From the NCBI GenBank assembly GCA_020137815.1, contig CM035353.1, positions 6,572,001-6,636,000 of the forward strand: a stretch of DNA of 64,000 nucleotides, written 5' to 3'. The first letter of the stretch is position 1. Each line of letters starts with the position of its first letter. Source of the DNA: Hormiphora californensis. Lineage: Eukaryota > Animalia > Ctenophora. Of this stretch, positions 1 through 64,000 are shown one piece after another. Both the position numbers and the translations under genes were made by a program. The notes under the pieces were generated by a model, which was given only the letters and a program-made list of their open reading frames with translations, ran no database searches and was not told where the DNA came from.

Positions 1-136
1 AACAGGGGCCATATAAAGAAACGGAATGAGGTATATTTTCCAACCGTGCTTTTACCATGTTTCGGAAACAGGATAAACATAGCTTTGATATGGAGTATTC
101 TTTCAGTTTGTATTCAACGTGATTTGTTCGGAGTAA

Positions 137-312
137 CACCTCAGCCTGGTCCCGCCACACCTCAGCCTGGTCCCGCCACACCTCAGCCTGGTCCTGCCAC
201 ACCTCAGCCTGGTCCTGCCACACCTCAGCCTGGTCCTGCCACACCTCAGCCTGGTCCTACCACACCTCATCCCGCTCCTACACCTCCTTAGCCTGGTCCC
301 GCACACCTCAGC
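137..312 (+). repeat. 21-bp minisatellite (CACCTCAGCCTGGTCCYGCCA), about 7-8 copies
   Basis: Tandem repeat seen directly; it explains the TPQPGPA ORF at 46-291. Confidence 0.9.
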
Positions 313-1009
313 CAACACCTCCTCAAATACAGGCAATAGGCATTCAATGGTATATTTAAAAAGCCCAGACAATTAATATTTGGTTCAAAAGTAATTGTTT
401 TTCTCTTTCAGTTTGTATTCAAGAATGCCTGAAAAAAGGACATATTCTGAAGGAAACCCAGCGTGAGTGTCTGATGCAACTGTGTTGTGGGAGATCTGTT
501 TGCTGTGTGGCCCCCAACAGGTAATTATCTTCTGATAAGACGTACACTACACAATGAAGTATATTTCTGAACACACAATGACATTTGTAAGCCCGTGGCA
601 TGCACTGAAACGTTATATCGCTCCAGGAAGTGGAAAAACATTAATATATATATATGGCGTTTGCGGTGGGGGTGCCAGAGATGGGGACTATATTAGTCAC
701 ACCACTCCTGGCAATCAACAGGGGCCATATAAAGAAACAGTGCCTGCTATACCAATGATAGGTAGCCAATCAACAGAATATTCTTTATTTTTAGGCTATA
801 TTTAAATTTACTGTATAAAGTTATTGAAAAAATCTCCACTTGCTGGTGATTGACCATTGTAAACTGTTAGTGTCTCCCGGTGTTGATCTTCAATTTAAAC
901 GGATTGAGGAGAAGCTCTCCGCCACCACCGGCACCAAAACACAAACTGTCTACGGGATATTAAAAGATGCAGTAGAGGCGTGCTCAACTCCGATTATGTC
1001 TCGATAATA

Positions 1010-1268
1010 GAAAAGTTTAGGGACAGCTTCAAAGAACTACTACGTGATTTGTTCGGGGTAACGGAAACAGCAAAGCTGCACACTTTACCACATTACCCCC
1101 TTCATCGAGCACACTGGAACACCCCTTGGACAATACTCTGAGCAGACGGTAGAAACAGCTCACTTAGAGTTTCGAGCGCTGTGGGAACGTTCCTACCAGG
1201 TGAAGGACCACACGAGCCCATACTGCATGCCTCAGTTCTCCAAGGCGGTTAGGGAGATCTGGAGATAA
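1010..1268 (+). pseudogene. Degenerate C-terminus of a Transib/Chapaev/RAG1-like DDE transposase
   Basis: Manual translation gives EKFRDSFKELLRDLFGVTETAKLHTLPH, one frameshift near 1095, then PFIEHTGTPLGQYSEQTVETAHLEFRALW. This fits the T-x-KLH..H..F....LG..SEQ..E..H motif around the catalytic Glu of this group. Confidence 0.6.
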
Positions 1269-2457
1269 TATGTCTACCGTAAATCCTTCAACTGACAACA
1301 ATTAATGTAATATTTGCGGACCTCACAGGTTTCTCCTTTTTGCGTGACCTGTTATACTACTTGCTAGGAATTAACATAATGTCTCCCCGAAACACAGGAG
1401 TCAAGAAGATTTTTAGTAATTTTTTAGTTATTTTAGTTGATCTAACGAGATTATCTTATAAAGTTGCCAATTTCTATAGTTCTGACGAAGGCGTTGACGC
1501 CGAAACAGTTAACCAACCACCGAGTTTACATGTTTACCAACCTAAGAGGCCGCCGGTATTCACTCTTCTTATTCCTGATTATTGAGGATAGGTTAACCAA
1601 GCTTGAGGCCGCTGCCAGCCAAGTACCTAAAACGACAGTAACAGCCCCTCGAGCTCCCAAAGATAGCTTGAGTGACTGCAACAGCTGTGACCGTATACCC
1701 CTTCATGCATGGTACAGAAGAAAGACGAAACAGAGATAGTATGCACACGGTGCAGCTCAGTGGACAAATCGGGCTGGAAAATACCGGGTGACATCCTGAT
1801 CGAGAAAGACGATGAAGAATAACAGATGGAACAAGACGGTGTTTGAAATTTAAGAAAACACATCCTGCCCCAAAACATGTCAAGTTCGCTCAGGCGCTCG
1901 AAAAGGAGAAAGAGAACTTCCCGAAGCTCCTAAAGTGAGGCTGCCGAGATGAACCTGATAAGAACATGCCACAGCGGGATATAAATGTTATATTGATTTG
2001 ATTTGACACGGGTGTTCTTCAGAATCAAAGCTACCGGTAATTTAAACTAAGTGATAAACTAAGTGACAATTATGCTGATTGATAAACAGTACCCTGAAAT
2101 GCTTTGAATCATCAATTACAGCCATTGAATAATTAATAACACATTTCTCTCTTCTGCAGGGACTTCGAGTATAATATTTACAACACCTGGAGAACAGGGG
2201 CAACGATGGGGGACCAAAATCACAGTCAAATAGCTCCCCCCCCCCCCCTCATTCCATAGCCGATCTGTCCCGCCCAATACCCACAATTTGTGGGTATTTG
2301 TTTTGAATTCAGTACTGAATTACCGTGTATTTCTTTGATTGGTATTGAAAGAGATTAAATAAATTACGAGTTTCAAACTTTTCAACACTACTTTAAACAA
2401 ATTAATTTGAGTTTTAGGATAAAGCTGATGTAACAGCCCACGAGGGGCAGAAAGAAA

Positions 2458-3477
2458 ATGGTAAATACTGATAATGAAGAAGAAGCAACTCCTCGGATTT
2501 ACCTGGCAGCTCATCCTGGCAAACCGGCTACTGATATTGATAGGAGGAATGTCAACGACTGCCAAAGTGATACAGTATATTGGGTAAAAGACTTGTTGTC
2601 GGATTGTTCAGGGTTTGGATACAGTAACCCAGAGGCAGTGAGATATGGAACTGGTCCTCCACCAAGGTCTACCTGGGATGATTTAGAGGTTCCGTCTGCG
2701 AGCAAGCTTAATACGCTGTCGAAGAAAAAGCTTTTAGATTTTACTAAGAGGGCGTGTGGTATTTTTCTTGAACAGACATTTCCACTAATTGAAAAGTTGC
2801 GTGACAAGGGTTCTGAAAGTATGATGGTGAGAGAGTGCGAAAAGGAGCTCAGACAACATGGAAAGGAGCTAATTAAAGCTCAACGAGACCTCGTAGCAGC
2901 ACAAGAGGAACTACTCAATATCCAGAGGCAGTTGCTTGAGAAGAGGGAGGTTGAGATTACAGCTGTGCAGTCAACGGCACAGCAAGAATTGAAGAGCTTC
3001 GCATCCGTTTTGGAGAAAGAATGTGCCTCGGCTCTGGCTCCAAGGAAGATTCAATCAGCGATTGTGGCTGCCTCTGAGGACCGTGGGTGCAACATCATCA
3101 TCCATGGCCTGGAAGAGTCAATAAATAGTAGCGTAGAGCTTGAAACTCAAGTTGAGTCTCTTCTTGTTGAGCTAGGAGAAACTCAGAACGTGAAATCAGT
3201 GGAGCGCATGGGAAGGCAGTCTTTAACTGTCAGACCAGTGAAAGTCGTACTGAAGAGCAGAGACGCTCAGATGTCGATCCTGTCGAAAAAATCCCGACTA
3301 AAAAGGACCGGCAAGTTCGATAAAGTCTACATTTCGCCTGACAGGACTTTGGAGGAACGAAATGAGAGAAAACAGCTTGTTGATCGACTGAAGGAAATGG
3401 TTCAAAGGTCTCCTGGAAAACACTACTTCATTCGTGGGAAGGAGGTGGTAGAAGCACCAGGGACTACTGAGAATTGA
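2458..3477 (+). CDS. Non-LTR retrotransposon ORF1-like protein (coiled coil + RRM/CTD, Transposase_22/L1-ORF1-like), 339 aa, intact
   Basis: A heptad-rich coiled coil is followed by CNIIIHGLEE...RMG...RPVKVVL...ILSKKSRLK...VYISPDRTLEER, typical of CR1/L2/Jockey ORF1. Confidence 0.8.
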   Translation: MVNTDNEEEATPRIYLAAHPGKPATDIDRRNVNDCQSDTVYWVKDLLSDCSGFGYSNPEAVRYGTGPPPRSTWDDLEVPSASKLNTLSKKKLLDFTKRACGIFLEQTFPLIEKLRDKGSESMMVRECEKELRQHGKELIKAQRDLVAAQEELLNIQRQLLEKREVEITAVQSTAQQELKSFASVLEKECASALAPRKIQSAIVAASEDRGCNIIIHGLEESINSSVELETQVESLLVELGETQNVKSVERMGRQSLTVRPVKVVLKSRDAQMSILSKKSRLKRTGKFDKVYISPDRTLEERNERKQLVDRLKEMVQRSPGKHYFIRGKEVVEAPGTTEN

Positions 3478-4485
3478 AATTAAATTTGTTGAGTTTAGAA
3501 GTGGTGAGCGAGGAAAGGACAGTTGAGTTGAAAGGTGGTCATTTGTTTGATAGCCTCAATTTATTTTCAAGTTTCAAGTTTCAAGTTTCAAGAGTTTATA
3601 ACACAATACGAATATAATGGGGTTACGGCCTTGTTTGTTTATTTGTGTGACTGAAACATAGCTAAAATCAACTTCTGTTCTCTCATAGAATTGTGATTGA
3701 CAAAAGGACATGCTAAGACACCAGTTACAAATACACATGGGCAAAGGCCGGTTTACAACTGATGGAGTCAACTATGTCACATCACGAAGGGTAACCGTGA
3801 TCAGCATATATATAACATTTACCCAGGTTAAAATCACGGAGAGGCAGGCGGGAAATGAGCCAAAGCGACTAGCGAGATGAGATACTAATGCTGCTCAGTG
3901 GATTGTCAATTTGGAAGATTTATCAGTTGTTTGGACTGCGTCAACTGATAGGTTTGTAGGGTTAGAGAGTGCACTGTGTGGGCCAAGGAAGCACTTTTAA
4001 AAGTAAAGGCTTACCGCGGTCGTAGAGAAAAATGAGATATAAATAACACAACCCACTAGGGACCTAAGGGGTGAAACGGTGCAGAGAGAAAAATGAGACG
4101 TTTTTAAATTTTGTCCATATTTTATTTCTGTTTTTCTAGTTAACGCCGCGCTAAATTGCATCGTTTTGTACCTAATATTTCGCCGCTTACATTTACAGTC
4201 GTCAAATGCGGTGTATTTGAACTCAAACCCCAGTGCGCGCGGTTCTGAAAGAAGAAAATCTTAAAATCCAGAAAGTGGTCGGAAGAACGTGTTTTTTTTG
4301 TCGGAAGAACGTGTCCGTTTGTCTCATGAGGGCTCCCGGTGACATGTGCCTCATCCCAACTTTGTTTCGATGCCTCATGAGCAGTTTCGACCCGCATTGC
4401 ATCATGATCACTTGAACGTGTGCATTGTGGAATTTTTGGCACATTCCAATATAGCGAAAAATCTAATATGAAGGAACACGTGTAA

Positions 4486-4590
4486 AGGGCGATTCACAAA
4501 GGATGTCCATGATTTTTGGCCATTTTTACCACCCCTTCCTCCTTGTCGGCTACCTTCCCCTACCCCTGGACGTCCTTTTTGAATCGCCCC
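4486..4590. mobile_element. Small Tourist/Harbinger-like MITE
   Basis: TIRs GGGCGATTCACAAAGGATGTCCA / TGGACGTCCTTTTTGAATCGCCCC, with TAA on both sides. Confidence 0.6.
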
Positions 4591-4635
4591 TAACTCATTT
4601 TCTCACTCAGTGGTATGCTAACAGTGTTAGCCTAA

Positions 4636-5958
4636 CACTAGAGTACAAAATTTGCTTGATGGTATACAAGACTCTTCATGATCAATCCCCTCCATACATG
4701 TCTGAGATGTTAGTGAAGCGGCCCCAGAAAGTGAAATCACTCCGAGTGGATAATGACGTCACCGCTCTGAAAGAGGTGCGGAGGAGTGAGTACCACTACG
4801 AGAACACTAGAGGCGCTTTCAGTATTGCTGCACCTAAATTATGGAATCAGCTACCACGATCAATCCGGGACTCAGAATCCCTTACTACTTTTAAAACATC
4901 CCTGAAGACGCACTTGTTCTTTAGAGCATACAACCAATGATCGGCAAAATAATTCTCACTTCCCTACATTTGGTACATCCACATGGATTCCTGAGTAACT
5001 ACTGTCTCCAACTCCTATTCCTGATTCCTGGGCTCCCTTTTTCTCGTGTATTCCTTCACATCGATACCTGGGTCCTCTACTCCTACCTCCTCCACATCGA
5101 TTCCTGGGTCCTTTACTCCTACCTCCTCCACATCGATCCCTGGGTCCTCTACTCCTACCTCCTCCACATCGATTCCTGGGTCCTTTCCCTACCTTGCTCC
5201 ACATCGATCCCTGGGTCTTTTCCCAACCTCCTTCACATCGATCCCTGGGTCTTTTACTCCTACCTCCTCCACATCGATTCCTGGGTCCTTTCCCTACCTT
5301 GCTCCACATCGATCCTCTGGGTCCTCTACTTCTACCTCCTCCACATCGATCCCTGGGTCCTTTACTCCTACCTCCTTCACATCGATCCCTGGGTCCTTTA
5401 CTCGTACCTCCTCCACATCGATTCCTGGGTCCTTTCCCTACCTTGCTCCACATCGATCCCTGGGTCCGCTACTCCTACCTGCTCCACATCGATCCCTGGG
5501 TCCTTTACTCCTACCTCCTCCACATCGATCCCTGGGTCCTTTACTCCTACCTTGCTCCTCATCGATCCCTGGGTCCTTTACTCCTACCTCCTCCACATCG
5601 ATCCCTGGGTCCTTTTCCTTGCGCTGCTCCATATCGAGCACATCCTCATTCCTCATTCTACAAACTATCTACAACATCCCTTCTACACGCTACTCATCAC
5701 TTGTTATCACGACAGTTTATTGATTCTGTTTTTTGTACATACAATGTGATATTGAAGAGTGTTTGAATTAGACGAGATAACCCAGCTAGAGGTAGCTACG
5801 GGCGGAAACGTCCGCATGTTGGACATATTTATTTTTAATACTTGTGAACCAATATGTTTAGTGTATTAGCGGGGTGTCAATAATTACATTTATTTAATTT
5901 ATTGACATTATAAATATAATTTTAATCTTGTAATCTTGTAATCTTGTAATCTTGTAAA
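4636..5958 (+). mobile_element. 5'-truncated L2/CR1-clade LINE: ORF2 C-terminus, probable 3' UTR and short-repeat tail
   Basis: EYKICLMVYKTLHDQSPPYMSEML...RGAFSIAAPKLWNQLPRSIRDSESLTTFKTSLKTHLF is the canonical L2 ORF2 end (stop at 4940). (AATCTTGT)4 at about 5924-5958 is a candidate tail. Confidence 0.75.
5056..5625 (+). repeat. About 30-bp minisatellite (CCACATCGATCCCTGGGTCCTTTACTCCTACCTCCT variants)
   Basis: Tandem array seen directly; it produces the overlapping spurious ORFs at 4937-5766. Confidence 0.9.
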
Positions 5959-6044
5959 GTGTCCCTTAGCTTTATAGTAAGGGAATTAAGGGCCGTGACC
6001 GGGAAAAAATTCGCAACAAGCTAATTCCTTCACCAATGTGTCCT

Positions 6045-6891
6045 TAAGGGTCTCCACTAAGCCCCCAGAAAAGTGTAACACGCTGCCGGGTGTGCAACAT
6101 GGTCATTTCCGGGTAGGCGTGGTACCTGTGTTTTGAGGCTAAGACCAAAAACGTAAATACCCTTAGAAAAGGAGTAGAGACAAAATCAAGGACACTAAAA
6201 TGTTCAGCGTCCTCGCATTAGTGGGGGTAGGTGCTGGAATTAAGTCTCTATCTCATCTGGTTAATTAGATAATTGGATAATTAGGTTTGCGCGTAACCGT
6301 TTTTTGGCTGTATGGCTATAGCCACTTAGGAATGGTTTAGGGACTTTTCATTGGTGCCATTTTGTTCAGAAAAAAAATTTAATCTAAGAGTTGTGCAAAA
6401 ATTAAGGGCCTATCTCTTACCGTTTTGGCGTTATTAGCTGTCAAAGTAGGCCAAATCAGCCGAAAATGCCCAATAATGAGTTAATTGGCCTACTTCGACC
6501 GCAAATAACGCCAAAACGGTACGAGATAGGCCCTAAATTTTTACACAATTCTTAGTTTAAAATTTTTTTCTGAACAAAATGGCATGTATGAAAAGTCTCT
6601 AAACCATTCCTAAGTGGCTATAGCCATATAGCCAAAAAACGGTTATGCGCAAACCTAATTATCCAATTTTCTAATTAACCAGATGAGATAGAGACTTAAT
6701 TCCAGCACCTACCCCCACTAATGCGAGGACGCTGAACATTTTACTGTCCTTGGTTTTGTCTCTATCCTATTCTAAAGGTATTTACGTTTTAGTCTTAGCC
6801 CAAAACACAGGTACCACGCCTACCCGGAAAGACCATGTTGCACCCCCGGCAGAAGTGGTACACCTTTTCTGGGAGCTTAGTGGAGACCTTA
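6045..6891. mobile_element. About 850-bp foldback (palindromic) non-autonomous DNA transposon
   Basis: The left half is the reverse complement of the right half (GGTCTCCACTAAGC...GCTTAGTGGAGACC), centred near 6470. Confidence 0.85.
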
Positions 6892-9800
6892 GAGACCACA
6901 AAAATATCAGTTGTATAATGTATATAATGCTGCATGCATCTGAAATAAGTAGAATTCAATAAAAGATAATGTAAAATACACTAAAAAGAAGCCATTTGCT
7001 CAAAAGAGGAATATTCTTGCCTGTTTATATTGATAACAAGCGAGTCATACATCATGAACGGTAAGGGCTCTCTTGTTGACTAGTGGCTTGCCCACCGATG
7101 TTATGGACTCCGAATTCACCATCGCGAAATGCAGGGATGTCAACTGAAAAGTTAAAGTTCACATCAAGCTTATCTACTAGCTATTGCCTCTGCTCAAAGA
7201 AACCTCTCATGGTCGGCCTTTTATGGCAGTTATATAGAATTAGTAATTAATTTTCACGCTATATATAAAAATAAACATTATTTGGATTTAAGTGGGTTAT
7301 TAGGTGTGGCTCAAAAAATCAAATAAAAGCCTCTGATCCACCATGTTATTATAGAACCATGTTATTCGAAATGTGGCCCATAGTCCCCCATAGCACACAT
7401 TTATTGGGGAGTTTAGGGTTATCTCTAATGAAGATCGAATCTGCTGTGTAGTGGAACAGCAGGGATGGTCCGTTCGTCCAAATCCAATCATTGCTTTATC
7501 AGCACGTGCATAATCTAATAAAAAATAGGAAATACTTTAGTCCTGCTATTACTAAGGCATACTCTTGTCTCTTGAGTCTCAGTGTATTTCGAATCCCTCA
7601 CTTCTCGCTGACTCTGTCTCAAAGAGAATCTCCCATTTGCTTCTCATTGGGAAGTGGAAAGGACTGGCGAAATATTAACATAGCGCTATAATCCGCGCGA
7701 TTTTTATCCAATCCCTCCTTTCTTGTTGCACTTGTCAAACTGAGGTGGTTGTGGCAGGGACCCACAGCATCTAAAGGATTTATACAGGTCCAATGATTAG
7801 AAAACCATCAACTCATTTAAATTTCTGGGGGAACAGTTGAAAAAATGGCTTTTACTCACGCGTATCTCCGTATCGTTGTGTTACAATGGACGGCCCTGGA
7901 ACCTGGTCCCTTGGATCGGCCAGGTCTTCGGATGGTCCTTTACCCTGGGCCCTGGAGTTGGCTGGGTGTTGGATGGTCCTGCCACCTTGGTCCCTGGAGT
8001 AGACCTTCGCTGTATTGCTCGAGCGAGCGAGCACTACATTCCAGGTGCCTCATTTTTTTTTCATGAGAACACCAAAAACAGCCTTAATAGCAGCTCGCTA
8101 GTAGGATCACACTGCTAAATATCATCAAAATCATGAGAAGGTAACTCTAGAATCGGTTAGAAGGGGGATGGGGGAGCTTAGAACTATTGTAAGATCGATT
8201 CCTTGTGTTATTGACCATAGTAATTGCAATACATCCCTTGAAGGTCTAAAATATAGTAATTTCAAGAATTAGATAGAGATAAGGCGATAAGATAATCGAG
8301 TAGTGGAACGCGAGTAGCAAACGTATATGATAACGAAAGAACGGAACTGGAGAGGGAGAAAGAGAAAATAAAGTGATTTACTATGATTATGATTTAGTTA
8401 TTACGCTTTATGTCCCTTTATGTCGCTTCCACTATATGTCATTGTTACGCCACTCTTTAATTACTATACCCAGGTTTTCTAGACGAATTCCGTCCCCAAA
8501 GCTGTAGAGCAATTCCGCATGAGAGTAGACCAGCCTTGCCCTGACGTATCGTTCTTTCCTTCAGTTTTTACCTTCTATTCTTTTTAGTGTGTGTGTGTGT
8601 GCAATCCGAGTATTCAGGGGGAGCACATGAAAGGTAAATTAAGTCAGATTTAAAAATTCCTAATGTTCTAAATCATACTGTGTAATATGTTAATAAAAAT
8701 GGTTAGTTGTTCTCCCCCTTTTCGTAACAGTTTATACTGCCATTCTGCCCAGAGGGATTCATCTAGGGGGATGGCACGACGGTCACTTCCTCGATCGCCC
8801 CTGCGATATTGGTCTCCCACCACACCACAAAATACACTGCAAACAAACCAAACGCTCTACACTGCACTTCTCACATCTACGATATATGTCAAACAAAATA
8901 TAAGCCAGCAATATAATATATTATATTTGCCGGGGGTTGAGATTGTGTTCTTTTTAATAGCAGAAACTATGAAAACTGCGGTAACAGCCTGCATAGCTAA
9001 GATATAATAAAGGATTTTAAGATTTTAAGATTTTAAGAGGGTTTAGTACTTTAAAAAAATCAAGCTCCATTTAGTTAAAATAACAATTGATGTGTTGTAC
9101 TACATTTTAAAGTATAATTTTCAAAACTCATTACGACAACTATCTTTCTTCTTTGGTTCACTCTTGACTGAGAACTGCCTGAAATGATGTGTTAAGTTTA
9201 GAAAAATAAATGTTAAAATAAAGTTACAATTATAGAATCTGGGTAATCGTCTTCTTTCATGATCACCGTTGTTACCAGCTCTCCTTCTCTTAGTACGTCA
9301 AGAATACTGTCATCAAATGTAACAAGGTTGAATATATGCCATTAAATTGTCTCTGAAGAATTCCAAACTGATCGTAGCAGATATTCTTGGATGAAGGTAC
9401 CATGATGAATGGGGATGAATGTCCATTCTACGAAAGCAGTTCAGGACTTGGGTTATCAATCGTCTACGATGGGTAGTACGGACGTTACATGATGTCTATA
9501 TAAGAGTTTAGTGTTAGATAAATTGATTAAAAGATTAATGAATTAAAAGATATGGATGAAATACAGATGAAAAACTAAAGAAAACAAAGCTAAATTAAAA
9601 GACTAACCAGTAAAAAATAATAATTGCAGAACACACGAAAATGAGTAAATAAAAAGTCAAGTTGTTGCGAAAATGTAACAGTTTGGACAATGGACATGCA
9701 TGCAAGAATTATAAAGATGGGACAAAAGTATAGAAACTAAAGATGAAAAATAAAGATGCAATTAAATATCTATCTGTAGAAACAAAAAAAGAAAAATTAA

Positions 9801-12800
9801 AAGCATAAATTAAATGATAGTAAACAAGGAAATCTACCAATACATAGCTCTTTTCCTAAATAACGATGTAAAAATATGCTATTAAAGTTTTTCACTCGAA
9901 CGAATGAATGAGCACCACCATACAGAAAGCTAACCAGCTGGGAGGATGCTTCTGACAGGTTATTACCCAGTATGTTTTGCTCCTGGATTTATGTTCTAGT
10001 CTTTGCAATATGCATTGTGCAGTAATGCACAGTTTTCGGTGTTCGGTTATTCTTGCTATGATTACTCGCCATTGTTATGGCTAGGTGAAGGGAAAGGGTT
10101 TTAAAGGGTTTCTTTTGATCTTACAGCAACAAAAAGAGCGTGGTAATTATCGATCAGTCTTGTACGACTCTTCTCGCTAGTACCTCCTCAGACTAAAGGC
10201 ATTGCGAGTAGATGCAGGGTCGGTTCTGGGAAGGTTGGAGGGAAGGAGTTTTACCTCCTCAAATTAGTTTTTGGAGGTAGCCTATAGAGGCCAATACTTG
10301 GGGAGGATGCAACTCCTCCTAGATTCTATTGGTCGGTCGCCACTTTAAGGCGTTCATATTATAACATCATTAAAATTAGCAATTTACCTGTACTATAAAT
10401 TGTCTTTTACTATTAGCATTAGATTGACGTTCATTGGAAAACAGTTGTGGCTGAACCTTAGGTCCAGTGCACGGCTATTTCCACTGAGACCGGGATCCCA
10501 GGCCTCCGTGGAAGTAGGCCGTGGCCTGAATCTGAGGTTCAGGCACGACCGTAAAACGGTGGTATTATGGAGGGTTTCGGGTTGCTGGTAATGATTGTCA
10601 CAGATGAACTTCTGTCCAAGAAACACAAATCTTTGGCGAGTGTGAGAAAAGCAGACTTGGGTGGTGATGCAGTTGACCTCCATGACAAAGACATGTGCCA
10701 CGTTATCAAATATCGTATTGGAGGGCGGTCATCACCAGCTGTGGTCTTAAAGGAGCCACTTTGGCCAGAACTCTTCACCTCTTTAAAAAACAAAGAAACA
10801 TTCCTTCGTCCATGAACACTTTCTTTATAAAGAGAGGAAGCGAAAGAAAGCTAACTTACCAAGATTATGTCAGTCTTTAAGGGGGTGTTGGCAGTTTGAG
10901 TGATAACGGCTTGAGAGGTCCCAATTACCAGAGCATCCTTAAAATGAGGAACATGTCCACATCAGTCATACTTTCTTTTGTAGGATGGATAAAGGTAGTG
11001 GGAGATGTACAGGTATGGAAAATAGCACTTAAAAAACTATTAATTATTAAATGGGGTAACCCCAGCTGCAAACTGTTGAAGTGTATGAAGCTGGCGGGAC
11101 AACTCACCACGGCTTTCTTGTTGCAGTTATTTCGGGAGCCACTGTGATGAGACCGACGCCACATACCCAACTTATATGTGCTATCACTAAGGCACACACG
11201 CCATCGGATTCGCGAACAGAGCGATCTCTGCACTAGAACTCTGGCCTGGATATTGAGTCAACCGTGTTGGTCGACGAGATGAGCAAAGCGCTCTACTAGT
11301 CATTCATAAATATCCACCAAACAACTGAGTGATTACGCAATACTAACAGATATCTTATCCGTTGTTGGGGTGTTATTCCCCAATTTAACATCCTCACATG
11401 GGTGGATAACATATCGCATAAAAACAACCCGGCTACAACGTGAATCCGCTGGAATAATATATAATATTAATACTGGGTATATTATCATTTTTCAAAGACA
11501 GTAGATCTAGGTAGTGTTCAATATTTTATAAAATAAGATTTCATAGAGAAAATCAGCGTTTATCGATATTCTTGTGGCCCAAACTGGTCGCACTTTTAGG
11601 GAAGGTTATGATATCCGTCTCATCCGTAATAGATTCAGTCCTTAGGAATAGAATAAGGTTAATGTTACCCTAGATGCAGTGAGATGTGTCGGTGAAAGAA
11701 AAATAGAGCACATAGATAGGAGCGCCTGAGAGGGGCTAAGCTAATCCAGTGTAGCTATACCTAAGATAAGAATGGATACTGCACTAAAAGAAGCCTACGG
11801 AGCCGAGAATCCGCTCTGTCCTGCGGATATAGAAGCATCCCCGTCTAACGGGAATGCTATCGGCCCTAAGAATAGAGATTCGAAACCTAGTGCATGAATA
11901 GCATCGTACTGACGGTTAGGGAATGAATATAATAGAGAGTGAAAGTAGGACAAATCACAAAGAAACCGGCGATAGTAGGCATATAATCCACACCCCCATT
12001 TCACTGGAAATAACGAAAATGCGTGGGTAGCACACCATCTACTCAAATGTTAAAATAAATTATGGAGGGTGTCAACACAAGATAGTAGTAAGACAACTGA
12101 CAACGGTATAAGGACGCTACGTTGAACAGAAATAAAAAATTCACACAACACAGTCGAGATACGGCCAGTATTTGGGCACACGTTATATCCAGTCTGAGAA
12201 TAATGATGTATGGATAATGCACTTTGCCTTTTTTATGAAATATGCTGAAGTGAATCCTTGAGTATAAAATATAAGTGGGTGGAATTTGGATTTGTTTCCA
12301 GAGCAGGAGATAGAAATATATGTGTAAAGAAGTAAGTTTACATAACTTATATTATCAAACGATGTGTTGGGGGCCGTGAGGAGCCTGTCAATCAACAGGT
12401 TTACTCCAGGGCCGGTTTTAGCTAGCATCCATTTTTCTGTCTCTGTGTGCACACTAAACATAATTGACATATACCACTACTAACACCATCATCACCAATA
12501 TCACCTTGACAATCTTTTGAGACGATTACAAAAGTATACCATGGTCCAGGCTAGAGTAGACATGGTCAAGCAATGAAGCTTTCGAAATATTACCGATATC
12601 TCTAAGACTGAATATATATCCAATCACATCTATCACTTATCCTATAATTATAAAGGGAGATAGGCAGGCGAGAGAGTGCAATTTTTTGAGAATCGCAGTC
12701 TGTTGAGTGAGGGAAGAGGAGTACCATTGTATCAGACTCCGAAGATACAGATAATATAACAGTTATCGATGCGTTAATATATCCCACCTCTCGAGTACAT

Positions 12801-14390
12801 ACACCAAAATTTGTATCTCCACACTACTCACAACCAGAGACAGTCCGCACGTACCAACATAAAGAAAATAAAGTGCAGAGCACATCCAACTAGAGCAACA
12901 AATGATCTACTCTAGCGGATACTTCTTTTATGCCCTGTCGCAGCTCTTATACTAGGTACTTGCTATCTTTGCGACTTATAGCGATGAGTTTCTACTCTAT
13001 CTCGTGTAATTCATGATGTCGTTTCTGATCTGACACTATAATACTCAGTTCACATATATATTCACCCATCATAAATAGTTTTTCCTCTTGTTACTAATAA
13101 TCACACTCTAACTATCTTAATTTATATAATTAATATTTACATTTTATACCATTGCTGATTATATTATACTTCATTACTCTTCTCCTCCTATTTTAAATCA
13201 GTGCCCCAATTCTAACGTATCTCACTCCGAACGCGATTCGAAATGATTTTATTACTTTCTCCATTTATTCTATCTGGAACTGTCCACATCAAATACCACT
13301 GATGCGACTCAAAACCAGTCCATCACCAAGTCTCGTGTTGATCCTATTACCTTGTTACCTCTCACTCAGCACACTACCATACTCATCACACACGTCCATA
13401 CTCAGCACCATGAGACAGGGAGAAGTTCACGAGTGCACCTGAGAACACAGAGGAACTCGCAACACGCCATGAGGCCCTCATGTACTCTTCTATGTGTAAC
13501 AAACGACTGCAACCAAACATGCATCAAAAACCAAGCGATCACCACGCAAGGCCATCATGACATATATCAGCATATTGCCACGACGTCTTTGTGACCCAAC
13601 AAAACTAAACAGAGGATACCAAGATTATCATTGGAAAGGATAGGAGCTATAAAAGGAGCTGGTCTAGTTTATAGAAAACCGAAACAGTAGTACATCATTT
13701 CTGAAGACGAGGTATGCAACTATGTTATCATTTGAAATAGTGTCGCTATGCGTAGGACCCTAAAAAACACTCGAGGCATCTTTTGAAATACATCCACACG
13801 CTCACCTGTTTCGAGTAATTATTTCTAAATTGAGAGGGACAGCAACAGAATTGTAAAAGCTTGATTGAGGTAATAGAGCATAACTTTCTGAGTACAAACA
13901 CATAAATTGTTATATATTTCAAATGTCCAGAGAATAGTTTTTTAAATTTTCATAACTTTCTACCGAGAAGATCTCTCCAAAACATAAACAGCATTAATAT
14001 ACCCACATGCATTGGTGGATTTTATGGTTACAGATCACATATGGTTAGGAGTCTGCTGCGCCCAATGTATGTCACTGTTTTGTGCATCCTAGGTCCAGCT
14101 AAAACAGAACGTGTTAGGAGCAGGTGCCATTCGCAAAATCATTATTTCATACGGTAGGATCTGAGTCAGAGTTGGTGAGCAGTACAGCTGGGTAAGTAAA
14201 CTGAAATTACACCAGAGTAGTGTATAAAGAATTACGGTACGAGTGGGGGGAAACAGTCGTGCCTGAATCTCTGGTTAGAATCGCAGGGCTCGGTGACCGG
14301 CACTGACACACACACATACACATACACATACACACACAGCCTGATCAAATATTTTCTCACAACACCTCTAAAGAATGTCATTGGTAGAAC

Positions 14391-15756
14391 TTAATAAGAA
14401 GTAATTATCAGTACGCGTGGTAGGAACTGGATCTCATTTCGTAAAAGCAACTGATGTTCACCAACCCGGCCCCTTCTGGAGCAGTTATCGAAACAGCATT
14501 GAAGAAAACCTCGTCGAAAGAATAGCTTATCCCAACTGATTAGGATCGGATTTGTCAGAATGGAAATGTAGAATGGAATCGCAACAAGAAAGTATACTTT
14601 AAATTCAAAGGGATTTTTTCCTTTCATGATATTGATATAAACAATATGATATATGCTATAGGGTAGCCAAGTAGCCACGGCCACTCCAATAACAGCAAGG
14701 GCCTTCTTTAGATTAGAAGAAAAGGCACTTTCACTATAGTTTCGAATACGGGTCAGAGTGACCGACCAAAACACTACGTGAAGCAGAAGGGGCAGGGCGT
14801 TAAAAAACAACATATTGAAAATGTCGAGTGTGTATACAAATTTAGACGACGTATCCGCGTTGCCAATGCCAACCCAACACCGCCCTTTTTCCTCATCAAA
14901 TTCCATCTTGAACCAATCCTCACTAACTGCCACCGATAGAAAAATTATCTCTACAATGGGTAGAAGCCAACAAATTCCCACTGCCAGACTCACACCTGGG
15001 AGGACTTTTGGACAGTTAAGACTATTCAGCATCCACAACAGAGATACCGGCACTATGCCGAGGACATTGAGATCACATATAAACCAGCTTGAGATCAGGG
15101 AGAGAGCCTGGCACTGGAGTGGAGATTCGTGGGTATAATTGTAGATACTTTCCGGCCATATCATCCCTGGTCCTCTGATAAAAAGAGCCGATATTGACTG
15201 TAGCAGATCTATAAAACTCATGTTAATCACCGCACATCGGATAGAGGGGGATGCTTCAACCATGCTGGCTTCAGTCCAGTTCCAGATGTAGCAGATGCTG
15301 TTAGAGTTCAATAGAATCCCAAATAAACCTGATGGAGAACGAAGTATTGTATGTGTGAGATTCAGAAAAAATGTGCCCGCATGAAATTTTCCTAGTCTGT
15401 CGATTAGTATAGTGTCACTAATTGTATTGTGTAGTGGAGAAATGGTTTTCAAAAACCGTGCGCAGACGCACACTTTACCTAGCACGCGGATAATAAACAG
15501 CCTAATCTAGCGGGAAAAGTGTGCTTTAGTACCAGCGACCGTGTAAAAACGAGCATGATTCGGAGGCGATTAATTCATCGTGCGAAACTGAAAGACAGAT
15601 TGTGTAGCAAAACATGGCATATAATATCTCTACAATACCATTACCTGCAACCATGATGATGATTCCACATGCCAACATCCAGTCATCATTACTGTTACCC
15701 AGTCCAACATCCCAAGGATGGTCCCTGATTTCGCCTAACTCTGATGATGGATCCAT
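14391..15756 (-). CDS. Class A (rhodopsin-like) 7TM GPCR; exon 1 15756-15645, exon 2 15328-14391
   Basis: Joining GCAG|gtaatg to ttctccatcag|GTTTA builds TM1 (WMLACGIIIMVAGLFGILLNS). Further motifs: TM2 NMSFIDLL, TM3 Cys, TM4 W..P, TM6 ATWLPY, TM7 LTNPIL. The 3' end may be spliced further. Confidence 0.8.
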
Positions 15757-16019
15757 AATAGTGTCCCTAGAAAAACACACATTATATTATCAAAATTATG
15801 GCCAAACCCCTCACTGAAGCCCCCAGTTATAGAGCCCTACGATGAATAGAAGCCATAACAGTATTCTTGATATTGACAATGGGCTGTCTGGCGCCACATA
15901 CCCCATCTGTCGCACGCTCAGATTAGGGTTAATTTGATAATCGAACCGTGGTCTGGCGCCGCCAGACAGCCAATAGGGAGCTGCAGCAAGCGATACCCCA
16001 ATCAGATCAACACTAACAG

Positions 16020-17207
<1,188 letters not shown>

Positions 17208-17594
17208 GTCAGCTGATCACGACACAAGTCACAGAAGTAACAAAAGTAAGTAAAAAGTGTAGTAAAATGTTACGTGATAACAAGCATTTTATCCTCACAT
17301 TACCGTGACGTTGGGTGGAATCAGGTTTCAGGTGAGACACTGAAGCATTGGTAACAAAATTACCTCAGCTGTTATAGTTAGTGATGGTGCGTCAGGGCAC
17401 CTATAAAAATCTCATATTTCTCTCGTGAGAACTGTGATTAGAGCATTGGCCTGACAGTTCCAGGACCTGTGCCATTTTGCGGTTTAGCGGTTAGTGCTCC
17501 ACTTACACCATTTTGTTATTTTCCTGCGATTTCGCTGTAACAAGTGATTGTGAATTTTTTTATACATGCCGTGTTAGGAATTCCATAGCGAGTC

Positions 17595-20500
17595 ATGCCA
17601 ATTGAGAAGTTTTTGATACTATTGGATGCCTGCCCAGCCAATTTTCTACGCTGGTCAGAATGTTTCCGGTAAAGTCAGGCTTGAATTGAAGGATTCTCTA
17701 GACTTTCGAGCTATCGAGCTTAAGCTAAAAGGTTATGCAGATGTAAGTTTAGCATAAAAATGTAAGTTTAAAATACCTTGTTAATTGACAAAATTATTAT
17801 TAGTTTGTTCTATAGGTATCTTGGACAGAAAGAAAAAGAAGGGGTGATAACTGATAAAGCAGAGTGGGTGACCTATAAGGGTCATGAAAAGTACCTAGAC
17901 GTTTCACAAAATTTATTTGGTGATGCCATCACTGATGGAGAGAAAACATCCCTCGTTCAAGGCGACCATGAATTTCCATTCTCCATAACACTTCCACCGA
18001 ATCTACCATCAACTTTTGTCGGACAGCATGGTATGTGACTTCCGGGCTCCCTTGAGGCTGTGGCAGTGGATTACGGATCCCTACAGATAGAACTGCCGGG
18101 GAGTAGAGCTATAGCTTCCTATAGGAAGGTGTCAATACGCCAAACTAGAAGTACTACCTATGTGGTCCCCTATATTATTATAATGGTCCTGGCCTAGGTA
18201 GCTCTTCTTCACACTGTTAACCTCACAGGAAAAGTGATATACAAGCTCTCCGCTAAAATTGATCGTCCACGGAAGACAAACGAGCATACCAAAATGTATC
18301 TAAGGGCGCGATCACACCAAGATCTTCGAAACAATTGCTTCGAAGAACCAAGTTGAATAACACACAGATCTTTTTTTTGGTGCGGCTAAGAACTTTGTTT
18401 TATGAATAAAGCCTATTTTAAAACAAACTTTTTTAAAAATTTGTGCTGGCAATTAATGAATTTATCAAGAAGGACTATTTTAAACTTCCGGTTAAAAAGT
18501 TAAAAACCCTTGTCAGGCAAAATTACGTCAAAGATTATGAATTTTAAACTTCAACAAAGGCTCAAGTTTGATATTCATTTTCCAAAATTAAAACAAGTTT
18601 AATTTGATTATTTAATTTTATTGGAAAATCAAAATCGTGATGATCGGAACACAAATTCACAAATTTTTTTTAAATTAAATTGGAAATTAAATTTAAGTTG
18701 CATTGCAATCTTTCTATATGCATGAACTACATTACTACAAAATTTTAGGTCGTTATTTATAGCAGAACAGAAAATATACCATTTTTAGTTGCCTTGTTCA
18801 GGAAATGTGCAGGGGGTCGAAATCAGCGGTGCAGGGGAAAGATGGTGCAGGGGCAAAATTTTAATTACTTATAATTAATTAGTTAAATTAAAAATAAGAA
18901 ATCCAGCCTTTTTATGACTCGTAGTTATACTACTAGAACATGCACACAAAGTTTCATTTCGAAAAAACAAACGGTTTGGCCACAGTTTGAATATCAAAAT
19001 TGCAAAAAATGTGCAGGGGTATTTGCCCCTGTACATTTTCAAAAAAAGTGCAGGGGGCCCTAAAAAAGTCCATTTTTGCATGCCTATAACTAATTAATTA
19101 ATTAATTTTCAATACTCCCACTTTTCGAATATCATTTTTTATGATTGAAGAACATTCCTACAAAGTTTCAAGTCGATATTTCAAGCAGAACGGAAGAAAA
19201 ACCGTGTGCAGGGGCACGCGTGCAGGGGCAAAAAATCAAAATGTACAGGGGCAATGTGCAGGGGCAAATTTTGGCAGCTTATAATTAATTAATTAATTAA
19301 AAAATCAAAAATCCGGCCACGTTATGACACGTAGTTATACTACTAGAACATGCCTACAAAATTTCAGGTCGATATCTCAAACGATGTGGCCGCAATCGCT
19401 GCCTGAAATTTGCCCCCCCCCCCCCCCCCCCCCCCCGAAAATCTTCTATTCTTCTGCTATATAGGGCCGTCACTTTTTGGATTTGGTGCAGGGGCAAAAA
19501 TTTTTTTTTTCGTTTTTTCTGTTTTCTTCGGGTCGGAGGTGCCTGCCGGCACCTAAATAGGGCCGGCTTTTTGGATTTGGTGCAGGGGCAAAAATTTTTT
19601 TTCTTTCGTTTTTTCTGTTTTCTTCGGGTCGGAGGTGCCTGCCGGCACCTAAATTCCTAGGTAGCTCTTCTTCACACTGTTAACCTCACAGGAAAAGTGA
19701 TATACAAGCTCTCCGCTAAAATTGATCGTTCACGGAAGACAAACGAGCATACCAAAATGTATCTAACCGTTCTTTCAGTTTACGATTTGAATCTTCAACC
19801 CGGTAAGAGCTTTTAGATCTTGGGCAAACGTTAATTTGACGCAATTCCAACGCCGTATATTAGCTTGGCCACATTGATGCCTGAGTGAGATCGAGGTCGC
19901 GCAGCGACCGAGATCGATCTCACATCTAGGCCTCCGGCCCGTTATTGATTTTAGAGCAAACTTTTTCAAAGACCTGGCTGCAAGGAACTACTGAACCGAT
20001 TTACATCTCGTTTGTTGCTCCTGGCAGGTAATTGTCTCTAGTTTTACGGAAAATACCCGCGAGTATCAGCATTTGAGGAATAGTGGGTCAAAATTGACTC
20101 TAAACATGGGCAATTCTTTAAAGACCTGGCTGCAAGCTCCTACTCGGTCCTGGGACAATCTGCGGGTACTGGGAGAATCGTCATGGCCCTGTGAGCATGG
20201 GAAAATACCCGCCGATTCATCACGATGCGAAATGAGGCGGTAATTGACGTTTGAGTAGTGCTAGGTCAGCTAAAAAGGTCTCCCAAAACAGTCTGTCGCG
20301 CGGGATTTGCTGAAAAACGTGCTTTACATCGCGCGCACGTGAGTTCTTGCTGTCCACGGGCCGGGAGCCTATTCTTCGCGGAGCGAGAATAGGTTGCATT
20401 GGAGCCAATATATTAGCCCGGTGCGAAGAGGACGGTCTTATATGAGACAATCATGTCTTAAGCGCTCATGGTACCGCCAGATAGGAGATGTTCAATATAA

Positions 20501-21175
20501 TATTGGAAGTTATTTTGAAAGCTACCATGGCAACACACGTGATTCTACTATTATTTTCAGGTGCTGTAACGCCAATTGCGAACCAAGGAACGAAAACTTT
20601 TGGATGCTGCTGTTGCAAAACTGGTCCCCTGAACGCCTCACTCTCCCTCCCAAAAACTGGTTATGTGTGTGGGGAGACTATCTTCTTCACCGCTGAGATT
20701 GAGAATCTCTCCCGCAAAGCGATCCTCCCGAGCGGTGAAACAAGAAAACCGAATGATCGTCTCACACACACAACCCAGAATTGAACCCGGTGCAACCTTT
20801 ACTTGGAACAACGTTACCTTACAAATCCCCCCTATCTCTCCCTCGGACCTTATCAACTGTACCATAATCGAATTGAACTACAGAGTGACCCTATCCGTTG
20901 ATCCTTCTGGTGTTGGGTTTGACCTGAATGTCCCGGTTGACATTCTCATCGGTACCATCCCCCTGAAGAACCAGTTCCAGCAGATTGTTGCTGCACCAAC
21001 TGCACCTATCCCATGGGGTGCAGCAGGGGATGAAGCCATGCCCCCACATCCCAGCTACAATGAGGTGATCCATGGTAAAACAGAGATTGGTAAAGATGGT
21101 GACTCTGACGATGAGGGATCAAGTGCTGGTGATAAACTATTTGCCCCGTACTATCCAACCTATACCTTTCAATAA
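17595..21175 (+). pseudogene. Alpha-arrestin (ARRDC/TXNIP family) gene with three frameshifts. Exons at about 17595-17742, 17816-18030, 19692-19801 and 20561-21175
   Basis: Motifs: QPIFYAGQNVSGKV, ADVSWTE, GDHEFPFSITLPPNLPSTFVGQHG, KVIYKLSAKIDR, GCCCCKTGP, TGYVCGETI, PVDILIGTIPL and a PY-like tail. The frame breaks at about 17630, 17851 and 20725. Confidence 0.85.
18304..19655 (+). mobile_element. Non-autonomous repeat (TGCAGGGGCA-motif family) with a hairpin terminus, possibly Helentron/Helitron2-like
   Basis: A related copy lies inverted at 41263-42210. It ends in the hairpin AGGTGCC-TGCC-GGCACCT-AAAT, and the last ~95 bp are tandemly duplicated. Confidence 0.7.
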
Positions 21176-21931
21176 ACTGTTACAGCGCCGCTTGTAGTGG
21201 AGAAACGGTTTTCAATAAACGGTACGGAGACGCGTGCACTAAACTAATAAAGTGTACTTTATATTCACAATCTAGGGCTGTGTTTGATCAACTTGACCGT
21301 CAACTTCAACCTTGCGCGTCTTGTTACGGTATTTCATCCTGTATGGCGGCGCCATACCCCATTTGATTGGATTTCATCCAAAGAGTTTGTCGCGACACCG
21401 TTTTTGTCGAAGAAGCCGTGTCCCAGTTCCGGGTAGAAGATACAAAAACGGTGATTATTTTGGTAAATTAGTTGTATATAAATACATACAGTATGTTAAA
21501 TTTAATGTACGGTCTGAAAATAAGAAAAAGTTCTCAAAACCCAGATGTGATATGATTATTGACTACATAGAATATATCCCAATTACATATAGCATTTATG
21601 GATATCAACATGACCACTCAAAGCTCATTTTTCATGAAAAGAACTGTATGTAAACAGGGTAATAAATAATTTAAAATGGCTTGCACCTCCCCCAAATAAT
21701 CTAAAAGAGAATCCTGACAAATACAGCTCAGTTCACTCAATACTAGTTGCTACGATATTGTTTGGTCATTAATGATTAACTGGATATATGGTGAAAGACA
21801 ATGTTATTACATACACAGTTTCTAATTTTGCAACCCATATGATACTGGAATGTTAGTATTGCAGTGCAACTTGTTGAGTAACAACAAAGTGCAACTACAT
21901 TTGGCAATAGTGTCCAAAGTGTTCAACGATT

Positions 21932-24505
21932 CTACACAATATCTCCTCCATACCACTCCCGGCTGGTAAAAAGGGCGGAACAACCCCCACCATCATGGTC
22001 AGAATGAACCTTTGAATCTGGAATCTCTTCAGATGACATGTCACTGCAGGAGGAGGAGATGGAGGATACAATAGCTTTCAACTCGGGTTTCTCATCACCC
22101 TCATGACAATAGTTGCGGAGGCGGTTATAAGCACAGTGGGCGGAGATTCTGCTTTCACTGTCGTAGTCCATCAACTCCGAAACCAGGGCCTTCACCACCG
22201 ACATGATCTGAGGGCAGAGAGTTTAGATGTGGAATAGAAGAGGGGATTGCAAAACATAGAATAGGGATTGATATACTTTCTCTTTCTCTTTCTTTTTCTC
22301 TCTTTTACCTGACTGTAATGTGGAAGGCTCCCAGGAAGTTGTGGTGAAACATGCCTGACCACAACTAGATCTACCAAATCTCGTTGTGTGAAGTCACTGG
22401 GAAGATCATACTGGAACACGTGGGTATACCGACCTGAATGGAGGGTGACATGTTGTGGGTATACCGACCTGAATGGAGGGTGTCATGTTGTGGGTATACC
22501 GACCTGAATGGAGGGTGTCATGTTGTGGGTATACCGACCTGAATGGAGGGTGTCATGTTGTGGGTATACCGACCTGAATGGAGGGTGTCATGTTGTGGGT
22601 ATACCGACCTGAATGGAGGGTGTCATGTTGTGGGTATACCGACCTGAATGGAGGGTGTCATGTTGTGGGTATACCGACCTGAATGGAGGGTGTCATGTTG
22701 TGGGTATACCGACCTGAATGGAGGGTGTCATGTTGTGGGTATACCGACCTGAATGGAGGGTGTCATGTTGTGGGTATACCGACCTGAATGGAGGGTGTCA
22801 TGTTGTGGGTATACCGACCTGAATGGAGGGTGTCATGTTGTGGGTATACCGACCTGAATGGAGGGTGTCATGTTGTGGGTATACCGACCTGAATGGAGGG
22901 TGTCATGTTGTGGGTATACCGACCTGAATGGAGGGTGTCATGTTGTGGGTATACCGACCTGAATGGAGGGTGTCATGTTGTGGGTATACCGACCTGAATG
23001 GAGGGTGTCATGTTGTGGGTATACCGACCTGAATGGAGGGTGTCATGTTGTGGGTATACCGACCTGAATGGAGGGTGTCATGTTGTGGGTATACCGACCT
23101 GAATGGAGGGTGTCATGTTGTGGGTATACCGACCTGAATGGAGGGTGTCATGTTGTGGGTATACCGACCTGAATGGAGGGTGTCATGTTGTGGGTATACC
23201 GACCTGAATGGAGGGTGTCATGTTGTGGGTATACCGACCTGAATGGAGGGTGTCATGTTGTGGGTATACCGACCTGAATGGAGGGTGTCATGTTGTGGGT
23301 ATACCGACCTGAATGGAGGGTGTCATGTTGTGGGTATACCGACCTGAATGGAGGGTGTCATGTTGTGGGTATACCGACCTGAATGGAGGGTGTCATGTTG
23401 TGGGTATACCGACCTGAATGGAGGGTGTCATGTTGTGGGTATACCGACCTGAATGGAGGGTGTCATGTTGTGGGTATACCGACCTGAATGGAGGGTGTCA
23501 TGTTGTGGGTATACCGACCTGAATGGAGGGTGTCATGTTGTGGGTATACCGACCTGAATGGAGGGTGTCATGTTGTGGGTATACCGACCTGAATGGAGGG
23601 TGTCATGTTGTGGGTATACCGACCTGAATGGAGGGTGTCATGTTGTGGGTATACCGACCTGAATGGAGGGTGTCATGCTGTACCTGTCAAGTGGGTAGCA
23701 GCTACCTCCCATAGTACAGCTCCTGTACTGTACAGATCACAGTTTAGTAGGGCAGTAGGGGTGAACAGGTCCACGGTACAGTCCAGGAGTTCAGGTGACA
23801 TGTAGAGGGACGTTCCAACCTGCAGGATAAAATATCAATAGTACCTCAACTACAACGTATGGGGGTAGTGGGGAAACAATGTCACAAGATTTCCATAGAA
23901 ACTTATTGAACCTGTCAGAAAATGGGTTAAATCATGAGACAGGATCAGCGATCTGCAGCACCTCCCCCAGACATGATGAAAAAGATAGTGGCATCCCTTC
24001 ATAGTGATCATGTACCTCTCTCTAATCATGTACCTCTCTCTTGCAATACACTGTCACAAGATGCTTCTGCAGACTACCCTCGACAGTGTTTTCAAAGTAG
24101 CGTACATAAAATACATGTACAGTGATGCAGCACGGATCGTTATTTTATATTCACCTGTCGAATGGTGTTGGAATCAAAGCTCCTCACATCCAGAGTTAGA
24201 TCAAAATCACCCAGAACACATCGCCCCTCCAGGTCAACCAGGAAGTTACCTGTCTTCACATCTCTGTGTGCCAAACTGAAACATTTATACATCTTTAGCT
24301 GAAACATTTCTATCTTAAGTCTGAAGTTGAGGGATAAACATATTCTTCTTTATATTAGGGGAATGAAAAAGAGCTGTTTATGATTTCCGCACCGTGTTTG
24401 TTAGTTATACCTGAGTCCTGACTCCTGACCAGAAAGCACATCGAATCCGTGGATATAGGAAATTGCAGTGAGAATATCTTTAGCCAGCCGCAAAACAACT
24501 CTGTC

Positions 24506-24604
<99 letters not shown>

Positions 24605-24851
24605 AGAGAGAGATCAGAGAGGGTTACGGATTACGGGCCCCCGAACGGTACATAAGATGGGGGAGAGGTTTGGGGGGGGGGGGGGGGGTTGGGTATTTGG
24701 AAGATGGGAGAAAAAGAAAAATAGTGGTTGACGGGAGAAAGTAAAAAATTGTTTGAAGTCGACTAAACGAAAATGAAACAAACTTCGCCTTACCATGGCT
24801 TCCTTACGGGTCAAAATACAAATTCAGGAACTCTCCATCTTTAACCCTATT

Positions 24852-24927
<76 letters not shown>

Positions 24928-27900
24928 CCTCTCCCTCTCTTCTCTATTCTCTCTTTCCCTGTCTCCAAGTCGACGTGCCACTAGGGAGCCCAAATCTATC
25001 TAGCTATGGCAGCTATGTTTCCCTAAATAATAACAGCAGTACATATTGCAGCAGTAGCTTTCTATTTTAGCAGACACAAGATCTTATGTAGCACATTTTC
25101 AGACATTTTATTATTATTATTTGTTTTCTAAAAGCCAAAAAAAGCCAGATCAATCCTGGATTTCAGGGCGGGTTTGGCTTTTTTGGTCCCCTCCATAATA
25201 CATTGTACCCTTAACCAGTACGAGTTACCTGCCATGTAGACCGTTTGGCGGAATTGATGTTAGATAATTCTTGAGGCTCCCCCTTTCGTAGTACCGCAGG
25301 TAGAAATATCCTGGACCTGAAATGAGACGCATACTAAACTGTCGCGGTCGAACCTTGAAAAACTCAGCTTACTCCTCCCTATAATAGTAGTTCAATATAG
25401 CGGTCTTTCTATATATAGGGTCGAGCCTTGTAAAACTCAGCTTACTCCTCCCTATAATAGTAGTTCAATATAGCGGCAGCTCCTTCACTAGCTGACATTC
25501 TTGTCAAATTATGAGTTATTATGAGTTCCCTCTGCTGTCCTTGGGGCTTTTCTGTTAGTACCTATAATATGTTCAAAGGGGGGGGGGGGGCGGGGGGTGT
25601 ACTCCTGTCGGAGACTTCCAACCCCCCCCCTTTGATTTACCTATAACGAGTTCCTCCTGGTAACCCTATCTATAGTGTCTTTTAATGTGCTTTGATGCTG
25701 AATTATTCAGTATCGAAGCTATTCAGTGAATAGTTGAAGATATATATACCCTGCTAACTTAAATAATGCGCCAGTGGCGAGAAGTCCCACTAGCGCGCTC
25801 TCAGTAAACAGCCAGTCCAGCGGCAGATTATTTCCCACTGGCAGGTTATCTATTTTTAACTCCTACGTAACATTCAAAGTGTGTGTAAATGATCAGTTCT
25901 TACTAAAATACAGAGGGAACACTATGTGCAACACTTACACACTACATTGGAGAGAAAGAAAGGACACATTCCGTCAATTACTCTCTCTTTGTCTCCCCTT
26001 TTGTCTCACTATCTCTTTCTCTGTGTTATTTGTGACATGCCCCTTATCAGGTTATTTCTTTCACTCTCTTTCCTTAGCAACTGCTTAGTAACTGTTACCA
26101 AACAGTGTACACTCAATTGTGACGTGTTTTTAACTATTTCTCAGTTCTCTTTGTGTGTTTTGATTAGTGTTCTCTCTCTTGTTGGTGTGTAATACTTGAA
26201 ATAAACAACTAAAGCAGGGTATATAACCCATAAACTCTGACCACTGGCACGTTATAGGTTTAAACCCCTCCGCCTCTCCCTCGGCTCCGCCTCGGGATCG
26301 TCGTCGTGATTTAAATAGTACATAACTCCCTCCCGCGCGGGCATCTATTCAATAGACGCACTGCAGAGCAGTGCGTCTATTGAGCTGTAATGCACGGGTC
26401 CCGAAGGGACCCGTGCGTTACAGCCCTGTAAATCCCGAGCGTCAGCGAGGGGTTTACAGGTATATCTGCACGCAAGGGAGGGAGTTGTGTTCTATAGACC
26501 CCGCTGGCGGGCACCTAGAAGCAAAACAAGCACAAATTAGGTGGTTTTCAAACAGAGAGCTCACACAAAACGGGTCAAACAGTTGGAAATGAAGCTACAG
26601 AGTGCCTCTCTACATTCATACACACTCGTAACAATCGTCGTAACAGTTTCAAAGGGTGGAATGCAGAGAGAGATTACAGTTAATTGTGGGTCATGAGCAA
26701 CAGTTGCAACAGACTGGCGGGCGCCAAATCTAGACAGAGAACGTTGTAGGTTGTACACACACTCCCTCTTGTGTTACCAAGTCATTTTATCGTGTTTCCA
26801 GTGATTATTTGTGATCTTTACACAAATCTGTCAGAGGGCGTGCGTCTATCGAGACACAAACTCACGGCAGTGCACGGCCCAATAGACCAGTGCAAATTGT
26901 TTGAGCGCGCCGTGCGTCTATTTCAGCCAGCGGGGTCTATACCAGTTTATCCGCCAGCGGCGGATAAACTCCAGCTAACTTCTCCCAGCGGCGCGCTGGG
27001 AGAAAGTTATCTGAAATAACGCGCCAGTGGCCAGAGTTTATGCCTCATATATATATATAATATGAATATATTGTCGAATAGAGCGTTCGCTTTATTGAAC
27101 GCATACTGTGCGTCACACAGTCACAAGATACTTAACGCTATTTAACTATAAAACAAATGGATTTAAATGTCTCGCATACTACACAATACATATATATTGA
27201 ACGCTCTTCTATTTAATTTTAAATAGTTTTTCGAACTGTTAGTTGAAAATCTCACATACATGTATGTGATATAACTAGTTGGATGTGCTAACCTCAGTTG
27301 TATCGTATACGCTCCGGTAGACGATTGTGGCGACCAAAGCGATGAAATCGAGTGTGCACCAAAACCCAAGAGTTTGTGGCTAAACTAAAGTAGTGGGATG
27401 GCTTTTTTTATTTCTAGGACTCTACAGACTAATGCACCGAGGAATTATTATCCAACCAGTTCCACAATTTGGTGCGTGGGAAGAACTCAACTTGCATTTT
27501 ATTTTGTTCAATATAATTGAGATATAAATTGAGACCCTGTCAGAGCATTGGCCTGACAGAATTGAGACCCGTAAATTGAGAATTTGATGTTAGAAAGAAA
27601 TTAAAAAGCTAAACTTGTTTATTTCTAGCAGTTTTATATCCCCATATTAATACCTTGGTCGATACAGTGTACAAGGGAGGGGTGGGGTCCCAGTAGAGAC
27701 ATCAACTTGTAAATTCCGGACTCCACTTGGAAGTTCCGATCGACAGCGTGCTCCTTTCGTACCATCATCTCAACACCTGTAGGAACAAGTAAACAACCAA
27801 TCAGAACTCGTTATTTAGGTCACGTGACTGGTTATCAGCCAATCAGGGACCAGTATTTCATGATTCGGTAGGTTCCTGCCGGTAATCGGGGTCCGACTGT

Positions 27901-29036
27901 ACATCATACTACTTACTAAGCAAATTGTGTAACGGTTGTCACCTAGCAACTACACTAGCACGTGCAATTATTTGAGGCACCTGGAGATCTCTCTCCCGGT
28001 TGCAGTTGGGCACCAAGGGGAAATTCAATTCTGCACGTGCATTCTTTTACTTCTGTCCTGATGTCTAGCTCTTCCACCCCAAGCGCTATTCGGCAACGTT
28101 TATCTAGATCCAGGAGAACTGCTGCTGTCAGGGAGCAGGCTAGAGAATATGACAGATTACGCCATCGTGTTCAAGCGAGCCAATCAACGACTACGGATAG
28201 CTTTACCCAACGTCGCCCAAGGGTGATTACTCCAGTCGAATCAGAAATCTCCGAATCGGCTACATAGCGGCCAAGTTTTTACGTGATGAGTTTCTGGAGC
28301 AGCACTGCACCTCCATGACATTGATCTTGCACCTTGACATTGTCAGGAAGCCCAGAGCGTACGCCGTACAACAACATGGGTAGGGAGAAAGGCTAGGAAC
28401 GGATGGTGCAGGTGATGTCAGCGTTCCCTAATCCAGCTACCATTTCCCCGAAATTCGCCCGTAGGGCGAACGGGCCTACTAGTTAAATATATCCGATAAC
28501 ATTGGTCGATTATAATGTTGTATGACGTCAGGAAATTTAGTAAAGAAAGCTGATTCTCTAGGAAGTGGTGGGACAATGAATGTTGAATTTTAATTGTTAT
28601 TGCATATCCATGTGGCGGGCGTCGTATATTGTACCGATAACCATCTTAATTGTTGCTTGATGTTGGATATATCAACTTTTGGAAGCCAACGCAACAATTC
28701 TCTTTATTCTTTAAAATCAACAAAGCATTGTCAGGAATTGTTGGGTAACAAGTCACGCACAGGGTATTACTTTGAATACAGACGAAAGAGTTCTCTCTTT
28801 ATACCAATTACTACCCTCGTTTATTTTTTTTTCGTATCCAAAAAAGAAACAAACTCTGCTCATTTCTTTGTTAGCCCTAACAGGGATTCACTGCAGCACA
28901 CGGGAGGGGTAGTCTAGGTTGTTCAAATTTATTGCTCATTGCTTCATTTTTTCTTACTAGCTTTTTTTGCCCTTCCTTCATCGGTTCTTCTGTTAGGGCG
29001 AGTTGAGAAAACATTTTACCCCTCCTTAGATTTGGG

Positions 29037-29102
<66 letters not shown>

Positions 29103-29168
29103 ACTTCGCCAATTAGTCGACAGCAACAGGCCTCACGTGACATGTGCAGACAGTGCAGAAGTGTGCGT

Positions 29169-29265
<97 letters not shown>

Positions 29266-32200
29266 ACAAGAAAACGGGAGAGTGTCTACCCGCAACTGAG
29301 AATGATTAAATTATTTTTTTTGGTTGCAAGTTCGTGCTGTCTTGACACAAACCAATGCCACTCCTTCCATTAAGTATGCTGCATTTTACTAGGACACACT
29401 ACTATAATGCAGCTAGGTGAATATATTACCCAGTTCGGCACCATATTGTTATACATTGGTTGCTACCCGGCTGTCCGAACTGGACACAACTTTGGTGAGC
29501 GCTGGAAATTGGAACTGAAAACTCATTTATCACAAAACTTAGCATACACCTCTGACAGTAATCAAGGGGGCTTGATTGGCAAAGTAAATGAAACTTATCA
29601 CTTTTCTAAATTTGTTAATGGTGTCCTTTCACACAAGTTAGGTGCGACTAATATATGCTGACCAACAACATCTCTATGTACTAGTATGTAGTGTGTTCTA
29701 CAAGCTACATGGGGTAGCTTTTATCACCTTTAATGCCCCCATGTCCTATATATTCTAATGTAGCCAAACATTTGTGTGAGTTTGACACAGCTCCCTAAAT
29801 TGGGGGGAGACACACTGAGGTTGGTCACGCGCGTTCAACTCTCAACCGCTCGAAACACACTGAAGTTCGAAGTTTCGCGGAAAAGTTCGAAGTTTCGCGA
29901 AAACCCGTTTTCGGCTGAGAAATCATTTGTAAGAGGCTTACTTATCTACTGGTACATCTCTCGAGGTGTCCTTTATCTATACCGAGTCAATTTCATCGTT
30001 TTTAAAATTTTTGGTGAATTGGGACAACTGTGACCGAATTAGCCAAAAATTTCAAAAACGGTGAAATTGACTCAGTATGGATAAAGGACACCTCGAGAGA
30101 TGTACCAGTAAATAAATTATGATTTCTCAGCCGAAAATGGGTTTTCGCAAAACTTCGAACTTCAAACTTCAGTGTGTGTCGCGAGGTTGAGATTTGAACG
30201 AGCGCGCCCAACTTCAGTGTGTCTCCCCCCATTGAGACACACCCTGTGATATGTTGCCATTATAGCCACTACTACAGTATATCAATACAATGTGTGCAGC
30301 TGTATTTACTATCCTATATTAAATAAACAATGCAGGGCGGTACAATAGAAAATACCTGTTGAACGCATCCTGCTATATATTGTAGCTAATTTTGCAGTGA
30401 TCTTAACCGCAATACTGTTTGGATACTGATGGAGCTATCGATTTAGCTCTCTCGGGACGAGAGGATTTCCTTGTTTAGATTGAGTTGTGCAGTCAAAGAT
30501 CGATATTGATTCTGAATACCTCTGATTTTTATTTTTTGTGCGTCACCCCAAACCTGTTATGTTCTAACCCTCCTTACCAGAAACAGAGCTAGTCAAGTCA
30601 AAACAATACCATACAGTTGATAATAACATACTATATTATTATTAACTCTATGGTATTGTTTTGACCGACTAGGCACTAAATAACAGCACCTAGTGACACA
30701 CAAAAAACTATATACAGTCGGACCCCGATTTAACGGCATCCTCGGGGGAAAGGGTTTTGTCCGTTAAATCGGGGTGTCCGCTAAATCGGGTTTCAAATAC
30801 TGTTAATTTCCTATATCGGGGGGAAGATTATGCTGCCGTTAAATCGGGGTGCCGCTAAATCGGGGTCCGACTGTATAGCACCAATCCCATGAAATGAAGC
30901 CACTCCTACCTCGACAAATCAGCGTTACGGTAGAAAACTTTCCAATCCGTAGTATTTTGATTGTCTCGTCAGTTGTAGGCCATGTTTTTTCTGCTGCTGC
31001 CACACTCATTACCGGGTCAGTATAAACCTTTGTTTCTTGACCGCATAGGTTCTTCTGTAGAGGGGGAGGGGCATATCAATAGTCACATTTACGCTTTTCA
31101 TTCTGTTTTGCGTTCTTGATAGCCGTGTATAATAATCGAACCGTCCAGGGTGCCATATATGATACACTTACATAGCAAAGACCGCTGCATATTCCCAGAA
31201 GTAGAATAAAGAGGCAGATAGTGCAAGGTAGGAGAAGGAATACGACCGAGTAGTTATCTGAAACTAATGGGTTGTGATTAGAGCTGCATTTAGTTGTTAT
31301 CTGAAACTAATGGGTTGTAATTAGAGCTGTTTAATTGTTGGGTTGTAATTAGAGCTGTTTTAGTTGTTATCTGAAACTAATGGGTTGTAATTAGAGCTGC
31401 ATTTAGTTGTAATCTGAAACTAATGGGTTGTAATTAGAGCTGTTTAGTTGTTATCTGAAACTAATGGATTGTAATTAGAGCTGCATTTAGTTGTTATCTG
31501 AAACTAATGGGTTGTAATTAGAGCTGTTTATAATAGTTGTTATCTGAAACTAATGGGTTGAAATTAGAGCTGTTTAGTTGTTGTCTGAAACTAATGGGTT
31601 GTAATTAGAGCTGCATTTAGTTGTTATCTGAAACTAATGGGTTGTAATTAGAGCTGCATTTAGTTGTTATCTGAAACTAATGGGTTGTAATTAGAGCTGC
31701 ATTTAGTTGGGAGCATTTGATGAAATAACTGGGTTGCTAATCAGGGATTTACCATCACATATTGATGGAATTGCTGGAATTTATATACTGATTATCAATG
31801 ATTTGACAACTTCCCCGAAACCCCGAAATCGCCCGCCGCTCTTCTTCTCTCCCCCATCCCCCTGATTATTGTCAGACATATAAAGACAATGAAGAAGAAA
31901 TTTTGGTCACGAAAAATGACGTAAGCTACTTAAAAAGATCGAAAGTTGTCATAATTTTCTGGTCACGTCTACCCAATTATTGTAGCCCCCCACCTTTAAA
32001 AGCTTGCAATATAATTATACCCTTACATTTAGAACCCGCTTCTTCTCTTTCTCCTCCTAGAGTGTTGAAGAACCATGTGGGCGTGGGTTCAACCAGCACT
32101 AAATCTACTTTTTCGGTAGAGCAGCTGGGGCCTCTACAATAGTGAGATGTCGTCATGTCTGAACCATGATCTCCAATATCAAGGTACACCCTCGTCTTAC

Positions 32201-35064
32201 TGGCCCTGTACAAAATGAGATTTCACAGATTATTTTTGGCATCTAATACCTTTCCGTCATGATCTCTCTAAAAAGTCAATATCATTATGTCACAATACAA
32301 TATATGTGAATGGGGGGCCATGGAGTCATTACCATTTAGGAGAGTGGATAACAGGATGTGCTGGTATGATTCTAGTATAGGCACTTTGAACGGACAGGTC
32401 TGCCTTTACAACACCCTTTTTAACCCATTTCACAACCAACCTGGGGGAAATCATGCGTTTTATACTAGCCTTGCTCGATCCTGACTTCACCCTACAACAA
32501 CACCTGCAGCTATACCATCACCCACCAATACCCAAGAAACAAGACAATACTGTGTACAAGACAGTAAATAAAATCACATCCCATGTATCCAATCCCGTCC
32601 GTAGGGCGGGTATTTCCCCTAGTATATTGTATACATCATACAACCCCAGCTTCTTCTGTTTGTTGTAAGTTATTGATTGCCTGCTCAGCAGGCTGTAACT
32701 ACTCTATACTCTTCTATTTCTAGGAGCTCTAGGATTCTATGAATTACTCCATTTTTTGTGCTCTTCGTCACACTCTGTCAAAGCGGGGCTATTATATTAC
32801 CAAATTTGAGTCATTTCCCCAAAGTTCTTGTCAAATTTGTCCAACTCTAGAGCAAAGCATACTTATAATGCATATATGTAATATGACGGAGTTTCTATAA
32901 ATACTATATAGTAAATACTTTCAAATATGAATACTTGATTTTTTGTTACATTGTTTAGTAATGGTATCTGAGCAAGATCGTCGACCGATTTTTGACCCCT
33001 ATTTTGGGCAACTTTTGTGATTTTACCACTGCCATTTGCATCATGTGATGCGAAGGAAAGGGTTACGGTTAACCATCCCTCTGCTACAATTTAATACGAA
33101 GTGCAATTGTTACAGTTAGTTGTGTGTTCTGACTGCTGCTCCACCATGTCTCATGTTTAGTGCTAATTAACGTACACACACCACCCTGACAGTGTCGACT
33201 CGTGCTAACCTGTCAAATTTACGCGTAACATTCCCTCGTGTTATATTAGTAGTGTAGTACATACTTGCTCGACCCTCTCTCACCCGGTATAAAATGTACT
33301 TGCAATAGTGGAAAGTCGTTAGCAGCCGGCTAACACTACATCTCTCTCCAGCCTTGTCGATGGCACTTTTCAGACTGTCTGTAAAACCTGATCCAGCTGT
33401 AGTCCTCTGTTCCTCACTATCAACATTCACAATCAGCGACTCAGTGCAGCTCCAGCAGGAAATGTTCCTTCTCAGATCTATAGAGAATATAATACAGTCA
33501 GACCCCGATTTACCAGAACTTTTTAGAGAATATGTATTGGTATAGGACCTTTTATCTATCTGCAGATAATAACTTCGATCTCTGCAAATAAATGTATATT
33601 TTGCTGTAATATAGTACAGCTAATGTTGTTAGGGATAACGTACAGTATTTCACTAGTGTGAGATTTCCTTGATTGGTAGTGTTAACCCATGTTACAACGA
33701 TTCCACTTGGCATCAATCCAACCTCCTTCATCATGCTCACCCTTTTGTCGGGCAATCCAACCAAATCTATTGGAGAATAAATGTGCTGTTACTCAACAAT
33801 GATAAATATGGATTGTACCTCCATATCTTTCTATTCTAATCCCCTGGTCAAAGGCATTTCGAGGGAATCTCATATCCATTATGGTGCATTAATTTTTAAA
33901 AAAGATCGGATTGACGGAGTGCTTTCGATATACTCCATTTTTCTTTACGAAAATCCTCTAAATATAGCTCAACCCTTTTACCAATAACTCTTAAAAGGGT
34001 GCTAGAAGAAGACATTTTTGTTTTATTAAATAATTTTAGAACTGTAGAGTTTTTAAAATCACGGACAGAATGCTTTTACTGATTTTTTTGTAACAAGTAA
34101 ATTTATAGTTCCCCTTAATTTTCTGGAGCGACTGGAGTGGCAAAAAGTTTTACTTTTTAAGTTAAGTCACACCCCAACACACTTGTTACAATTCTAACCC
34201 TACTTTACATTTGTAAAAGAAGGGTCGGAGCTTGCGAAAAGGGCCGGGGGTCGAGTTAGGCAATTGCTCACACTACATTTTATTGCTTTCTGTGAATGTT
34301 GATCGGCACTGACCTCTTTCCGGTCTCCGGGCTGATGGTCCACAGTTGAGTAGCCTGAAACTGTCATAACAATACCTGGCCTTCTCAGCTTGTACAACTG
34401 CACTGTTATTGTCCAGTACCCGTACTACCTTAAAACCTTGCTCAGCCCTGCAAGTTATGTTGTATACAGGAACCGACCGAAACAAGTAAACAACCAATCA
34501 GAACTCGGTATTTAGGTCACGTGACTGGTTATCAGCCAATCAGGGACCAGTATTTCCTGATTCGGTCGGTTCCTGGTTGTATAACAGTCGGACCCCGATT
34601 TATACCCGGGATGCTCGGGGGAAAGGGTTTTGATTGTTATAAATCGGGGTAAAATACTCTTAATTTCCTAAATCGGGGGAAGTTTATCACCCCGGTAAAT
34701 CGGGGGGTCCGACTGTATATAATATGTTCATAGTAGTTTACTTACAATTTACTAGAGTTGCACCTGGTGGGTGTAACATCTGCAATGACATCACATTCCC
34801 GATCACTGGTATAACACTTCACACCTGCAAAAAAGGGTGTCATTGTCTCTCTCTCTATAGCATATATAATAGGGCCAGGGGGGGGGGGGGGGACAATAAT
34901 TTTACAACTTTTATCCGATTATGAGAGGATCTGAGGACGTTAAAAAGTACTGCACGATACATGTCGACCCTGTCAATGCCAATGCTTTGACAGGGATGAT
35001 ATGTATAATATGCTATGATTGTACCTTTGCCCATAAACAGTAAACACAGTACAGCACAGAACAT
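21932..35064 (-). CDS. TGF-beta-family type II receptor Ser/Thr kinase-like protein (BMPR2/ActRII-like), multi-exon
   Basis: Signal peptide MFCAVLCLLFMGKG (35064); Cys-rich ectodomain exons (~34.8, 34.4, 33.7, 33.4, 32.4, 32.1 kb); TM exon 31257-31173 VVFLLLPCTICLFILLLGICSGLCY. Kinase exons: ~31056-30909 (LRIGKFSTV), 27776-27655, 25316-25230 (YYEKGSLKNYL), 24500-24411, 24276-24154 (LAHRDVKTGNFLV..GDFD), 23819-23684 (VGTSLYMSPELL..DLYSTGAVLWEV), 22433-22309, 22207-21932 (DYDSESRISAHCAYNRL). No GS box. Confidence 0.85.
22420..23683 (-). repeat. 35-bp tandem array forming an entire intron (22434-23683)
   Basis: On the sense strand: GTACAGCATGACACCCTCCATTCAG (25 nt) plus 35 x GTCGGTATACCCACAACATGACACCCTCCATTCAG = 1250 nt. 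Confidence 0.95.
26229..27042. mobile_element. Non-autonomous DNA element with ~27-bp (sub)terminal inverted repeats and internal GC hairpins
   Basis: CATAAACTCTGACCACTGGCACGTTAT / ATAACGCGCCAGTGGCCAGAGTTTATG, with internal palindromes such as GCACGGGTCCCGAAGGGACCCGTGC. A related fragment lies at ~25762-25850. Confidence 0.7.
27781..27878. mobile_element. About 100-bp hAT-like MITE, copy 1 (left TIR partly deleted)
   Basis: Near-identical to the copies at 34468 and 49848. Confidence 0.8.
28457..28483 (+). mobile_element. Helitron-like 3' terminus
   Basis: Hairpin GCCCGT-AGGGCGA-ACGGGC followed by CTA-CTAG|T. The 5' end was not located. Confidence 0.55.
29802..30230. mobile_element. About 430-bp foldback MITE with 3-bp ATT TSD
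   Basis: att|GGGGGGAGACACACTGA ... TCAGTGTGTCTCCCCCC|att; palindromic throughout. Confidence 0.85.
30715..30873. mobile_element. Tc1/mariner-pogo (Tigger-like) MITE with TA TSD
   Basis: ta|CAGTCGGACCCCGATTTA ... TAAATCGGGGTCCGACTG|ta. Second copy at ~34585-34715; single ends at ~27885-27900 and ~33495-33513. Confidence 0.85.
31251..31708 (-). repeat. About 43-bp intronic tandem array containing 10 copies of the acceptor junction of the receptor's TM exon
   Basis: Sense unit AAATGCAGCTCTAATTACAACCCATTAGTTTCAG|ATAACAACT; the real exon starts TTTCAG|ATAACTACT at 31257. Confidence 0.9.
32594..32623 (+). mobile_element. Helitron-like 3' terminus
   Basis: Hairpin CCCGTCC-GTA-GGGCGGG, 8 nt, then CTAG|T. 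It shares the CCGTAGGGCG core with the end at 28457. Confidence 0.55.
34467..34575. mobile_element. About 108-bp hAT-like MITE, copy 2, with 8-bp TSD
   Basis: gttgtata|CAGGAACCGACCGAA ... TTCGGTCGGTTCCTG|gttgtata. Confidence 0.85.
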
Positions 35065-36969
35065 GATGTCAAATAAGAGCTAATATTTTGTCCCCATTAT
35101 ATGCATCCCCTCTCCACTCCTCCCTCTCTCCCCCCTCTCCTCTCCTTGGTGTTCAGACCACTACCCTACTCACCACCCAGATTGAACTGATTTAGGTTTT
35201 ACTGTGAGAGCCAGGGTAAGTGTCTATATATATGCCATAAGATGTATTATATAGCTGTCCAGTTTCCAATGATGATATGGCGCCACTAACCAACTTTAGT
35301 AATGTATCTTATCACCCTTCAAACTTAAAAGCTCATGATTAAAAGATCTTCAAATGTGCGACATATTGATATCATCTATAAATAAACCAACTATTTAACT
35401 TCACCACTTGTCAAACTCGAGATATAATTAGAGTGTCGCGAAATTTCGCGACACCCTGATTATATCTTGAGTTTTCTCGAAAGGATACATCCTTCACTTT
35501 AAGTTAACCATCCTATAAATAAGTAACTCTTTTATAAAATCACATGGTTAATGTACTGCGTATATTGATACGAACACATCGTTGGAATGCCTGGCGACAG
35601 TGCCCTCAGATCGCGATCGGGCCGCCAGATATGGTTAAGTCATTGGATTCATATTATGCCAAAATAATATGGCTTCAATCGCTTTTGGGATGGGATGTTG
35701 TTAGTGCAGTACATCAGTGTTGCTTGTAGTGGAGATACTGTATATAATGAATAACATTTTTCAAAAATTTTAAATAACCGCATCGGGTGTGAGTAAGGGG
35801 TTCGCGAAATCGCGACCTGACTAAATTTTCCCCATTATTAGAGCTCTTAAAGAAACAAAAGAAAGAGACCTCTAATGTTTTTTATTTGTTTTTTATCAAA
35901 AAACTGTACCACTGAATCTACATGAAAAAATTAACAAACATTTAAAACCCCCCCTAGTCTTATTATAATTTCCCTTTTAATTTTCCCTTCATTAAAATGT
36001 GCGGAAATTTGGGGTTTTGGCATAACCGGCACATATATTATTGTGACCACACATAATATATGTCATGTGGATTTATTTTGAATTCTAGAAACCTAGCGAG
36101 GGCATGTTAAACATGTTAATCCGCAGTGGCCATTCCCTCCCGATTATTCTTATTCAAGTTGTTTTAACTATCTCTACAATATCGCTTCCGCAACACACCT
36201 TTATTACACACTATACCATTTTGGTTGATTGACCACGCTCTCAGACTCCAGTTTAAAAATCTCTCTTCCCCCTTTCTTCTCTCTCTCCTCTCTCCTCTTC
36301 TCTCTCTCTCTCTCACTCTCTGATCTCTAGATGTCTCTCTCTCTGATCTCTCTCCTTCTTCTCTATATTGACATGATTGATCAATGTGGTTTTTTAATTT
36401 AAACCTACTACCCACGTTTCCTATGTTATTTTATAAACCTTTTTTGTCAGCAAAATCTTTTTGCCCCCACGCCCCTCACATCTTTTTAAACCTAAAACGC
36501 TTGTTATTTGTGTACCTATAGTTTCTCCCTCGTATAATAGTAATACCGTCGTTTCACCTATTTTTTGTTTGTTGAAAAAATGAAAACAGGGTTCGTATTA
36601 ATCTTTCTACTGAATCGCCTGTCTGGCACCGCGACCCAATCTACCGCCAGACAGTTAATTGCTCAATCCTGTTTTTATAAAAACAGGTACCAGTCTCATT
36701 TTGGAGAGAGATCTTCAGACTTTTGCAAGAAAAGAGCTCTTGATAGTTTATGATTTTTGACAAGTTTAACTTCCTTGACAAGCAAAAATGCCCGATTAAG
36801 CGACGTCTGGTATGTGTGCAGACGGACATGATAAGCTGTTATTTCAATTTGGACACGTAACTATCTAGTTTTATCATTTTATGCTCTTTATCCCATTTTT
36901 ATATCCTAGTTCAGATACAGTGTTAATTCCAATTGCGGTCAAAAAGTAGCTTAAATTACTTTTTGACCA

Positions 36970-38747
36970 CGGTTTTTTAAAAAAAAAATTTTAAAAAATT
37001 AAATGTTGGTCAGTCCAATGCTCTGACAAATGTCTTGGGTTTTTATTAAATTTTTTAAAAAACCTCTCTTTTTTAAAAAATTTTCCCCTTTTTTTCCCCT
37101 TTTATTTTGGGGGGGCGTGGGAAAATTTGGGGGGGAAAAAAAATTAAAAAAAAAAAAAAGGGGGGAAAAGAGGAAAAGGGGGGGAAAAAAGAAAAAAAGA
37201 AAAGAAAGGGGGAAAAAGGGGGGGAAAAACCCGTTTTAAAGAAACCCCCCCCAACCCCCAAAAAAAACAAAAATTTTTTTTTTGTCTCTTGCTCAATCCC
37301 CCCCCCCCAAATTTTTTAAAAACCCTTCCCCCCAAAAAAAATTTTTTTCCCCCCTTCCCCCTTTTTTTTTTTGAAATTTTTTTGGGGTTTTCCCCTTAAA
37401 TTTAAAAGGATGTGTAATATCATTGTGCAAGGGCCCCCTTTTTTTATGGGAAAAATTTTTTGGAAAAAGAAGAAGAGAGAGAGGGAAAAGGGGAAAAAGG
37501 GAAAAAAAAAAAGGGGGGGGGGAAATTTTGAGGAAGGGGGAAAAGGGGGGGGTTTTCCCCCTTTTTTTTTTTAAACCCCCCTTTTTTTAAAAAAAAAAAA
37601 ATTTTTAAAAAACCCCTTTTTTTTAACCCTTTTTTTGGGTTTTTTTTTTTAAACCCCCCCCCCCTTTTTTTTTTAAAAATTTTTTTAAAAAAATTTTTTT
37701 CCCCCAAAAATTTTTTTGGGGAAAAAATTTTTTTTTTTTTCCCCTTTTTTGGGGGGGGGGGCCCCCTTTTTTTTTTTTTTTCCCCCCCTTTTTCCCCCTT
37801 TTTTTTTTTTTTGGTTTTAAATTTAAATTAATTTTTATTTTTTTAAAAATTTAAAAAATTTTTTTTTATTTTTTTTTTTTTAACCCCTTTTTTTTTTTCC
37901 CCCCCCCCCCCCCCCCCAAAAAAAAAAAACCCCCCGGGGGGCCCCCCCAAAAAAAAATTTTTTCCCCCCTTTTCCCCCCCCTTTTTTTTTGGGGAAAAAA
38001 ACCCCCCCCCCCCCCCCCCCCCCCGGCCCCCTTTTAAAAGGGAAAAAAAAAAAAAGGGGGGGAAAAAAAAGGGGGGGGGGCCCCCCTTTTGGCCCCCCCT
38101 TGTTCCCCCCCCTTTTTTTTTTTCCCAAAAATTTTTTTTTCAATTTTTTTAAAAAAAAAAAAAAAATTTTTTTTAAAAAATTTTTTTTTTGGGTTTTTTT
38201 TTTAAAAAAAACCCCCAAAACCCCCGGGGAAAAAAAGTTTTGGGGAAAAAAAAATTTCAAAAAAGGGGGGGGAAAAATTTTTTTTTTTTTTTTCCCTTTT
38301 TTTCCCTTTGGGTTTTTTTAAAAAAAAATTTTTTTCCTTTTTAAAAATTTTTTTTTTAAAAAAAATTTTTTTTTTTAAAAAAATTTTTTAAAAATTTTTA
38401 AAAAAAAAAAAATTTTTTTTTTTTTTAAATTTTTTTTTAAAAAAAAAAATTTTTTTTTTAAAAAATTTTTTTTCTTAAAAAATTTTTTTAAAAAACCCCC
38501 GGGAACCCCCCCTTTTTCCCCCCCCCCTTTTTTCCCCCCTTTCCCCCCCCAAAACCCCCCCTTTTTAAAATTTCCCCCCCTTTTCCCCCTTTTTCCCCCC
38601 TTTTTTTCTTTTTTTTTTCCCCCCCCCCCTTTCCCCCCCTTTTTCCCCCCCCCCCCCCCCCCCTTTTTTTCCCCCCCCCCCCAAAAACCCCCCCCCCCCA
38701 GGGAAAAAAAATTTTTTTCTTTCCCCCCCCGGGGTTTCCTTTTTAAA

Positions 38748-38778
<31 letters not shown>

Positions 38779-39670
38779 CCCTTTTGGGGGGGGGGGTTTT
38801 TTTTAACCCCCCTTTTTTTTGGGGGCCCCCCGGGGGAAAAAAATTTTCCCCCCCCTTTTTTTTTGGGGGGGGGGGAAAAAAAAAAAAAAAAAAGGGAAAA
38901 AGATTTTTTCCCCACCCCCCGGGGGAAAAAACCACCCCCCCTTTTTAAAGGGGGTTTTTAAAAGAACCGGCCCCCAAAAACCCCAAACCCCCCAAACCCC
39001 CCTTTTTCCCCCCAAAAACCCCCGGGGGGGGGCCCCCCCCCCCCCCCAAAAAAACCCCCCCCCCCCCCCCCCCAAAAAAGGGGGGCCCAAGGGGGGGAAA
39101 AAAAAACCCCCAAAAAACCCCCCCCTTTCCCCCTCCCTTTTTTTTTCCCCCCCAAAAAAATTCCAAAAAAAAAACCCCCAAAAGGCCCCTTTTCCCCCCC
39201 GGGGAAAAAAAAAAAAGGGCCCCTTTTTAAAAAAAAACCCCCCCCCTTTCCCCCCCTTTTTTCCCCCGGGGGGCCCCCCCCTTTTCCCCCCCAAAAACCC
39301 CGGAAAAGGGGGCCGGAAAAGGGAAAAAAAAGGGGGGAAAATTTTTTTTTTTTTAAAAAAAGGGGGGAAAAAATTTTTTTTTTTTTTTTTTTGCTTTTTT
39401 CCCCCCCTTTTCCCCTTTTTCCCCCCCCCCCCTTTTTTTTTTCCCCCGGGGGGGCCCCCCTTTTTCCCCCCGGGGGGGGGCCCCCCCCCCCCCTTTTTTT
39501 CCCCCTTTTTCCCCCCTTTTTTTTTGGTTTGTTTCCCCGGGGGCCCCCCCCCTCTTTTCCCCCCTTCCCCCCCCTTTTTTTTCCCCCGAAAAAAATTTTC
39601 CCCCAAATTTCCCCCCTTTTTTTCCCCTTTTTTTTAAAATTTTTTTTTTGGGGGGGGGGGGGGGTTTTTT
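36970..39670. other. Homopolymer-run block, probably a low-quality consensus or sequencing artefact
   Basis: It consists almost entirely of A/C/G/T runs, with small islands of normal sequence. The ORFs are only K/G/F/P strings. Confidence 0.8.
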
Positions 39671-39706
39671 ATAATTATAGTGGGTTTATATATTATATTG
39701 CTATTC

Positions 39707-40513
39707 CAGTCCTGTCGACAACTACACTTCAAATCTCAGAATTTCAAATTTTCGGTTCAAATGTGTAGACTACTAAAATTGAAACTGCTGGGGAGGGTTG
39801 GCACTTCTCATAACTCACCTGGGCAGCCACCAGAGGTCCAAAACCACTCAAAAAGGTCAAAAAATGGATTTTCGATTTGATGAAAACGACCGGCATCACG
39901 AGATTCCTCGTCAAATTCTAAGCATCCTCGTATAATTCTAGCTCACCAATTCAAACCAGTTCGGAGAAATGAGCGATGAAAGAAGCAAAAAGTGAACAAT
40001 ATTATGGGAGTAAGGGCTCAACTGGCTAAAAATAGATGACTGAATTCCTGTGTTTAGTCTATTGTAATAATCTCACTTTGCGCTCTCTCTTTTCTGCACT
40101 TCCCCTTTTCCCCCTTCCAAGATCAGAAAAGAGAGAGCGCAAAGTGAGATTGTTACAATAGACTAAACACAGGAATTCAGTCATCTATTTTTAGCCAGTT
40201 GAGCCCTTACTCCCATAATATTGTTCACTTTTTGCTTCTTTCATCGCTCATTTCTCCGAACTGGTTTGAATTGGTGAGCTAGAATTATACGAGGATGCTT
40301 AGAATTTGACGAGGAATCTCGTGATGCCGGTCGTTTTCCTCAAATCGAAAATTGATTTTTTGACCTTTTTGAGTGGTTTTGGACCTCTGGTGACTGCCCA
40401 GGTGGGTTATGAGAAGTGCCAACCCTCCCCAGCAGTTTCAATTTTAGTAGTCTACACATTTGAACCGAAAATTTGAAATTCTGAGATTTGAAGTGTAGTT
40501 GTCGACAGGACTG
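39707..40513. mobile_element. 807-bp near-perfect foldback element with 3-bp TTC TSD
   Basis: ttc|CAGTCCTGTCGACAACTACAC ... GTGTAGTTGTCGACAGGACTG|ttc; arms of about 390 bp around a short loop near 40110. Confidence 0.9.
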
Positions 40514-40586
40514 TTCGTGTGACGCTCATAGCTCTTGTGCAACAGCTCATGCTACAAGATCGTTTATCCAAAACGACATAACTGAC

Positions 40587-43500
40587 ATGAGACGTCTCAC
40601 TCTCTCTCTCTCTGGGTTTCATTTATTTGCTACGATTTGTTTATTGAGTTTTAGGGGTGGGGTGGGAACGACTTGTAGTGGTAATTGTGTTGCAGGTATG
40701 TACATAATTTCCAGTATTATTCACAAAAATCACAATGGCGGCCCTGTCTAGAATCAATTTCCATAAGGTAGCCCAACTCCAGTGCCAGTGGGAGCACGTA
40801 ATCTATTGTCACTATAATATTTATCCTCCCACCTGCAGCATCCTAAAAATATGATTTTGGGACCAATATGATTTCACAACTTTACCGTACGTCACAGATA
40901 ACTCGATCTAAGTGTAGAATCATATATTAAATGATAATATTATGCAGCATATTATGCAGTAATTTCATGGTGCGGGGACAACCCTTATCTTGGTAAACCC
41001 TGCTGTGCCAACCCCTCCCACACAAATTTACAAATTGTTCTCAGCTCCTGCATGTGTCCCTCGAGCCTTTACGACTTCTAGAAGGTGTCATATGTATTTA
41101 TCCCTTGTATTGCAATACCTGTGGTAACAGCAAGACCCGTGTGCCTAGAATTAGAACCGTATAACCATATTGCTTTATAATTCTAGAAGGGGCTAGATTT
41201 AACTTTAACAGTTCGCTAGCAACTAGAAATCTAGCAATATCAGACTGCTGATGAGTGGTATATTTAGGTGCCGGCAGGCACCTCCGACCCGAAGAAAACA
41301 GCAAAAAACGAAAAAAAGGAAAAAAAATTTTTTGCCCTTGCACAAAAACCCAAAAATGCCGGCCCTATTAAGAACAAAGAAAGGTCTTTTTTTGGGGGGG
41401 GGGGGGGGGGGGGGCAAAAAACATGTCAACGATTGTGGCCACACCGTTTGAGATATCGACTTGAAATTTTGTAGGCATGTTCTTGTAGTATTCCTTTGTG
41501 TCATGACGTTGGCGGATTTTTGAATTTTTAATTAATTAATTAATTATAGGTAATTAAAAATGGTGCAAGGGCACCGTGCCCTTGCACATTGCGTGTTCTG
41601 TCCCTTGCACCGCGCCCTTGCACCAAATTCTATTTTCCGTTCTGCTTAAAATATCGACTTGAAACTTTGTAGGAATGTTCTTCAATCATAAAAGATGATG
41701 TTCGAAAAGTGGGAATAGTCAAAATTAATTAATTAGTTAGTTAGAGCCGTGCAAAAAATGGAATTTGGTGCAAGGGCAGGCAATGTGCAAGGGCAAATGG
41801 TGCAAGGGCAGCCCTTGCACCAATTTTATGATCGAACTGTGTCCACACCGTTTAATATTTTGACACGAAACGTTCTATGCATGTTCTAGTAGCATAACTA
41901 CGAGTACTAGAAGAGCCGTATGATTAATATATCAATTAGGTAATTAATTATAGGCAAATTAATCAAAATTTGCCCTTGCACAATTTGTGCAAATTTCCCC
42001 TGAACATGTGCCCTTGCACCATTTTGTTTGCCGTTATGCTTAAAATATCGACTTGAAACTTTCTAGGAATGTTCTTCATGCATAAAACATATAATATAAT
42101 CTACAGAAAGTGGGAATAGTCAAAATTAATTAATTAATTACTTAGAGATTAATTTTGGGGTGGCCCCTGCACAATTTTGGCAAATTTGATATTCAAACTT
42201 TGAGCCTTTGTGAAAGTAATGAAAATTACAATAAGCTATAAAAACGCCCCTTTTTGTTACACAAGCCTGTGCTTGGTATCGAAGACACCTCACACTCTGT
42301 CGCCGGGCGACCTTCGCGTGCACACGCTGGCAAGGGGTAACTTCGTAACCAAAGCCTGTGCATTGTCCATAATGAAATGGATAAATTTTCATCCAGTTGC
42401 TGGCGATAGAACTCGATAGAGTTCGATTGATTTACCATGACAACGGAGTTGGTTACCATACTAACCAGAGAATTCGTTGTAAAATAGTCCTTTCTTGCTA
42501 TAAACTCGGCCTTTAGATAGAAAATTGATTTTATTCTACTCGCACTAATGCAAGGGCATTTCACAGTTTGGTGCCGTTATTTTTGTCTCTATTTTTAATA
42601 GGATTTTGGGATTAGACTGAAAGTATGGGATCATTTGAGAAGTAGTGAAGATTTGAAAATGTTAGCAACTTGCCGGTTCGACAAACTAAACCCATATGAT
42701 TCCAACTTCGGGTCGGACGAGGGGAAGCTTGCCTTTTGCGAACATATATATGCATTCATGTAACATGTTATATTTGCCTTGTTTGGTTGTGGGCCTACTT
42801 CACACGTTATATGAAATATGAGAAAGAGCCCCCCTATCTTTTATGAGCTAGTATAACCACACACCCCAAGCCTATCACAGTGTAGCAGTTCTTTGTCCTA
42901 ACTTTATCACGAGTTAGATGTTGTTGGCAAACATCCAGTAGTAAGAACAGCTTGTTTTTTCAGACTGTTATGTATCGTGTGTTACTGTTAGCAGTTATAA
43001 ATACTTTGTCACCCCTTACTCAACAAGCTTTACCCGTAGTACGTTCATCTCTTGAACAACATTGCAAACACGTGTCCCTCATCTACTCTAAAAACAGGTT
43101 TTCCTGATCTAGATTTTTACCGAACTATCATTTTATTAACTCGTTCCACCCTTAGCTGGATCCTAAATCCAATAATATGTATCTGGACAACTTTCAAAAT
43201 GAGACACGTCAATTTGGCTGTCCTGCCAAGGCGGTCTGCAAATATCCCACCCTCGGGGCCATCCAGGTTAGTCCCCTCCGCTATTCACTCTACTATTATA
43301 CTATACAGTGTGGGGCAATAACCCCCCCCCCTAGATACAGTGACAAGATTACATTCATGTCCCTCTCAAGACGACAACGATTTGTCCATGTTAGGCAATT
43401 TAAGGAGGAATATAATCTATTGGATATTTGACATATAATTGTTATATATGGGACAGAAATTTGACATTCCCTTCAATTCAGGAGAGGCCAGGGAACGAGG

Positions 43501-44263
43501 GAGAACTCTCGCCCAAGATGCTAGAACGAAAACTAAGAAAACTTGGACTGAAGCCCATGCCACTCGAAGAAAAGTAAGTCCTATAAAAATTCCATCCCGT
43601 TATTATTTATTTATTCATTTTGTATAATATACCGGCATATATTCGAGTAGTATGAAATTTGCATTTGTAGTAATTTTACCGTCGAAATCTTGACAGATGT
43701 TCGCATCCCTTCCTCGCACCTACGTCACATATATTATATTTACCGCACAGCAATATTCTCCCAGCTCTCTAAGTGTCATACCCCCCATTTATCTCAACCA
43801 CCTTCATCCTCCAGTTACACCCCAGTCCCCATTTCTATACAACACTACCCTCTTTCCTCCCTTCTAAACCACACTTTTAACCCTCTTTCCTCCCTTCTAG
43901 ACCACACTTTTAACCCTCTTTCCTCTCTTCTAGACCACACTTTCTAACCCTCTTTCCTCCCTTCTAGACCACACTTTTAACCCTCTTTCCTCACTTCTAA
44001 ACCACACTTTTAACCCTCTTTCCTCCCTTCTATACCACACTTTCTATACCCTCTTTCCTCTCTTCTAGACCACACTTTCTAACCCTCTTTCCTCCCTTCT
44101 AGACCACACTTTTAACCCTCTTTCCTCCCTTCTAGACCACACTTTCTAACCCTCTTTCCTCCCCCAGGATCTCCTGCAACATCAAATACATAACGATCCG
44201 AAAACAGTCCATGGCCAAGATCAATCTAGAGGTGCTGAAAGAGACCCTTGAAATTGTGATATG
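40587..44263 (+). CDS. Possible multi-exon 7TM/GPCR-like gene; 5' part unresolved
   Basis: The 3' exons join in frame through GT-AG introns: FPDLDFYRTIILLTRSTLSWILNPIICIW (TM7-like NP), ...GPSR|YSDK...FVH|ERPG...PLEEK|ISCNIK...EIVI*. A TM2-like LSLSGFHLFATICLLSFRG lies at ~40600. Confidence 0.4.
41263..42210 (-). mobile_element. Second, inverted member of the TGCA(A/G)GGGCA repeat family (see 18304-19655)
   Basis: ATTTAGGTGCCGGCAGGCACCTCCGACCCGAAGAAAAC is the reverse complement of the 19.5-19.65 kb terminus; internal blocks are shared. Confidence 0.75.
43846..44165 (+). repeat. About 33-bp pyrimidine-rich tandem array ending at a 3' splice site
   Basis: (AACCCTCTTTCCTCCCTTCTAGACCACACTTTT)n, followed by ...TTCCTCCCCCAG|GATC. 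Confidence 0.9.
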
Positions 44264-45213
44264 AGAGAGGAGAACGTGTCTGGTACACTATCATCCCAAC
44301 CAACTAACCACAGAGCATGAGAGATATGTCTGACAAGATATGATCACATGGGTATTTTCTGTTTAATTTGCAACATGATGCAGAACTGCAGGAGCAAGAA
44401 ACTCTGGCCGAATGTTGGCTGCCCTCGGATTTTGTATATATTCCTAATATTACAGGGAGTTAATGAGAGAACGAGACTCAAAAAGTAGAACTTTTAATAT
44501 ACATAACCCGATTGAGAGTGTGATGGAAATTTGTTTTTGTTTTATTTGTATTGACTGTTTTTGATTGATTTTTTTTGGCTGAGCAAAAGTTTAAGTTTGG
44601 CATTTGTCACCAAAATATGTCTGCTACATACTTAGATTGAGTTATGACTGATGCCTGGCAGCGGCCAGCGCCGACCCGATCATTTGAGATCCAAAACGGG
44701 GTCGGGCGCCGCCACACATGCATATACTCGCCCAGACTATCATGGACAGTACAACACCCTCCTTCAATTCTCTAATTTGTGAAATCGAAGGAGAGGGTCA
44801 ATTACATTTTAACAAACACACCACTCCCTGAACCAACAGTGTATAAAAACATACCTTACTGAAGAACATCCCATCACCCAACTGCTTCACCTTGGACTTG
44901 GCAGTTGACAGCAAAGCTGTGTCCCAATCTTAACTGATCTTGAGGAACCATCGCTTGACAACCATGGGTGGAAGTGAGAAAATGAGTGGAAAAGCAAGTG
45001 GAAACAAGTGGTTCACAATTGGATAAAAGTTGAATAAATTAATACATTTTCAAGTTTAAAAAAACGTCCGATTCGTTAACCAGTAATCAAAGTTCTTGAG
45101 GGATTCCTTTTTAAGTATAATTCTTGTTCCGAATCTGAACAACTGTAGAAGAAGAATCATCATTTCAGACATCAAAATAGTTCTCAGAACCTCCGGTTGT
45201 CGATCAGCCAATT

Positions 45214-46007
45214 TAGTAGAGTCGATAACTACATCGACCTCTCCCAATTGTTCCAGTTTTTGTCACATCAGTTTGGAGCCTCGACACGACCTCTAAACAG
45301 GTGTTACTTTTTCACAAACTGTTTTCATCTTGGTGTAATCAGCAGTTGAAATGTTGTTGATCATAACAAAAACCTGACTAAATTTTTTCAACTTGGGGTA
45401 AAACCATGGGTGTCAAAAGTTAGCTCTAGGTCCCCTGAGTAACCATCCGGAGACTCCAAGAGATATTTCAAGCCGTTCTCCTGTAATCATTAATCCCGGT
45501 AGAGCACATATTTGAGTATGGACGTACGTGCAATTGCCTACAACCTCAACTTTAATGTATAACGTTAATGTGCGTCTCTCTCTTTTCTCCCCCTTGAGAA
45601 AGAGTTATCTCGCGCGGCGCAACCGCACGTGCGGTTTTTTCCAGAGAGAGTGAGAGACATACAATAACATGTAAACAGCCTGCCAGCGCTCACGTACGTC
45701 CGCATTGTATTTTTTTCTCCACCGGGATTAATGATTACGGGAGAACGGCTTGAAATATCTCTTAGAGTCTCTGGATGGTTACTCAGGGGACCTAGAGCTA
45801 ACTTTTGACACCCATGGTTTTACCCCAAGTTGAAAAAAATTAGTCAGGTTTTTGTTATGATCAGCAACATTTCAACTGCTGATTACACCAAGATGAAAAC
45901 AGTTTGTGAAAAAGTAACACCTGTTTAGAGGTCGTGTCGAGGCTCCAAACAGATGTGACAAAAACTGGAACAATTGGGAGAGGTCGATGTAGTTATCGAC
46001 TCTACTA
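45214..46007. mobile_element. About 790-bp foldback element with 3-bp ATT TSD
   Basis: att|TAGTAGAGTCGATAACTACATCG ... CGATGTAGTTATCGACTCTACTA|att. Confidence 0.9.
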
Positions 46008-46194
46008 ATTGAGACAGTTCTTGGTGGCGAGTGATATCTTGAGCAGCGCGCTCACCCGATTCCACAATGGTGTACTTTCCTAGTTGTCCATGATGCGCGC
46101 GTCACGCACAACAAGTCCTTACGATGATAGTGTGTGCCCGAGCAGTGGCACATACCCCCACACACACAGACAGTGGGTCAACTTCTGTCATAAT

Positions 46195-51112
<4,918 letters not shown>

Positions 51113-51309
51113 TACTTTGCTGGAGAACGGGGGTATATCAGGTTAGTGAATAGTGGGGGGGGGAGAGCTAGAGTAGGTGAGAATAGGGGTATATCAGGTT
51201 AGTGGGGGGGGGGGTGATTGGGGGAGAAAAATTCCGTTTTGGAATGTATACAAAACAAAATAACTTATCAACAACAGTACTGTAACAAAACGCAATCTCT
51301 CTCACTATC

Positions 51310-52614
51310 TCACTGTCCCTCAAAGTGTCTATCCTCAAATTGCACTTTGAAGCGATCCGGGGAGACTTGTTTGATGGGCACAATGCATGTTCTCACCTCC
51401 TCGGCAACTTGGTGGGCCCTGGTTATCAACTTCTCTATCACCTCGTGATCATCCTCATCTGCCTGGTGATGGGGGGGGGGTATTACAGGGTGGTTATGTG
51501 GGGGGGGGGGGGGGGAGGGGAGTACTAAATTACAGGGTGGTGCTGGGGGAAGGATAGAGGGGAGTATTGCAGGGTGGTATTGAACACACTGTTATATATA
51601 TATACATATGTGGAACATCTCCTGACCCTTAATATGTTACCTTTCAAGTATCTGTTTCAGTATTATGATCTCAGATTGTTTTACAAGCTGGTTTTCGGTA
51701 TTACTAATATCCCCATTCCTGACTTCATTCAACCCATCGATCCTACTACGTTGAGAACCACGCGTCAGAATGTTGATATATGTGAGGGCCGTGATATCAC
51801 CACACTAGCTATTATCCCTGAACTTAGGAATGGTCCCGCTACCCACAGAGCGATCAGGGCTGGCTATTTCCATAGAACAGTCAGTTTGTGGAATAAGTTA
51901 CCCTTTTCGATCAGGCAGTGCAATTCACTACCCCTCTTTAATAAGCTAGTGAAGAAGCATATCTCAGGAACAATCGTCCCTGATGATATTCTCTGATCTT
52001 GCTCGTACTTGTTTATCAGTCACATCCACCCTTTCTCTTTCTCCTCTTCCTTCACCTTCTCCCTTCCGAGTGTAAAGCCGCATGACCCTGTTTTGCGGTC
52101 GTGGTATACCGCAGCTACCAGCACGAAAACCCTTCTCTAATGGTTTTATATTGCGTCAAGGCGAAACTAAATTTTCGTTGAGTTCAAGTTTTGTTAGTAA
52201 GGGACCCTTAGTTGCAGCCCTAATGCTGTGTGGGTCCCCTGGGTGCGTGAGTGTAACTTATTTGAAGCAATTGATTTATAAATGTCTCCCACCCAAAATA
52301 GTTAAACCCAAAAAAAATATATATATACTCAGATTGTTATGTTCTAACCCTCCTTTACAGAGTCTAGCTAGGCAACACTCATAGTGGATCTTGACCAGTG
52401 GAAGCTCATTATATATCCGATCCGGAAATTAGAAGTTTTGTTTGTCATTGGGGGATTGGTGGGAGTTAGCAACTACCTGAAGGTTGAACTCCGTGCGGAC
52501 AGCATGTCTGTATTGGTGGAATGCAGGTGGATCCCCATTGAATGCTACGTACCCAGCACGTAGGAGCCGCCTGTAGGAGGCAATAACACGCAGCTTCTGA
52601 GATGTACAAGCCAT
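51310..52614 (-). CDS. LYRM7: LYR-motif protein, complex III assembly factor LYRM7/MZM1-like; exons 52614-52477 and 51461-51310
   Basis: MACTSQKLRVIASYRRLLRAGYVAFNGD...VRTEFNLQ|ADEDDHEVIEKLITRAHQVAEEVRTCIVPIKQVSPDRFKVQF. Confidence 0.7.
51610..52320 (+). mobile_element. 5'-truncated CR1-like LINE, antisense inside the LYRM7 intron
   Basis: LNMLPFKY..YYDLRLFYKLV...YFHRTVSLWNKLPFSIR is a CR1 ORF2 C-terminus, followed by a UTR and an A-rich end. Confidence 0.75.
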
Positions 52615-53102
52615 CTAATAAAGAGAGAGAGGTAACTTGTGAAGCTGCAATTTAGTCATTGGTTGGTTGGTTGGTGAAAGCGGTTGGTACAGTTTGGACT
52701 TTGGAGCCCTTGTTATAGGCTCACGGTTTGACCATGAGGCTTCCCGATATTATAATTTAGTCATTGTCAGAAGATATAATGGGCCTGCCAAGAGCAGTGT
52801 GCGCTATACCCAGCTCTGTCAAATAAAACAGTTGATTTGTTTTAACGACATTGTATTATTTACAAATACATTCCCAAGTTGTGAATAAATTGAGAGGGAT
52901 ATTCACCTAGTTAACCTAGTTAACTGTAACTCTCATACAAATACACACTCCGTGCTGCAATATCGATAACACCACTATAAGCAAATTATAGGAAAAAACA
53001 TATCCAACTCCCTAGTTTTATGGGAGGTCAATAATGGGCAGTGTCCAGCATACCCTCACTTTTATCTTTCTCTCTCTTTCTGATAGCTCTAGATCTGTCT
53101 AT

Positions 53103-53211
53103 CTACGTCGATTTCACGTCTTTCTTGTTAGAGTCTTCTTTACTGGTGTCTTTCTCTTTTTCCTCTTTGTCTTCCTTCTCCACCTCCACCTGATAGAGAA
53201 GATAGAGAGAT

Positions 53212-53261
<50 letters not shown>

Positions 53262-53262
53262 C

Positions 53263-53297
<35 letters not shown>

Positions 53298-55195
53298 AAG
53301 TGAGAGAGAAGGTGTTACCTTCTTGACCCCATCCTTCTCCGCAGCCCGGTTGCTAGTTTTATTGTTGATCAAAGAGTGTAGGGCAATGACAGCACGGATT
53401 ATGCTCGCCGTGTACATCACCAGGTTTTGGTCATTCGTCTTCACCTGTGTAAAACATAGTATGTGGATTGTGGATGGGACGACAAAGAATGTTAGTACAT
53501 TATAGTACTAAATTATTAGTAACTACATTAAATGTGCCTAGTTACTATTATAACGGGGGGGGGGGGGGGGAGTGTAATTGAATCTAACAGACTATAGTGA
53601 CTCAGTACATACCGTGAATGCATCCATCAATTGGGGGATGTTGAGGTTAGGAAGGAGGTTGAAGACATCCTGGAGCTGGTAGATAATGGGGTGATTCACC
53701 GGGAGAGTGCCATCTGTAACCTGTAGGGGAGAGAATCAATATACAATGGGATAAAGTTGACATTCTCTGTCTCTGTCTCTGTCTCTGTCTCTGTCTCTGT
53801 CTCTGTCTCTGTCTCTGTCCTTGTCTCTGTCTCTATCTCCATCCCCATCTCTATATCCCCATCTCTATATCCTCATCACTCTATCCCCATCTCTCTAACC
53901 TCATCTCTATATCCCCATCTCTCTCTATCCCCATCTCTATATCCCCATCTCTCTATCCCCATCTCTCCATCCCCATTGCATCTCTATGCCCATCTATATA
54001 TCCCCATCCATTACGAACCTGTTCAAGATACACACTAATATCGTCCAACTTGCTGAACAGGCTCTTCAGGGCAGCTACCAGAGTGGAAAGATGCTGCGAG
54101 AGACTTCCCACTGTCGTGTCTTTGATGTCCCTAAGAAGATGTTCAACACCCACCTCTTCCGCCTCTTCCGCTCCAATCTCACTGCGCACGTGATCAAAGG
54201 TACGTGTGGTTGGCGTGCCATCATCGTGAACCTGGGTGTGAGAGATATTAGTGCATGATTGTAGGATTTTAACTACCTGATGTACCCTGTTTAGAATACA
54301 AATGGAGCAGGATACGTCATATCTACAGTAGGTTCTATCTGTGAAATAGGAAGTCAGGGCCCCATGTAGGGAATAAAAAGAAAGATTTTTCTACAAGGAC
54401 CAGCTGGGGCAGTTATAGGTACCTCATCGACAGAAATGTAAGCATCAGTGGGGAGTCCTAGATCCTTGGGCTTGGCATCGATAATCACCAGCACGCTGTC
54501 ACTGCAGTAACTTTTGATGATCTCATTAATTTTGATGTCGTTGGGATGCAGCTTTGGCCCAGTATGGTACCACCCTACAATCTTCTCTTTCGCGTTAACC
54601 TGTTGGGATGTCACGTTATGTTTTATTATCAGTTATAACTTATAACTGATACATAGTAGATAAGATATAGGTAAGATATACAGTGGCTGGCAGTCAAAAA
54701 CCAACAAAAATCACCTGTAAATACGTTTCAGCAAACGAAAACCATTAGCTTAACTTTACGTACCCTTTACCGTTTTGAACCCTTTACCTTTTTGAACATG
54801 TTGTACATGGTCTCAAGGTAGTCATGATCAAGGAAGTACACGTTAGGATCCTTCTCGTCTTCGTCGAATGGCACTGCAAAGCTGTTTGACACATCCAGAG
54901 ACCCTGGTGAGTGATGACTATTATCATAATATCACGATTATCATTTAATGACATCAAACTATCCATACCAACATTTGAAGCCCGTTGGTTTTTAAACGGC
55001 TAGATGCGTAACATTTCATGTGGATTCAAAGGTCCTAAACTATTCTGACATACCCTTGCTGAGTGATCCAAGAAGACATCCCACGACACGTTTCTGACTG
55101 CTGACCTTGTCAATTCGGTTGTAGTGGTCCACCACGCTCAACAAGACGAGTGGGTGAACAACAACTGTCTCAATGGGGCTACCTCCGGTGGACAT
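53103..55195 (-). CDS. PSMD7: 26S proteasome lid subunit Rpn8 (MPN domain), multi-exon
   Basis: [95 protein letters not shown]. Confidence 0.97.
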
Positions 55196-55454
55196 CTTTA
55201 CTAGGATGATAGCTAGTTAGAAGTTAGGATGATAGCTACTAGTTAGGATGATATAGCTAGTTAGACCGAGTTAGAAGTTTGCTGGGATTTTCAACTTAAG
55301 ACAATGGAGTGAGCTCAGTGATGTTTCAAGAGTTCTTGTTCGTTTCAAACCAATAAAATACCCCTTAAAAACTGTCTTTGGCGTAAATAAATAAACTTAA
55401 AAAACACTCGGTCAAATTATATATCTGAATGAAGGTCCAATGTCCGATGGTATC

Positions 55455-55794
55455 TCATTTCTCAAGAGGTGCATAGTTAAGGAGTTTGTCTATGAGGTTG
55501 ACATGAGAGAGAAGCATTCGCCGGCAGCAGTAGCGCCTCAAACCCAACTTGTCCATCGCGTCCCTGAAACGTTTAGCTTTTTAAAAAAATGAGAAAATAA
55601 ACATTTGATCAACCGAACTCTAACTGAGGGGGGTCCGGGGTTATGAAATAAAGTGCGGTGTAAGCTAAGACAGATAACAGCTAGGATTTGTTGACTTACG
55701 CCTCGGTGTAATCGGCTTGCAGTAGTGCCAGGTAGCTCTCGTATTTGTTACCCACAACTTTACCGCACGTGAAACAACGTATAGGGATAATCAT
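55455..55794 (-). CDS. POLR2L: RNA polymerases I/II/III subunit RPABC5 (Rpb10); exons 55794-55700 and 55563-55455
   Basis: Not in the ORF track. Manual translation: [32 protein letters not shown]|[35 protein letters not shown]. Confidence 0.97.
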
Positions 55795-55932
55795 GTCGCT
55801 AGGAAACAGTGATATTGGGGAGAATTATCTAGTTTAGAAGAAGTAGTGTTTTGAGTTGTGAGTATAATCATTTCGCTTCTTCCTATGAAACACATAACAA
55901 TCGCTAACAAAACGCATAAAAACAAACTTTAT

Positions 55933-56121
55933 TTAGAAGGCCCCAAAAGTCACTTTCACATTGCTAAAGTCCATTGATTGGGCTTTGTGTAGGATTTTAG
56001 TAATGACTTCCTTTTCAAACCCCAGGCGAGATAAAAACTGCGCTTTGTTCTGAGTGGTTTCTTTGTTCATAGATGGGTGAAGAATCAGCCTGACGGCATC
56101 TTCGATATTTTTATCACTCAT
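55933..56121 (-). CDS. 62-aa protein resembling an isolated Pex14 N-terminal domain
   Basis: KNIEDAVRLILHPSMNKETTQNKAQFLSRLGFEKEVITKIL parallels the Pex14_N pattern (LI..AV.FL..P.V.......K..FL..KGL...EI..A). It is co-oriented in the cluster, with AATAAA overlapping the stop. Confidence 0.55.
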   Translation of the reverse strand: MSDKNIEDAVRLILHPSMNKETTQNKAQFLSRLGFEKEVITKILHKAQSMDFSNVKVTFGAF

Positions 56122-56417
56122 CTTGGGATCTCTACTAGAGTTACATAATGCTAGGACAGGGAGAATGGGGGTTAATATACATTGAACAAGATAAGAGAGT
56201 GGGACTGTCCTAAAGTGGAGACAAAAGTAGACACCTTGTTCAGTTGATTAAGAAAAGGGGAATTTTTCTGAACATTTTTCGGAAGCGGGTAGAACACACA
56301 GACACACACTATTACAGTACATTGGTGTGATGCTGTCCATGGCGTTATTGTGTATGGGCAGTTGCAGTAGCACGTTTGTTAAATAAAATAAACATATTAA
56401 AATAGTGTCTCTTGTCT

Positions 56418-57479
56418 CTAGTTGCTGGTTTCTGGGCTGGGGCTCCTTCCTCTTCGAGGTCTCCTCTCCTTCATTTTTCCAGCTGATTCCTTCTTACCTG
56501 GCCTTACAAAGGCCCAGTGAACCTTCAGTTTCTGTCCCAGGAAGTCTTCCTCATTCGCCTGCTCCACCGCAGCTCGTGCCTCTACAGATGAACGGTAGGA
56601 TTTAAACAGGATTCAAACAGGATATAAAACAGTGTAACAGGATAAAATGTAAAACAACGAAACCCTACCAGAGTGTACGGTAAAATGTACATACTCTGCT
56701 TACTACTAGGAGATCTGTAAAGAGAGTAACACACCTGAATGCTGTTCATACTCGATACACACGTAACCCTTGAGGTAACCAGTCCTTCGGTCCAGGTTTG
56801 CATGGAGGTTCTTGATGTCACCTGATGAGAGAAGCTGGGGGTTAGTTCGGACAGATGAGAGGGTTAGAATGATGCTTAGTTATAATTTTAGCTGAGTCTA
56901 TTTCATGTGACATTATTTTTGTTTGTTTGTTTGTTTGTTTGTTTGTTTGTCTAATTGTCTGTTTGTTTATTTGTTTGTTTGTGTGTGTGTGTGTTTGTTT
57001 GTTTGTTTGTTTCACATAGCACTTACCATACTCGGAGAACTTGTCGAAGATGTCTGCCTCCGTTGCCTCAATATGGACATTACTAACAAAGATAATCCAT
57101 CCCTCAATGGATTTCTGGGGAGCTCCCACCCTCGCATCACCTTCTAGCTCGTCAAAGTTACCACTCAACATCTCGGACCTTGCAACACCTGCATTGGATC
57201 GTGATGGTAATAAATGTGATGCAGCCGGAGTGATGGTAATAATGCGACTAGAACAATTATTGTTACAGTCACACGTCAAAATCCTGTTAGTCAACATCCC
57301 CCCCCCCTACATCCACCCCTATCCAGGAAAGTGCCTATACTGGCTACCAGCTACCCAACTAATGATCTATTATTACCTCGACCCTTCCTCTTGGCGGCGC
57401 TCTTCTTCAGTTTGTCAATATCGTCATCCGTCATCTCCATCTCGACATCACGGTCCCGGGTGATAACAATCTCGTCCAT
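56418..57479 (-). CDS. RBM8A: RNA-binding protein 8A (Y14), exon junction complex; about 4 exons
   Basis: [74 protein letters not shown]. Confidence 0.95.
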
Positions 57480-58545
57480 TATACTGGTGCTACTGGATTA
57501 GGTCATCAAGTTAATCGGACTGGCTGGAAGGTCTCAAAGACATGGGGTCGGACGAAGGGAGGTACGTGCTATTAATCACACACAGGGGGGGGGGGGCTGC
57601 TACTTTATATCAGTTGTACAAAGTAAAGACGCTCATTATCACTGCGCTGGCAAGCGCAAAGGTGACCATCCCCTCCCCCCAGCCGCGTGTGCCAGAGTGC
57701 AGTAATAACTTTTTTCACTTTTTAGCCAAAAATGGCATTTTGCGACGCCCATAGGGAGGCCCCCACTGCACCGATCGGTCTGAAATTTGGTATACAGTGT
57801 CACATAGTCTAGATCTACTGTAGTTTAAAAGGGCAAGTCTCTATCTCTTTTAGTTTTAGAGATATGGTATCGTGAAAAAAGCAATAAATGTCCCGGGTCT
57901 ATGTATCTATGTATCTATCTATCTATGGATAGACGCTGTTTTTACCAAATTTATAATCATTTTTGAGAGAAAACGACATAAGATAGACACTTCTCGTTTG
58001 TTGCATTCGAAAGATAATCGTTCAAATTGTGTAGACGAATAGTTTTCATGTTCTAGGTCCAACCAGAACGTCTTAACAAACTGTCATAAAGATAAGAGTT
58101 TTTTCAAATCAACCAAATTTCTTTGAGCTCAATTTACACCCTGAAGACGGCTTCTGATTGAAAAACGGAGACCGCACTTACGAAAGATAATCGTCTATAC
58201 TTTCAGAAACTATATCGCGAATTTGTGAAACTCTATTTCTAAGGGTCTCAAATCGCGTCTGAAGTGTTAAGACTGTATGAAATTAGATATGACGATAATG
58301 CGTTTTTCGCCAGAGCGACCTCAAATCGTGTCCAATCGATCTCAAACTTGGTCAGCATCTTTATCTAGATGAGCCTGATAATAATATATCCCTATCTTGA
58401 CGTTATAACGTCGTGACGTCACGCTATGACGTCATAATGACGTCAAAATTGAAATTTTCGTATTTTAGCGATTCCTGACGGTCTTTACACGTCCAGACAT
58501 GTCTTACATTGTATTTCACATCAGAAAATACCAAAAATATACCCC

Positions 58546-58677
58546 AATTATGCCAAAAACTAACAGAAATTAGTTGGCTGGAAAGGTGACCATTTTGTTG
58601 TCAAACTGACACCTTTGCCCGGCCCGGGTTACGGATATGATCGATGGGGTAAATCAGGGGGTAAATCAGGGAGAAAG

Positions 58678-58758
<81 letters not shown>

Positions 58759-58852
58759 TAATGATGAAACCCGGAGAGGGCAAAGGTGTCAGTTTGACAA
58801 CAAAATGGTCACCTTTCCAGCCAACTAATTTCTGTTAGTTTTTGGCATAATT
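58546..58852. repeat. 75-bp perfect inverted repeat (58546-58620 / 58778-58852) around a (GA)n-containing loop
   Basis: AATTATGCCAAAAACTAAC...CACCTTTGCCC and its reverse complement. Confidence 0.85.
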
Positions 58853-59299
58853 TTATACAGTTTAATTACAAATAGACACAAACACGTATAGCTCTACATT
58901 CAAATTAGTGAAAACTAGGTAAATCTGGTTACCTTGTTATGTTCAATTCATTAGTAAATCAAGATGGGATGCAACCCCAAAGAAAGTCAAGACCAACCCT
59001 AAAAGGGGGGAAAACACTACAGCCACATTATATTGACGAAAGCACGACAGTTTCATAGCGAATCCGGCACTTGTCACCCGTTGAAATAGTGTATTTAAAG
59101 AGCTTGACATACATATTGCTGCAGAGATTTCTCTAAAAGTAATAGTACTGTAAGGCAGACGTTAGTGGGGGTGACTATAATTTCGAGTGTACAACACCAT
59201 TTGTCACCACCCCCGGCAGATCGTCCATCATGCACCCCAGCTCAGGGGGGTAGTCATGTGTCAAGCTCTCATAATATATTCTAATTCATTCTAATTCAT

Positions 59300-61511
59300 T
59301 CAGTCCTCTTTCTCTAGGGGTGGGTTGAATCTACCGATCAATGACTCAGCAGAGAGGTTCCTTCGGATTGTATCTGCGTTTAGGTTTCTGATGTTGATCT
59401 TGTACTTTAAAACCATCTGCAAACAAGAATGAAATGGGGATTTAGTGAATTGAGATATATATATAAATGGGAGATATCTTATATATTTTGAATTGGTAAA
59501 TGGATGGATAGTTAATTTATATATGGAGATTTAATAAATTAAACTATGTATAACAATAAAGGGGTTGGGTTCAGTAACTTACCACTTGGATAAGGGTAAA
59601 GATGTTTCCCGCAGAGATAGAGAAGAATAGCAGCGCACACACAACCACCTCCCACCTGGGGGAACATATATTGTGTTAGTTCAGATTCTCGGCCATATAT
59701 ATATTCCTTCCTAGATCTAACTACTTCTCTACCAACTGAAAACATTGAAAACTATAAAACTGCTGGTATCAATTGTATACAATATCCCTGAATCAAATCC
59801 TTGGTTACGAAGTCACTCCTTTTATTGCATACAATAACAGAGGGGTAATTTCATTACCAAATCAAATCCCAAGTTCATGATCTACCTTTCATCGTATTTC
59901 GCAGTTGAGCTAAGCCACCAGAGTGTATACCCGTTATAAGATTGGAAGAGGTAGAGCAGCATGAAGAAAGGAAGGAGGAATGCCAGATCAGCAAAGGTTT
60001 TCACCCGTATACCCTCTGCCGAGACCTCCATACTATTGGCCCTGCCCAGTGCTCGCAGTCTGTACAATGATCCATCCTGGAGGGGGGGGATGTTATTGAT
60101 GCCCTCTTGATATACTGATCTCACATGACTTGTGAGAGATATATCACTGCACACAGTGTCACATTAAAGCACAGTACAATGAGATCCAACCTGATAATAA
60201 AACTGAAGAAGTTGACAACCACTCATATAGAATATGTAGAGAGAAAACTGCTGTGAAAACTCGCCGTCCGGCCTAAATTGTAGAAGAAAAAGTAGCTAGA
60301 TTCAAGATTGATAAAAGAAAAGTGACTAGATTGACGATAAAAAAGTTTCTAAAAGAAACTAAAAGAATAAAAACCACGTAGCAGCTCTCTATACGATGTA
60401 CCTAATTAGAAGGAATCCATAAAGTATAACATCTAGATAGTGTTGAACCAGCCACCATGTCCTTATCTTACTACCATTCATTACCAGAATAGACTCCTGA
60501 AATATCGGGGGGTTTGGTAACGTGGTATGTCTGGTGGTTCGTTAGGCGATACGATGTACACTCGGACCCCCCCCCCCACTATTTACCTGGCAAAACCCTT
60601 TCCCCGAGCATCCCAGTATATCGGGGTCCTACATAATACTACACATGGTGTACTTTCATGGTGAGATACACAACTTCTCGGGTGGCCATACGCGAGGTAT
60701 AACCTCCTTCCAGGACACCGCGCCGTGTGCATGAACAATTGAGGGTACAATTGTACATTGATGGTTGATGGTAACTCATTAATGGGCATGACTTCATTAT
60801 AACCAACATGTACCTTCATGGTTAGATTACAGTAGAACCAGACAAGGTAGAATTGAAGGAGTCCCTCAATTATTCTATACGGTCCAAACAACATGTTGAC
60901 TACTGAGAATGCCAGTTGTCCCAGCACGTACCACAATTTAAATATCTCGTATTGGCGCTTGTACCTATCAAATAGGAAAATTGATGATAATGCGACTATA
61001 ATAATTATGTCGTTGGGATAGGAATTACAATCTGTACAAGGAACGAATGTCACGGACACATGCACTAACTTGATTTTGTCTACTTTTCTTGGTAAGACAA
61101 CATTGAAGTCACCAACAAAAAGTTTCAGAATGAGGCTGTTATCTTTTGGAAGGAAAGATGACATCTCTCTGGTCTGGGTGCGCTTATCCTCTTGTAATAG
61201 TTTCTCATCTTTAGACAGAGCCGCAAAACTCTCATCAAACCGTTTTATCAGATCCTTGCATCTGGTAAAAATATTATATAGTGGTTAGAGAGACAGCAAA
61301 CAGTAAACACCCTTGCCGTGTCCGACCCTCTCTCTCTGTCGAGGATTAGAACCGGTAACAACAACCATCCCTCTCACCTAGAACATAACAAAAAACATCC
61401 CTCTCACCTTGTTGCGTGGGTCATGTACTCGTCCACATGCTGCCTAAATTCCCGGTAACTCTCCAAGGTCTCATCGTACAGCTCATCCAGCGACTTCTCC
61501 TCCTGTGCCAT
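59300..61511 (-). CDS. TMEM120: Transmembrane protein 120 (TACAN/TMPIT family), multi-exon
   Basis: FLPKDNSLILKLFVGDFNVVL, YKRQYEIFKL, QFYLVWFYCNLTMK|ESILVMNGSKIRTWWLVQHY, YYQDGSLYRLRALG, LAFLLPF..FQSYNGYTL. Confidence 0.92.
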
Positions 61512-61645
61512 TGCTGCCAAATTAGTAAAATCAGATATTTTAGGATTTAAAACTCAAGTACATTATATGCATGTTTGTAAAAGGAATCAAAAACCGATTT
61601 CACGTTAAATCAAAATCAAAACTCTCTAGTTAAAAACTGCAATTA

Positions 61646-63208
61646 TTATTGAAGCATTTGTTTCTTTTTGTCAAACAAAAACCGTTTAAAAGTTAATTTC
61701 ACCGTTACTCTGTCCCCACCCGCATCCTTCTTCTTCTTCTTGTCTAACAAGACCTTAGCAGCATCAGTCAACCCCTCGGGAACATTCACTTTACACTTGC
61801 CACTGTTTCCGAAACTCCCCTCAATCTCTCCACTCTCCCCGGTACTCAGTTTAACACGGAGATGTGTAAACAGGTCAATATCGGTCTCCTTTTTAAATAG
61901 GTCCTTAACGATCACGGTATACTCATCATTCATTCTCTCTGCAATACCCTCCCTCTCCTTGGTCTTGTACACTTTCAACGCAGAAAGGGAGTCGTCAGAT
62001 GTGTAGGTTGGGGAGGTGATTGAGTGCTGGATGCGACCCCAGAATGCGAGGCGACATGTTGGCGAGTTGATGTCCATATCAAGACGACTTATTATCACCA
62101 TACTGTGCGGGACACACTGTACTACGTGTTCAAGTTCCAGCAACGCAAACACACCATCCTTCTCCTCCGGGTAACTCTCCTCAAATTGGTATCTGTTTTC
62201 AAACGAAAACTCCCCTCCTTCTTTGGTTGGAGAGCTAAAGAAAGTCAGCTGACCTAGGACGGTTTCATGTCCGACGCTGATATGATATTTAGTCTTGCTG
62301 GTTACAGAGCCCTTGTAGTAAGGCACCTTGTGAAGATCAATTATAAGAGCATGTACCATTTGTACCGCATCACCTGTGTACACAAGACCACGCTCGAGGA
62401 GTTTTGCATCAAATTGTGTCACACAAATACCCGCTCTGTCACCTGCTGAAACTTTATCAACTGACTTGTGAAACACCTGCATACTCTTAACCTTCCGCTC
62501 CAGTTTCGTGTCTGCTATTTTGATAGTTCCATTGACGGCTATACTCCCGGAGAGACAAGTACCGGTAAAGATTGTTCCTTGGCCACGGATCCCAAAACAA
62601 TGATCAACAGCGAACACGAAATCGCCAGCCGTATCGCGAGTCCTCAGTTTTACGTTATTTGAAATGACACTCACGAGGTCAGTGATGCCGATGTTGCTCC
62701 CAGCTGAACATGATATCACTTTACAATCCTTGAACTTGGTTTTCGAAAGGGTCAGGCTTATCTTCTTAGTGACTTTAGCTATCTGTGCATCCCTCTTTGC
62801 TTCCGGTATAAGATCAACTTTGTTCAGTACTACCAGAAGATTATCACACGTTAACTCCCCGATAATCAGACACTCTGCAGTTTGCGTTTGGATCCCTTTC
62901 ATAATGTCAACCACCAGAATCATCATGTCAATGATGTGTGCTCCTCCTATCACGGTTTTTAACAGCGAGGCATGCCCTGGACAATCCACCAACGTGACTA
63001 ACAATTCCTCGTGACAGCTACCAAGGTGAGCGGGGAAGGGCATTTTAAAGGAGGAAAATCCTAAATCCAACGTTATTCCCCGCTCTTTACTTTGGGGATT
63101 TTTGTCAAAACATGCCGTCGATGCCACCTCACTGAGGGACTTGGCCAGCGTCGTTTTCCCGCTATCGACATGACCGAGAATCCCGATGTTGTAGTTAGGT
63201 AGGCTCAT
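61646..63208 (-). CDS. EEFSEC: Selenocysteine-specific elongation factor (eEFSec/SelB), intronless, 520 aa
   Basis: NIGILGHVDSGKT, STACFDKNPQSKERGITLDLGFS, DCPGHASL, GIQTQTAECL, NKVD, VDHCF, CRLAFWG, GEIEGSFGNSGK. Confidence 0.97.
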   Translation of the reverse strand: MSLPNYNIGILGHVDSGKTTLAKSLSEVASTACFDKNPQSKERGITLDLGFSSFKMPFPAHLGSCHEELLVTLVDCPGHASLLKTVIGGAHIIDMMILVVDIMKGIQTQTAECLIIGELTCDNLLVVLNKVDLIPEAKRDAQIAKVTKKISLTLSKTKFKDCKVISCSAGSNIGITDLVSVISNNVKLRTRDTAGDFVFAVDHCFGIRGQGTIFTGTCLSGSIAVNGTIKIADTKLERKVKSMQVFHKSVDKVSAGDRAGICVTQFDAKLLERGLVYTGDAVQMVHALIIDLHKVPYYKGSVTSKTKYHISVGHETVLGQLTFFSSPTKEGGEFSFENRYQFEESYPEEKDGVFALLELEHVVQCVPHSMVIISRLDMDINSPTCRLAFWGRIQHSITSPTYTSDDSLSALKVYKTKEREGIAERMNDEYTVIVKDLFKKETDIDLFTHLRVKLSTGESGEIEGSFGNSGKCKVNVPEGLTDAAKVLLDKKKKKDAGGDRVTVKLTFKRFLFDKKKQMLQ

Positions 63209-64000
63209 ACCTTATCTACATGCTCAACAAGCTGTGATGGTATTATTAATAATTTTACCAGATACGAGTGAAAGAAAAGAAATACAGAAATGAAATTGAA
63301 AAAAACGTTGGCAAACGCTTAAAAAAAACGACAAATGTCTGTCCGAAAAAAACGGTGAAACATTTTGAGAAATTGTATTAAGCCGCGCACGCGCACCCTC
63401 AAATGCATCGCAAATAAATTAATTTCGCGTGCTTTTGTAAGTTAAAATTTACTCATGAAAAAATTAATCTTCTTTCATTGTAATTTACTGCTTATAAAAA
63501 GTGATTTTCAAGATAATGACATGATTATTTCTTTGAATTTGAGAAGCGAAACTTGATGAAACAAACACAGGTATCGCGCGTTTATGTCACGGTCGATATG
63601 TTTGCGCACGCTTACCACAGAGAAATGTCTCCGCGCCTGACGTTTATGTAATCCCGCCAAAACTCTGGCTCAGGGTGAAATCTTCTCAGTTCACCGCTTT
63701 TCGAATTCCAAAACAGTTTGAAACTTTCAATGTTCAACTTTTTTGGGACACTGCATATAGACACTTAATTTAGCATACATCCTCCGTTTGTTGTTTCTGC
63801 GGGTTGACGATTCAATGATGTAGATACAAAGATCAAAACAACTGGAATTTATCAGTGCAAAAGATTACAGTAAAAAACATATACATTGTTAATGTTGAAT
63901 AAATTCCTAACAACAGATCTCAGTGTTCATCCATCTACTACAGAGATGCAGTACAATTTGGATTTATTTCCATATCTCTTCTCCAGATCAGGAATACTTT

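Follow-up and report, generated by a model that had tools for sequence, protein, structure and literature searches.

One intron of a predicted receptor kinase gene of Hormiphora californensis consists, apart from its donor GT, of a single tandem array in which the intron's 3' splice junction is copied over and over. This array is probably a young 35-bp minisatellite that arose from the duplicated 3' splice junction of a pre-existing intron and came to fill it, the whole being spliced over to the last acceptor. It belongs to a known kind of repeat, the junction-spanning minisatellite, of which it is an extreme case: its unit falls within roughly 10-100 nt, is repeated head to tail, and consists of exon sequence together with the adjoining splice site. 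Coordinates below refer to the window, i.e. the whole 64,000-nt stretch of DNA that was analysed.

Host gene and anatomy of the array

By homology, the host gene is a putative BMPR2-like receptor Ser/Thr kinase gene, a candidate for the type II receptors of the TGF-beta family. Its intact kinase exons carry the HRD, DFD and SPE motifs and the ESRISAHCA tail, and a hydrophobic exon lies at about 31180-31250 of the window; single exons match Pkinase only below the Pfam cut-off. The best full-length homologues are a Bolinopsis 'BMPR2-like' protein and a Mnemiopsis protein carrying PF00069/PF07714. The exons on either side of the array, A and B, match contiguous sequence in the ctenophore BMPR2-like homologues, in agreement with an earlier note on this DNA, which had placed the repeat in an intron of a kinase gene. 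The gene was also compared with that of another ctenophore (genomic contig L017), referred to here as relative R. The features concerned, in order of transcription, are:

23684..23819, minus strand: exon A, VGTSLYMSPELL...AATHLT plus 1 nt, ending in phase 1, with acceptor ttttatcctgcag/ (weak Pkinase match below the Pfam cut-off; 68-69% identity to Bolinopsis XP_063678420.1)
23682..23683, minus strand: donor GT, in the context ACAG/GTACAG (sequence read and repeat analysis)
23659..23683, minus strand: first partial unit, 25 nt, GTACAGCATGACACCCTCCATTCAG, of whose last 23 nt 22 match the unit (unit splitting)
22434..23658, minus strand: 35 units of 35 nt, GTCGGTATACCCAC + AACATGACACCCTCCATTCAG, each with a copy of the acceptor and the start of exon B (Tandem Repeats Finder and splitting)
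22448..22448, minus strand: single variant of the last unit, catgAc > catgTc (unit splitting)
22434..22435, minus strand: putative authentic acceptor AG, alone in preserving the frame (local translation; homologues continue ...Y(T/Q/V)HV(F/Y)Q...)
22309..22433, minus strand: exon B, 2 nt + RYTHVFQYDLPSDFTQRDLVDLVVVRHVSPQLPGSLPHYSQ, with donor TCAG/GTAAAAG (53% identity to the fused exon of relative R)
22208..22308, minus strand: intron between exon B and the last coding exon, 101 nt (sequence read)
21932..22207, minus strand: last coding exon, IMSVVKALVSELMDYDSESRISAHCAYNRL... (68% identity to lobate homologues over ESRISAHCA)

A Hormiphora protein for the gene was found neither by searching exon A against 1.84 billion representatives nor by word-index searches of protein collections; the top match of the exon A search, P0001, is an unrelated repetitive protein and was set aside. 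In the metatranscriptome runs X10 and X17, compared over 19800-22783, the gene itself had no match and only an element at ~19.86-20.45 kb of the window was matched. This high-copy element shares sequence with both runs, and probably accounts for their overall share of matching words.

Tandem Repeats Finder reports one array, at 22420-23681, with a period of 35, 36.1 copies, 99% matches and no indels. Cutting the minus strand at GTCGGTATACCCAC gives a first unit of 25 nt, which begins at the donor G (23683), and 35 units of 35 nt, making an intron of 25 + 35 x 35 = 1250 nt, which is the composition that the earlier note had claimed. Thirty-four of the 35 full units are identical, the exception being the last (22468-22434), which carries A>T at 22448. 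Every unit of the array ends in CCCTCCATTCAG and is followed by GTCGGT, and the CAG|GT (pyrimidine tract-AG|GT) that had been claimed for each unit boundary is present at all 35 internal boundaries. The 35-nt unit comprises 21 nt of intron end and the first 14 nt of exon B, the exonic share being assigned by homology; as had also been noted, the latter part matches the start of exon B exactly. The unit contains no second AG, and a genome-wide search found it at no other locus. The donor GT comprises the only intron bases outside the tandem array.

The last unit had been credited with a substitution that lengthens its pyrimidine tract. The substitution itself stands, but an adaptive lengthening of the tract is not supported: A>T at 22448 also destroys the best branch-point-like TGAC of that unit, and the first partial unit has a private difference of its own (ACAGCATG vs ACAACATG), so that edge variants are not unique to the unit carrying the acceptor. 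Private variants are often retained or acquired by units at the edge of an array, as in the first unit here. In a predicted RNA fold, the GGUAUACC palindromes of adjacent units pair with one another; an RNA structure that hides the decoy acceptors was rejected, as the fold energy is ordinary (z = -1.26).

The same gene contains a second array:

31251..31708, minus strand: second, older array, ~10 copies of a 43-nt unit, ~91% alike (repeat analysis)

Its 43-nt unit includes the acceptor tttcag and the 5 nt (ataac) with which the transmembrane exon starts, and its boundaries read CAG/AT and thus lack donors. Tandem repeats constitute 13% of the H. californensis genome (PMC8527503), and 9.8% of a 264-kb genome sample in which we counted 34 minisatellites. 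CAGGT occurs in two of these 34 minisatellite units, against 1.2 +/- 1.1 expected from shuffles, a sample too small for this comparison to carry weight. The 35-nt array might be read more broadly, as a working row of dual-specific AG/GT sites removed by variable multi-step routes, recursive or nested, and as one case of a genome-wide Hormiphora habit of amplifying splice junctions into minisatellites, which would be a main way of intron growth in this lineage and would perhaps be tolerated or shaped by very active spliced-leader trans-splicing; we regard this combination as quite unlikely. Separately, the published H. californensis spliced leader was found in 605 genome copies, vs 0 for a reversed control.

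Reading frame and routes of intron removal

Exons A and B were joined and translated locally, the homology searches having been run exon by exon. The frame stays open through the conserved C-terminal kinase exons only with the last AG: retention of one or two units leads to a frameshift and a stop, and retention of at least three to TGA. This bears out the earlier contention that the AG at 22434 alone keeps the kinase frame and that earlier acceptors give a frameshift or TGA. Homology and reading frame suggest that the mature mRNA joins 23684 to 22433. Precisely where the two exons meet, the relatives have 5-6 residues that the predicted protein lacks; the splice boundary may have moved, or the gene model may be slightly off. 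No alternative model restores these residues, because the unit has no other AG and because the alternative donor GAG/GTAGCT, which we rejected, gives a stop with every acceptor.

The array can be accounted for by a short series of steps. A segment spanning the 3' splice junction (21 nt from the end of the intron and 14 nt of exon B) would have been duplicated in tandem in a pre-existing phase-1 intron of a functional BMPR2-like gene, and the resulting VNTR-type array would have been expanded and homogenised until it filled the intron, the donor GT excepted. The 35 upstream AGs would then be pseudo-acceptors whose use as the final junction leads to a premature stop, and decoy-spliced products would presumably be lost to mRNA surveillance. 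The array is probably just tolerated and serves no function itself.

It is also conceivable, if unlikely, that the AG/GT boundaries serve as dual-specific or recursive splice sites and that the array is excised stepwise. The donor would first be joined to a nearby acceptor, and ACAG/GTCGGT would then regenerate a 5' splice site; splicing from an internal GT to an AG would likewise make the array shorter in the RNA and leave its form unchanged. In addition to the CAG/GT at every boundary, the strength of the putative internal donors is compatible with such a route. In a simple count of U1 complementarity against CAG/GTAAGT, the decoy CAG/GTCGGT scores 7/9, which is within the range of the real donors of the gene, and the real donor CAG/GTACAG scores 6/9; the internal GTs are therefore not obviously dead. 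Relatives also have donors of the GTC type, namely GTCAGA in L017 and the one inferred for lobates, and AGGT dual-site arrays are used stochastically in human UBC (PMC10809524). The short introns of the host gene and of relative R measure 83-105 nt, or ~3 array units, and typical introns of ~100 nt would favour near acceptors over one that is 1250 nt off. The finished junction, however, tells against stepwise removal. It recreates the identical ACAG/GTCGGTATACCCAC context, so an efficient recursive donor would re-splice it, drop the 125-nt exon B and shift the frame; moreover, the exon junction complex normally represses re-splicing at regenerated sites (PMC6224609, PMC8184009). Known ratchet points sit in very long introns (10.1101/006163), a single 35-nt unit is far below any intron seen in the host gene or relative R, and the sister array, also in this gene, lacks GT altogether. 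In perfect direct repeats, template switching by reverse transcriptase and in PCR is reported to produce ladders like the 35-nt RT-PCR series named in the earlier note (Roy and Irimia 2008, cited in PMC2812944).

To describe the repeats as 'GT...AG micro-intron units', as the earlier note did, is an overstatement. A GT follows each AG because exon B starts with GT, the sister array with its CAG/AT boundaries is free of donors, and 35 nt is far less than the 83-105 nt of the introns; such a GT does not point to 35 micro-introns at work.

The array in independent DNA and the age of the intron

The existence of the array, which the earlier note read from the sequence alone, is supported by independent sequencing. 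Run X5, an independent DNA sample of the same species, covers exon B and the last coding exon at about 97% identity; its short reads reach depths of 34,000-90,000 in the repeat bins vs 400-1,100 in the flanks, an excess of ~100-fold. The marine metagenome X7 yields an exact 65-nt contig inside the array, and since 65 = 35 + 31 - 1, this is the size that a perfect 35-nt tandem repeat takes as a cycle in a 31-mer assembly graph. The array is therefore not an assembly artefact. The published assembly was built from PacBio CLR reads that are noisy and average 2.7 kb in length, and odd homopolymer blocks occur elsewhere in the window (at about 37.1-39.5 kb), so that one might suspect the long-read assembler or its polishing of having made the array, or its uniformity and copy number. 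Given the depth in X5 and the cycle contig in X7, such an origin is extremely improbable and, for the array as such, has largely been refuted already. The assembly has 36 copies; the depth ratio in X5 suggests tens to ~100 per haplotype, a rough figure, as contig depths are not copy numbers.

The reading frame of the host gene is under selection, as five of seven coding differences in X5 are synonymous and both indels, which lie in the last coding exon, are of 3 nt. This bears on whether the expansion has upset splicing to the point that little or no functional receptor is made, the allele being either a slightly harmful polymorphism of recent origin or a first stage in the decay of the gene. 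In favour of such damage, 35 rival acceptors are identical to the real one through +14, stops occur in every mis-spliced product, and an array with 0 substitutions in 1190 nt, in a species with 2% heterozygosity, is very young and has left selection little time. We nevertheless consider it very unlikely that the allele is harmful or null, as the array is multi-copy both in a second, independent individual and in a metagenome from the wild, and so is no private accident; every kinase exon is open, the coding differences around the array show the pattern just described, and the gene tolerates another, older acceptor array.

The zero substitutions among 34 units are consistent with a very recent tandem expansion. 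The intron itself, by contrast, looks old. In lobate ctenophores, the genomic ORF P0016 departs from the Bolinopsis/Mnemiopsis protein right after CQVA, continuing G-Q-I-W-T-stop. This ending fits G/GTCAGATTTGG..., which gives the same position and phase as THLT-G/GT in Hormiphora, and the early end of the ORF suggests that lobates, too, have an intron of phase 1 at this codon. As lobates seem to share the intron, the array would have enlarged an existing intron and not created it. The earlier note had described a snapshot of intron growth by duplication of an AGGT junction; growth of an existing intron is upheld, whereas the origin of a new one is not, given the position and phase that lobates seem to share.

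Relative R has four introns at the same places as the Hormiphora gene, but its exons A and B are fused into one exon and the intron is absent. This absence is what might be expected had the intron been gained by the type of event described by Rogers, in which an exonic AGGT segment is duplicated within a once continuous exon and the copies come to serve as donor and acceptor. Apart from GT, the intron is made up of the repeat alone, and ACCCAC direct repeats, present in both exons, flank the unit. Such a gain is nonetheless highly unlikely in view of the apparent lobate intron, and the composition of the unit also argues against it. The donor in use is GTACAG, not the repeated GTCGGT. Only 14 of the 35 nt of the unit are exonic; the other 21 nt show no above-chance match either to the end of exon A or to the coding DNA of relative R, and descent from the latter was rejected (MAFFT alignment, ~39% identity over 31 columns, which is chance level). 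One frame of the last unit gives an 'HVT' match, which was too short to count. Finally, the unit cannot be plain in-frame exon sequence, as three divides neither 25, 35 nor 1250 nt.

Comparison with known repeats and significance

The minisatellite that we propose has a close counterpart in intron 7 of human F7, where a 37-bp VNTR has an edge unit that spans the exon-intron boundary, and where the pseudo-sites, tested in minigenes, are normally silent though able to function (Borensztajn et al. 2006, PMC1557585). In both genes, the authentic splice site stands in a row of identical pseudo-sites. In F7, however, the donor is repeated in few copies and the authentic site comes first, whereas in Hormiphora the acceptor is repeated 35 times and the authentic site comes last; moreover, the Hormiphora array fills the whole intron, and each unit has a donor-like GT.

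The array also resembles the AGGT dual-specific array of polyubiquitin UBC, likewise a head-to-tail repeat with AG/GT at every boundary, in which the monomers are in-frame coding units of 228 nt and the use of sites alters monomer number (Duan et al. 2024, PMC10809524). The Hormiphora units, by contrast, are 35 nt long, do not code and are out of frame, and the reading frame is lost whenever one is retained. Human introns composed of tandem repeats, with splice sites in each unit and many alternative choices, were reportedly described by Zhuo, Madden, Elela and Chabot (PNAS, 2007); these arrays are said to be primate and mostly in repeat-coding genes.

A third likeness is to the ratchet points of recursive splicing (Drosophila zero-nucleotide exons, 10.1101/006163; RS-exons, PMC6224609, PMC8184009, PMC8605326), in which the acceptor adjoins a donor as AG/GT; here too, joining exon A to exon B regenerates a 5' splice site, as exon B starts with a donor-like GT. 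Known ratchet points are single and conserved, occur in very long introns, and are supported by junction reads, lariats and saw-tooth RNA profiles (10.1101/006163; PMC6224609; PMC8184009; PMC8605326). The Hormiphora intron is neither very long nor the place of a conserved site: it holds 35 identical young copies in 1250 nt and has no equivalent in relative R.

The array provides a natural test of 3' splice-site choice, with 35 acceptors that are identical from about -21 to +14 and of which only the last is productive. It is the acceptor-side counterpart of the F7 donor array, which was used to argue for scanning in the choice of donors. It also shows the speed at which a minisatellite can overrun and enlarge an old intron in a genome of which 10-13% is tandem repeats. 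As a single locus it is a curiosity and not a new mechanism; if similar arrays hold up genome-wide, the amplification of splice junctions could be a general feature of intron evolution in ctenophores.

An intron filled by a tandem array, and its host gene

We found that the intron between exon A (23819-23684, minus strand) and exon B (22433-22309, minus strand) of the receptor kinase gene is 1250 nt long, and that its donor GT is the sole part lying outside the repeat. Tandem Repeats Finder reports a single array at 22420-23681, with a period of 35, 36.1 copies, 99% matches and 0 indels. As read from the sequence, the minus strand runs ...GCTGCTACCCACTTGACAG|GTACAGCATGACACCCTCCATTCAG|GTCGGTATACCCACAACATGACACCCTCCATTCAG|... 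at the donor side and ...CATTCAG|GTCGGTATACCCACGTGTTCCAG... at the acceptor side. A script splitting the minus strand at GTCGGTATACCCAC set the unit boundaries; it gave a 25-nt first unit from the donor G (23683), followed by 35 units of 35 nt, of which 34 are identical and the last (22468-22434) carries an A>T change at 22448. The repeat-finder array and this division confirm the claim of the earlier note that the intron is built of GT...AG repeats. The 35-nt unit has no other locus across the whole 110.7-Mb genome.

In a search of 1.84 billion protein representatives, the translation of exon A (VGTSLYMSPELLDCTVDLFTPTALLNCDLYSTGAVLWEVAATHLT) matched, with 69% identity, XP_063678420.1, a 403-aa 'bone morphogenetic protein receptor type-2-like' protein from the ctenophore Bolinopsis microptera. 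A homologue was also found in Mnemiopsis leidyi. Exon B translates as (G)RYTHVFQYDLPSDFTQRDLVDLVVVRHVSPQLPGSLPHYSQ. Seven kinase exons, collinear and open, extend from 27768 to 21932 (local tblastn) and carry HRD, DFD and SPE motifs and a strongly conserved tail, ESRISAHCAYNRL; the DFD motif is common to this kinase and the lobate proteins. The published H. californensis spliced leader has 605 copies in the genome (reversed control, 0), pointing to that species or a very close one. No Hormiphora transcript product was present in the protein collections searched.

When k units were kept between exon A and exon B and translation was carried on locally into the last exon, the frame stayed open only at k = 0: one or two units shift the frame to a stop, and three or more introduce a TGA. 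Every k > 0 thus ends in a stop, which bears out the proposal that only the last AG keeps the kinase frame. Between the window and X5, an independent DNA run of the same species, exon B and the last exon show seven single-base differences (five synonymous, two non-synonymous), and the last exon has two indels of 3 nt each. Such differences are typical of a selected reading frame, and suggest that the kinase frame around the array is so constrained.

The array in other DNA, its age and its surroundings

The read comparison covered the acceptor side of the array with ten units. X5, which comes from a separate sample and study, matches exon B and the last exon at ~97% identity. Its contigs reach depths of 400-1,100 on the flanking sequence, against 34,000 and 90,000 in bins of the repeat. 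This indicates a multi-copy array with something like tens to a hundred units per haplotype, although such depths cannot be read directly as copy number. Marine metagenome X7 contains an exact 65-nt contig within the array; in a 31-mer assembly graph, the closed loop formed by a perfect tandem repeat of 35 nt has this very length (35+31-1). Together, these results show that the array is real and present in nature in more than one individual; the copy number of 36 is specific to this assembly.

The 34 units (1190 nt) show 0 differences among themselves, and the two alleles of H. californensis differ at ~2% of sites (PMC8527503). The ancestor of the units must therefore be far more recent than that of typical alleles, marking the array as a fast-turning-over VNTR. 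In a 264-kb sample of the genome we found 34 minisatellites and 9.8% tandem repeat (13% is reported for the genome; PMC8527503); of the 34, this array ranks first in both length and purity, and in a small test on the same sample CAGGT was not in excess in minisatellite units.

Both edge units carry private variants, a G in the first and the T at 22448 in the last. Such variants are usual in arrays, the edges of which join less in unequal exchange; the T may therefore be ancestral, and selection for it need not be invoked. The earlier note was right that this T is private and adds one pyrimidine to the tract, but a private variant is not unique to that unit, and the T also removes TGAC, the best branch-point-like motif of the unit.

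Other features of the window
31251-31708, minus strand: another, older array of tandem repeats within the receptor gene (43-nt unit, ~10 copies, ~91% alike)
24508-24613: (GA)n microsatellite of 106 nt, (CT)n on the gene strand
19864-20450: high-copy element of ~550 nt, with related copies near 18234-18356 and 19697-19816
~37100-39500: alternating homopolymer blocks (A, T, C and G runs), dozens of Tandem Repeats Finder rows
20663-21175, plus strand: 170-aa open frame, tail-to-tail with the 3' end of the kinase gene

The (CT)n tract directly adjoins ...ctcccgacag|AGTTGTT, the acceptor for the kinase exon starting at ~24497, and thus acts as the pyrimidine tract of that intron. The high-copy element has ~1000x single-copy depth in X5, and coverage by two RNA runs is confined to it (19.86-20.45 kb). 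It is the part of the window matched by marine metagenomes and metatranscriptomes, and probably explains their 'share of words' with the window. The homopolymer blocks look like a low-complexity or poorly polished region of the assembly.

Age of the intron

L017 (JGI metagenome contig Ga0307993_1030687, 1346 nt) is a marine metagenome contig from another ctenophore and is plainly genomic, with four GT...AG introns at the same positions as in the host gene. At 1059-1325, the counterparts of exon A and exon B form one continuous exon, making this a clean case of intron presence and absence between ctenophores. P0016, a 48-aa ORF from lobate-like genomic contigs, tracks the Bolinopsis/Mnemiopsis protein as far as ...NLYCQVA. 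There the protein goes on with VGAPAAGY but the ORF with G-Q-I-W-T-stop, as would be expected of read-in to a phase-1 intron starting G|GTCAGATTTGG. The lobate CQVA aligns with THLT of the host, directly after which the host intron begins, likewise in phase 1. The simplest reading would be an old intron common to Hormiphora and lobates and missing from the L017 species, through loss there or through gain ahead of the Hormiphora-lobate split; under either history, the array would not have created the intron. Of the earlier proposal that introns grow by duplication of an AGGT junction, enlargement of an existing intron therefore stands, whereas creation of one does not fit the lobate intron suggested by P0016.

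Right at the exon A/B junction, the host protein lacks 5-6 residues that both relatives have, which hints that the acceptor has shifted in this lineage. Aligned with the relative's coding DNA, the unit showed no homology above chance. Separately, P0015 (a Mnemiopsis-like metaclust model) follows the receptor to ...NLYCQVA, the same junction as the array intron, and continues into ~20 copies of a 7-residue repeat (RFVDNDS...), equivalent to a tandem repeat of 21 nt; a minisatellite may be present in or near the orthologous lobate intron as well.

Removal of the intron and comparison with known arrays

Sequence alone gives no reason to discount the internal GTs. The U1 consensus is matched at 7/9 positions by the decoy donor CAG|GTCGGT, compared with 6/9 for the real donor CAG|GTACAG. 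Splicing of the real donor to a decoy AG would regenerate ACAG|GTCGGT, which could splice again. However, the finished exon A-exon B junction has a context identical to the regenerated one, so a recursive donor that worked efficiently would cost the transcript the 125-nt exon B as well. In flies and mammals, the exon junction complex keeps such re-splicing in check (PMC6224609, PMC8184009). The unit is also far below the short introns of the host gene and L017 (83-105 nt), which makes excision of single 35-nt units unlikely; an internal GT-to-AG event would merely shorten the array, harmlessly. Further, the GT at the unit start simply reflects the GT with which exon B starts, and the 43-nt sister array, whose unit joins the acceptor tttcag to the first 5 nt (ataac) of a hydrophobic (transmembrane) exon, has boundaries that read CAG|AT and lacks donors, so that its AGs would be decoy acceptors alone. 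Multi-step removal is thus improbable in our judgement. The predicted RNA fold of six units is unremarkable (z = -1.26). On balance, we regard net excision of the array as a single intron as the likelier route, accompanied by some wasteful decoy use.

Introns built of tandem arrays were reportedly described by Zhuo et al. in 2007. The closest described case is in intron 7 of human F7, a 37-bp VNTR whose first unit spans the exon-intron boundary, so that the real donor is followed by identical pseudo-donors, functional but silent (PMC1557585); in human UBC, dual-specific AGGT sites form a tandem array and are chosen stochastically (PMC10809524). Unlike these, the Hormiphora array lies on the acceptor side with the productive site last in the row, occupies the whole intron, and is hosted by a ctenophore. 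It is an extreme case of an already known type of array, and would be of wider interest if multi-step removal were true, or if junction amplification were systematic in this genome.
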